Positions 1 to 64,000 of a DNA stretch of 64,000 nt are shown here, one piece after another. Made by a program: the position numbers and the translations under genes. The notes under the pieces are model-generated. The model did no database searches. It saw only the letters and a program-made list of their open reading frames with translations, and was not told where the DNA came from. The DNA comes from Botryllus schlosseri (Eukaryota). The stretch is from positions 11,904,001-11,968,000 of the forward strand of contig CM119385.1 of assembly GCA_051294905.1 (NCBI GenBank), read 5' to 3'. Each line of letters begins with the position of its first letter. The stretch's first letter is position 1.

Positions 1-22
1 GTGTAAACAATATACAACATAC

Positions 23-3000
23 TTATGCAGACATCTTCTTCCGATGGGATATGAAGAGAGTTGAGGTAAGAATCCACAGGGTCTTCTGAGCTGTGTTGTG
101 GTTTCTGAAAATGAATTAAATCCCATGACAAAACAGCCCTCGGAGCAAAATCATGATTCAATCAGAATGGGCAGTAAGAATTACTAACAACAAGACAGGG
201 TAGAGACTTGACAGGTCATGATTCCATTGCTGTGTCATGGTGACAGATAAGTGCCATCGAGACGTGACAAATCCACCAATTCATCTCATAGCTCCTTGAT
301 CACCCTACACTTGCACCGTACCAAGCTCATTCAAGTAACAATAATAGTATCAATTTACTTGTGTGGTCAAATTCCCAGAATGGTGCGCTCCATAAGATTT
401 TATCCATTCCGTCGACAACTGCTTCATTTGTTTCACAAAATATAAAACCGGCCCGCTTGTGAGCTGCGGGTTTTTCCTAAAGCAGAAGATATGGGTTAAC
501 AGCAATATACTGGAAACAACCACACAGGCTTTACATTGTATCAGGCAGTTGTTTCCTGTCTTCCCACATGACCAGCAAGAAGTGCAATATCTCCAGCATG
601 TTAGACAGCTTCCCGGTTTGCAAAACAAACTCCAGCAGGAGATTTATAGCCAGGTGTTGATCCGCGATCGGTATGCTGCCGCTGTTTGGTTTAGAGGCGC
701 CCTGCGACCTCGGCACGAGCTCACTAAAAACGCGGCAAGTCAACAATTGAAATTTTCTGTCGTTTCTTGCATACTCCATATTATAACCCGTGCTCAGAGG
801 TGGTCAGTTACAAAGTACTTGTATTATATGTCACATTTTATCAGTATCATGTGAAACAGCCCTTGTGTCAAGGTAATCGCACGTATTTGCAATGTCGTTT
901 GTCACTTCATTGGTGGCTAATTCCATTATAATTTAGCAAGGGCTGTAATGCATATCCTCAGAATTGTCCAATATATACATATGCTATTATTTTTTGCAGT
1001 CTCAGTAAATAAAAATAGAAGGTAAATTACTAACACTAGGTAATTCACACATTTTATTCTCTACCTCCACCTTCAACGGTTTTGATATGTCTTAAAAATC
1101 GCTACTCCGCTTGTAATTGACTAGAAATTTAGAGCCCTACATCTACTTCTACTTGAGTAGCAAATCTGACAACTTTCATAACCTCTGCCCGGGATGCTGC
1201 CATCTAAAAACTATCATTGTCCATAATTCCGCAAGCAGCACAGGCCTACTGTACGTCCAGGCAAATTTATGCCATAATTCAATACGCAAGGTGCTATACA
1301 TCTATACATCTCTACACATCTACACATCAGTCTACACATCACTCTATACATCTCTACATCTATACATCTATACTACATTCATGTCACTTACCCGAGAGCA
1401 ACAGTTTTTAAGAATTCCTTTGATTTCGCCATCACAGTCAGCCAGGTTTGTGAAATTTGCGTCGTGTCGTACATCGAACCTGGTGGCAACGCCCGGAACG
1501 CATTCAAGGTATCCTGAAATGAAGACAATATAAAGATGCGACTATGGTATATTCAGAAACTCAATATAAAAACATGCATAGCGTACACAGGTGGCAAGCA
1601 AGGAAGTATTTGTACTTTTTCTATTTTTACTCAGATTTTGCCTACTTGCACAATTTACTGAAGTTGTTAGGTTTTTAGATAACTTCTACCTCGGCTTGAC
1701 AGTTTTTTAGGCCAAACTACTTCGTTTTCATATATTGGATTTTGTAAAGTAGGCCTAAATGAGTTGTTTTGGAATGGGTTTGCATCAGTTTTATGACTCA
1801 ATCTGTCATAATCATGTGGGCGAAATAGCATGTGTATTATGGTAACTGAATTTATCTTCAAAAACTCCACCCATTTGCACTACAATTAGTCATTTTGTGG
1901 AAGTTGCAATTCTTTGACCAAACTACCATTTGAAACTAATCACTTCAGTAAATTTGAGACACTCCTTTTCTAGTTCCATTCGTGTAGCTTCAATATATCT
2001 TGGAAATTGACACTTACTTCAACTAACTTACATACTGCTATTCCTACTTGAGAACCAGCCCCGACCAGTTCAAACACCTGGTATAAAGACACAGTGATAG
2101 GCCTTCAGAATAAGGTATGCCATATTTTGTCTCCAATTTGACTGAGTAATATTATCAAACATGTCATTCTCAGAACCGGTCAACTGACATCATACATATG
2201 ACACGAACTACAAACTACTGTCAAAGACTTAGGCCTACATGGTTTGATTAATCCGAATTATGTTTAGATCATCAATCTTAGATCTTCAATTTGAAAAAAT
2301 TCACCAACCTCCAGCAGGTCAGTGCACAGTTCCGAATCCTCGTTGGTTCTCCAAGCCCGTCGAAGAAATGTGAAGGCGAATGACATTGCTACCTTGCTGC
2401 CGACTTGGGCCAGATTGGCAAGAGGAGTTTGGTTTGATCTAGACAGAACAGGCCTATTCAGTAAGACATAGTAAAGAAACCTGGTCAAAGTAATCACCAA
2501 TGTTGGTAGAAGAAGAAGTTCAATCGCTGTGACATTTGATTAAGTATTTATACAAATAAAATTTACCTGAAAAAGAAAACCCCAGAGCATACCGTAGTAG
2601 TATAAAATCCCGAACAAATGGAAAAATTCAACAAATTATAGCAAGACTATAATTGCTACCTATTCAAGTGATCAGAAGTATCTGATGAACAACCGCAGCA
2701 GAATGTCAAGTTTGAAACTAACCGAGTTTGTGGCGGCTCGGGACAATGCTTTTGGCGGCAATCGACCTCGGAACAATCTTCAGATTTCTCTGACGTTTCA
2801 TTCTCCTTCAAATGATCCTGCACCGCTCGGTAATATCTTCTATTGACGAACAGGCCTTTGACGAATGTTTCACGCACGGGTGACTCCAAAAAGTTACAAC
2901 GGTAAGAAATTCGCGACGACTTATAGACCGATGCTTTTTGGAACTTCAAAGACTTTATATCTGAAAATGCGCCAAATGTCAATGCAATTCAACAGTTATA

Positions 3001-6000
3001 GAATAAATTCTGAATTCATATTCACCTCAAGTATTATCATATAAGTGACACAGGTTAAATTCAATTAGAAGAAGGGTTGTAAACCGAGTCACAAGTCAAT
3101 CTCACTTTTATAGTTTTGACTTGAGTCAATACGATTTATTTTCAATTCACCAACGACTCAAGTCCGAGTCCAAGTCAGCTAGTAGAGGTCGAGTCCAGGT
3201 CATAGTGTTTGACTCGAGTCCGAGTCCAAGTCATTATGTTTACTGATCAGCTTTCAGTTCAATGCCGCTCAATTCACTTTTTCGACTCTGCACGAGTGAT
3301 TTAAAATGGCCCGCATTCATAATATAGTGGTTTTCCTCAGTCTTAACAGTTTCATGCCCTATTTCCCAAGTATCAGGACTGATAGACGAAATACCAATAA
3401 CGTGGTAACTTTACTATTTTTCGAAGTTACAATAAAATGTATATATGTCTTGGTCATCGTAGTCTCGAGTCATTTTACGCATTTGAAGAAATGACTCGAG
3501 TCACCAAAAAATCGAGACTCGAATCGAGTCATTACAACCCTGATAAGCAGCCTATCAGGTCGTCTCATCGTTACTACAGACTACAGCCTAGAGATTACTA
3601 GCAATGTCAAGCTTATATTAGTCATACGACTACACTCAAAATCCAAGTTCCCATGATCCAAGTTCCTTGATAGTGCAGACAAAAATATAAACTATCCTCC
3701 TTCGTCTTCATTTATGACGTTCCCAATATCGTCGCGGTGGTATCAAAGTAGCTTATGTCCATTTTTTCAAAGTTCGAGATCCACTTTACAATTGATAGAA
3801 AATCAAGATTTTGGAAAATTTTCCCATTTTTTGGTCCATACCTCGGCCAAATGGCTTTTGTTTGTCACATTGTTTCAAAGTGAACCATGTCCTATTATAT
3901 GGCCGAAAGATTATCAAAACTTTACACAAAGTGAAATTTTTCAAAATGTGTAAAATGGACTGAGGCTAAGCTACTCTTACTCCACTGCGACGATGTGTAG
4001 GCTACTTTTCTCTAGGGTGTATTTATGCCATTTGATGATATGGAGATTGGGTAAACATTCTTTTATATAGGATTCAAATTCAAACTTGAAACTTCTCATT
4101 ATAGTTGATATCTTACCAACAGGAGGACCCCAAAGTCTTTCTGCTTTGTGTATATGTAATGACCGGAATATTCGGTCCCAACGAATGATAGTGTCGTATT
4201 CCCCTTGAATGTCATTGTCGTAATACTTCAGAATATCCCACGCAACGTCGATAGCTTTTGGATCATGCAAATCCTGCAACATAATAATGTGAACACATGA
4301 GGTTTCATTCAATTTCTTATATTATGTTTGTGAAGAGTATTAGACTAGAGCTGAGTCATAAAATATGAAATGCTTCTTGGAGGTACAGAACTTCAATATA
4401 CAATTGAATAGTATATTCATATTGAAATGAACCCGAATATTTTCGGCTGACACTCGTCAGGGGTAATCGTCAGCAACTAGTAGAGAATTGGAAAGAACAT
4501 TGTATATCAACAATCGTATCACAAAATATGACGTCACCAGCATGAGAGAGAGAGCGTTCAATGTACTATTTTTAGGTGGTACACGAACTCCTTTTGTTGA
4601 CAGAGTTTTGGTTGGTGTATTTTGATAAAAGTCGACTCCAAGGCACACAAATGGAATTTGTGCCTATTTTTAGGTGGTACACGAACTCCTTTTGTTGACA
4701 GAGTTTTGGTTGGTGTATTTTGATAAAAGTCGACTCCAAGGCACACAAATGGAATTTGTGCCTATTTTTAGGTGGTACACGAACTCCTTTAGTTGACAGA
4801 GTTTTGGTTGGTGTATTTTGATAAAAGTCGTCTCCTAGGCACACAAATTCCACCAAAACCCTGTCAACAAAAGGAGTTCGTGTACCACCTAAAAATAGTA
4901 CATTGAATGCTCTCTCTCTCATGCTGGTGACGTCATATTTTGTGATACGATTGTTGATATACAATGTTCTTTCCAATTCTCTACTAGTTAATGACGATTA
5001 CCCCTGACGAGGGTCAGTCGAAAATATTCGGGTTCATTTCAATGTAAATATACTATTCAAAAATATGAAATCATCACTTATATCAGTTACATGCAGCACA
5101 CTGTGAGGTTTGAATGAAAATGACAATTATGAAACAAAGAGAGAGAGAGAAAGGAAGAGTATGGCTTATTAATCATCGTTCATATATAGGCATAAATTTT
5201 ATTTACATTTACTGTATGTCTGTATCGTCCTTTGCAGTTTGCAGTAGGCCTATACCCATCATTGTAGCCTACTATGTTCTCTCTCAATCATTTTGTGTCT
5301 TGTAAAATTTTGTTCAATATATGTCTTATTTCCGGTGATAAAATTAACTCTCTCTCTCTCTCTCTCTCTCTCTCATGCAGTTATCCAATATTGATTAACG
5401 CTATCCTATCGTGACACTGCTATAACTATAAAACTTACCAAAACATTTTGTCCTATCCAGATTTTATTTCTTCCTTTCAACGGCGTCAAAATCATTTCTT
5501 CGCCGGCCATGACTTTTTCTTTTCAGTCAGCAGTTCTAACTGGGCGTGGGGTATTCCATATCATTTATACTTTTGCTATAGCTGTAGTAAATCTTCACAG
5601 CCGTCGACAGAGTTTACAGCAAAACCTTGATAGCAATCACTATTTTGATCCTGCGAAAACAGCTTATTGATGCATAACCATCACCATCACTGAGCTCTAT
5701 GAACCATAGATCTAGGTGTAGATTAGGTACGTAGCCAGCAAACTTCATCAACATCATGGTATTAAAATTTTAATCAAATCGATACTTCACAAAATTTCGA
5801 CATAATGAAATGATTGGGTGTGCCGGAAGGACTTGTAGTGGTCTTTTAATCAGGCACCCACCTTACGTGTATCCTTCCTGACTGCTTTCTCAATTTTGTA
5901 CTCAATGAATATTGAACAACCAGTGATATAGTATGTATGTCATTGATGAACAACGAATGACTGATGAGAACAGGAGTACCATGAGATGGGCAATAGATAT

Positions 6001-6240
6001 GTCTTTACGGTTTGATACAATATGGAGGTCCAAGTAGTCAGCATTGCTACTCAAATAGAAGTAATACGGCAAAATTTCTGCTCAAACATACTGGTTGCGA
6101 CTGTGACTTCCAAGACATGTCAGTTTAGTAAAAAGTGAGATGTCTGGAAGTAATCAAGTATAGTTTTAAAACGTAAAAATTTGCACCTGATGAAGAAGCG
6201 GCTCTCTGAAAGCCCGTGCAACGACTAAATTCATGTTCAT
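23..6240 (-). CDS. HERC2: E3 ubiquitin ligase HERC2, 5' part (continues beyond the left edge). Exons: 6187-6240 (tentative first), 4117-4273, 2723-2960, 2309-2438, 1392-1513, 535-723, 359-476, 23-104
   Basis: The joined exons keep frame with GT-AG boundaries. They translate to peptides matching the recalled HERC2 N-terminus: LWGPPVDIKSLK (human VWGKQPDVNELK), LAQVGSKVAMSFAFTFLRRAWRTNEDSELCTDLLE (human [35 protein letters not shown]), DTLNAFRALPPGSMYD, SIPIADQHLAINLLLEFVLQTGKLSNML. The start exon is uncertain; an alternative upstream ATG exon lies near 6345-6390. Confidence 0.9.
1297..1378. repeat. Degenerate short tandem repeat (TACATC-like units) in a HERC2 intron
   Basis: tatacatc/tctacacatc units are repeated about 10 times. 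Confidence 0.7.
3072..3542. mobile_element. hAT-type MITE, GACTCGAGTC-rich family (copy 1)
   Basis: Termini (c/a)agggttgtaa...ttacaaccctg; internal gactcgagtc repeats; degenerate 8-bp flanks attagaag/ataagcag. Confidence 0.75.
4373..5060. mobile_element. Fold-back (palindromic) non-autonomous element with an internal 98-bp tandem repeat (~2.9 copies)
   Basis: The left arm (~4408-4600) is the reverse complement of the right arm (~4850-5060). The 98-bp unit starts at 4566, 4664 and 4762. Confidence 0.85.
5348..5374. repeat. (CT)n microsatellite
   Basis: Direct reading. Confidence 0.9.
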
Positions 6241-6943
6241 TTGTTAGTGGACATTAAATAAGACGTGAAAGCTACCAATGCCTCACCTTCATACTTTTTG
6301 TCGTCAATTGAATTGGGGCTACTTCTAAAATCAAAAGACACTTATGGTGACGAAGGGAGTGTTTTGCACGGTTCTCGCGGCAGTCATACTCGCAAAAGTA
6401 ATGCAAACAAAACTATATCCAACGCCAAAGAAGAAAGCCAGGAGTATGCGCAGTCAAATATCTTATTCGAGAGAAGTATTAGAACTACTTCGTCGCTGAC
6501 CTCTAATCCAAATAGCATACTCCTGAACGCCTAGCGACATCAAGCAGTTCTCAAACATTCGGCTCGCTCGTAAGGTTTCGCAGTCCCAACTCCGCCATTA
6601 TACTACACGTGCTTGAAGCCGACATGCTCTCCGAGGCAGGGAAAACAGCAAACAGTCGAACATCAGTAATCACATTGAATGAAACTGGAACGAATTGGTA
6701 CGAAAATTACAAGTCGTGCTACTTCTTCCTACATTTTCACTCAACAGATCTTGTTTTGACTCGATGAAATTTTATCTATACTGAACTGATAGCAAACTAA
6801 GAATTCAGAAGGACTATCAGCACAAACAGGTTTATCGGTGATTCAAGGTAGTACAGTAATCATCAGATAGGCACTGCAAATCAATAGGAAATTGCCAATA
6901 AAATAAAATCGTCAATTGCACAGCATATAAATTATTTTGCAAT

Positions 6944-8983
6944 TCAAGGCTCGTAAGGAGGAAGCCCAAAATCTTCTGGCACAAATTCCAAAAGCGATTT
7001 CAGCACAACAGTGGCATCCTTGCGCATCTCCTCAGGCACATGCGGATCCGGAACCATAACAACTTGCATACCAGCTTGTATCCCCGATATCACACCGTTT
7101 GGCGCATCCTCAATAACAAGAACCTGTTCAATGACACTGACACGTGAACATTTTTCAATAGCGCACAAAAATGGTGAGACCTTACAGATTCTGGCGAGGG
7201 TGGTGGGTTGAACCTGCTGTTGGCAACCAAGTAAGCGTCTGGGTGCGGTTTGCCATTTTTCACTTCAGGATCATCCCCGCATAATGTAATGTGTGGAAAG
7301 AGGCTGAAGAACTCCTTGTGGTGGGTTGACTTCATTTCAAAACCATACTTTGATGACCCTGGAAATGAACAAAAAATCATTTTGAATTCAAGCAAGCAGC
7401 ATAGTCTTAGAGGCTGGGCAAAATCGAGTAGCTGGTCGCAGGATTGTAATGACTCGAGTCACGATTTTCTAGTGACTCCAGTTGACTCGAGTCATTTTCT
7501 CAAAATACTGAAATGACTCGAGACTCAGACGGCCAAGACCGAAATTTCATGGAAATTTCCAAGAATAGTTAAGTAACCACACTATTGGGATTTCATTTAT
7601 TGATACTGGTACTTGAAAATGCGACCAGAAACTGAAAAGGAAACTTAGTATATTTGAAACGCGAACCATTCGATATCACCAAACAGAGTTATAAAAAGCG
7701 GATCTGCCAAGACTTTTATTGGAAACTGAGCAGTCAACACAATGACTTGGACTCGGACTCGACTCATAATACCATGACTCGGACTCGACCCTCTGCTCGC
7801 TGACTCGGCGGTGAATTGAAAATGATTCGACTTGACTTGAGTCAAAACTATAAAAATGAGATTGACTTGTGACTGGGAGCCTTGTGACTTGGTTGCAACC
7901 CTGCCTGGTCGATCCGATTTCGAGTCTTGTATTATAGTACCTATTTGGATGCCACACTAGTAAAGATGATATAAAATGTACAAGTAGGTTTCTTTATTGT
8001 CGCCACAACGTAACTATTTCCAGTTACATATCATTTATAATACTTGTCCATGGCTATTTGATAGCACTTTGCAACTCTAATTGGTTGTTCCTAGCCGTAC
8101 TCAGCAGTTGAAGGATCATCAATTCCAGAATCTATTAATACTAGAGTGGCAATGCACAAAACGTATGACTGGCACCTTTCGTGCCACTTATTTCCATTGC
8201 TCTTATTCGATATTCCTCACATCATATGACAACATCTGTGATATCAGTGTTTTACCGAATAATCATAATTACCCATATGGAACATTTTCTTGAGTAATCT
8301 ATGATTTAGCATGACAATCGCCATCGATGAGCCCCACCATGCTTCAAGCGAACGTATCGTTCATGTAGGAACGCATTATTAACTTGTAAATATTCCATTA
8401 TTTAGTCAGGGCTTCACCATTTCAACAATAAAATATCACTGCCTCAGGGCAGGTAGGCTATTGCAAATGTAGAATACTCGAGCCTGGATCACATAGACAA
8501 AATGAACATAAAACTCACCAGAACAGATAGCGATTGGAACATTCTTTTTCTTTAGATGTCTCACCAACCTCTCGACACCTGTAATTCTGAACACGTATCA
8601 ACCCATCAACAACAGAGGTTACCCACGCGCAGTATTCAAGTACCAGGCAACAATACAGCGGAAGGAAACAGTTTCTCCATTTCACTCTTCGTTCTTTCAA
8701 TCCATTCCTCCGGAGATATTGGCAATTCCAATTCCTTTATCAGCTGCTCAGCAGCATCCAGTGGCTTTTTCCCCATCAATCGTAGTTTAAGTTCCCATTT
8801 ATATTTTTTGCCATATTCAGCACATACATCACCATACACTTTGCTGTAGAGATCCTCCGTATCTAAAATTATTACCACACATGACCCGACAATCTCTATA
8901 AGGAGTTCAAATCATTTCATACTCAGGATCACGCCGTCCATGTCAAATATAACGTGTGTAACCGGTTTCAAAGTCTTAGTCAT
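6944..8983 (-). CDS. PUDP: Pseudouridine-5'-phosphatase (HAD family, HDHD1/PUDP), 230 aa. Exons: 8923-8983, 8644-8862, 8519-8578, 7186-7358, 6944-7123
   Basis: HAD motifs VTHVIFDMDG, GKPHPD and IEDAPNG are present. All four introns are GT-AG and in frame. The total of 693 nt is close to the human length. Confidence 0.93.
7439..7903. mobile_element. hAT-type MITE, GACTCGAGTC-rich family (copy 2), in PUDP intron 3
   Basis: TIRs caggattgtaatgac / gttgcaaccctg; 8-bp TSD gctggtcg/cctggtcg. Confidence 0.85.
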
Positions 8984-10412
8984 TTTGAAATATTCTTCGT
9001 ATGATCTGTTCTATTAAAAAGAATATGTCAATAATTGTTGACTAAAATACTGCATACAACTACTATTCCGTGCCAGGAAATCCATCTTCGAAACAGCGTG
9101 AGGATTAAATGTTAATACGAGAACATCAACTACAAATAGCAGTTGGTATATATTGTAATCAAACCCACCACAGAATGCAAATCATGTCAACATATCGGAT
9201 AAGAAATGGATGCGGACAATTTTACATATATGAGCCATAGGCTATTTTGAGAAAATGTTGGCCCGTTTAAATGCAAATACAACACGCCAAACAGAGGTTT
9301 GAAACTTGAAATTGTTGAGAATCCGAAGTGCAATGTTCAGTTCACTTGATTCAAGATCAAGACACTCTACGTCTAAGTTCAAAAGCAAATACATGAACAG
9401 TAGGCCAGCCTATATTAGTACAGTCCAATACCATTTAAATGTCAGGTGTGCGTTTTTTAATATGCGTGATGGCAATGGCTACATCATGAGCAAAATGAAA
9501 TTACTGCATTTTGCAATACAGATATTTTGATGTCCTAATTGGGGTGTAAAATGAAGATCTACGATCTTTCACATGTGCAAATTACCAGCAATTCTCAGTA
9601 ATGTAGATGTTAATCCCTGGATTTCATTGGCAGTCGGAGAGAGAATTGCACTCTTCAATATGTTGTTATCAGAGTCAATTTGAGCGGGAGTTCCAATTTT
9701 ATTAAAGAATGAGTCCCGAGTACAATAATTTCATGAGTATTTATACGGCTCTCTCGCCCTGATTGTAGGATATGCTAATATAAATAGGAGTTGAACGCTA
9801 AAGAAATGAACACAATGCATGGACGCAAATTAGGTACATCCATGCAATTCGCTTACATCCCACACAAACCATTTACAGAAATAGATATGTAGTAGGCTTA
9901 CTACGTATAGGTTGTATAATCTTCAAATAATAAGTCAAAATCATATCTACATTTTAAATATATATATTTTACACACAACACCGCATAATGCAAAATATTC
10001 AACTGCAGACATATATACCGCTACCGGATTGAACAAGCTCGACAATACTCAAGCCCTTGAATGAGCTGAATCAATAACTGCTCCTAATCGAGTACCGTAA
10101 TAGAATTTACAAGACCACAGGTAGCCTACATATACTTCTCAAGAAGCAATATCAAGGAGCAATCTGCAGAAGAATCCACAAACAAGCTACAGTAAATCTA
10201 TGCATTGTGGCACAGTGAATAAAAACAAATCTACAAGATATTAGAAACTGCGATTCTAAAACTGCATGGAGAATACAGATGAATATAATACTTATTAAAC
10301 ATGAGCCAATAGAACCAAACGGGTGGGCTTCTGATCAAATTTGTTGTGGATTGCACGTGTCATCAGTCACTTTTATGTGTATAAAGCTGCTACTGGCACC
10401 GTTACCAATATC

Positions 10413-12131
10413 TCATTCTCCCCAAAACCATTTCTGTGCTCCCTTGTCTTTATCGCAGTCTCTTATCACTACAATGGCAGCACCTCCGTCCACTTTTCCT
10501 TCAAGGCATTTATTCGTGCCTGGATTACGCAATACTTCATCTTTGAGAACCCAAACCTGTGATGCCGGTACATCTCTATTGTCATTCGTGCAGTCGACCA
10601 TCGTCAAACCATCTTCCGCATGCACTGTAGCCATACACATCTCCTTCTCCGAATTGAATCTGACCTCGTTACGGGAAGTGAACTCAAAGAATTGATTGCC
10701 GCCTTGTCCATGACAACCGTACATCGCTACTTTACCGCCTGTCGGATTGTTAGGGGGAGGCGCATAATCCAAACAATATGAAGTATACCCTCTATTATGT
10801 AAAGAACCGTAAAACCCAGGTCTGTCTTCTGGAACGTGCAGATCCGGATATATATTATCTAGATACCATTTGAAAGATTTACAATCGAGTCGTTCTCGTA
10901 GAGCCTTGCGGTCCGACACATCACCGTAGTCTTCATGCTTGGCGGGTGGGTTTCTGATGTAAAAATGCCGCTTGTAATCGTCCATCCACACCTCGGCCGC
11001 TCTCAACGTGTTGGGCACAAATTTGGGGCGAGGATACGGCGCCTGCTTGGGGAAGACATGCCCCACATGCGAACACGGGATGGTTTCCAAGACTCCGCCG
11101 CACATCCAAACTCGGAATGATAACTCCAAGTTCTCCCCACCCCATATCTCCATTCCTGTGTCGTAAGTACCGATGTAGGAGAAATACGCCTTGCTTACCG
11201 CGAACAGACCGCCAGCCATAGTCGGAGAACGGATTGGATCTGCGATAGATTTTCGCCGTTTCCTTTCTTCATACGGAATCGAATGCCATTGGAACGTCAA
11301 GCGCCAATCAAACCCTCCGATTTGTGGTTCGTTACCACCAAAATAATACTCAAAAGTATCGTAATCGATAGTGTCAATAACAGGCACTACTACCGCTGAT
11401 TCCTCCTGCATTACCCTCTCAAGCAAAGGCTCCAACCACCCCTCCATACACTCGCAATGGCAATCGAGAAAAGTCAACACATCGCCTGTCGCGTGAGACG
11501 CTCCCAACAGCCTGGCGCGCACCAACCCCTCGCGTTTCACAGTACGTATGAGCCGCACGCGAGGCACATCCTTCAAGTATTTTTCCAGAGGTTCCTTCAA
11601 ATGAGGCTTGTCGCTGAAATCGTCGACTAGTATGATCTCTCGTAGCAATCCAGCGGGCGACGTGTGCAAAACGCTGAATATGGTTCTGATGAGAGTAGAC
11701 CAGCCTTCGTTGTAGAAAGCAATCACAACGGAGGTCGTTGGCATTCTGCGGTAATCGAACGGCGCGCGGTGTTTGCACAAATCGTGTCTTTTGTCTTTAA
11801 TCGCGCGGTGCAGTGAAATCCTCTCGCTGATGTACTGGTTAACGGCGTAAGTCTGTATGCTTTCATCCTGTTTCTCTTTCTCGTCGGGATCGAGCAAACG
11901 AGCAGCTTCACCTCCTTGCCCTAGCTGGAGCGGATCGTTTTTAGGCCTGTCCAAAACTGGCTTCTGCATTTCTTTGTAGATACCGTCAATTACCACAGAG
12001 TCCAACCCCTTTTCGATATACACTCCGTCATTGGACACAGCGTTAATATAAATGAAATACAGAATAGTTCCAACGACAGCAGCCACCAAGAATCGCCTTC
12101 TCTTAGGAACCTTCCAATTGAGAGTTTTCAT
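10413..12131 (-). CDS. GALNT4: Polypeptide N-acetylgalactosaminyltransferase, GALNT4/12 clade, 572 aa, intronless CDS
   Basis: Has an N-terminal TM anchor, the GT27 motifs TFLDCHCE and WGGENLELS, and a C-terminal ricin lectin domain (GCHGQGGNQFF). Long stretches are nearly identical to recalled human GALNT4. The paralog call (GALNT4 vs GALNT12) is not certain. Confidence 0.9.
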   Translation of the reverse strand: MKTLNWKVPKRRRFLVAAVVGTILYFIYINAVSNDGVYIEKGLDSVVIDGIYKEMQKPVLDRPKNDPLQLGQGGEAARLLDPDEKEKQDESIQTYAVNQYISERISLHRAIKDKRHDLCKHRAPFDYRRMPTTSVVIAFYNEGWSTLIRTIFSVLHTSPAGLLREIILVDDFSDKPHLKEPLEKYLKDVPRVRLIRTVKREGLVRARLLGASHATGDVLTFLDCHCECMEGWLEPLLERVMQEESAVVVPVIDTIDYDTFEYYFGGNEPQIGGFDWRLTFQWHSIPYEERKRRKSIADPIRSPTMAGGLFAVSKAYFSYIGTYDTGMEIWGGENLELSFRVWMCGGVLETIPCSHVGHVFPKQAPYPRPKFVPNTLRAAEVWMDDYKRHFYIRNPPAKHEDYGDVSDRKALRERLDCKSFKWYLDNIYPDLHVPEDRPGFYGSLHNRGYTSYCLDYAPPPNNPTGGKVAMYGCHGQGGNQFFEFTSRNEVRFNSEKEMCMATVHAEDGLTMVDCTNDNRDVPASQVWVLKDEVLRNPGTNKCLEGKVDGGAAIVVIRDCDKDKGAQKWFWGE

Positions 12132-12608
12132 TCTTTACACTTCAAGGCCTATGCTACCGCTCTCAAGCATATACACAGGACCAACACTGCTTAGTATTAA
12201 GTAGTATCTTCAAAAACAAAAATAAAGTAAACAATAGTAATGCGTGCCGATCCAGTCTGCAGTGATAGCAACGCGAGCAGTACAAATATTGAAAATTTCT
12301 ATGGCACACCATATGCACTGCCATCATGATTGTAGGAATGATTTTGCAACTATACTATTTTAGGGTGTTGCCGGAAAATACGCACATTTGCGGAGTGCAT
12401 ACGTTACAGAAGAAATGGCAGTGACAATTTGACTACGAAACAAAAAGAGACAGCATAACAGTAGGATTTTGGAGATTTTGAACAAGAAATTGTGTCAATA
12501 GAACTCGTACAAAACAACAATTGGACAATAACATGGAAAAATAACACAGAACAGGGACACCACAACGTCGCAAGTCAAAGACAACACAAAATAATGACGC
12601 GAAGACGA

Positions 12609-14462
12609 TCATATGGTTTCGGCAACAGTGACTTTTTCTGCAGTTTCGACAGATTCCTCTACAGCAGACTTCTCTGGGATAGTTTCAGGAGCGTCTTTAG
12701 AAACTTCGGAACCATTTTCTGGCATTTCCGTACACTTTGTCAGAGAGACCTTGCATTCTTTTGCAGGCTTTTTCGAGGAAGTGTCAGTGGATTCATCCGC
12801 TGCAACTTCGGAATGTTTGTCAGAAGAAATTTGTGCCGTTTTTTCCGGAGACGCTTTCGTAGTTACATCGGGAGCTTCGTCAGCCTGCTTTCGATCGATT
12901 TCAGCTAATTTGACATCCTTGTCCCCGGAATCACCGATACTTTTTGCTGCTCCGTTAGAATCGATTGTTTTTTCAATTTCCGGCAAATCTACGGATTTGG
13001 CAGCTGGCGTTTGCGAGTTTTCAGAGAGTTTACCGTCTTCCGAAGTTTCCATCTTTTCCACGATCTTCTCGGGCACCGGCGTCCCCTTCTTGTCGGCCTT
13101 ATCTTCCGCTGTATCTTCGCTCGAAGATTCCTGCTTCATTTTCTTGACATCGCTGGCTCCCGTGTCATCAGGCGAGCCACGCTTGCGTCGAACCAAATGA
13201 GTTATGTCGCACGTCGACTCTTTGGGGCGTGCGGCTGACTTCTTTTTCACGGTGATAACGGAGGCGGAAGAACTTGAAGAAATGTCATCGTCGCTACCGA
13301 AACCGATTGTGGTGCGACTCGTCGACGCCGTGTGGCGCTGGCCTTGCGACGAATTCTGCCGCATCAAAAGCAAAACATCTTCAATCTTGGAATTGATATC
13401 CGGCATGAGCTCTTTGATTTCGCTGACTTCCTTGCATTCCGACAATTGAGCTGCCTCATGCTCTGGATCAGCATCGCCCGAGGTGATGGAGAACTCAAGA
13501 GAGGATATTCTCTGTTGGAGCACGAACCGTGAGCTCTTGTAGTGGTCCCACGCCTTTTCGTACATTTTCTGAAAAGTGTACGCCAAACCGAGATTGTAAT
13601 GGGTCTCGGCCAGTTTCCTATCGATCGCGGCCAAGTGGTTTTGCTGCAGCATCAGACATTTGTTCAAATCGTCGATCGCCTGCTCGTAGTTCTCCAGCTC
13701 AAGACCCAGCTCGCCCAACTTGAGATGGCATTGAGCGATCATCAGATAATTCTCTTTGCATTTCCGCTTCTTCATAAAGAGTACTTTTGCCAATTCTAAC
13801 ATTTCCCAAGCCAGCTGCATGTTTGAAACGTCGTCAGGGTCTTCTAAGTCTTCTCCCGCACTTTCCTCATCCTGACTGGAGCACGGTTGATCACCTTTGC
13901 TCGCTCCTAGTCCCGGAGACTTTGCGGCTTTACTCGAGCATGGTTGATCGGCGTCAGATTTTTCACTTTTTTCGGTCACTGGTGATTCAACTGATTTTTC
14001 AGCGCTCTTTTCCTCTTTCGCATCAGATTCGACTTCGGAAGCTTCAGAACTTTCCGCTTCCGTTGATTCTTCTTTCGACATTGCCGAAGCGACAGCCACG
14101 CGCAGCTTCAGTCTTTCCGCCCCTTCCAAATTGGGCTTCTCAAACTGTTCTTCGTCCTTATCAGATTCTTCGGATTCCGGGACCCCTTTCAAAGCATTTC
14201 CCAACACTCCATTTTCCATCCTCGCCAGCTCTAACAGCGAGACGCCGTAGTAGTAATACGCTTCGCTGCATTCCTCGGACATCTCTCCGTGCTTTTCGGA
14301 CAACAGCGAGCAAGCGTCTTGAAAGCACACGATTGCGGAAGAGTAATCGCTGCAGAGGTAGTGCTTCTTGCCCAGCCCCATGTTTTCTTTGATCGCGGCG
14401 TCCACATCGGGCACGCTGGCTTCGCTGCTGGAGTCCATGATTTCTGTGGGATTCTGAACCAT
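12609..14462 (-). CDS. NASP: Histone chaperone NASP (SHNi-TPR), ~617 aa, intronless CDS
   Basis: Motifs LLELARMENGVLGNAL, NMQLAWEMLELAKV, AQCHLKLGEL, ETHYNLGLAY and DITHLVRRKR (NLS) are present. The first ATG is at 14462; the ORF track starts at an upstream GTG. Confidence 0.93.
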   Translation of the reverse strand: MVQNPTEIMDSSSEASVPDVDAAIKENMGLGKKHYLCSDYSSAIVCFQDACSLLSEKHGEMSEECSEAYYYYGVSLLELARMENGVLGNALKGVPESEESDKDEEQFEKPNLEGAERLKLRVAVASAMSKEESTEAESSEASEVESDAKEEKSAEKSVESPVTEKSEKSDADQPCSSKAAKSPGLGASKGDQPCSSQDEESAGEDLEDPDDVSNMQLAWEMLELAKVLFMKKRKCKENYLMIAQCHLKLGELGLELENYEQAIDDLNKCLMLQQNHLAAIDRKLAETHYNLGLAYTFQKMYEKAWDHYKSSRFVLQQRISSLEFSITSGDADPEHEAAQLSECKEVSEIKELMPDINSKIEDVLLLMRQNSSQGQRHTASTSRTTIGFGSDDDISSSSSASVITVKKKSAARPKESTCDITHLVRRKRGSPDDTGASDVKKMKQESSSEDTAEDKADKKGTPVPEKIVEKMETSEDGKLSENSQTPAAKSVDLPEIEKTIDSNGAAKSIGDSGDKDVKLAEIDRKQADEAPDVTTKASPEKTAQISSDKHSEVAADESTDTSSKKPAKECKVSLTKCTEMPENGSEVSKDAPETIPEKSAVEESVETAEKVTVAETI

Positions 14463-16473
14463 TTTCACAGTTGAGTTATGCTATCTAACAAGAAACGAAG
14501 ACACTAAAATATTACAAAGGTAACATTAAAATTTGGTCATGTAAATCGTAATAGGACAGCGATACATAGTTTATACGAATAACCAAATGGTTAGGATCGT
14601 CGTTCCAGAGTATTTTGGCTATGTTTATATCAGTTTGACATATACTTATAATGTCTGGGATACCGCATAATTGGATTTTGGCATCAGTTCAGTATCGCTA
14701 GTATCATGTCTCTTGTCTTGCATGTATTCGCAAGTTCGAACAATTCAAACCAACTCCACAACCATAAACAGCAGTGAAATTAATGCTGAGAGGAGATTGC
14801 AGAGAGATTTGCAGAGAGACATGGTAATCGAGTGATAGCAAAGATCAACAAACGTGCTTTAACGCACGTCGGACACAACCAATGTTCCCTCGAACTTTCC
14901 TTCACGAGTTTGCACACACTCGTCAACTCACTGCACGGTCCCTTGGAAAACAGTGCGTAACGACTGAAAAGATATAAGGTCATCACTTCGGCTCTATTGT
15001 GCGCATCTTACATTATTTGTGTGCAGAGACCGTGTCAGCACTGCACAATTGCGCATGCGCGTAGCTTAGAGGGAACATTGGACAAGAGTCACTGATATAT
15101 AATGCTCGGTATACAGCTTTAACGAAAAGATACTAAAACAAGAAGATACAAGTGGGGCTGAAAGCAGAGAGGTGAAGTAACGGGCAATGACAATATTCAT
15201 ATAGAGTCAAGAGCCTATTTTCGAGAAGAAAGATAGACTCCAAATTTCCTCTATATCGCGAAGAATCATACCCTAATTTAAATATGAAGCTGAGACAAGA
15301 CTTATAAATGGTTGTGAGTGGAAGCACCCAATAGCTGTGGAAGCACTCAATAGAAAACAGAAGACTTTAAGGTTCTATTTCCAAGAGCAGCAAAAGCCAC
15401 ACCTTCAAGAGCAATGCACAAAGCAGAAGTTGATAGTTCTAGATAAGATCTTAACAGATCACAGATGTGGCAGTAACATAATGCCATATTATTCCTTTCC
15501 TCTCCTACACAATCAATATACTCAAGGGAATTGATCAGTGTAAAATTTGCAATCAACAAAGTGACAAATCGATACAGTACGCTATATTACAGATGTAGGC
15601 AAATTTACGATTCCCATCACTGCCATCAGTCCATCACAAATCACATCGCACGCAATTAATCACGGAAAGGTACCTTGATTATGACCTGGCAGTTATCGTA
15701 CAGCACTGCACTGCTATAGTCTTCTATTGGTCTATATACTAGTACTACATTAAAATTATATAGAATGCCACCGATAACAAACTAAAGATTAGTAGTTACC
15801 GTGCACTTATTGTACACGCCACCATTGCACGCATAGCACGCTTACACCGCAACCGTAAAGTTCGTTATGTGCCGACCCGTAGCTAGGTAGGTACCTCTGG
15901 TCTCTAGCCACGTTTTGTTCGAGTTCGTTAGCTTACTTGTGCAATGTGCAATCAGCAAAAGAAATCGCGAAGACGCTGGTAATCATCACATGTGATGTTA
16001 ATCAGGTAATTACAAAGGAAAATCGCGAAACGGGGAATCGGCGCTAACGAACGACACAACACAGCGAAATGGCGCGCTGTCGAAGAACTGTATATCAAGA
16101 ATGTGCGAGGAAGCGTGACATTTTGAAGGCGTCATCAGTATCCACATAGCCTTACAAATGTAAAGGCTATGGTATCAACGATTAGACCAGAATCTCACAT
16201 TTCAGAATCAGATCAGTCTCGATAATTATTCACACAAATCGGATTAACAGATGTTTGCCAATGGCAGAATTAATTGCCAGAGGACAAAGGCCACTATTTC
16301 TGCCATCGGAAAACAACTGTTCGATCATCGAATGTGACTAGTCACATTCGATGGTTTGATCATAGCAATTTACAGCGTAGCTACGCTGTAAATTGCTATG
16401 GTTTGATAATCCGATTTGTGCGAATAATTATCGAGACGACAGATTTCGCGTCGTAGGGAGGGCCCGTTCACAC

Positions 16474-16738
16474 TTCCATTTGTGTGCCTTGTAGTCTACT
16501 TTTATCAAAATACACCAACCCAAACTCTGCCAACAAAAAGAGTTCGTGTACCACCTAAAGATAGTACGCTCTCTCCTTCGAAATTTCATGCTGGTGAAGT
16601 CATATTTTGTGAATCTCTGCTAGTTGCTGACGGTTACCCCTGACGAGTGTAGGCCGAATATATTCGGGTTCATTTCAATATGAACTGAACATACTATTCA
16701 ATTGTATATTGAAGTTCTGTACCTCCAAGAAGCTCTTC
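16474..16738. mobile_element. Fold-back element family, partial copy (right arm)
   Basis: Matches the 4373-5060 element: ttccatttgtgtgcc...tattcgggttcatttcaat...gtacctccaagaagctcttc. Confidence 0.8.
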
Positions 16739-17098
16739 AGAATCAGATCCGTGCTGCTGCTGCCATAGCCTTAAAACACGTTGGCTAAAGCATAGGCTAT
16801 ATATGCTGCAGGTATATCTACTAGAAATTAAAAATTTGTAGTCTCTATAATAGGCTAGTACAGGAAATTGCTGGGTCCATCTATAGTCACACATTTCGAA
16901 TGAAAACTCCTGTTTTGACCCGAATTCAGTAGAATTCTGTCGATTCCATAGGATAGAAATAGGACGTTATAGAACGCGAAGGGTTGTAGCCTATCCATCC
17001 TGTATATGCATCCTTATTTTATGCATATGGGGGTACTTCATCATGTGGTTTGCGGACATCAGACATCCGTATCAGCATAGCCTTATAAAGACCGGGGT

Positions 17099-18280
17099 CA
17101 ATTCGGCGGAATCTTTGTGATCATGTGAAACACCAACTTTGCGCTCACGCGAAATAACCCTCGACCCATCGAAGCACCGACTGCTTCAAATAATCGGATC
17201 TATTCTGTGTCGGAATATTTCGCTTTTAGGGCATATACCACGCCAATGTGTCCTGCTTTCCACATGCTATAACGTCGCATGCTCAACTGTCGTTTTTCAT
17301 TGTGTCGCATGCTTATGTCGGGCAACCGCGCCAAACACACATTCCGGTATTTCAAAGCACTGTATTATCAGATCGCATTTAGTCCTGGTTTATTTAAAAT
17401 ACGGGTAGCACCTTTAACGCTATCTTGCGCTCTCAGTATAATTTTGCGTCAATGTCAATGTACGGCAAATGTCAAATTTCAGGCTGGATTCAAAAGAGTA
17501 CCTGACCTGCAATTCCGACGATGATGAACAAATCTAATTCAAATCTATTTTCAGATTTCAGTTCGTCCAGGTTAATTACGAATGCGAGGAGCAAAGTTAC
17601 GTTACATCATAGTGTCCTATAGGACACTATGGTTATATGGCGCTGTCGCGCATTGCTGGCCTCAATTCCATTGTACGGCAAATTGCAGATGTCAGGCCGC
17701 GGATTCAAAAGTGTACCTGACCTACAATTCAGACAATGAACACATCATCGGGATCGGAAAGAGCTCTCAAATTACTATATTTAAAATCTAGTTTTTCAGT
17801 TCGTTCTGGTTAATTACGAATACGAGAATCAAAATTACGTTGTATTGCACTGTCGGGCGCATTGCTATAGAGTTATAGAGTCAATTCCAATGTACGGCAA
17901 ATACCAGATTTAAGGCCGGATCCAAGAGTGTATACCCTACCTACAATTCAGACAATGAACAAATCTTTGGCAAGAACATTCAAATTTACTTTAATTGAAA
18001 TCCATTTTCAGATTTGAGTTCGTCATGGTTAATTACGGTTACGAGTCTCAACAGTTTCGTTACATTGCGCTGTCGGGGGTTGCCGGCCTCAATTCCAATG
18101 TACGTCAATTTCCAGATTCAAGACCGGATTCAAGAGCGTAACTGACTTACAATTCAGACAATGAATACATCATCCAATCCATTTTCAGATTTCATTTCGC
18201 CCAGGTTAATTACCAAAACGAGTAGCCTACCAAAGTTACGTTATTGCGCTGTCGGGCATTCCAATGTACGGCAAATTTGA
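17099..18280 (+). repeat. Left arm of a ~1.2-kb long inverted repeat containing ~5 tandem ~210-bp units
   Basis: The anchor tacggcaaat (tacgtcaatt in the 18101 copy) recurs at 17461, 17674, 17893, 18101 and 18267. The outer part 17099-17410 matches the reverse complement of 28790-28975. Confidence 0.85.
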
Positions 18281-18319
18281 TTAATAAGAGTAGCAACTTT
18301 ACGTGATATTTGCGTGTGT

Positions 18320-18832
18320 TTTATTACGATCAAATTTGATTTCTTTACTGTCCGATGGGAAAGCACATACAGAATGAAACCAGAAATTACAATCCTCGCA
18401 TTGCACCATAAACTCTCCTTTATACGGTCGCTCGCAATAACAATTCTATGACTTCATAGTATGTCGACTCCTTGTCCGTAAATGCTGTCTGTATGGGTGT
18501 CTTTGTATCATACCCGACATCAGTTCTGAATTTGTCTCTGCTCCACGAACTTCATATGACTCAATCGATGAAATAGAGTTGTTGGTATTTACTCCAAGAT
18601 GTTGACGGAAAAACGTAATCACGGTGACCTTGAATTCGGAGCTATTCTGTCACAGACTTCGAACAATCTGTATATCTCTTGCAGACGCAGGTCTCCTACG
18701 CCTTGTCCACGACCTTACTATCTCTGAATGCTTAGGGTTAGGGGTCGAATGGGGTCCAGGAAGAGCATCCAGAGAAATTGCCAAAGAAAATGCGATCGCC
18801 TTCTTGTCTAGTTTCCGTTTAGTCATATTCAA
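18320..18832 (-). pseudogene. Decayed intronless gene remnant ending in a PHD finger
   Basis: Minus strand 18442-18365 reads CYCERPYKGEFMVQCEDCNFWFHSVC (PHD Cys4-His-Cys3 pattern), preceded by an in-frame stop. The upstream ORF 18650-18832 (MNMTKRKLDKK...) is broken. Confidence 0.6.
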
Positions 18833-21637
18833 TATGCATACATAATTAAAGGCACCTGTAATTTGACAACAACAACAAAAACGTACGGTGGAGCTCGCGT
18901 TTTATCACTTTATGGCCATTCCGTGGGTTTGTTGCTATTTTGGGAAGTTCAAATATAGAAATCATAATATTAGTAGGCAAAGTCTGATGGAATATACAGA
19001 TCTGACATACCACGAAAGGTAGATAGAATTATGCAAAATCTTGTTGCGTGAAGTATACGTCTTATACCTATTGTGAAAGTTAAATATTCACATCCAAATC
19101 CCATGTTCTATGTCGAATGTGGATTGGACATATTTTCTTATAGGGCGTAGACCTTTAAAAATGGAAATATATAATAATTCATCGTGTCCCAACCCCAGAC
19201 ACGCCTGTCCTCATTGCACAATGCACAGCGATCACTATCGCTCCGATATACAGTAACGCTATGAAAACACCAAGTATGCTTATCCCTAATTTAAATGCAC
19301 TCATCCAGAAATATAAACATTCATTATCATTAGAGACTATGAAATTTAGATCACTCGCGATACGCGATAAATATCAGTGCACCATAATAATCGTGACGCA
19401 AGCTTCTTTCAAAACAAATTTTCAATTAGTCACACCATGACGCTATACGTCTACTTGAGTAAAAACGATGACTTCTTCGACATCTTCAGCTTGTCATGAA
19501 AAATACCAATAGTTTACCTCCAATCCCTGATACCGCTATTACTTTCACAGTTTCATATCGATTTCATATTATCGGCGAACCGAGAAATAGTAATCGGTCG
19601 GACGTCGGACTCTATAGTAATATGAGTTATAATGCCGCAATAATAGGTATATTCATGAGCATTGAGCAATGAGCATGCATCTATCTGATCACCGGCGGCG
19701 CAGCTATCTGTTTACGATCATGATAAAACGGATTCTTATCGGGTTCTAACTCAGACGTGAGAATTATAATATAATTACGTTAACTTTCGGCAGCAGAATT
19801 CAATGGAAATAAACGTTCTTGTCGTAATTCACATATCCTGGTAGAGGTGGTCAAAGTAGTCAAGAAAGCTACTCTACTAGAAGTAGACGTAGCGACGAAA
19901 AAAATCCACTCAAGTACGAGTATAAGTACTTCTTCCATAAGAAACCTAAAACTACTTGAAGTAGAAGTAGAATTGACTGACTTTAAAAGTTCTCATGTAA
20001 GTAAGTAGCCTAGTTGTGAAACGATCCTAATTCGTTCACATGGATTGTAAAAAGGTGCAAATTGAGCTATATGCGAAAGGTGACGAGCTTGATTCATATT
20101 GATGCATACCAACAGATGTCCAATTTTCGATAGCAAAAGCATTCCTCCACATCATGATAGTATTGATATGGAAATGCGATACTAATCCACTGTTTTCTTG
20201 AATAGCCCGTTTTAGAAAATAGCATGGTACGGCGCCATCCCCCACATTATAAAGCCCGTAGTTTAGTCGAAGAGCAATACGGAGAAGTTGTATACGGGAT
20301 ACGGTAGTAGTATAGTAGATCGCTCGCGATTCGTAATGGGTTCTTATGGGGCCCGCCCGACCGGTGCCTGGGTTAGTATAGGCATCTCTCGCACACGGCA
20401 GACTTGGACAACTAGAACATAGTAGTAGTGATACCGATTCGAACATTCTAAAATAATTGTCACCATCCAACCAAACTAATGAAAGTCGTTGTCAATTTGT
20501 TTGATATTCACTGCTGATTGCATTACTAGAACTATTTGTAGAACGCACACGATCAAAGAAATCGGAAATTTTCCCATTGTCATTCGTCAAAGTAAATGTC
20601 ATCACAATACTCAGGCACTAAAAGACATTTCTTGAATGTGATTGAATCGCCGGCTATTAACTCGCTAAATCAAACCCTAAGAAATTTTACTCACTCATCG
20701 GATATTAAACAGCGTCACTTAATCGGTGTGGATCGTTTTTTCTAAATACAAATCATATCCGTCCAGAAGAAAACAATTTTCACTAACTCGGAATATGAAA
20801 CCAGTGTGTGAGTCTTCATTCAATAAAAGATATTTCCATCACACAAAAATAATCCCCTTCACTCGAAATTCTCGTACCACGAAACTGTACAATGGTTTAA
20901 TGTTTTTGTATGACATGAATCAATTCCGATCGAGGTGACCGCGTTGGAAATAACTTTTATGCAAACACACTCTATGCAGTTAACATTTTCATCGAATTCC
21001 ATTGTGATTAATGCATACTTTATGTGTTCCGGATTCATATCGATATGGTTAAACATTCAACCGCGACAGATACGAATTGTCACCCACTCAACTAATGTCA
21101 TACCAAATAGTTATTTACAACAACCAAGACGCCGAAAATTTGTTTTGTCCCATTCGATTTTATTACTAGAGGTGTTCACCACTTCACTTACTACATTCTG
21201 GATTTAAGCTCCATCGGCTCATCGGCGTCCATCGTTTTACTGGATACAAATTATGTTAGTGTAGCAGAAAATATTTTCGTGTAGCAGAAAACAATTTTCA
21301 CTCTCGTGCTTTATGAAAAATACGCGAGTCTTCATCCAGTATTTTGTTTGTGTCAACTAGTTACTTATATAATACGACTGATAATCCCCGCGACTCATGC
21401 AAAAGTATGAAATATATTTACATCACACAAAGTACTCGACCTTACTCGATATTTTTGGTACTACGAAACTGAAGAATGATTGCCTACGCTTTCAAAATAA
21501 AGAATGATTGGTTAGACTCTACAAACTGTTTTGACGTCGCAAGTGTTTTTTAACATGAATGATCCAACGTAGCTTAATATTCACATAGTTCAACGCAGTT
21601 TACACAAAAGTTTGTATATGTACAATATGTGAATACC

Positions 21638-22233
21638 AAGGGTTCTAATGACTCGAGTCATGACTCGACTCGAGTCCGACTCGAGTCACGCTTTTCAGAT
21701 GACTCGACTTGACTCGAGTCATTTTCTCAAAATATGGAAATGACTCGACTCGACTCGAGTCCATTTGTGTATTGACTCGACTTATACTCGAGTCATTGCG
21801 CATGACTCGAACCAAGTCATATGACTCGAGATTCAGAAGACCAAGACCGACGTTTCATTGTAATTTCGAGGAATAGTCAAGTAATCACACTATTGGGATT
21901 TCATTTATTGGTACTGGCACTTGAAAACGTGTCCAGAATCTGCTAAAAATGACGTAAATTAGAATATTATAAATGCGAACCGTTCGATATCACCAAACAG
22001 AGTTATATAAAGTGGGTGTAGGAAGACTTTAACTGGAAACTGGGCAGTCAACACAATGACTTGGACTCGACTCAAGTCATATTACCATGACTCGGACTCG
22101 CCCCTCTGCTCGGTGACTTGGACTCGGACTTGACTCGGTGGTGAATTGAAAATGACTCGACTTGACTCGAGTCAAAACTATAGAACTGAGGTTGACTTGT
22201 GACTCGGAGCCTGGTGACTTGGTTACAAACCTG
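21638..22233. mobile_element. hAT-type MITE, GACTCGAGTC-rich family (copy 3)
   Basis: TIRs aagggttctaatgac / ggttacaaacctg; perfect 8-bp TSD tgaatacc. Confidence 0.9.
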
Positions 22234-23449
22234 TGAATACCATGCGTAAGTCCTGCACAACCGCGGTATCCATCCGAGTTTAGTTAACACAAATTTATTA
22301 CACCGTGATCGCGTCATCTTTCGTAAGACAAAAACCAACCACGGTTGAAGGATATGACAATGTTATAACAATAAATCATATCCAAATAACCCAACACGGA
22401 CCTAGTACACAGGAATATCGTAGTTCTTGTAGCAAAGTTGTATGTATAATATATGTTTATCATATGCCCACACATTCACGGTATATATCCGAGTTTTACT
22501 TTTAGGAAATATTATATCGACACCGCGACATCTTTCAAAAACAAAAACTATGGATCACTGCTTGAGAGGCCTATCAATGACATCATAGTAATCTAGTTAC
22601 TCCTACAAAAGAGTACGTATGTATTCTCGACACTATCCTTAAATCATACACACGAAACAATCTACTTCGCTAATGAAAAGTGCTGAGTCATCAAATGATT
22701 GCCCTCACGACAAAACAGCTAGAAGATATTATCATACAAAAATGTTCCTAACACTTTGCACAAATCATACAACGAATATGTTTTGTGAGTCGAATTGTTG
22801 TTCAGCGTCAAGTCTCCTGTTGAAACGTACATTAAAACAGCACAGTCACAATCCAATTAAAACCACGAATCTATTTTCATTTCGTCGCAAACTGTCACAT
22901 ACAGAAAAACAAATTTTCTTTACCCGACGTCAAAACATACTTGTAACCAATCGCTTTCATTAAACACACAATTCCATTAAAGTATTTACTTTCTACAACA
23001 TAGACATTCCGATGTAGTCAAGAAATATTTATATATTCAAAATCATCGACTTCTATTTACGGTGTTAGTGTGTGCATGTCATACCTGTGGGTCCGTATTA
23101 AAATGGACACGAAACGACTGGATGCAAGGAGATAGAAGTCTACCGCATCGATTTACATGTGGTCTTCGCTACGGTTTCAAAAAACGAATCACCTCTTTTG
23201 CATTGATCGAGACCGAACAAGTTAGTTGCATGTATTCATGGTAATGATTTTGCTTGTCATATGCGAATGATAGGGTTACTGTCACGACAAATCAAACCTA
23301 CATACAACAACCTTCTGACACTCATAATAGTAATTTCATTCTCTCCCTTCGTAATAGTATACTCACGACAAGAATAGGCTATAATGTGCATCTCGACAAC
23401 TACGTTTACCAAGACCGATGACACTGAACTCACGACGTTTACCTGTGTA

Positions 23450-23735
23450 AAATTACCATTTTTTGTTTGGAGCTCTACCGTTTCCCGAGTAAAATCACCA
23501 TTTTCACTTGGAGGTCTGCCGTTACCTGAGTAAAAATACCATTGTCCTTTGGAGATCTATCGTTTACCCAGAGTAACAATGCATTTTCACTTGGGGGTCT
23601 ATCGTTTCCTAGATCGAGTAACAAAACCCTTTTCCTTTGGAAATATATTTTTTCCTTGAGTAACAAACCATTTTCACTCGGAAATCTATCTTTTCCATGA
23701 GTAACAATACTATTTTCGTTTCGAAAACCGACTAC
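23450..23735. repeat. Degenerate ~42-bp minisatellite, 6-7 units
   Basis: gagtaa anchors occur at ~23487, 23528, 23571, 23616, 23658 and 23699. Confidence 0.75.
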
Positions 23736-24660
23736 CACACCCAACAATTTGATATTTTTGTATATTGTTACAACGGACAGCGACAAAATATACACCAACA
23801 ACGATTTCGATACATTTGTGTAATCACATATTCACTTGTTCTGGTGCATCCCATCAAAATCATCGGTTACCCGCATGCAATAACAATGTGCTGTTGTACA
23901 TCGACATGTATGTTTTCGGAATTGGCGAATAAAGTGGTTTCCGATATGTCCGGGTTCGTGCTTTGGATTTTCCAGAGTAAAAATGTCTGAATAAAACACC
24001 TCCTCGACTTTGTCACCTGGTTGGTACCAGTGATGAGCATCGGAGCGGAGTCGGAGTGTATTCGGAGCGGAGCTTTGCCGATTTTGTGACACTCGGGGCG
24101 GAGTCGGAGTTTACAACAGATATTTTTTAGTAGTGTTGTAACTTTTGCCGCCGATATCTTAGGATGGCTCTGACCATAGAAGAAACTATTAATTACAAAC
24201 CAAAACACAGGCAGTTGCCACATTGTAAAGTTGTAATATGACGGGTAACATGCAAAAATGAATGCCAAGTGCATAAAAATCAGCCATCTGCACAGCAATG
24301 CAATTCAATGCACTCCGGTGGAGAGTAGACAATAATATAGGGCCAACCATATCATCACATCTAACTAGTAAAACACATTACCAAGTGTGCTTTGCTTGCC
24401 ACTCTAATGATATATAACTGGTTAAAATGGTATGATTGGCCACGAGCTATCTTAGCCTAGTGATATGGTAAGGCAGACTGACGAGACTGGACGAGATTCT
24501 TCGGATCGTCTCGGAGTCTGGGATTGAGCTCTTCGGAGTCAGAGGGAGATGCCTCAGAGACTAAAGTTATCGGAAGAATTCGGAGTCTTGAAAAGCACTA
24601 TCCGGTCATCACTGGTTGGTACATGGGTAACGGTGTTCGGAAATCGATGAATATATATTA

Positions 24661-26018
24661 ACAACCTTGCGTGCAGGGTGAGGGTGAGACAAGGGGAATC
24701 CCCAAAAACACACCGTTTCGTAGTCAACATATTTTATTATAAAGAGGCCTTACAAAATTTACAATCACCACCCTTATAATTACAATAACCATTTTCTTTG
24801 ACAATCATATCATGATAACGTAAAGATCTTAAATATTTGGCATGCTCTCTAACCAACATATCGGTAATAATTTCATCAGCAATCTTAGGATAACCATTCT
24901 TTTTTAAAAATTCAGCAATTTTACGAGTACTATAATTATGGACACAAGGTACTTTATGAGAGTGTCTAACGTGCTTGTGTACTCTACCACCGATTTGACG
25001 AGGCAGTTGAGCCTTAATACCTTGGATATAAATAACAACACGCAAATAATGCAAAAATGATGTAATCTTTTTACGCCTACCCCAACCTTTACCACAATTA
25101 CGCCAAACAGTTGAGGAATTTTTACTGTCAAGACTGATATAATGTCCGTGATCAATCTCAATATCATCATCATAACAACACTCGCACCAATGATCATTGA
25201 CTGGTACAATATGTTTTTTTACTCCATCCTCTTGTCCTTTGGTATAGATAACATGATAAGCGTGATTATCCTTGATAACCTTTTTAATAATATCATAGTG
25301 TCGACAAGTCTCAAGGATGAGTCCTTGTATTTGACTGTCTTGATCTTTATCCTCATTAACGTAACTCCAATCTAGTATAGGTAATTTGGCCTCGGTTGTT
25401 TTGGGTTTATTTGGTCCCTTTAAACATCTTTTAATATGGCGAGCAATACCAGATTTGTTGATCTCTTTAGTGCAGTGAGGGCACGATACTTTAGTAATCT
25501 TCATGATGTTCACCCGTTGACAATCTTTTTGGTAATGACAAATGATTGCAAATCACCCTCCTTATATACTTTTTGAGTTGTTTTTTATTAATAATTAACA
25601 AATTACGCAACCAACAAAACAATAAACTCAGAGAGGTCGTGTCCTTTGGTTGACCTCTATTTTTTAATTGCCTCGTAAAATTGGTGGTAGAGTACACAAG
25701 CATGTTGGACACTCTCATAAAGTACCTTGTGTCCATAATTATAGTACTCGTAAAACTGCTTAATTAAAAAAAATAATGGTTATCCTTAAGATTGCTGATG
25801 AAATTATTAATGATATGTTGCTTAGAGAGTATGCCAAATATTTAAGATTATTACGTTATCATGATATATGTTTGTCAAAGAAAATGGTTATTGGAATTAT
25901 GAGGGTTGTGGTGATTGTAAATTTTGTAACGTCTCTTTATAATAAAACATGTTGACTACGAAACGGTGTGTTTTTGGGGATTCCCCTTGTCTCACCCTCA
26001 CCCTGCACGCAAGGTTGT
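24661..26018. mobile_element. Fold-back unit with ~350-bp inverted arms (outer 70 bp identical) enclosing an intact ORF
   Basis: 24661-25008 is the reverse complement of ~25665-26018. The termini are acaaccttgcgtgcaggg...ccctgcacgcaaggttgt. No TSD was seen. Confidence 0.85.
24737..25513 (-). CDS. Unknown 258-aa intronless Cys/His-rich protein with an N-terminal C2HC-like zinc finger; probably TE- or virus-derived
   Basis: A 777-nt uninterrupted ORF in otherwise decayed DNA. Motifs: CPHC-x12-H-x3-C (CPHCTKEINKSGIARHIKRC), HWCECC, and C-terminal C-x6-C-x2-C. Family not recognised. Confidence 0.6.
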   Translation of the reverse strand: MNIMKITKVSCPHCTKEINKSGIARHIKRCLKGPNKPKTTEAKLPILDWSYVNEDKDQDSQIQGLILETCRHYDIIKKVIKDNHAYHVIYTKGQEDGVKKHIVPVNDHWCECCYDDDIEIDHGHYISLDSKNSSTVWRNCGKGWGRRKKITSFLHYLRVVIYIQGIKAQLPRQIGGRVHKHVRHSHKVPCVHNYSTRKIAEFLKKNGYPKIADEIITDMLVREHAKYLRSLRYHDMIVKENGYCNYKGGDCKFCKASL

Positions 26019-27764
26019 GAAAGTACGACATGCCGCCGAGCTCATATAAATAACGATATATATTGAAGTCGCACTCACCGTAGACGTTAGGATTAACTCG
26101 AATCGGTCATATCAAATAATTTGGAATATACACCTTATGTAAGGATCAATCACGTGATCAATATACTTGATACACATTCAACACCATACGAAGTACGAAA
26201 TGCCAACGCAGCCTATACCTGAAAGTACGACATCTTGACGCACCCCTAAGAAACAATGGCAGCGATTGGTGGGTCTGAAAGTACGAATCGCCACCACGAG
26301 TTTCGCGGCACCGGTTGAGCGATCGCTATACCGAAAAGTGTTACCGTGCGAGAGATGCCTATACTAACCCAGGCTGGTTGAGCGAAAGGGGGGGGGGGGT
26401 CAAAAGGGTCACCGGTTCAACACGAGTTTCGCGGCACCGGTCGAGTGAGCCCCATAAGAGCCCATTACGAATCACGAGCGATCTACTTACTATATAACAC
26501 TTTGCGCGAATAGTAACCTTTAATAAAAAATATGGTGGACCGTAAAAATGCCATATTGTGTAGCTTTATTACTACACTTGCTTTTATACTTCAACGTGTA
26601 TGTTATCCAGACAAAAGAACTGATATTAGTTATAACTCAAAGTATAGGATACTGGGAAAATTAAAAGTGAAATATAAATACTACTTGTAAAAGTGGAACA
26701 TGTATTTCATGCCTTTAGTCCCGAAAGTTTCAAAGGTGGTGTGCTAAAACCGCTCTAAAACTAAAAAAAGTCAGAGTCCATGTTTTCAGATTAGGACACG
26801 CCATGGAAATGCTAGATTACGATTGCGATTGCGAAACATCAGTTTCAAACGTTATGATGAGCCATACTGTGATGAATTATGTCATATGGACGAAGGGCGA
26901 CAATGTGGTGTAAACGGAACCAGCACGCCAACCCGCGACCTAAATTATATTCACCGATACTTTCGTGAAATCATCCTGGTCACTCCGTATCCACTGCGCG
27001 TGAAGCGCGACGAAAATTCTTGGCTTTACTCAACTTTTGTGAAAATTAAATGTCGATACCCAGTGAAAACAGCCCTGATATTCCTCAGGCCATCTTCCTG
27101 ATTGGTGGATTGAACTACTTCTACTCGACAAACTGAAAATAGCGAAAAGTAAGTAACTAGACCACAAAATATTACGAAGTAGAAGTAGCGAAAATCAGAT
27201 CTACTTAAGTAAGTACCAGAAGTAGAGAAAAACTAGTTGAGTACTTCGAAAAAGTAGAAGTACTTCGTTACTGACCACCTCTACCATGGGCTCGAATCGC
27301 TCAGCCCTCAACTAATGTCGCAATGAATGCTTACAATTCACAGATCCGGCAAAAGTATCCTTAAATTCGATGCAGGCGACTTGCTGTAGGCCTACTGTAC
27401 AGTCTCACGCAAAGATACAACATCCTCTTACTTCGCAGCAACGCATATGAGAATGTGAGATGCATATAGCGGGGTTGCCGGAACAAGTTGCGGAAAAGGG
27501 TAAGATATTGTCAGATTCGGGGCCAATTAGGGGCATATCTCAAAACAACAGGAGTGAGCATGAGCATAAATAGGGAAATTTCGGTGGATGACTAGCAGTC
27601 TTATTGATAGTTAAAACAGCAGCTAGCAAAGTATCCTTGTTAGCGGGAAATATAGCTTGCATCAGATAAAAGGGATACCGACAGTAATAATACTTGAAAA
27701 TTTAGTCATCAAAAAACACGTAGCATGCACTGTACAAAAGCGGAATAAAACGAAAAATTATTTC

Positions 27765-28975
27765 TCGTATTCTATTCGTAATTAACCAGGACCAACTAAA
27801 AATGGAATTGAATTAAAGTGATTTGAAAGCTCTTTCCGGTGATGTGTTGTATTTTATTTGTTGGTCAGGTACACTCTTGAATCCGGCCAAAAATCTGAAA
27901 TTTGCCGTACATTGGAATTGAGGCCAGCAATGGAAGCAATGCCCGACGGCGCTATGTTAAGTAACTTTGGTGCTCGTAATCGTAATTAAACAGACGAGCC
28001 GACAACTGAAAATAGATTTTTATTAAATATATTTGAAAGCTCTTTCCAATGATGTGTTCATTGTTTGAATTGTAGGTCAGGTAGGCCTACACTTTTGAAT
28101 ACGGCCTGACATCTAGAATTTGCCGTACATTAAAATTGAGGCCAGCATGACCGACAATGCAATGTAACGTAATTTGATACTAGTGTTCGTCATTAACCTG
28201 GACGAACTGAAATATGAAAATGGGTTTTAATTTAAGTAATTTGAAAGCTCTTTGCGATGATGAGTTCATTGTCTGAATTGTAAGTCAGGTACACTTTTGA
28301 ATCCGGCCTGACACCTGGAATTTGCCGTACATTGGCATTGAGGCCAGCAATGCCCGACAACGCAATGTAACTTAACTTTGATACTCGTATTTGTAATTAA
28401 CCAGGACAAATTGATAACTGAAAATAGATTTTTATTCAAGTAATTTGAAAGCTCTTTCCCCAATGATGTGTTCATTGTCTAAATTGTAGGTCAGGTACAC
28501 TCTTGAATCCGGCTTTATCAGGAATTTGCCGTACATTGGAATTGACTCCTGCAATGCGCCCAACAGCGCAATGTAACTTAATTGTGATACTCGTATTCGT
28601 AATATACCTGGACAAACTGAAATCTGAAAATGGATTCGAATTGAAGTAACTTTAAAGCTCTTTCCGAGGATGTGATAATTCTCTGAATTATAGGTCAGGT
28701 GCACTTTTGAACCCAGCCTGAAATATGACATTTGCCGTACGTACATTGGCATTGAGGCAAATTACCGAGAGCACAATATCGAGGAAAGTTGCTTCCCGTA
28801 TTTGAAAGGAACCAGGACGAAATGCAATCTGAAAAATACGGTGCTTTGAAAGCCCAAATGTGTATTGATAGATCCGATTATTTAATAGGGCAGTCGGTGC
28901 TTAGATGGGTTAAGGGTCATTATTCTGTGTTCGCAAAAAGAGTCTTTCACGTGATCACAAAACTTCCGCCGAAAT
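27765..28975 (-). repeat. Right arm of the ~1.2-kb long inverted repeat, with 5 tandem ~205-bp units
   Basis: The anchor gccgtac occurs at 27904, 28122, 28324, 28528 and 28734. The outer part ends ...cagtcggtgcttagatGGG|TTAA (28907-28913). Confidence 0.85.
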
Positions 28976-29904
28976 TTCGCCAGGACGGCTACAGCTGAGG
29001 ATATCGCGTTGGTGAGCATCGGCGCCATCTACGAGGCAGCCCGGGCTCTCGGCCCGCCGTCGGAGGTTACTCTGGACTACTCGTCCCCCGTGTTGCTGTT
29101 CTGACGGCGACAAAGAAAAACAGAAAAAATATACCCTAAAAAAAAGAAAAGAGCAAGAAATATAGCCTACCTTCTAAAAAGGACTAATGTAAAAAAATTA
29201 ACATGCGAATTTAATTATATTTTCATCTACCCAAGACACGCACATAATGTACAATGGGATATACAAGACTCACAATGCGATGTGAACAGATAGGGGGATA
29301 CCCAACGACGTTGGGGGTTGGGGTCTCTTGACACAGTCTTGTCCATGTTATTCCTTCTTCGTCGGTGTCTTTTAGAAACTATTTCTTGCTCCTATCTCTA
29401 CCGGGTGCGCCTCCGACGGCGGGAATTGAGCCCAGTCCGCTTGATGAAAGATGGCGCCGACGCTCGTCACCATTGCGCTTTTTCCCCCGACACCGTGACA
29501 TTCAGCACTAGGTCGTGGTGGACTCCAGTCGTTCAAATCAATGTACAATGTGTATAATGCGATGAGACACAATGTGATGTAATGAACAGATATGAGGATG
29601 TCGAACGACACGCAGTTGCAGTCTTTTCCACGTTGATCTTTTGAAGCCCTGCCAGTTCTTTGCATTCATTTCTTTCGTCGGGTCTTTTTCGTAGCCGTAA
29701 CGTACGGCGGGGGAAGAGGAGCCCAGCTAAGCCTCAGATTAGTGGGCGATACGCTATCCCACCCGCCTCTTTAGGCATCGTCCTATCTGTTCATTACATC
29801 GCATTGTGTCTTATCGCCTTGTAGCCTACATTGTGTGTTTCTTGTTCGGATGAAAATATAATCTGACGTATATTGATATTGAGTTGGAGTATAGTCTTTG
29901 ATGA

Positions 29905-30027
29905 GAATAGTATATTCATGTTGAAATGAACGCGGATATTTTCGGCTGACACTCGGGTTCATTTCAATATGAAGTTACTATTCAATTGTATACTGAAGTT
30001 CTGTTCTGTACCTCCAAGAAGCTCTTC
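29905..30027. mobile_element. Fold-back element family, heavily internally deleted copy
   Basis: The short left arm (ttgaaatgaac...ttcggctgacactcg) is fused directly to the right arm (ggttcatttcaatat...ctccaagaagctcttc). Confidence 0.75.
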
Positions 30028-30030
30028 TTT

Positions 30031-30085
<55 letters not shown>

Positions 30086-30092
30086 AAGAGAG
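30031..30092. repeat. (GA)n microsatellite
   Basis: Direct reading. Confidence 0.9.
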
Positions 30093-30187
30093 GTGCGCTC
30101 AATGATATATTATCATCGTAGCGTCATCGCCATAGCTCAATAAATTGCATTGTAAAATCATGGAAGACTGAATGGTAAAATGTAAAC

Positions 30188-31142
30188 CAGAGATGAGCGG
30201 ATTTGGAATTTCCATGTCCTAATCCAATCCAAATCTGAATCTTTAAATCGAAATCCAAATCCTAATTGATAACTTTTTTATATTCAATTCCATGTCCAAT
30301 CCTAATCCGATTCCAACTGGAAATTCAGAAAACATGCAAATTTATGCAAGGGAGGGATTGGAAAATTTTCTTTCACAACCAACGATTGCCTTGATTCAAG
30401 ATAACTATAACGCAGAGCGAATGTTTGTAGATGTATAATTGACTCCAGAAGGTTGCGTTTACAATTCGCTGCGTGTGTTCCTTTGCGTTCGACGGACCGG
30501 CGTAACCACGCCGTACGGCCTTGTTGGCTGACGTACCACCACCACGACCTGTCTATTGCACACGTATTCGATGGATCACACTGACGAACATATTTTGTGT
30601 CTGTCTCCACGACTTGTAACTTTATTGAATCACGTACGTCCGAATCAGCGAATAATGAATTAATGTATATGTGTATATACGCTGTATTACATTCGTATAT
30701 ATATCATAGCCACGAGAGATTACATGCACCAAACATCGTATGATTTATTTCTCTTATCTATAATTCACACGACAAATAGACGACTCACGAAGGTCTTTCG
30801 GGTTTTCACTTCAGGGAATTAGGTAAGGTTCACAACGCTCCCCATTGCTCAAATCTTAAAATGGCGTGAACAATATATTTCGTTAAAATAACCTAGTAAT
30901 CATAAGTACATTTATTACTGATCTGAATAAATTTTATTGCCGTTCGCCACACGACATATCAATCTCCCCCTCTCTCTCTCTCTCTCTCTCTCCCAGAAAA
31001 TAGGTAAATCCAATCCAAATCTTAATCCGTTCAGAAAAAAAATCTTTAATCCTAATCCACTCAAAATTCGTCAAAATTTAACAAATCCTGTTTTTTCAAA
31101 TCCTAATCCTAATCCATGCTCAATTGCTCATGCTCATCTCTG
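30188..31142. mobile_element. hAT-type non-autonomous element with aatcc-rich subterminal repeats
   Basis: TIRs cagagatgagc / gctcatctctg; 8-bp flanks atgtaaac/atgtaagt. Confidence 0.7.
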
Positions 31143-31832
31143 ATGTAAGTAAACCCCACTGATCCGGATACGGTATTATAAAAAAACTACATATCCGGAT
31201 CCAATACTACTTCAACTATCAGTATCAAACAGAAAAAACTCAGTTTCAGAAAAGTATTGCCGGATTCTCTGCGTAGATGAGTGCTTTTGGAAATGGCCGT
31301 CGGTAGGTGATTAGACGAAGGTAAAAAGGGCAGATTTGATCGGAGGATGCGAGAGGTAATAATGAAGCAGCCCAAATTGCACCGGTTGTATACATTCAGG
31401 TTTTTAATTAAATTGTAACTAGCTGAAAAGTCACGTATGAAGCGGCATAACAGCTCGGGGTGGTAGATAATGAATGGCAGTATATAATATATCTGTGATA
31501 TCCTTGTGTGCAACATCCACGATGTGATTCATCTCAACTAGAGGTGATACACTATATGTCTTCGATTTAGGCAGTATGTCAAGAAAATGACTTTAAATTA
31601 AGATCTTTTTTCACCTTCAGCATTATGCTGTTATTGAAAGTTCAGTGTTTAATGTTAATAGTATAGTATCTAACAAGAATTTATAGCATTTTACAATCAC
31701 TTTTAAAATTATATCTGGTCTATAGAGACTGGCTGGTCTAATATATATTGATTTCTTTTTATATAGTTTGAACTGTACCGTAGTGTTCCAGATTATATCC
31801 GTACATCTGGATTCGATTCTTACAACCACACG

Positions 31833-32498
31833 ATGCCGAAGATCATCACTGGAACTATGGTCTGTACAGACACCAAAGACCAGGAAACTTACACAGAATC
31901 GAAGCCGTTGCATACTTATTATTGCCTTTGTGGGCAACTCATACTCATATTGGATTGTCCGTTACAAAGGCTGCCCTTGAGAAAAAGAGACAAAGCTCGT
32001 GTCATTAACAAAAAGAAGCATGCTTGTCGTTTTAATAATGTCGACGAAGATGAGGTAATATTTCTAAAGTGGTCAGATGGAATCGAGAAGCAATACCGAC
32101 AGAAGTGCAAAAGGTGTAATCTCCCGCTATTTTACCGACACAAAGGAGATAACCAAGACATCATATTTATCTACTTTGGTGGATTGGTTACAGAAGGCGA
32201 TAATGTATTCAAGATCAACGTCAACAACAAACCGAAGCAGCCGTCACAGAAGAAGATCACCCTCGTTAAACAGACAAAGGACATGGGAAAATTCAGCTCG
32301 GTCACGGTTTCTACAATTGACGACGAGGAGGAGGCGATGGAAGCACGAGAGGTTGCCGATTCTTATGCAGCCAATGCAAAAGTAATCGAAAGACAACTGG
32401 AAAGGAAAGGGATGCTGAAACGGAAGAGCAATCCGTCGGGAGGAAGTGCCGGCCTTTCTAAAAAAGTCAAGGGCACGTTAATTGATGGAATGGGTTAA
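31833..32498 (+). CDS. STEEP1: STING ER exit protein (UPF0428, CXorf56 ortholog), 221 aa, intronless CDS
   Basis: Motifs KPLHTYYCLCGQLILILDCPL..LPLR..D, EKQYRQKC..C.LPLFY and KDMGKFSSVTVSTID.EE...EAREVADSYA.NA..IE.QLERKG match the recalled CXorf56 protein and its length. Confidence 0.92.
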   Translation: MPKIITGTMVCTDTKDQETYTESKPLHTYYCLCGQLILILDCPLQRLPLRKRDKARVINKKKHACRFNNVDEDEVIFLKWSDGIEKQYRQKCKRCNLPLFYRHKGDNQDIIFIYFGGLVTEGDNVFKINVNNKPKQPSQKKITLVKQTKDMGKFSSVTVSTIDDEEEAMEAREVADSYAANAKVIERQLERKGMLKRKSNPSGGSAGLSKKVKGTLIDGMG

Positions 32499-33475
32499 AA
32501 TGTTGTTTTATTTGCAATATATTGCTTTGTATACATCCTGTGTGGTACGTTTGGACTTCAGTGGGTTGATCTCGAGGAGAGTCATCTTTGCATAATTTTG
32601 ATCTTAACCTTCAGTCCTATCGAGATGCGGAAAATACCGAGGCGTGTCACGGCTATTCTATGTGCAACGTTCTGGTACCGTACCGCATCCTCTCAATAAT
32701 TTTGTGTCTTGTAAAATTTGTATTCCATATATTTATATGGTTAACATACGACATCCTTCGGGGCGATTTATCCTCCTTTTTTGAGAAATCGAAAATGTCC
32801 TTTTTTGCAATTCATTCTTGCTTTATAGCTTTGACAGCCAGGCGATAGTACAGGCACAACTAAAAAAATCTGGATTTCGATGGCAAGGATGATAAATAAA
32901 GGTGAACCACAATCTAAATTACGTTAGAGTGGGTCTTTCGGGTGTCGAGTTGGAAAAAATAACCTTTGTTTTAGTCTACACATCAGTATTTCCCCGTAGA
33001 AATTTTTCAATTAGATATTTTCTCGTCCAATCTTATAAGTATTGTGATTTGTAAAAAGTGTCATCTTTTCCAGATCTCCAAAGTAAGTGCTTGTGAAGAA
33101 TTAAGTAGCATGCATTTTCGATGATAAGGTGACTCTGCATTGGAAGTGTGACATGTAAATAATGGGAATTTCATATTTCCTCCAATTTGACTTTTCATGA
33201 CTACCAATTGATTTGATGCGAGTCACACATGCTACTTATGTGGGCAGCTGCAACCAGGAAGCAGTTTACAAGACGCATTGATAAGGTGCTCGTTCCTAAT
33301 AACGACAGGATCGTTGTTTGATATTCATTGTGTCTAAACATCTTGGTAATGTTTCTCCAGGCCGATAGCTGCATATGCGATTCCTGAGTCTAAGACTTGA
33401 TAGCACGATCTATTTCCGTTCTACGCTTTTGTCAGACAACGCTCGCACGGATAGGGTCAGTCAGTCAGGTTTATT

Positions 33476-34222
33476 AATATTTTCATCGTTTCAAAACATC
33501 ACAAGACTGCGATACAATGAAAAGATAGGAAGGTGTCGAAACAACTTGGAGTAGCCATTAAGATCAGACACCCACCTTAGCCTAGGCGAAGTAAATAAGA
33601 GGCATGCACACTGAATGAGAAGTAATGCAGAGAATATAAGACGCAAGCGTGAGGAGGGGCCTAGTTAAACCTCCCACACTTAGGAAGGGAACCCAACGCC
33701 AAGAAATTTCTGGGTAACAGATCAAATATTTCCATATTCGAGCGCTGAGGAAAGTTGCAGGTTGGCAGTGTCATGTTTTACGTTAGGCCCGTAAATAGGG
33801 AGTATATTGTGCCAGTGATCAATTGTAAGAAAATATTTTTGTTGGAAAATTCTTCCTCGAACGTGAAATCTCAGGCTATCATGCAGTTTTCTAGTATTGA
33901 CAATGGCGTAGCCGGCCGTCAGTTACAATTACAAATATAAAATAACACCAACAACATGTCGCTACGAAATAGATAAAGATAGAAAATATTTATTTGTCAA
34001 CCGTGCAAATCAGTATCGTACATATTACAAAAATGCGATACAGAGATAGGAATATATAGACGGGACTTTCCATCAAATCCTACATGTCTCTAATTTACAT
34101 CGCTTAGCTGGTGTGAACCCAGGTGGGTGTCTGATTTCAAATACTACTCCAAGTCGTTTTGACATCTTCCTCTCTTTTCTTTTTATCGCAGTCTTGCGGT
34201 GTTTTGAAACGATGAAATTATT
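33476..34222. mobile_element. Degenerate MITE with ~100-bp imperfect TIRs
   Basis: tttcatcgtttcaaaacatc...gatcagacaccc (33481-33575) is inverted to gggtgtctgat...gttttgaaacgatgaaa (34122-34217). Confidence 0.6.
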
Positions 34223-35432
34223 TATAAACTGACTGATATTGAACGAAGCCGAGCCACCCAGGCTAGAAGAAATAATGATTTATATATGGTGGCTGAGTCT
34301 TCAAACGAAGACCATCATGTGTTTGTGTGGCACGTGTAATATGTGTTTTCTACAGTCCGTATTTTACGGGACACCGGGCCCAGTCGGAATCAACTGTTCT
34401 GAGGTTCGGATTATTAATTTGCCAACTACAAAAGATAACAAGATCGCTCTAGTATAAGCTTCAAAATTACCTCAAGCGAAGATATCTATTTAATGCACTG
34501 GAAGTGCCATTACGCAGGATTCATTCATCATGTAGTCAAGTTAATTAGCACTTATCATACACTCAATCCACGATGCCTCATACCTAACTACTAATACGGA
34601 AGACGGTAGTAGTTGCTCAGAGATGAGGCCAATCAGCGCACCTGCAGGGCTTTCAGTCAGTTGTAAACTGTCGAACAACTTCTGCTGAAAGCTTGATCGG
34701 GCTATAGGCGCGTTTAGGCTACGCGTTGAGCGTCTGAAATACAATTAGACGCCGAGATAAGGCACGTCTAGTTAGCGGCTTGGTACTGCCTTGTGAATAT
34801 CACGTTTATATAGTACTGTATCTGGGAGATTTACGATAGGTTTTTGGATTTTAAATGTGGTTGTAAGAGTTAGGAAGTCAAGTATATATATGCTGTCATT
34901 TAAAATCGATGGTAATGCATCGCAACGCATTCAAATCAGTATGTTGCAACATTGGGATTTTCTATCGAAATGGGCTTATATGCTTATCCTCATAGCTGCA
35001 GCCTAGGCTAAAAGTTCGTTAATCGTATGAACCCGAGCTAGGATTTTTTTGACTATTATGTGTATTACTATTATTGTGTGTACAATATGGTATTGTTTTT
35101 CCACTTATTAGTGGAATGGTATCTATCACGCGACAGCAGCCCGATCAACACTGCCACGACCAAGTAGCGTTGTTATTGTCTCGATAAGCTACGTCTGAAG
35201 ATGAGTTGGAATAATATTGCTGGAAATTTTCATAGGAATTACTATAGTATAACACCCATCACAAGCGGTGTCGTCAACGTAACATACCATATGTCCAACT
35301 AAATTAGAGCAGTCGGTGCATCTTCTTGTAAGAGCAGGCAACCCTGGTATAATTAAACTCGATTTTAGCTCTGCAACGACAGTACTGTCTTCCTGTGAAC
35401 AGTGCTACCATATGTTATCACAACCTCACAGG

Positions 35433-35547
35433 CAGGACCGGAACAGTACTTTGTCAGGCGCTGGCCCCTAACATGTTCGCCTCTATGTTTACTTGTGAAA
35501 TAATTTTGGGGCCTCTTCAATTGCGGGGTGCGGCTGTTACGGTACTG
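35433..35547. mobile_element. Minimal deletion derivative of the 40234-41502 hAT family
   Basis: Termini caggaccggaac / gttacggtactg, with shared subterminal gggtgcggc.gttacgg. Confidence 0.55.
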
Positions 35548-35683
35548 CTCAGGTGTTGACTATTGTCACTCCTACATTTAGCGGCCTCATCTAACTATTA
35601 CATTGCACACCACCACTGTGTGGGTATATTCTCATTGCTCACCCACGACGTGATGTGGTAGTCTGTAGGCTACTTACCTTAAT

Positions 35684-35982
35684 CAGTGGTTCTCAACCTT
35701 TTTTTAAACACGCCCCCCTTTATGACACTGAAAAATTTCGCGCCCCCCTTATCGTCATATCACAGAATCCAGCCCGGATGATAGCAACCCCAATAGATTG
35801 TTTGGTGGCATGTAAGGTTATGACTGTTGACGAGAGAATTAAAAAATTTATATTCGGTCTATATATCGAGAAACACGCGTGAATTGGAGGTAAATCGCGC
35901 AGAGCGCGAAAAATTTCTTCAGTTGACCGTTTCTTCGCGCCCCCTTCAGATGCTTTCACGCCCCCCAGGTTGAGAACCACTG
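35684..35982. mobile_element. hAT-Charlie-type MITE
   Basis: TIRs cagtggttctcaacct / aggttgagaaccactg; flanks accttaat/ccttaaat. Confidence 0.85.
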
Positions 35983-36822
35983 CCTTAAATGATTAGAAAA
36001 CTTCTTTATACCTGAACTTGGTTGAAGTCAATACATATGAATTTGCATGAATACAAACTATACCTCGTTTCAAGGAAGATAAGCACCAGTGTTCGGAATA
36101 CCGATCAACTAAAAATGACGGGAACCGATCGAAATGTTGATAACTCGTATAGCATTTATCGTCCTCGGGTGATAGGCTGCAACCTATAGATCGTTTGTTA
36201 TGACCATAAGGTTAGGTATCACAGTGAATTCGAGGTGATAATTGTATATCAGCTCATAATTGTAAAACATATCAACGATATGAAAATAAATCGACAAATA
36301 AAAGATATTATTATGATAGCTATCTATATAATCGACTCGCGGTACGCCGTTGCATCTATTTTTAGATTTAAAAGTGATTCGAGCTTTTCTCCCGCTTTCT
36401 GTCCGGCGTCGGTCTTATAAAAAGAACCGGTGTTTCTCGAACATCATTCGAAACGATGCAAAGCTGCTGTGCGTATTGTAGACTAAATTGTCCGTTTTGT
36501 CGTACATCCACGGCCACCGGGGTAACTTTAGCAATAGGCCATCGATACTGCATCTTTGTTTGTCGTGTATGTTGTCGATCGAGCAGCATTCATCACTCAG
36601 CAGACCATTCTTTCTAACTAAAAATGAATTGCTTCTGCAACCGGAAACGCGACTCAGCAAGCGCCCGAACCTTAGGCGATTGCAAGCTTTAAGTTACATG
36701 CATACGGAACGCTACTCTAACACGCGGCTAGTCGGTATGAGCCTGTTTCATAGAAGTTGGAATTGAGCTTCTTGAATACGATTATAGGGTTAGCTATAAT
36801 TAATCTCAGTCACATTGCAAGG

Positions 36823-38039
36823 ATGGGAAAGAAAAAGAATGCGACGAAGCTACATTTCATTTTGATAGGCGGTAAAGGTGTCGGGAAATATTCACTGCGA
36901 GAACAGTATATAAAGGGATGGATAGCGCCAAGAGAATTCGATGGTCAGTATATTGCGAACTTACTTCTTTCAACACTCTATTTACCTGCGAAGTTGCGAC
37001 ACAATGTGGCCATGTAATCTGATGCTTTGTAACTCTAAATTAATGTAGTTGACTGCACCAGGATATTTATATGCACATTTGTGACTATATAGGTCACCGC
37101 ATCGAGAATGAAAACGAATTTCCTGTATTGACGTCATCCATATGTTAGCGATGCAGCTACCAGTATATACTTGTTGTATCGCGTCACATGTAGCACTTAA
37201 TTTGGTGTTCATTTTAACACACACTGATGACGCTATGAAAGAACTGTTATATATGACCTGACACGTTAAAGTGTGACATTCTAAATAAACGCCGCATTCG
37301 TGAGATGTCCATTCCGCTACTATCTTCACTATGTAGTCCGTGGTGACGTGTTTGGTGAGATTTATTGTTAGTGCGGGAGTTAAACATGAAAGCGGATTCC
37401 AGTATCAATGAACCGATGGAATTGTCCATTGACGTGTCATTTACTAATGCACTACATATGATTGTGTCGCAATCGTGGGCTGTTTTGTATGATTCAGCAT
37501 AATACGAATGAACGAAATTGTATTGTTTTCAAATTTTCAACTTCATAAACACATTTTCAATTCCAGCACCGCCGGGATCTTCCAGCCAAACGATAGTGTT
37601 GGATAAAAAGACGATACAAGTCACGGTCTCCATAATTCAAGATCTAAAAAGCGGTGGCGATGAAATCGAAAACTGCCAAGGAATAGCTATTCTTTACAAC
37701 ATATCGGATAAGAATTCACTGGAATATATTCGCAACGAAGTTATCGAGATCCTTAAAGACTCGTCATCTTCCGACGCAGCGGAATCGATCAGCCGCCCCG
37801 TTATTTTAGTCGGTAATAAAGCCGACGAGGCCAAATTAAACCGACAAGTCAGCGAGGAAGACGGAAAAAAGCTTTCCGAAGAACTTGAATGCTGCGGTTT
37901 CTTCGAAACGTCGGCAACTTGCAACGAAAACGTTAAAAAGGCGTTTGAGACTCTGGTAGGGAAAGTGATGGAGAATCACGCGGCGCAGAATCCGGATAAC
38001 GAGAAACGTAAGAAAAAATCCAACTGCGTAATTCTCTGA
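36823..38039 (+). CDS. Atypical Ras-superfamily small G protein, 197 aa, with CAAX box. Exons: 36823-36943, 37567-38039
   Basis: G1-like GGKGVGKY, G4 LVGNKAD, G5 ETSA, and polybasic KRKKK plus CVIL terminus. The phase-1 GT-AG intron joins the two ORF-track fragments in frame. Confidence 0.85.
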
Positions 38040-40233
38040 GCCATCTCTAAGTACGGCGGATGAGACGTTGCTGTTGCAATGGACGGATCAGAAAGTCATG
38101 CTCGCGAGCAAGACTGAAGACGGTATTAAGGTTATATTTCTTCGCTACAGCGACTTACGATGCCTTGTCCTTAGCATTGCACAACCCCGACTCCCAGAGT
38201 ATCTAATTCGGTCTCATACAGCGAAATGAAAAATATACACGGAAATACATTTCAAAATTGCGTGACGATGATACCTAGACCATCCATGCGTCTTTCTCGC
38301 CAATCACTGCTTCATTTACTTTCTGTACTTGATTTGAGATATCACAAAGGCTCGTATATTGTATATAGCGTCCCAAGTTAAAATAATTATAGCTTACCGT
38401 TAGCAAGATATGATGCTGTATTGTAGATCGAAAATGCGAACGGTCTGATGTGGACACTGGTTTGTACTGGATTTTTGTATGTATTTTTTGCAATAAAATG
38501 TGCGTGTTTGCCACGCCTGATCTGACCTGTTGATGGTAACAATCACGTGCGTCACGGTACCACTGCATCAAATAATATCGACTATGTTTTCGTTCTTCAA
38601 ATCCTGTCCTGGATCAAGTTATGAAGGTAGGCAGTATGAATTTCCGATGGACCGGCGGCAAATAAAGACACCGATAGTAGAGGGAAAAAAAGACAACTTT
38701 GAGTTTCTGGCAGGCTTGAGTCTAGTTATTATAATCCTACGAAGTACCAGCCACACAGATCCACAATTTCAAATAATTTACTACGGAACACGTTCCTTGC
38801 CAGCAATCATGTAGTTCATCAGGAATAAGCAGTGAAAAAACACTTATACTCGACTTCTATGGCAAGACATTAGAATCGCAGCACAGTGCAAGTAAAATAA
38901 ATTAAAAGAAGTATCGGAATTGCAATTGGAAGTTGAGTAACCAAGTATACTCATGGATTGTCAGACCAACAACAAACACTGTGAAATATCTTGATATGCT
39001 AATCTATATTCCTTGCACGAAAAGTCTAGCAAACTTAAATCCGTTGCGTATCCAACACAAAATTGGCTTTCACACCATACATCTCCAAATGCGATAACAA
39101 GACACACCCGAAATAAGGCCCGATGACTCCGTCTCCACGACGGAATTGTGAAGGTGCTGATCGGTACTGTGCACTTTTTCCACACTCTGCTTGCCTACAA
39201 ACCGTGGGTAGACTGTAGATCTCCGCTATTAACTTGATTTAGACTTCTGTTTGTAAGCGTGATCGGCGAGAACACTCTTCAAAAGAAGCAAGTCTTTTTT
39301 TCCTGCCGGACGTCGAGCTTTGTGAAAAAATGTATGCAGGATTTGCTTCACCATGTTTTTGCCTAGAAAGAAGCAGTTTCAATGATTATGTCGGCGGTGC
39401 CGTTGAGAAAAATATTGTACAACGGAATGATAGACGGGTAGCGGGTCTTGCAGTGGACAGGTTAGCTAACGTGGCAATACACTCGAGGAAGGAGCCTACT
39501 AAAATAAGCAAACGTAGGGTTAACATATTTTGGAATCCGGAGGGAGGACCCTTCTTACCGGACTATAAAACTGCTGATTCTAAAATTTGTGGAAATTAGA
39601 AATCTGTCCGACCCGACTCTGGAATTGCCCACTTATTATCTATACTCATGTGGTATCGACATTCTGCGTCATTTATGGAGTTTTTAGTTGGTCCTGTCCA
39701 TTGGCCTGGCTGTCAAAGCTATAAAGGTGGACGGGTTCCCAAAACGGAGGACATATGGTAACCCCAAGTCAACGGAATATATTGATGCCAAACAATGGCA
39801 CAGAAAATGGGAATCGTATTTCTAAACTAAACGGTACTTGTCTGAAATTTCGGTATATGTGGTCAGAGATAAGATATTCCTGCTTTTTCGGAGTACCCAA
39901 GTAGGTTTGACCACTTGCACTACCAACTCAATATGGTCCATCAAACCACTAGATGTCGCCAGACTTTAGGTGATAACCGCCTTTGTTACGTATGCGATTG
40001 CCGTATTCAGAAACCTGTAGGTTACTTTCTCGATTGTGTAAGGGTATTTTATATGGAAAAAACGGCTACATAATATTCTACGGGGAACGTGAACTTGCTA
40101 TAAAATGAACTAAAACTTCGGAAAGCTTCTACGGAAGGAAATAAGGCCGATTTGATAAGGTGAGAATGTGAAATTGTCAACTAAATGTCGGCTACCAGCT
40201 CAGCACCAGAAGTTTTCGAAGTTTTAGTTCATA

Positions 40234-41502
40234 CAGGGCCGTAACAGCACTTCGTCAGGCCCCCCCAAAAACTTTGGTCTTGGGCCCCCCATAGGGTTAA
40301 ATACCGAACTTCTGGGGGGCTACGCCCCCCAGACCCCCCCCCCGGCGATACACTCTTTACCGCTATTCATCATATTCATTGGGAATTTGATTAGTGAATC
40401 AGCTTTTGTCGCCTAAGCGAGTAAAGCGCGGAAAATTTCTAGAATTCATGATTTCATCGGTCAGTATGATCGGGAATTGCATATATTGTTATCAATTTTT
40501 ATCTTCTCTCTGCTCACGTAATCAGATTTGCCGGTAGAGCTGAGTGAGGTGTGTTTGAAAAGGTAGGACCACTCAATAATAATTAAACATCTTCGGGCGT
40601 ATACCCGTAGGCAGGAACGAAACAGTACCTCGTCAGGACCCCAAAAACTTGGGTCTTTGGCTCCCATAGTGTGATAAAACGACCCCCGATCACGTTGTTC
40701 GCGTTTGTCACGAAATTATCTGCACCGTATTGTGAGCCAGCGCGAGGCGCGAAAATTTTCGATAATTTATGATATAATCGGTCAATCAGATCGGCGATTG
40801 CATATATATTATGCTATCAATTTATTGTCCTCTCTACTCACGTAATTAGATTACCGGTAGAGCTGAGTGAAGTGTCTTGAAAACGGGAGGGCCCGTGAAT
40901 AATGATTAAACATCTTCGGACGGGCGGACCCGTTGATATGACTTCGTTACATGATGTTATTTCGTGACTTCCAGTCTGCTATATCAAAAAATATAGAATC
41001 GCCCAAACGTAGGCTTCTAAACTAAGAGACGCACACGATTTCAAATTGGTATTTCTTCACTGGCATAAAATTTTTTCCAGCGGGATGATATTTGTCTTGT
41101 GAGGTTCAGATTGCAAAGACAGGAACATTCGGCGCCAGTTATTTAGGCGCCTATGGACAATTAAACCTATATGTATTTTGTATAGCCTATACAACGAAGT
41201 CTTCGGTCTGCATAAGGGCATAGACCTTTTCGGCCAAGCTTTTCTGCCTGCCGATCGTTCTGGCACACTTCTTGGAGTCGCATGTTATATGGCCTAAAAC
41301 TTGATTGTATGTCTTGGTGGGTCGTGGCGCGGTAATGGCCCAATACCCAATAATATAGATAAAGGCTACTTGAATTCGCTACTTGAATAAATTTTCAAAA
41401 AATACTATATGATTTATGCTAATTCACGAAATAATTTTGGGCCCCCCTCGAGCTCGGGCCCCACCCAATTGGGGGGTTCGGGGTGCGGCAGTTACGGTGC
41501 TG
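40234..41502. mobile_element. hAT non-autonomous element, 1269 bp, with an internal ~190-bp direct duplication
   Basis: TIRs cagggccgtaac / gttacggtgctg; perfect 8-bp TSD agttcata; 40430-40615 is similar to 40745-40925. Confidence 0.9.
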
Positions 41503-41977
41503 AGTTCATACTATAGCGAGCTCACGGTCGACGTAGAATATGTTGTAGCCATTATTTCCATATAAAATACCCTTACACAATCGGGGAAGTAACCGAGGTT
41601 TCTGATAACGGCAACCGCGTACGTAACAACGGCGGTTACCACCTTAAGTCTGGCGACACCTAGTGTTTGATGGACCCTATTGCTTGCTTATGTTTTTTTT
41701 CAACTAATTCCACTCCTACTTGACATTTTTGATGCTCAACTACAGACTGTTTAGACTTTGGATTTCGTAAAGTGGAAAGTACCATTGGGAAAGTACCTTC
41801 ACTTTTTAGAGGTAAATTGTCACGGACACCGAAGAAAGGAATATATTTTCAAAAATTGCACCAATTTGTAGAGTCATCAGTCAGTTTGCGTTAGTCGCGA
41901 AGATGCATTCTTCAGTTTTAAAAGTAACCAACTTTGATCGGATACCAAAAGTATGTGACACCGTGACGATGTCTCCT

Positions 41978-44900
41978 TTAGCAAAGACTTAAGTAATTTT
42001 GACATGTCTCCGAAACCGTTACTTCTACTTATAAATGAGTAAAAATTTATGACATTACTGTACCAAAGACGACTATTCTAATCACCAGCGGTGGCCAGCC
42101 GGGAATCTTACCGTCACGAGCATAAACAAATGCGGACGGCACTGAAGCATAAAACAATGTCCCCCGACTAACCTGACAGCAAATCCATGTTTCTAACCGT
42201 AGCGTCTTCTGTCAGACACGTGGTCAACGTCTTCGCAAACATCTTGAACACTTCCTTCTTGTCCATGTCCCCTTTCTGGTAGTGCGTCGAGAGATAGCGA
42301 ACGACCGCGTCTCGAGCGTGTTCACCGAACCGCGACGATTCGCCGGGAGATTTCACGGCTTCCGATTGGTCCTCGGTCGACGGATTCGTCGACCTGTCGG
42401 ATTCGGTTTCAATATGTTCTTCGATCGCTGTGACATTGTCGCGTTTCAGCGCGGGATCGTCTTTCCCTTTCATAATCTTCAGTATCTCTTCGCTTGTTTT
42501 CTGAAACGATGCCAATGCAGACGGGTCCGACCCGGACCTGCATTCCAAACTCACAGTCACGTTTAGTCGGGTCACCCCATCCTTATCATCGCAATCCTTC
42601 TCCAACTGCACTGTACTATCATTGTCCGAGTAGAGAATTTTTTTGACAGGACTTTTGGTCTTCTCTAAAAACCTGATTTGTTCATAGCAAGATTTTGACT
42701 CGCTGTCAGTGCTACACTTCGTAACCTCTTCTGCGGTACCACCGGTAGGGTCAAAGTTCGACAATGTCTCTTGGTAATTGCACTCTGTCTGCAAGGCGGC
42801 GTTTGCCACCGCTGGTCCGTCGCCTGACGACAAATCACGCCCCTTACCTAAAACAACGGGATGCGGTCCCGAATCGGACGCGATTCTTACGCTTTTGGCT
42901 ACGCGGTCATTTACCACCTCGTTTCTGCTGTAACTCTTCAAGATTGATTTGGGTGCCGATATGCTTTCTGACGCCATTGGATTTTCATGTGCAACAGATG
43001 CGGCTGATATCGAGTCTCGATTCTTGGCGGCTTGCGTATTCTTCGTTTGGATGTCAGGTACAGCTTTATCCACAAACGGCTTTCGGATTAAGCCGTTCAA
43101 TGAATCGGAATCCTCTGCAACCTTATCATCAACAACATCCGTCTCACCAGTAACGATAGCGGAAGGTGTACTCTCCCCTTCATCATCATACAGTGAAATC
43201 GCAGGCCCCGGTTCGTATCGATTGTACTCAGATACAATCTCGAGAGAATCACTGTCAGACGAGCTACCCGAATCCGATCCGAAAAATTTCTCGGATTTAA
43301 CTCTGACGCATTTCGGCTGCTCGGCGACATTCTGCTGAAACTCGTTTTCGGACGAATCCGAATCCGAATCGAACAGCGTCAAGTCAACTACTGCGTCAGG
43401 CGTGCGGTCTACTATTGTCTTCTTCTTTTTGACGAACCAGTCCTTGATGGAAGTCTTGCTTTCGCTTTTAATTTTAACGCTCGTCGACGCCGGAGTGTTA
43501 TCGGCAGTAGCGGACGATGTACTCTGCACTGTCCCAGTGGATTTCGAATGCGTATCCTTCGATCTCTTTCGTTTCTTGGTGGGAGGCTCAATATTCTATG
43601 AAAAAGCGTATTGAAATAGAAGACTGTGCCCAGCCGAGAAATAGGGGAAATAGAGGTTTGAAAATTTTCGAAATCGACCAAGGTAGCATCAATTTATTAG
43701 GGTTAAGTACATGCTTAAATGCACTGTCGATTCTAACTAATTGGCAGCGCTGATAGTATGATGAGTAAAGAAATATAATCTGCATTACAAAACGATTTCG
43801 ACCCCAAAAGCGCCCACTCTGGGAACACTACTGTTGCTGCTACAGGATGCAAAAATCCCAAAAAACACTGATTGCACAGCAAAGACAATTTCCGCGAAAT
43901 AGATAGAATTGCTAGGCAGTAACAAGGCTAATTTCAAGAATGATATCACATAAGGAAGGCGTTTTTACCCTTCCATTCGATTCCTCAGAGTTGCGTCTCT
44001 TAGTATGGATTTCTTCAAATAAGGCAGAGGATGTGCAGGCACCATCACTTGACTCGATGCATGGCTGCATATATACATTTATCATTATTTCCCTGACATT
44101 CTTTGCTGTATGCACTCTTTATTGATGATAGGGGAATAAAGCAATAACCTTTGTTAGAGTCATCAACCTTAAGCTACACACATACAGAAATCTGCAGTGC
44201 TTAGTCCTTATGTAGGAACCGCGCCTACCAGCAGTTTTTCCTGTCTCACAAATAGAAATGAGGTGACACCAATCTTAAATTGTGTTCCACCAGACAAACA
44301 AATGTTAAATACTCTTGATACGGGTGTTCACTTGCCTTTTGATCGCTGAGAAGACTCGATGCCGTCTGAAAAGCAGGATCTGAAGCGCTTTGAAATCCGC
44401 ACGAAGATGCCATGTGACTTTGTCTTTTTCGTTTCAACGCCGTAGACGGGACGTATTCATCGGCAGTCTCGCCGTCATCAGAATTATCATCAGGCCCGCG
44501 GTCGCCGAATTGAAACGATCTGTCACGTCATTGCGTACTTTGCAAAGATTTGGAAATAATCTACCGGCGGTTACCACTTACGGGTGTAACTTCCTTTCCG
44601 CGGTAAGCCTTTTTGTTTCCGTGAGCTTTTTCACCACGCCTCCGCGATATAACGTCAGATTCTTGGCAGTGGCAAAGACTTCATACTCTAACTTTGACGC
44701 TGCCGCCAGAGACTCCCATTCGCTGAAAATTAGGTCACCGATAAGCGGATAGTATGCAGGGTTAATCTGACACTTAACAAATAAAATTTCTGGTAGAGGG
44801 GTAGGGTTCAAGTCTACAACTCCCAAAATGATGGCCGCGAGATCTTTGTCAGAACCAAATATAACAAATGCAGTTTTGAGTTGGTTCTGGGCAACAATTC

Positions 44901-47900
44901 AAGATTATTTGACTAGATTTTATTACAATCCGTAATGATAGACCTAAATATTGAATCTGCCTTGATACACAGTACCTGGTCCGTCAGATTCACAAATGGC
45001 TTCTAGTTTAATGGACGTAATATGCTTGGAAAATCCTTCAGACAACTGAATCTGCTCGTAATCATTGCTTGCTGAATTAGAAGTATTGAGATCTACCCTA
45101 CTGTCTACAACACTGGTCAGCAGGGTTGTTTGTTACTTTCGCACAATGGTCGAGAGCACCGATAAATTTTGAAAATAAATCAAGTTAATCTCTTTAACCG
45201 AAACATATGTGTTGCTGCCTTAGTGAGCATGGCGCCATGTAATGACTTCATAGTGTATGAATTGCGGTGAATTTTCCATGTCGAACATTTGTGTTTCTTG
45301 AGGACCTGCCTATGAAAAAAAAAGATTTTGAAACTGGTCCACAGAACAAGATGTAACAGGACTATTATTCCAGAAATTGGAAAAAGTTTCGTCAAGATGT
45401 ACTTAGATTTCCAGTATTTGCAAAATTTTAAATGCTTTTCGGCACAAATTTGATTCTATTCCTGTTGATTGTCGGCATTTACGGCAGTAATAATTCCTAA
45501 ACCCATTTGCTTGTATGCCATTTTAATGTTTCAGACAGCGTTACCAACCATGTTATATCTAAAACAGGGGTTTGAAATCCGAAGCTGCCACTGCCACACT
45601 GCACCTAAGGAGCTGCACCACTTACTACAATCCTAGAGAGACGGGTAAAGGAACGAAAGCTACTTGGAAGATTGCTTCCCATGAAAAGCTTGGTGGTTGT
45701 TACTGAGAGCAATCTGCAGCCGGACAAAGCATCCTTGCCGCGTCCTCCAATTACAATCCTTCAGCCTATTACTCTCCGGCCGGATCAGCGCGCAGTCTTC
45801 CGGTATCTCGTCGCTGGTGCTGGCCCGACTTCTTCTCCGTTTGGCAGCTCCATTCCCAGCCTTATATACAATATTTGACAACATCCTTATTCAAAACTAC
45901 AAAGTGTGACAATGTTAAGTGAGATTATCATGGCTGTCGGCGTTGAAAAACTGTGAACACAACTTCTAGCAACAACTGGGCTCTAAATTCCGCTTCTAAA
46001 TTCTAAAATATATTCCTGAATCAGACATAAAAGTTACTTTTACGACAACGTTGACACCTAAATACCATGCGGCAGAAAATTTTGAATTTCAGAAATGTTG
46101 GCGGTAAAGTTTTGGTAATTTTTTTCGGAGGGGGGGGAGACATGATATTGAGAATTGAGCATTCGCAAAATGACATCGAGGTTTCAGTGACTCGATTTGA
46201 GTGAATATAAAAATCTCAAGCTTCCATATCCAGGTCAAAATCATATAATATTTCCAAGAACTTAGAAAACTCATAGGTTATATTAAAATGTAATTTCTAT
46301 GTTGAAATTTGAGCATTTGAGTGACTCAGTTTGAGGGAAAACCACGAACTCTAATATTCGGGTTCAAATCTATATAAAATAATCAAGAATAATTCCCTTC
46401 TCTATTTTTGTGACCATCAGTGAGAGAAGCCAGTACCGGAAAAGTTCCGACCTGGCTCAACAACAGACTCCTACCTTTCTTAGAGAAAACTGCTTCTTCA
46501 AAAAATCATCCCACTCCTTCGAAGATATATTTCCAGGCTCTTTTCTTTTGTCTTGACCCGACCAATCGTCTTCGACAGTCCTGGACCCGTTTGAACGTGT
46601 CACCGTGATTTGTCACAGAAACGAGCAGCCCAGATATTCTCACCTGTCGATTCCGAAACCTTTTCTACCGCCAGCGTACAAGCCGTCATCAAATGCTCCG
46701 GTGGGGCAGGCTTGCTTCGGAACGGAAGTCTCAGCTCGGGTGTGACCGAGGTTTGTGAGCTGCGTCTGTAAAGTGCAAAAGGAGGCGATTTTCCCAAATT
46801 TGTAAAGTCGCATTTTAAAAGGAAATTCACAAATACTGCACTGACTTTTAAAAAATCGTCGCGGTGCTGCTTGAGTATTGTTGGCTCTTTGCAATGGTCG
46901 CATCCGTCCTTGCAGCCGGGTAATTTCTGGCCAAAAAACGACGAAATAGCCTGATGCCGACACCTGTGAAATGAGAGCGCTTCATATTGTGACTCGCCAC
47001 CAATTTGAATTGCTTTCAAGTGGCTGACAGATGAGGTAATACAAATCACAACAAACGCTGACAAACACTAAACCTATCGGGTGGGTTGCAAGCTTCCTGA
47101 AATAGAAAACAGAGTCTGTGATGACATAGTGATATAAACGCATCATTCACTGCATGTTGTAGCGTCAGAGCTGACGACAACTTGAAAGATGCAGAGGAAA
47201 ATGCAAAATAGAAGTTCAGTTGAAACATGATTGAGACTGTTTTACAGCCGAATATGTTGAAGTAGACCAGCAACTAATCACAGGCAGCACAGCTGAAGCA
47301 ATTAGTGAGGAAGTTGTTGAATTTAGTATCAGAATTACAAACCATGAGTAAATATGTCATTCAAAATACCTTATAGAATAGGTTCGCAATGAGATGAATG
47401 TCATTAGAGCTTTGCTTAGCCGTTCTATCAGAGCAATTAGAGTTTTACCGCATAAAACGATAAAACTTAAATATAAATGACAACTAACTATCGCTTTCAT
47501 AAAAATGTTACTGTTTCGAAGGATGTTTGGGATTCATGCATTGAAATGCAACTGGTCATTTGTATTGTAAAAATCTTTCTTTCAAAGCAATGATGGGATA
47601 TATCGGTAACAGTAATTTTCTACCGAGGCTGCGATGGAAATGTGTTCAATTTGTCAGGAATCGCACGCCATCAAATATGGTAACCATATCACAGGACCAA
47701 TGCGCATCGTGATAACACAGTCTTCACCATATCCGATAGGACACATTCGAAAAACAAAATTGAAGGTATCAAATTCATGCTGATGATATACTCTGTTTGC
47801 TTTGGATTCCATTATAGTTGCTTAACCGAGTGGAACAACACATACAAAAGAACAAAAGAACTACGATTTCAACATCATAACAGGGTGTCTGTGGGGAAGT

Positions 47901-50900
47901 AGAATTGAGCAATTTCATTGTACCCGAGTACTTGGGTTGCACTTTAAAGCATAGAGGCTGACACATGAATGAAAGCTTGTTGTGGCAGCTGCAGCAAAAG
48001 AGTGAAATGTAATATGGATACATTAATCATAACTGGCTGATAGTGAAGTCGGGAAGAACAAATTTATAAATTGCAATGTAATCAACATTTTATTGTTTCA
48101 CAGATTCCTAAGATAAATTTAAGATGTCGAATACCGAAAGCATAATTGGTTTCAACGCCAATGAGATTTTGAGTGTTCAACCCTTCAAGGACACGTACAG
48201 CACCGTGACGTTTGTGATATTTCTGTCTTTTGTCATTACCATACTCATACTGGTGGCGATAGCTTTCCTTTTCTCTGTGTGCGAGTGTTGCGGTTCAAGC
48301 ACCAAAGGTAGGCGAACATCCTACGAAATTTCATAGGTTAGTCAAAAGAGCATTCTATCCTTAGCTTTACTTAAGGTAGAGGTGTATGAACTCATGGCTT
48401 TATACATGCTGTGAGAAGGAGTTTTGACACATCTTGGTAAGGTTGAAACTAATGGAGCTCCGGTGTGATTTCAATTATGCTATATTCCGATTCAGCTCTG
48501 CATTGGTGACATTATCTCAGTTGATGAAGTTTCATCCATTGCGTTTTGACATCACTCAGGTTCAAAGACAAAGACAACAAAGGCAAAGGCAACAACTAAG
48601 CCAAAAAGAAACAAGGTCAAACCAGCAAAAGATGATGATGGCTGGTAGAAGGAACTTTGATCAGCCCAAGACTCTACTACAGCTTACACCCTGTATATCT
48701 TAGAAGACACTGTGTAATTTTCTATCACTGAATATTATATTTTTGCAACAGTTATTTTAGTATATCTGCACTGGTACAAATAACACTGTCATAATTTTAT
48801 TGCATTGAAATGAGGCCGATACAGCCGACAGTGCTAACACTCTGCATCATAGGTAGATTAATTGTGGACGGTGTTACTGTACCAATGATGCCCATTTCTC
48901 TAATATGAAGCCATAACTGTTATTTTAATTCTTCAAATCTTGCCTTTTACATTGTTTAATGTTCTTCATTCATGTTCAGTCAATCACTATCGTATTTTAC
49001 CCACTTGAATTTTGCCATTCCATAGAAATTTACCATGGAAACAAGCCAATATTGACGCAGCAAACTATTTACAACGAATTCGTTTAGAACTCAAAGTTGT
49101 AGTTGCGTGTAATGTATAATATACTAATTCAACGGTGTACTATACATGAATATTTCAGTAGACAAGTCTTTACTACTACCGCATTGGTTTACTGAATTTC
49201 TTGCCTTCATGAATCTTTAGTCATATGGAGCGTCGTTGATTCGTATTTGAAACAAACCAAAGTTCACTGAATACTTATTATACATTTAAATGAATTTCAA
49301 TGAATTGAATTTCTTGTACAAGTTTTTCGCGGTATAATTTTACTAAGACATGACATTGATATAGCACATTTTGGGAAGAACATCCATGAATATTGTATTG
49401 GTAACCGTTTGTTTTATGTGTTTAGATATATTTACTCGTTGCAATAGTACAAAATGAGTGATTTACAACAGCAAGCAGAAGATGTCGTGGGATTTTCCAT
49501 TGACGATATCTCAAAAATTCAGCCTTTCAAAGATGGATACAGCACGGCGTGGTTCGTTGTCTTTATGGCGTTCATCGGGACTGTCGCAATATTGATCGGA
49601 TGTGCATTTCTATACTCCTTTTTGGAATGTCTCTGCTGCTGGTGAGTACAGGAAGATAAAATGCAGCACAACCGCCATAATGTCATGGTCATTATCAGTC
49701 TCTAGATACCATGTGCGGCTATGATCAGAAAACGACTTGAAATTCTGTCACCCTGAATGGTCCAAATGTGGTAGTAGCAATCAGTTTTTCATAGTTGCTT
49801 GTGGTCACAGTATTTTTCATTTAACCCACTACCACCATGGCCTATCACTCGGTATCCTCCATCAGTTGATTGACACTAATACCTTGTCGCCGTGAGCAAT
49901 TTATTGCACAGGTGTTGGATTTTGAAGGGAAGTGTCAAACATGTTCTTTTTCTCCGTGTCTTGGTCTGATGGGGTAAATTTTGTGCAACGGTACTGCATC
50001 TTAATGATGGCGGGTTAAAGATTCTTGAATCATCCGTTACAAACCGCAACAGCCAAATCTCCACCACCAGAAATAACTCCTGTACACTCTGGGAATATTT
50101 CGTTAGTTTCGTGTTGAAATTATTGTCTTTCAATCATTATATAAAATTGTAATGCATTCTAGAATATGGGCCACCAACACGAGGCCCGCAAGGTCATATT
50201 TTGCGGCCCACGATCTGATTTCAATATACAATTGAATAGTATATTCTTATTGAAATGAACCCGAATATTTTCGGCTGACACTCGTCAGGGCTAATCGTCA
50301 GCAACTAGTAGAGAATTGGTAAGAACATTGTATATATATATATATATTCGGGTTCATTTCAATATGAATATACTATTCAATTGTATATTGAAGTTCTGTA
50401 CCTCCAAGAAGATCTGATTTCAGAATAACGCTAACTAAAGCATTATGAAATGCTGAAATTGATTTCAATTTAAATTTATTTTTTAAAATACGCTATTCTT
50501 CTGTGCCAAACATCACTATTTCTCACTAGCTGAACAGGCTTCAGCGATGGCAACAGCTATAAATATCCATATTGCCTTGACGTGCAATGGCCCAGATACT
50601 CCCAAGACTGACATGTTTAGTAAAGGGCTTCCCCGCAAGATCAAGCTTTAATAGGAGATGGTCTTTCAGCTACTACCGTGTCTCGATAACCCCAATATCG
50701 ATGCCTTAGTCGCTGAAAAGCGTTGTCAGGTATTGTGTGTAGCTCATATTTCAAAATAGAACGAGGACAATGACCATGATATTGTTTGTTGTATTTGTAT
50801 TTCTTTAATAAAATATTACTTCTTCTGTAGTAACTATGACAGAGAGCACAGCGTTCTACTGACGTAAAGTTTGAAAACATGGTTGGTAAACTGTGTGTTT

Positions 50901-53900
50901 AGTCTCGATATTGCATTCTTGCAGCCTCTACAAAATATGGAAAGTGACCCGCTACCCGTTTTGAGTCGGCGAATCCTGTTCTAGAATGAATGTCCACCGT
51001 CCAGCCAGGAAAACCTAATACCAAACATGAAAATTTCCAGTGTATCTCATATATTCAAGTGAAACAACTGGGCTAACAATATTGATTTATTTCTAGCTGC
51101 CGAGGACCTCGTAGAAAAGTCAACTCGAGCAACGAGGAGATAAATCTCGAAGAAAGAAAGCGACATTAATGACACCGGGACGAGTAAAGAACTAAAACTG
51201 CTATGATGCAAATCTGCATTGCACACTTTCGTATCGATTGCAATTGATGCCGAATCACACTTTTACATTATAAAATATAATCGCAGTAAACTACATGTTG
51301 TAGTTAGATACTTTGTCACATTTTTTTCTGTTACAAATATTATTGCATTATGACAATCACTGGCAAAACTGTTTTTCTGTTTTTTCAACATATTGCAATT
51401 CAAATAAATGCATTTCTTCAATATCTTACTGCAAAAGCGTTCATAAAACTCACAAGACGAGATGAGGAGGTCTAGTGGTTCAAACTTTTGCATCATTATA
51501 ACTTCACTAAACATTCCATGTGAGGCAGTGAATGTTAATTGTCGCAGCTCGCAATGAAACAGGTTGTTTAATTCCGATTACCACCATGTCACATACTATA
51601 CACACTAACCCTTGGTTGGTTTAGAAAATTCTGACGGATATAGATATTTGTGTTGGTGACTGACAAGAACTCATACTAGCTGATTATTTCCATGATTTGT
51701 TGGGTATACTATTGGGGCATGGAAATTTTGGAAATACCCACAACAAATCTTGCGCTCTAAAATATGAGTGAATGATCTCTCTAAGAGAGGGGAAGATAAG
51801 TGTAAAAGATGAATATATATTCAGTTTCAGGCTACATATAGATAATTCTCACAGAAATCATGTTATTTCACAATATTGGTGTGGATTTGCCAAACACTTA
51901 TACAGGCATTGTGCTGTGAAGTCGACGAAATAAAGCTCAACAGCAGGACAAAAATAGAGTGAATCCTAATATTAGCAATACTTGATGGTTCCAGATTAGT
52001 CCAGCTTCGTGAGAAATAAATCTATGAATCTTTGATTCCCTTTTAACTCCATATTTAAAAATATTCAATACTTTAATGTGGCAACCTGTGTTTATCTATA
52101 AAATTGTTATCGCTCTTCTCAGGCAGCGCCTCTAATTCATAAACTATTCAGTAAATACTTTGCTCAACAAAAAGAATTATCAAATTATTTGATAAATGTC
52201 TAATCAGGAGAGTGATAATCGTATTTCAGTCAAAACAGACTACTAGATACAATACTGATGATAGGGTTTCAATAGCGTCGTTTTCGCGACTAACTTCTAA
52301 AAAGCTTGACTATGACCAAAGGTATCCTACAACCTTACTAAATACGGCCAGATTTGATTTGCAGCCTGATTGTCTGTCCATATTGTACAGAATGTACACA
52401 GAGTAGATTAGACAACTACCAGACAGCCACACAGCCATTGCTACTGTCAATTTGAAGTCAGTTGTGACACATTGTAATAAACAGGGCTGCAACAGCCGCA
52501 TCCCCAATAGGAGGGGGCCAAAAATCATTCTATATATCTGCATAGATTTTATCAACTGTAAATACCTATGCAAAATTACATTTTCATTATAAAATAACTT
52601 AAAGGGAGTAATCTGGTCACACTGATTGATCGTTACTGTATATTCCCCAACCGATTGGAGTTCAGTATCATCAGTGTAGCTGGATATGAACAGATCATCA
52701 CATTTTAGAGTCTTACCCAACTCACAACTAACCATTTAGACGGCAATATTATAGGTTTTAGTGACTGTAACAAGAAGTAAGGCACTTCACTATAGGTTAA
52801 TATCATGACCTATTATTACCCGTCGCAAATTGATTGAATACCTCTTTGTAATCTACAGGTGACATTTTACATCATATTCCATTCATAAGAGTCGAATCAA
52901 GAGTACATTAACCTAGTACCATGATGCAATTCAGGTTGGAGAGCCTATCAATACAAAAAAGATGACACGGTGATAATTCTCAAGAGGGAAGGCCAACCCT
53001 AGAAATCACTATGGGCACTCAGCTGTACAAGAGGTTTTCAGAAAAGGTGGTAGCTTAAAATCAAGTGCTTTCCTTGTTAACATCAATTACACAGATAGCT
53101 CCATAGTATTAAGGGGGCTATTTTGCCAGCAGTCAGGATCTCAGATTGTTTTAAGCTAATATTCAAGGTGTCAAGCGGATAATTATAATTGCTGAGGTAT
53201 GGTATGTTATACTCATCAGTAAAATGACTAGGTTTTGACAAGGAATTGCTTCATTTTTTGTTACCCAAAGCGAGACCGATGTTCAATTATAAGCTAGAAG
53301 GGGTTGCTTTATAAATTTCCGTTTGCAGAACAGATTAACCAATAAGCTCATAGAGTATTCAATTGACACTGCCAGAAAAAACAAGAATGTTAAGCTTGCT
53401 GTTATGTTACGGGCAGTGCTGATCTTTGTATGGGCCAATTGTCAATTAGACCAGAGTTTCCAACCTTTTTCAACGTAAAAAATAGCCTCATTGTGCGCAA
53501 GTTGAGCAACTTTTTCGCAGAAGTACCATGTCAAATCTCCTGTGAGACCATTGCGAGCATCGTATTACCGCCATAAAGTTAGCTGAGAACTTTACTACCA
53601 ATAACGGTGTGAAATTATATTCAAATTATTGCATTATCGTTCAAAGTCAGTAAGTCGTTAACAGCTTTAGGGCACACAAGCTGGATGCAATTCAAGTTGT
53701 CCCCTGCTTGACGGTCATACTTACGCAGGTTACTTTCAGGCAGGTCCATGATTCGAGACTACTTTGTTGGAGCATTGATTTTGCACAAGTGCCACAACGT
53801 AAAGGTATGGAGTTTGCACTCGCATACCTGATTAAAATATATTACCGAATACACTCCTTTCGGGAGCCTCGCACTTTCAGAACGAATTATTTCTTCACAG

Positions 53901-56900
53901 ACGGGACACTCGTCTACAGGCTGCTGATTGCACTGTACTGCTTCAGCTCATTTCGTCTTACATTAAATCACTCGTTCCGCGTAGGCTTACTGTTAGCTGC
54001 CAAAGATCTCTGTTGAAACGTGACTACTACCCGTGGGGCCGTGGTAAGCATCTGACCCATTTTCTTCTTAGTGAAATGTCCGAAAGAACAGATGACACAA
54101 AGGAATCATCAGACAACCCCACTGTCGGTTGCCCAGTCTTATTCCACGTTGTTCTCATCTAAAATTCTGGTTTATTATTAAAGTTAGGGAGCTCAGAGCA
54201 TGTACAATCCATTTCCGGATGTTATACCAGTATAGGCCTGGCAGATTTGACACATTCGAAAGTGATTACAAGTCCAAATCGTGCATTTCCGTAATCAAGC
54301 ATCAATTATTATACCAATTAATCGTTGATCTATCGTTTTGGTATTCATTTTCATACAACAGAAGATGACGGAAGAAAGATCCCTTGACGACGTTGGAAAC
54401 ATCATTCCGTTCAAAGATAACTACAGCATCGGCATTTTCATTGCAATCATGGCCGCCGTGCTTGTCGTGGCGGTTCTCATAATATTGGCCCTCTTCTATT
54501 GGTGCCCGATGAGACTTTGGCGACAGTAAGAAAACTTCGATTTAATATTTGACAATTTTTAGTGTACTGTTTCATGTACAGAAATCACGGCAGAAGAAAG
54601 GTGCTGAGAGAAAATGAAAAAGACGAAATTACAATACTCTGACAAGGATGGACGATGGATATTCCCAATCAAGATTTGTACTTTTCGCTACATTTGCATT
54701 ACGGCAGTATTCTCTGTATCATTGACGAGCCTGTTATATTTGTTGAGACATTTTTCCCGACAGCAGAAGCAAGGGATTAAGGGCTGAAAATTTATTTTTC
54801 AGTGCTACGATTGAATTTCATACATTCGAGATCAGTTTCTGATTGTCATTTCATTTCTGTAATTCGGATTGCATCAACTACTTCTGTGTTGAGTGAGTCA
54901 CCAATTACTAGACTTGAGCAAATTCGATTCGAGTACCTAGATTCTAGCCGAGTACTGATACTCGATACTCAAGTACTCAATATTTCCCACCTTTAGCGAT
55001 TACAAATATAATGACAGACATCCGTTACCAGATCTCATGCAGGGTTAAAAATATTGGAAGACATTCACCGTTTTAATGTGGTATTTATGTGATATCTGGA
55101 GGGCAAATAGCGTATGTAATTACAGGTAACTGAGACCTTGGCAGCTTGCCACACCGTGGTAAACGTCCACTTACAATTCAATAATTATATTGGAATGTGT
55201 CACCAGTTACCGAGATCTAAATTTATTGTGGCATGGAACACCGAGATCTAGATTTATTGTGGCATGGAACAACAGTGCGCGTTGAATTTCCCCGAATCGA
55301 GTCAGTCAGGTAGGCTACTTCATATAACCAGTTATACCGAGCTAATACATACTGGTAGTTATACAAAAAATCCTGCAAGGCGTATAATTGCGGCAAAACT
55401 GCCTCAAAAATTAAAAATCTATTGAAATATTTCATCTTACTTCATTTCTTCACAGTATTTAACGATAGCGTCGAAGTTGCCCATCACAGACGTGGAGTAT
55501 TGCTTGTACGCGTCTTCTGACAACTGAAATTTGAATAATTGACGAAATAATTCATCAATTCTTGTTATTGGTAGCATTAACTAGCGAGCAACTAGGTTGC
55601 TTTTGATAAACACAATCATTATTAAACTAGATGAGTTAAAATCGTCAGCGCTTGCCTGGATTCCGAGGAAAAGCACATTCCAGAGCATTATGATATTGAA
55701 ATTGTGCCATTTGTAGGATTCAATAAATAATTATTCGTATGTATACCTTCTTTTTCTTTTGCTGTACCTCCCTTTTCAACAAAAAGTCAATCTTCGATCG
55801 ATCTTGCCTGAATGTTGCAACAGCAGAAATTACCCAAATGTAAGCGAGATGTCTCCATTCCCCAAAGCTCTAACCTACCTGGAATAGTACATACGACAGA
55901 AGGCCGGCTTTCCGTCTCTACCTGCTCGCCCAGACTCCTGATAATAATTAGCCATGGACTTCGGTATAGTCCAGTGAGCTACGAATCTAAAGTCAAATAC
56001 AACAAGGTTAGTACCATTTCAAGCATTAGGGAAATTTACACCAAAAATGGTTTATAAAGCATCAAAATGAGTGGAACGAAATACCCGTATTGCCATGTTG
56101 TTTATCAGTCAACTTGCCAAAATGTTTGAATGTTTGAAAAATACCTTGCTATTGATAGATCACAAAATGATTGCAATCAAAATTATATGATACCGTGATT
56201 ATAGAAAAATCAACTTCAGACTCCGACTACCAGTAAGCTGGTTAGTGGTTACCAAAGCAATCACATGTCTAGCCAAAATGGTTTCCCCAACAAGGATCAT
56301 TGCGCTAAGAGTAAACCTCTAAAATTATGAGTCATTGACAGATGCAGATCAACACACCTTACGCAACCCTTGTCGACACCCATCCCGAAACTAATCGTCG
56401 CTACAATGATAGTGACTGTTCCGTCCATCCATTCTTCTTGAACTTGAGTCCTTTCTTTGTCTTTCAATCCTAAATTTACAAAATAAATATCATTGACTGA
56501 GAATTGTCTAGTTATATCAACACACACCTGCATGGTACGGCTTGGCCATCAACCCTCTGCGAAGTAATTGACCGGCGACCAACGTACAATCGTCCCTTTT
56601 ATGACAGTATACTATACCACAGCCATCAAACTTCTGCAAATATATAATATCATCCATATTAATTGTAAAAGCTGCTAAACATTAGGAAACAGTCAATCGA
56701 GGCAAAAATACAGAACCTAGGAATATTACAAGTTGGATGCCTCCTGCAGTGTAGCTTATAGGGTTGGGATTTCATGATTTAATTTGAAATCCCGGGACCA
56801 GATGGTTCATATTGAGCGGCAGCTGGCAGTTACAAAGGAGTCAGAAAATTCAGTTTTTGATGACATTAATTATTCATGACTTCAACAAAACTAATCTGGG

Positions 56901-59900
56901 AGGTCTGAATCAGAGCAGGTTCCTGAGAGTTATCACAGTTATCCATGCCATCAAGTTCTAGCTTACTAGTGAGCATGAGTCATCGAGACTATACAAAAAC
57001 TATACAACAGCTAAAGTGTGCAATAACTCTCTAACCACATACCCCATCAAAGTTTTTGTTTCCCAGTGACTTCATGGCAAATTTTTTCAAATCCAAGTAC
57101 GGGTCTTGGATTATATCCTTGTATTTAACCGAATAATAGAGATTATGCCGGAACACACCGCTCCGGAAAGTGACAATGGGTTGCTTCAACTAAAAACAAA
57201 ATATCTCAGTAACGTAAAATACAGCAATCTGTGGCTATGATCATCATACATGGAGTGATGTTATGATGTCTTTTTCCACTTTGGATGTTGCTGTCGCTGT
57301 CAATGCAATGCAAGGCACCGGTGAAAGTCTTGACCTTAAAGACCCCAACTTCAAATAATCCGGCCTGTTAAAGCAATGAACAGTTAGGTATGACCCGGTA
57401 GCAAACTGGCCAGTATTTGCAATTTTCCAAAATGGATAAGGCAGAATCAGCATTGCTTTGTTGAGGAAATCATCAGAAAAATATATATGGTCAGACACCC
57501 ATCTGCGTGCCTACTCCTCAAGCTGGTTGGTAGCATAATGACCAGATTTACATATTCCTTAGCAATGAAATCATTGTGCTAAAGAGCCATGATGCCAGTG
57601 TTCCAGATGAGGTAGAATGCAAGATTGTGGCCATGTAAGCATCTGTAGTTAAATGAAAATGGATATTCCATAACAAAGAAATATATGGCATAAATTGAGG
57701 GTGCGTTCTAGGTGCGGTTTCGTGCCAAAAGTTTTTGAGTCTGATGCTGAAAACACCTCACTACGAACGCAAGGCCTGTTTTCACGACCACTACGAACGG
57801 CAAGTGTTTTGGCGATTATTTTGAGGAACTGGTCACTTGGAACAGAGACGTGATTTTGACAACCGTGATTGCCAAACCGGCGTCGAAGCTGTGTCGTTCG
57901 TAGTGCAGGCCGTGTTCCATGTGTGTACTATTACAGAGACTGTAGTCAGACAGTATAGTACTATAGTGCGCTGGCGTCCTGTAGATGCTAGATATGGTTG
58001 GTTTTGATAGTCGTTGATATACAGATAGCTTGCTTGGTTATAGTAACGTACTCTACTTTTTACAGTAATTTATGATTATTTACCATATGTGTGATCCGCA
58101 ATTAAGCAATAAGTACCGGTAGTCAAAATCAATCCACGACAGGTCCAACAAACACTAGGCTGATAATTGGGGCTTGTGAAATGCTCCATAGCAAGGGACC
58201 TGATTCAAGATCTGGATGCAGTTGATGTTTGTGGCGGCAACCACTTGGAAGAGATGCTAAAACTCATTTAAACTTGGATACTGATGTAGCTGCAACCCTA
58301 TGTTTACATCACATGCTGCTTAATTGCCAATTTTCAAATCTCAATTGTCAATTTTTACCAATGAAACCTCACAATGCTCACATCCTGCTTGTGTGTGATG
58401 CTAAACATCATTGTGTCATCTGTATCTTTCAGCCGTGAGACAAAATGGCAAAAAATCGGTTCACTGAAAGATTCGCTTTTTATTGAGCAGTTATTGAGGA
58501 AGAATGTTTTCAGTATTGCTTCAAATAGGGTCCATCATATTTGAGGATAGTTGCAACAAGGCTGTAAAAAAGGTTCCGGTAGTAAGTATGCCGACAAACA
58601 GGAAATTACTCTGCACCTTCCTTGACTCATGCCATGGATATCTCAGGCGCAGAACGTCCTGAGGCATCTGTAGTGCTGTTGTGAAAGCTGTAGTGTAGCG
58701 AGAAATTGAGCTGGTGGCTTGAAAATGTCACCATTCTTTCGGATTGATGTAATCATACTCTGTATCTCAGGTGTGAACCGAGCTATTACCAACTGCATCA
58801 CTTCCCTTTCGCTCCAAATTGTGCCCCTTGACATCTCTACACTGGTATAGCCTATTTTCAAATGTGTAAAATAAAAACACTCTGCAAAACATATATCATT
58901 ACTATATAAACTAGCGTATACTCCTGGATATACAGTGTAGGCCTATTATATATCCCTACAAACTACCATATGCAATGCATATTATACACAACATTTCCAT
59001 GACAAATCCACTCAACAGAACCACTATTCAATAACTGCCACCTCCATGACCAATATTACTAATGTCGACCCGCTCCTGCCACCTGAAACAGGTAGTTTCG
59101 CGTCAGCAACAAGCACGAAAACACAAGTTCGTAGTAGCCTGCTAGCACGAAAATTATTTCGCGTTTCGCCCCACTACGAACGCCATCCGTAGTCAAGCGA
59201 GACCCACTGCGAACGATTGGGTTTTCGAGACCATCGGCGCGAAAACTACTAGTCGGAACGGGGTAATTTTGAAACCACCACCGAAACCAGGTTCACTTCG
59301 AATGGTCGTGTTTTCGCCAGTGGTTTTGAAATCATTTCGAAAACGTCACCTAGAACGCACCCTAAGTCTCTTTTGCAAAGACAGTTTAAATGAGGTTTGT
59401 GAATTGTGAGTATGGACACTTAATTTATTATGATGTCAGAGATATTTGACACCACTATTCCGATGCCCATTTATAATGAAAGCGTTACAAATGGTCGGTG
59501 TCGACTATTAAAGTATGTTGCTAATTTTATCTTTAAAACATTGCTTTTTTTGCTACCAAGGCTTCACATAGACAGAGTAGCCCGACTAGCTTTCTCAAGA
59601 AAAATTTCCTCCCTAGGGAAATGTAATGGATAGTGATCTCTTTTTACAAGGGCCAATGTGCAATGAAGCAAAAGAGAGATTTCTTATTTCCAGGGTAGGT
59701 AAAATTGTAAGATGCTGTAATGGAATTAAATTGGGAAGGTGATACAAACGTTCAAAATTGGCTAATTCTCCGCCTATTTCATTTCTTTACATCATTTTAT
59801 GCAAGCATTCAAACACAGTTGGAGTGAATCGAATACAGTTAGTTCGATGATTGTGGAGCAAGAAAAATTGTTACGTCAGTGATATATTTATACACTGTAC

Positions 59901-61600
59901 CCCACTTCCAGGTTTTTGGTCAAAATTTACCTATCGCATTTTTCAAAATGCTGCAAAAACATCGATCACATCATAATCGGATATAAACTTTACTACAATG
60001 TGAATGAATAACAATAAATGGTAACACCTACCTGAAGTCATGTCCCCACTGGGATACACAATGTGCTTCGTCAATGACGAAAAGACTGAGTTGCTTCTTC
60101 ATCAGCAGATTATCGACAATATTAGAAAAAAATTCAGTGGCAGCCTGCTCCGGTGTGATATATAGGAGCGAAGTGCTTGGACTTTTACTGTACAAATCAT
60201 GCACAACATCACCTCGTTCAGCCTACAAATGGTAAACACAAGATATATAGATCACAGATTTTCAGATCCATAGAAATCCGGAGAAAATACAATACATGTT
60301 TGCTAGCTTCTGTACCCCAGAATCACTATTTGATATACTGAAGTTGATTAGGAATACAACAGAAATAGTTGCGTATCACCACATGTCAAATAACATGAAG
60401 GATTGGCGGTAGATGTGTTCAATATTGACATCTTCTCTCATGCATCAGATGCATATTTGCTTGAAATATCATTTGGACGTAGCCTAACCTACTGGTCCAT
60501 CATTACATTCATTAGAGTTGAAATGGTGAATTAACATTTGGGGCTGGTTTCTCTAGCAATCATAAAAACCAGAAGCCATCCACACAAAATGGACTAAACA
60601 TTGTAGCTAGTAGTAAATATTTCATCTATTAATAACAGCAAAGTTAGACCTTTACAAGCCCATCTCCAACGCTTGTATGAGGCTGTGAATCTCAACAAGG
60701 ATTACCTGAGTTTGCTTTGAATTCAAGGTTTCAGCCCGAATACCCAACTTGCGCATGTGCGAAAGTTGATCATGCATTAAGGCAAGTAACGGTGATATGA
60801 CAATAGATACACCTCCATGATAGACAGCGGGCAGTTGAAAGCAGAGGGACTTTCCAGCTCCGGTTGGCATCGATATGAAAACATCCTGTGTCCCTAAAAA
60901 CACACAGCTTGTTTAGGTCAATACATGAGTTATCGGTACGCCTAGTGCAATATATATGTAGGTCATATCAATATGTAATCTAGACTAGTTATTACTACTA
61001 AAGAATGCATATCGACCTCTGAAAATTTCAGACAGTGCCTAGACAATTACACTGGCTATTGTGCATTTCTGGCGCTTTTGAACGTCATAATTTTACCACA
61101 ACCGGAACAAGTGATAAGGAGCCAGATAATGTAGCACAAGCTGCATTGCAGATTTCGAAGGCAGGGCAGCTATTGAAGTCTGATTTTACTTATTTGTTCA
61201 CACAAATTTTCATCTCCGTTCTTCATCAAGAGCCTCAAAGGTTGGTGTTCCGAGCACTGAGTCAAACAAACAGCGATTATAGTTCAATGAAATTATTCAT
61301 AATGCTGTTTTTGTATCATTTAGCGATTTAGGTGCGTCGCAAATTTCTGATAGTTTATGAAGTGTCATAAAACGTTACAGAGTACTGGCCTGGAGTATAG
61401 GTGGTCACTGGTCATCATTTTTAGACACATTTATAGCATAGTGTTGAAACAGTTACTATACCTTTGCATACTGCTTCAATTGCCTTTCTCTGAAGGTCTG
61501 ATCTGAATTGTTGATGTCCAAAGGTTTTGTTGAGTACAGTTAACAAATGAGCTTTTTTCACAACACAATTCTTCGATGCTTTAGTATTCACGCCCGACAT
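41978..61600 (-). CDS. RECQL5: ATP-dependent DNA helicase RECQL5 (~1230 aa). Exons: 61462-61600, 60706-60893, 60032-60222, 57250-57364, 57043-57189, 56528-56633, 56358-56469, 55879-55986, 55747-55807, 55441-55523, 46846-46963, 46644-46765, 46475-46580, 45664-45860, 44582-44722, 44336-44519, 43969-44064, 42173-43595, 41978-42027 (last exon tentative)
   Basis: RecQ motifs are present: [57 protein letters not shown]. Also the Zn-binding YCEEMK|CRH...CDHC, an IRI-like [15 protein letters not shown], and an SRI-like [25 protein letters not shown]. Exon phases are consistent throughout. Confidence 0.92.
48124..48648 (+). CDS. SMIM5/18/22-family single-pass microprotein A, 90 aa. Exons: 48124-48307, 48560-48648
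   Basis: GF...[10 protein letters not shown] + TM + CECC matches the recalled SMIM18 pattern ([21 protein letters not shown]...FLYEVLDCCCC). A phase-1 GT-AG intron is followed by a Lys-rich tail. Confidence 0.75.
49454..51169 (+). CDS. SMIM5/18/22-family single-pass microprotein B, 86 aa. Exons: 49454-49641, 51097-51169
   Basis: Reads [17 protein letters not shown] + TM + [20 protein letters not shown]. The gtgagt donor and tttctag acceptor join in frame, extending the Cys cluster. Confidence 0.8.
50221..50411. mobile_element. Fold-back element family, internally deleted copy with a (TA)n junction, inserted in a Charlie-like remnant
   Basis: Both arms match 4373-5060 and the centre is replaced by tatatata. 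gatctgatttca occurs on both flanks. Confidence 0.75.
54365..54642 (+). CDS. SMIM5/18/22-family single-pass microprotein C, 73 aa. Exons: 54365-54525, 54582-54642
   Basis: Reads IIPFKDNYS + TM; a 56-nt gtaag...tacag intron; tail [18 protein letters not shown] resembles the tail of paralog B. Confidence 0.7.
57699..59362. mobile_element. PIF/Harbinger non-autonomous element with a decayed Myb/SANT-like (trihelix) ORF, in RECQL5 intron 3
   Basis: 16-bp TIR gggtgcgttctaggtg; 3-bp flanks tga/taa; actacgaacg subterminal repeats. Minus ORF 58643-58861 ([14 protein letters not shown]...IRKNGDIF) resembles the Harbinger DNA-binding ORF. Confidence 0.75.
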
Positions 61601-61779
61601 AGGGACGTATTGGAGGACGGAGGATAAAACTCTAGAAGAAAATGACCGTTTACGTTGAACTGATAAAATGAAGATAGCGCGCTCGGGCACCACGCGGTAT
61701 ATCGTACCTTCTGATAATGAACACACGATCTGACTTATTGTTCCTAGCTTGTACCGTGAAAAAGTGACTATGCCGCAAG

Positions 61780-62685
61780 CAGACTTGGACAACTAGAAAA
61801 TTTTCAGCTTTTATGAATTAGATTAGAGTTAGAATTAGAGCTCCCCAGTTTTTTTCAAACTAGATCAGAATTAGAATTAGAGCTGCAAAGTTTTTCCAAA
61901 TTAGATTAGAATTAGAATTAGAGCTACACAGCTTTTTTCAAATTAGATTAGAATTAGAATTAGAGCTACTAAGCTTTTTCCAGATTAGACTAGAATTAGA
62001 ATTAGAGCTACTTAGTTCGCAAAAACTTGGAAATTCAATGAAATTGTATATGGGAAATGCATACAGCAAATGCAGTTCACATCAAATCACAGCGCGTGGT
62101 GCAAAAGGCCGTGAGGCGATAAGCGCCACATATTTTTGTTTAATAAACAACAACAACAGTGCATTCCCATAACCATGAGAATGGTTACCTTCTGTACACC
62201 AAGCTTGGCTAGATTTTTGCTATACTTTATTAAAATATTACTTCCTTTATGGTAACCGTGGGCATCGCCCACGTTAGTCAGAATGGCGATGTACTAACGT
62301 AAAGTTTTAGAAACTATAATGTTGTTCGCAGACTACAAGCTACTCTAGCAGACTATTATTCGTCATAATATCTACTATAACTGCACGGTGTAAGTAAGGC
62401 GATGGCGGCTTGGCACTGGATTTCCCTGCAATAGTACAATATGCCTCGGCCAGAGAGGCATTTTCAGGAAAACAATAATTAGATTAGAACTAGAAGTAGA
62501 GAATACGGACATTTCACAAATTAGATTAGAATTAGAATTAGGGCATAAGAACATTTCACAAATTAGATTAGAATTAGAATTAGAGCATGGAAGCATTTCA
62601 CAAATTAGATTAGAATTAGATTACTGGGATTTCGCTCTAATTTAGTGAAATTAGACAACTAGAATTATCTAGTTGTCCAAGTCTG
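61780..62685. mobile_element. hAT MITE, 906 bp, with (aattagattagaattag)n subterminal arrays, ~180 bp upstream of the RECQL5 ATG
   Basis: TIRs cagacttggacaactag / ctagttgtccaagtctg; perfect 8-bp TSD gccgcaag. Confidence 0.92.
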
Positions 62686-63296
62686 GCCGCAAGCAACCCA
62701 AAGTCACTCCACTCAACTATCGCCAAAGTCTCTCAACAACTTGCTTCTTGCTTGACGCTCGCGCAATAATAATAATAATACTACACAGATTCTGAAATTT
62801 CGGAGTCCGACACCATCCGGCTCCGGTATTCTATTTGAAATTGCTAGCCCTTGAATCATCATCATTTTATTATTATTTTGATCAAATAAATGCACCACAC
62901 GATTGCGATATAATGACAAGATAGGAGGGTGCCGAAACGACTTCGAGTAGTCTTTTAATCAAACACACACCTCGGCCTACAGCATGTAAAGAAGGGGACA
63001 CTGGACAAAAGATAGGATAACATAAAAGTTTACGACAAAAATGAATGCCGCCTGTGTCGGTAGGCGAGGTCGATATGTCAGATGTGGTCCGGTAATCTTG
63101 AGTGTAGACTAGTATTGATTCAGTAGAAATTCTTGTATTTCAATTTGAATATGGACAATTTAGACATGCTCAACGACTGTCGGATTATAGATAACTAACC
63201 TACAGATAGATGCGCATCACGTGATTCACGGTTGAGTGATGCTACAGTCGCAGATTTGTTGTCGCTTTATCGCATGAAACGGCAACGTAATTGCTA

Positions 63297-63782
63297 ATCC
63301 CATAGATGACGACCCGAGCGCTCAAATTTATCAACGTTGCGCTGATTCTGATAATATACATTAAATTTTCATCAAGGCAATGGAACCACCCCGAAATAGG
63401 CTTCAAATCCCATAGCTGAGGACCTGAGCGCTTAAATTAAATAAAGTTGATCTTATTTGAAAGCTACTGTCGCGTTGATTCTGAAAATATACATTAAAGT
63501 TTCATTAAGGGCATGGAAACAGCGCGAAATAGCCTTCAAAGTCTGAAAATCGGCATTGCTGCCAACAATCGCAGTGACGTAGCACAATGACCATAACAAT
63601 GGCCCTTACATGGTTGCAATTGTTTGCAAGAATCCATATTTTCCGACTTTGACGTGTATTTTGAGTGGGTTCCGCTGCCCTGATCAGCTTTTAATGTATA
63701 TTTTCGAAATCAGTGCGACAGTAGCTCTCAAATAAGATCAACTTTATTTAATTTCAGCGCTGGAGCCGTGAGCTATGGGATT
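63297..63782. mobile_element. Palindromic MITE with a tandem-duplicated left end
   Basis: 63407-63511 is inverted to 63686-63782 (tcccatagct...agcgct...ttgaaagctactgtcgc). 63297-63404 repeats the left arm. Confidence 0.65.
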
Positions 63783-64000
63783 AGCAATTATGCTGCGTTC
63801 AGATTGCTGAGTAGTAATTTCCTCCGGGCAAGCAAGCGTGACGACAGGTGTTACGTATCTATCCGTAGGTTAGTTATCTATAATATAGGACACTATGGTT
63901 TCATCATAGTGTCCTATATGGTGTCGACGCAAGCAAATCTCACGCCTCAGTGAAATTGTATCACGTCACAATTTCCATTTGGCTACAGGCAATTTGACGG

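Follow-up and report, generated by a model that had tools for sequence, protein, structure and literature searches.

HUH enzymes cut single DNA strands, keep the 5′ end on a tyrosine and leave a 3′-OH (excerpts of PMC3333891). According to excerpts of PMC10288648, two groups only of eukaryotic HUH transposons have been described, the Helitrons and the Replitrons. The latter were reported from the green lineage, stramenopiles, cryptophytes and haptophytes, and are elements of 2–4 kb with SUTU, HUQ and GYxxK motifs, direct terminal repeats and oriented insertion (Craig 2023, PMC10288648, in excerpt). Mavericks, or Polintons, are recognized in excerpts of PMC8097293 by (AGT)2 ends and a 6-bp target site duplication (TSD). 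The system that the element analyzed here works most like is bacterial, namely RAYT/TnpA(REP) with its REP, BIME and REPIN sequences, as it is presented in excerpts of PMC6006769 and PMC3333891.

The element lies in a window of 64,000 nucleotides (C15:11904001-11968000), whose relevant features are listed below. We consider it reasonably probable that this unit is a copy of a small inverted-repeat transposon confined to gene-less Polinton-ended fold-backs, and that its 255-aa protein, likely a Y1 HUH endonuclease, acts on single-stranded DNA and joins the two ends of the element, each by itself, to a host TTC. The family is multi-copy, with 5′-ACA ends, a one-sided TTC target, no fixed TSD, confinement to fold-backs, purifying selection and invariant motifs.

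20306–26495, no strand: decayed host of the unit in the window, a gene-less fold-back with Polinton-type ends (left AGTAGT at 20306, degenerate right end near 26495)
24661–26018, no strand: gene-bearing fold-back form of the small element with terminal inverted repeats (TIRs), 1358 bp, 5′-ACA at each end
24658–24660, plus strand: left junction, TTA, probably a decayed TTC
24661–24690, plus strand: left terminal inverted repeat core, 30 nt common to all ends, long and miniature
24661–25008, plus strand: left arm, the 3′ end of the intact gene and the terminus
24737–25504 (stop included), minus strand: ORF of 255 aa with an N-terminal C2HC zinc finger, a predicted HUH/Rep-like core, a long C-terminal helix and a Cys cluster
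25022–25030, minus strand: Y159-I-Q161, predicted catalytic Tyr, at a helix end, invariant in 7/7 sequences
25142–25150, minus strand: H119-x-H121, predicted HUH motif, on a strand
25247–25258, minus strand: motif I-like Y-H-V-I (residues 83–86), first core strand, H-V-I invariant in 7/7 sequences
25424–25483, minus strand: C2HC zinc finger, residues 8–27, Sgf11/UBZ-like, under the Pfam cut-off
25505–25665, minus strand: unique upstream region of the gene, likely its promoter, within the loop 25009–25665
25666–26018, plus strand: right arm, codons 166–255 inverted and frameshifted, and the terminus
25989–26018, minus strand: right terminal inverted repeat core
26019–26021, minus strand: host TTC target at the right end (GAA on the plus strand)

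The right arm was found to be an inverted copy of codons 166–255 and the 3′ end, broken by indels of 3, 2, 1, 1 and 1 nt and by stops, in agreement with the original prediction of an inverted, frameshifted copy of the last ~90 codons and the sequence downstream. A short stretch of microhomology to the upstream region marks its start. Over ~354 aligned columns the two arms differ at 29 (91.6% identity), and the first difference falls at column 71, leaving the outer 70 nt identical as had been claimed. Identity had also been said to drop inward, but a step was found instead of a steady fall, with 0, 3, 7, 5, 4, 5, 4 and 1 differences per 50 columns (3–7 per 50 past column 70, with no trend). By an arithmetic estimate, the chance of 70 identical outer nt at the inner rate of 29/284 is ~0.0006. 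In the first 50 nt, the C3 copy differs from the window at 2 positions and the C6 copy at 5. Since the other copies differ within the stretch over which the arms of the window agree, the two ends were truly homogenized, as had been predicted, and general conservation is not the cause. The right arm shows 16 substitutions against the C3/C17 copies and 22 against its own left arm. The ORF is intact, although it counts 255 aa from its ATG and not the 258 first given, and it is the longest between 14.5 and 31.8 kb, in line with its description as the only long intact ORF of the repeat block.

The search of the genome (495 Mb) yielded 16 open-frame copies of the gene at 89–100% identity, on C3, C4, C6, C15 and C17 (the C17 array as assembled), eight of them full-length, in addition to the broken arm of the window and a distant broken relative on C9. 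The unit is neither a single-copy inversion nor a fragment of a known transposable element gene. The original alternative of a mobile unit or a linear viral-genome end with gene-containing inverted repeats was settled in favor of the former, this being a multi-copy 1.36-kb element nested in a larger one. All eight complete gene-bearing units are fold-backs of one build, consisting of the whole gene, the upstream region and then an inverted partial copy. This partial copy begins at codon ~6 (C3, C17), 56 (C6) or 166 (window), each time at a microhomology of 3–8 nt; from the three different starts it follows that the fold-back arose three times, with arms of 346–828 bp across the events. The dN/dS comparison proposed at the outset gave 0.31–0.39 between subfamilies (7 pairs, p 0.0004–0.006; 3 near-identical pairs were uninformative), which indicates purifying selection on the ORF. 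The truncated C4 copy, with very few changes to count, had a ratio of 0.44 when compared with the window and of 3.2 when compared with C3. Six public runs, labelled with five organism names and as a marine metagenome, also have contigs with the gene, at ~91–97% identity. No RNA dataset was listed as carrying the gene, and two RNA runs, possibly from another species and sampled at ~6% and 3%, had a depth of 0 over the ORF, which at this sampling is not evidence of silence.

The distant relative on C9 (G000:C9:5948146-5948856) has 32% identity and one internal stop, and lies outside any Polinton-ended fold-back, between exons of a gene of MAM-domain-like appearance. Directly upstream of it is a 164-bp unit with 33-nt inverted ends (C9:5947675-5947838), and the two may make up a second family, one whose ends are different.

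The terminal 30 nt also flank miniatures of 122–181 bp (one of 480 bp), and ~59 gene-less miniatures share the ends of the gene-bearing unit. Two exact core patterns gave 95 and 34 matches, against 0 in the controls, in 20 loci, a lower bound. The 135 ends in the fetched regions were reduced to 61 distinct flanks, 55 of which end in TTC; at position -5 of these flanks A never occurs. Uninterrupted counterparts were found for 56 of the 61, most with the same trinucleotide, and the bases past TTC have no consensus (+1 was A27 G16 C7 T6); in this comparison a few best matches slipped by one base and one was an insertion into another element copy. Therefore, TTC belongs to the host, the first letters of the element are ACA, and the target lies on one side of the joint. 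The empty-site sequences rule out blunt insertion into a palindrome, TTC^GAA. Among the joints listed there was no empty-site joint for the insertion in the window, and its left TTA is probably a decayed TTC, because uninterrupted host copies read ATGTTT/ATGTTC there.

The two joints of one element were located at unrelated distances in the host, with no fixed TSD. Seventeen pairs were tried, two of them without mapping, and the outcomes included a 48-bp duplication (C12), ~290 bp lost or 930 bp duplicated (C6), 1.6–2.0 kb duplicated (C5) and pairs in opposite orientations; several pairs are ambiguous because the host itself is palindromic. Along the host arms, the joints are clean and involve about 50 different TTC sites. 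In the clusters, miniatures alternate with spacers of 36–68 bp or 0.7–1.2 kb, each in either orientation, and every spacer reads GAA...TTC. Panhandles form when the miniatures are folded (z -8.1 and -9.9), and the terminal 80 nt of a single end, examined for a subterminal hairpin, lent it no support, folding no better than shuffles. One miniature was seen inserted at a TTC within another (G000:C16:21191548-21191777).

Polintons had been named among the sets worth searching, and the unit does sit within a Polinton-ended fold-back, in the window a copy with no recognizable TSD. The AGTAGT end motif gave 768 + 756 matches, with 0 in the control, from which ~760 host elements, ~2% of the genome, can be deduced. 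Ten of the 11 element-free copies examined were gene-less fold-backs of 13–19 kb with arms of up to 6.5 kb (one of the ten carries an inserted retroelement), and TSDs were present in 9/10 checkable copies. With (AGT)2 termini and a 6-bp TSD, this host family shares its ends with Polintons and their non-autonomous fold-backs, as these are defined in excerpts of PMC8097293. In 20/20 loci of the small element both flanks matched at least 4/5 element-free fold-backs, compared with 0/200 arbitrary tiles, and the element was found only inside gene-less Polinton-ended fold-backs.

At ten loci, inverted duplications of 0.9–7 kb and more begin exactly at one end of the element; at four of them (C10, C13, C5:6.90 Mb and C3:21.39 Mb) the element lies at the palindrome center. 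The far ends of the palindromes are a second motif starting AGTAGT, with a 6-bp direct duplication outside and differing outer flanks. The multi-kb palindromes were also considered as a product of the element itself, and this was rejected: element-free hosts carry such arms too, so the arms are a host trait and the element marks their inner edge or center. In their best-aligned terminal segments the C3 and C17 hosts are 75–81% identical, whereas 6/765 nt differ between their genes; thus, either the element changed host lineage or the hosts recombined, and the hosts are mosaic.

The eleventh of the element-free copies examined, at G000:C1:34868426-34884932, is Polinton-like and bears genes; it too ends in AGTAGT and has a 6-bp TSD and 763-bp TIRs. 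It encodes an integrase with a chromodomain and a Walker-A ATPase, and its polymerase and capsids were unconfirmed by any profile library; a search of the genome with the protein-primed polymerase family gave no match anywhere and was uninformative. Six of its seven ORFs match a second Polinton-like element (G000:C11:4506703-4526063), which has 359-bp inverted repeats and lacks the end motif of the family. The C1 element is likely the helper of the satellite family. A 301-codon open frame with no Pfam match above cut-off was seen in the loop of an element-free fold-back (G000:C14:18173022-18173924).

The original prediction described an orphan zinc-finger ORF; the zinc finger is present, but only as an N-terminal addition to what is likely an HUH nuclease. 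By alignment and predicted structure, H119-x-H121, invariant in 7/7 sequences, is on strand E117-127 and Y159 on helix H150-161, and the order YHVI, HxH, YIQ is that of HUH motifs I-II-III. These catalytic-type motifs are the invariant residues across relatives at 22–37% identity, the middle residue of HxH being Gly in the window family and P0002, and Ile in P0003 and the C9 copy. P0002 and P0003 each come from one Logan contig (1.0 and 1.8 kb), and P0004 and P0005, which match the zinc finger only, were left out of the alignments. The best fold matches are replication Reps and not transposases, namely the virus and plasmid initiators SIRV1 ORF119 (a rudivirus), circovirus Rep and pMV158 RepB, with weak scores and 4–15% identity; in Foldseek, the leading viral match carries a parvovirus label (E 6.6e-4). 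Searches of Pfam, PHROGs, PDB sequences and the Atlas returned the zinc finger or noise only, with no nuclease profile match. PF01797 (Y1_Tnp) had no match at E <= 1 for P0001, P0002, P0003 and P0006. The complete 255-aa ORF has no helicase profile match and one invariant Tyr after the HUH motif, and a longer fused form was sought among longer proteins by a word-indexed search, a weak test, with none found. The word-indexed homologue search gave no match with the protein and P0003 only with the alignment, and viral, metagenome and prokaryote contigs held no related locus. The protein as modelled is likely an HUH enzyme of an undescribed family.

As in the RAYT system, a small protein of predicted Y1 HUH type without helicase is encoded between inverted ends, short cleavage specificity would be combined with activity on both strands, and non-autonomous inverted-end doublets form local arrays with variable linkers, beside or away from the gene (excerpts of PMC6006769 and PMC3333891). 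Unlike RAYTs, the element is from an animal, has no PF01797 match and carries perfect TIRs of 30 bp. Against the same excerpts, it also shows no apparent GTAG guide with a 20–25-nt hairpin, its gene is itself multi-copy, mobile and confined to Polinton satellites, and the HUH-to-Tyr spacing is ~40 aa where most TnpA(Y1) subclasses have medians of 58–67. With the Replitrons of PMC10288648, as excerpted, it shares a eukaryotic host, a predicted Y1-type Rep without helicase, a one-sided short target and a helical second domain, and with Replitron-1 duplications of variable length; it is set apart from those descriptions by YHVI, HxH and Y-I-Q in place of HUQ and GYxxK, by 30-bp inverted instead of short direct terminal repeats, and by its zinc finger and animal host. 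IS200/IS605 elements (IS608, ISDra2) resemble it in their motifs of the Y1 HUH type, in inserting 3′ of a short target without a fixed TSD and in the need for replication-made single strands that is expected of it, but have unlike ends, subterminal hairpins and one active strand, whereas here the two ends are alike and are joined on different strands. Helitrons and Helentrons are likewise HUH-type animal transposons without TSD; their Y2 Rep is fused to an SF1 helicase (RepHel in excerpts of PMC10288648), in contrast to the 255-aa Y1-type protein and TIRs of this element. Cut-and-paste DDE elements with TIRs (MITEs, foldbacks) have a fixed-length TSD and a symmetric target, whereas the joints here are at variable distances. 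Unlike the Polintons themselves, the unit has ACA ends, no TSD and one unrelated gene, as a passenger or parasite of satellites.

Polintons replicate by strand displacement, and in the satellites this replication would supply single strands, so that a helicase would not be needed. Having nicked TTC^ACA at one end of the element, the predicted enzyme would keep the 5′ end bound to Tyr159 until its transfer to a 3′-OH made at another TTC. Both strands begin TTC|ACA, and a nick there therefore frees only the 5′ end of each strand; with one end cut per strand, each event would swap one flank and leave a deletion, a variable-length duplication or an inversion between the joints. Once filled, the ends are TTC sites in their own right. 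Exchange from end to end, or a template switch between the inverted repeats, could thus flip miniatures and spacers, build arrays and, where two like arms are joined, place the element at the center of a perfect palindrome. Such flank swaps would be harmful in a chromosome, while in a linear replicon with identical ends all products would stay replicable: each would retain two Polinton ends, and the Polinton machinery would replicate it and integrate it with a 6-bp TSD. Insertion of rearranged products by the Polinton integrase fits the intact 6-bp TSDs around element-centered palindromes. A fold-back event would account for the arm in the window: through it the gene would have acquired its 3′ terminus a second time, with homogenization over 70 nt afterwards. 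Template switching between inverted repeats can explain the flips, the fold-backs and this homogenization without the enzyme, and the confinement may result from local hopping and riding rather than active targeting.

The Rep-like fold matches, including the parvovirus-labelled one, could also mean that the protein is a replication initiator and not a transposase, the unit being a hairpin-ended, parvovirus- or alphasatellite-like mini-replicon on the Polinton polymerase, with arrays and TTC joints as by-products of rolling-hairpin replication and mis-joining. The flip/flop arrays, the palindromes and the strong panhandles of the miniatures are in keeping with it, but the clean joints at ~50 different TTC sites on host arms, the absence of helicase and capsid genes, the lack of a relative in viral and metagenome contigs and, as viewed in an assembly, of free or covalently closed ends make it unlikely. 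Alternatively, the ORF could be non-catalytic cargo, a zinc-binding protein taken from a virus or Polinton, its ends moved by a DDE transposase, tyrosine recombinase or Polinton integrase encoded elsewhere. The missing nuclease profile match and the weak fold scores would suit such a protein, as would the fact that a gene-bearing copy with two different ends was not found. Nevertheless, a one-sided target without fixed TSD is unlike both DDE chemistry and the 6-bp TSD of the Polinton integrase, the catalytic-type motifs are invariant over 22–37% identity, the gene is the sole ORF between the ends and under selection, and the ORFs of the gene-bearing Polinton-like element match nothing in any element-bearing region, all of which renders cargo distinctly unlikely.

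It is very improbable that the fold-back serves mainly as the source of a 350-bp dsRNA hairpin silencing the gene family, or is a linear viral-genome end with gene-containing inverted repeats. The arms would pair on read-through transcription, and fold-backs are the rule among complete gene-bearing units (eight of eight); yet the arms range over 346–828 bp in the three events, starting at microhomologies as replication slips do, the unit is nested in a larger host with its own termini, and the ~59 gene-less miniatures are bounded by the same ends. Assembly artefacts from long-read fold-back chimeras, which the 99–100% identity of the C17 units and the 99.96% of some arms might suggest, are scarcely credible as the origin of the arrays and palindromes, given aged copies with arms at 91–97%, palindromic hosts with direct 6-bp TSDs and differing outer flanks, and the presence of the gene in the six independent public runs, one with a two-ended miniature and another with a TTC-ACA junction.

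The element is real and likely stands for a group of HUH mobile elements that is new. Searches of an open-access literature library, with excerpts of PMC11296320, showed nothing that describes an element of this kind. The broader proposal, whose chances we put a little short of even, is that it is a fifth independent HUH transposon group and the first with TIRs in eukaryotes, an animal counterpart of RAYT/REPIN and an obligate hyperparasite of Polinton satellites, which recombines the linear genomes of these satellites at TTC, by a single end in each event, and moves through chromosomes only via the Polinton integrase. If true, a third eukaryotic HUH group, with inverted ends, no helicase and a virus-like home, would extend the classification, and parasitism would be three levels deep (chromosome, Polinton, satellite, transposon). 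It would also provide indirect, testable evidence for Polinton-type replication through long-lived single strands in animals. Moreover, a 255-aa enzyme joining a 30-bp end to any TTC would allow a simple assay and could be a compact ssDNA-joining tool.

Additionally, arrays of a ~206-bp repeat, mutually inverted, flank the host element at 17411–18244 and 27794–28759, which suggests a still larger fold-back around it. A GalNAc-transferase (10413–12131, minus strand), a NASP-like TPR protein (12609–14462, minus strand) and STEEP1 (31833–32498, plus strand) are each encoded by one uninterrupted ORF. At 4404–5060 of the window, 209-bp inverted repeats (96%) flank three 98-bp tandem copies, and further copies of this MITE-like family were observed at 16.5, 29.9 and 50.2 kb.
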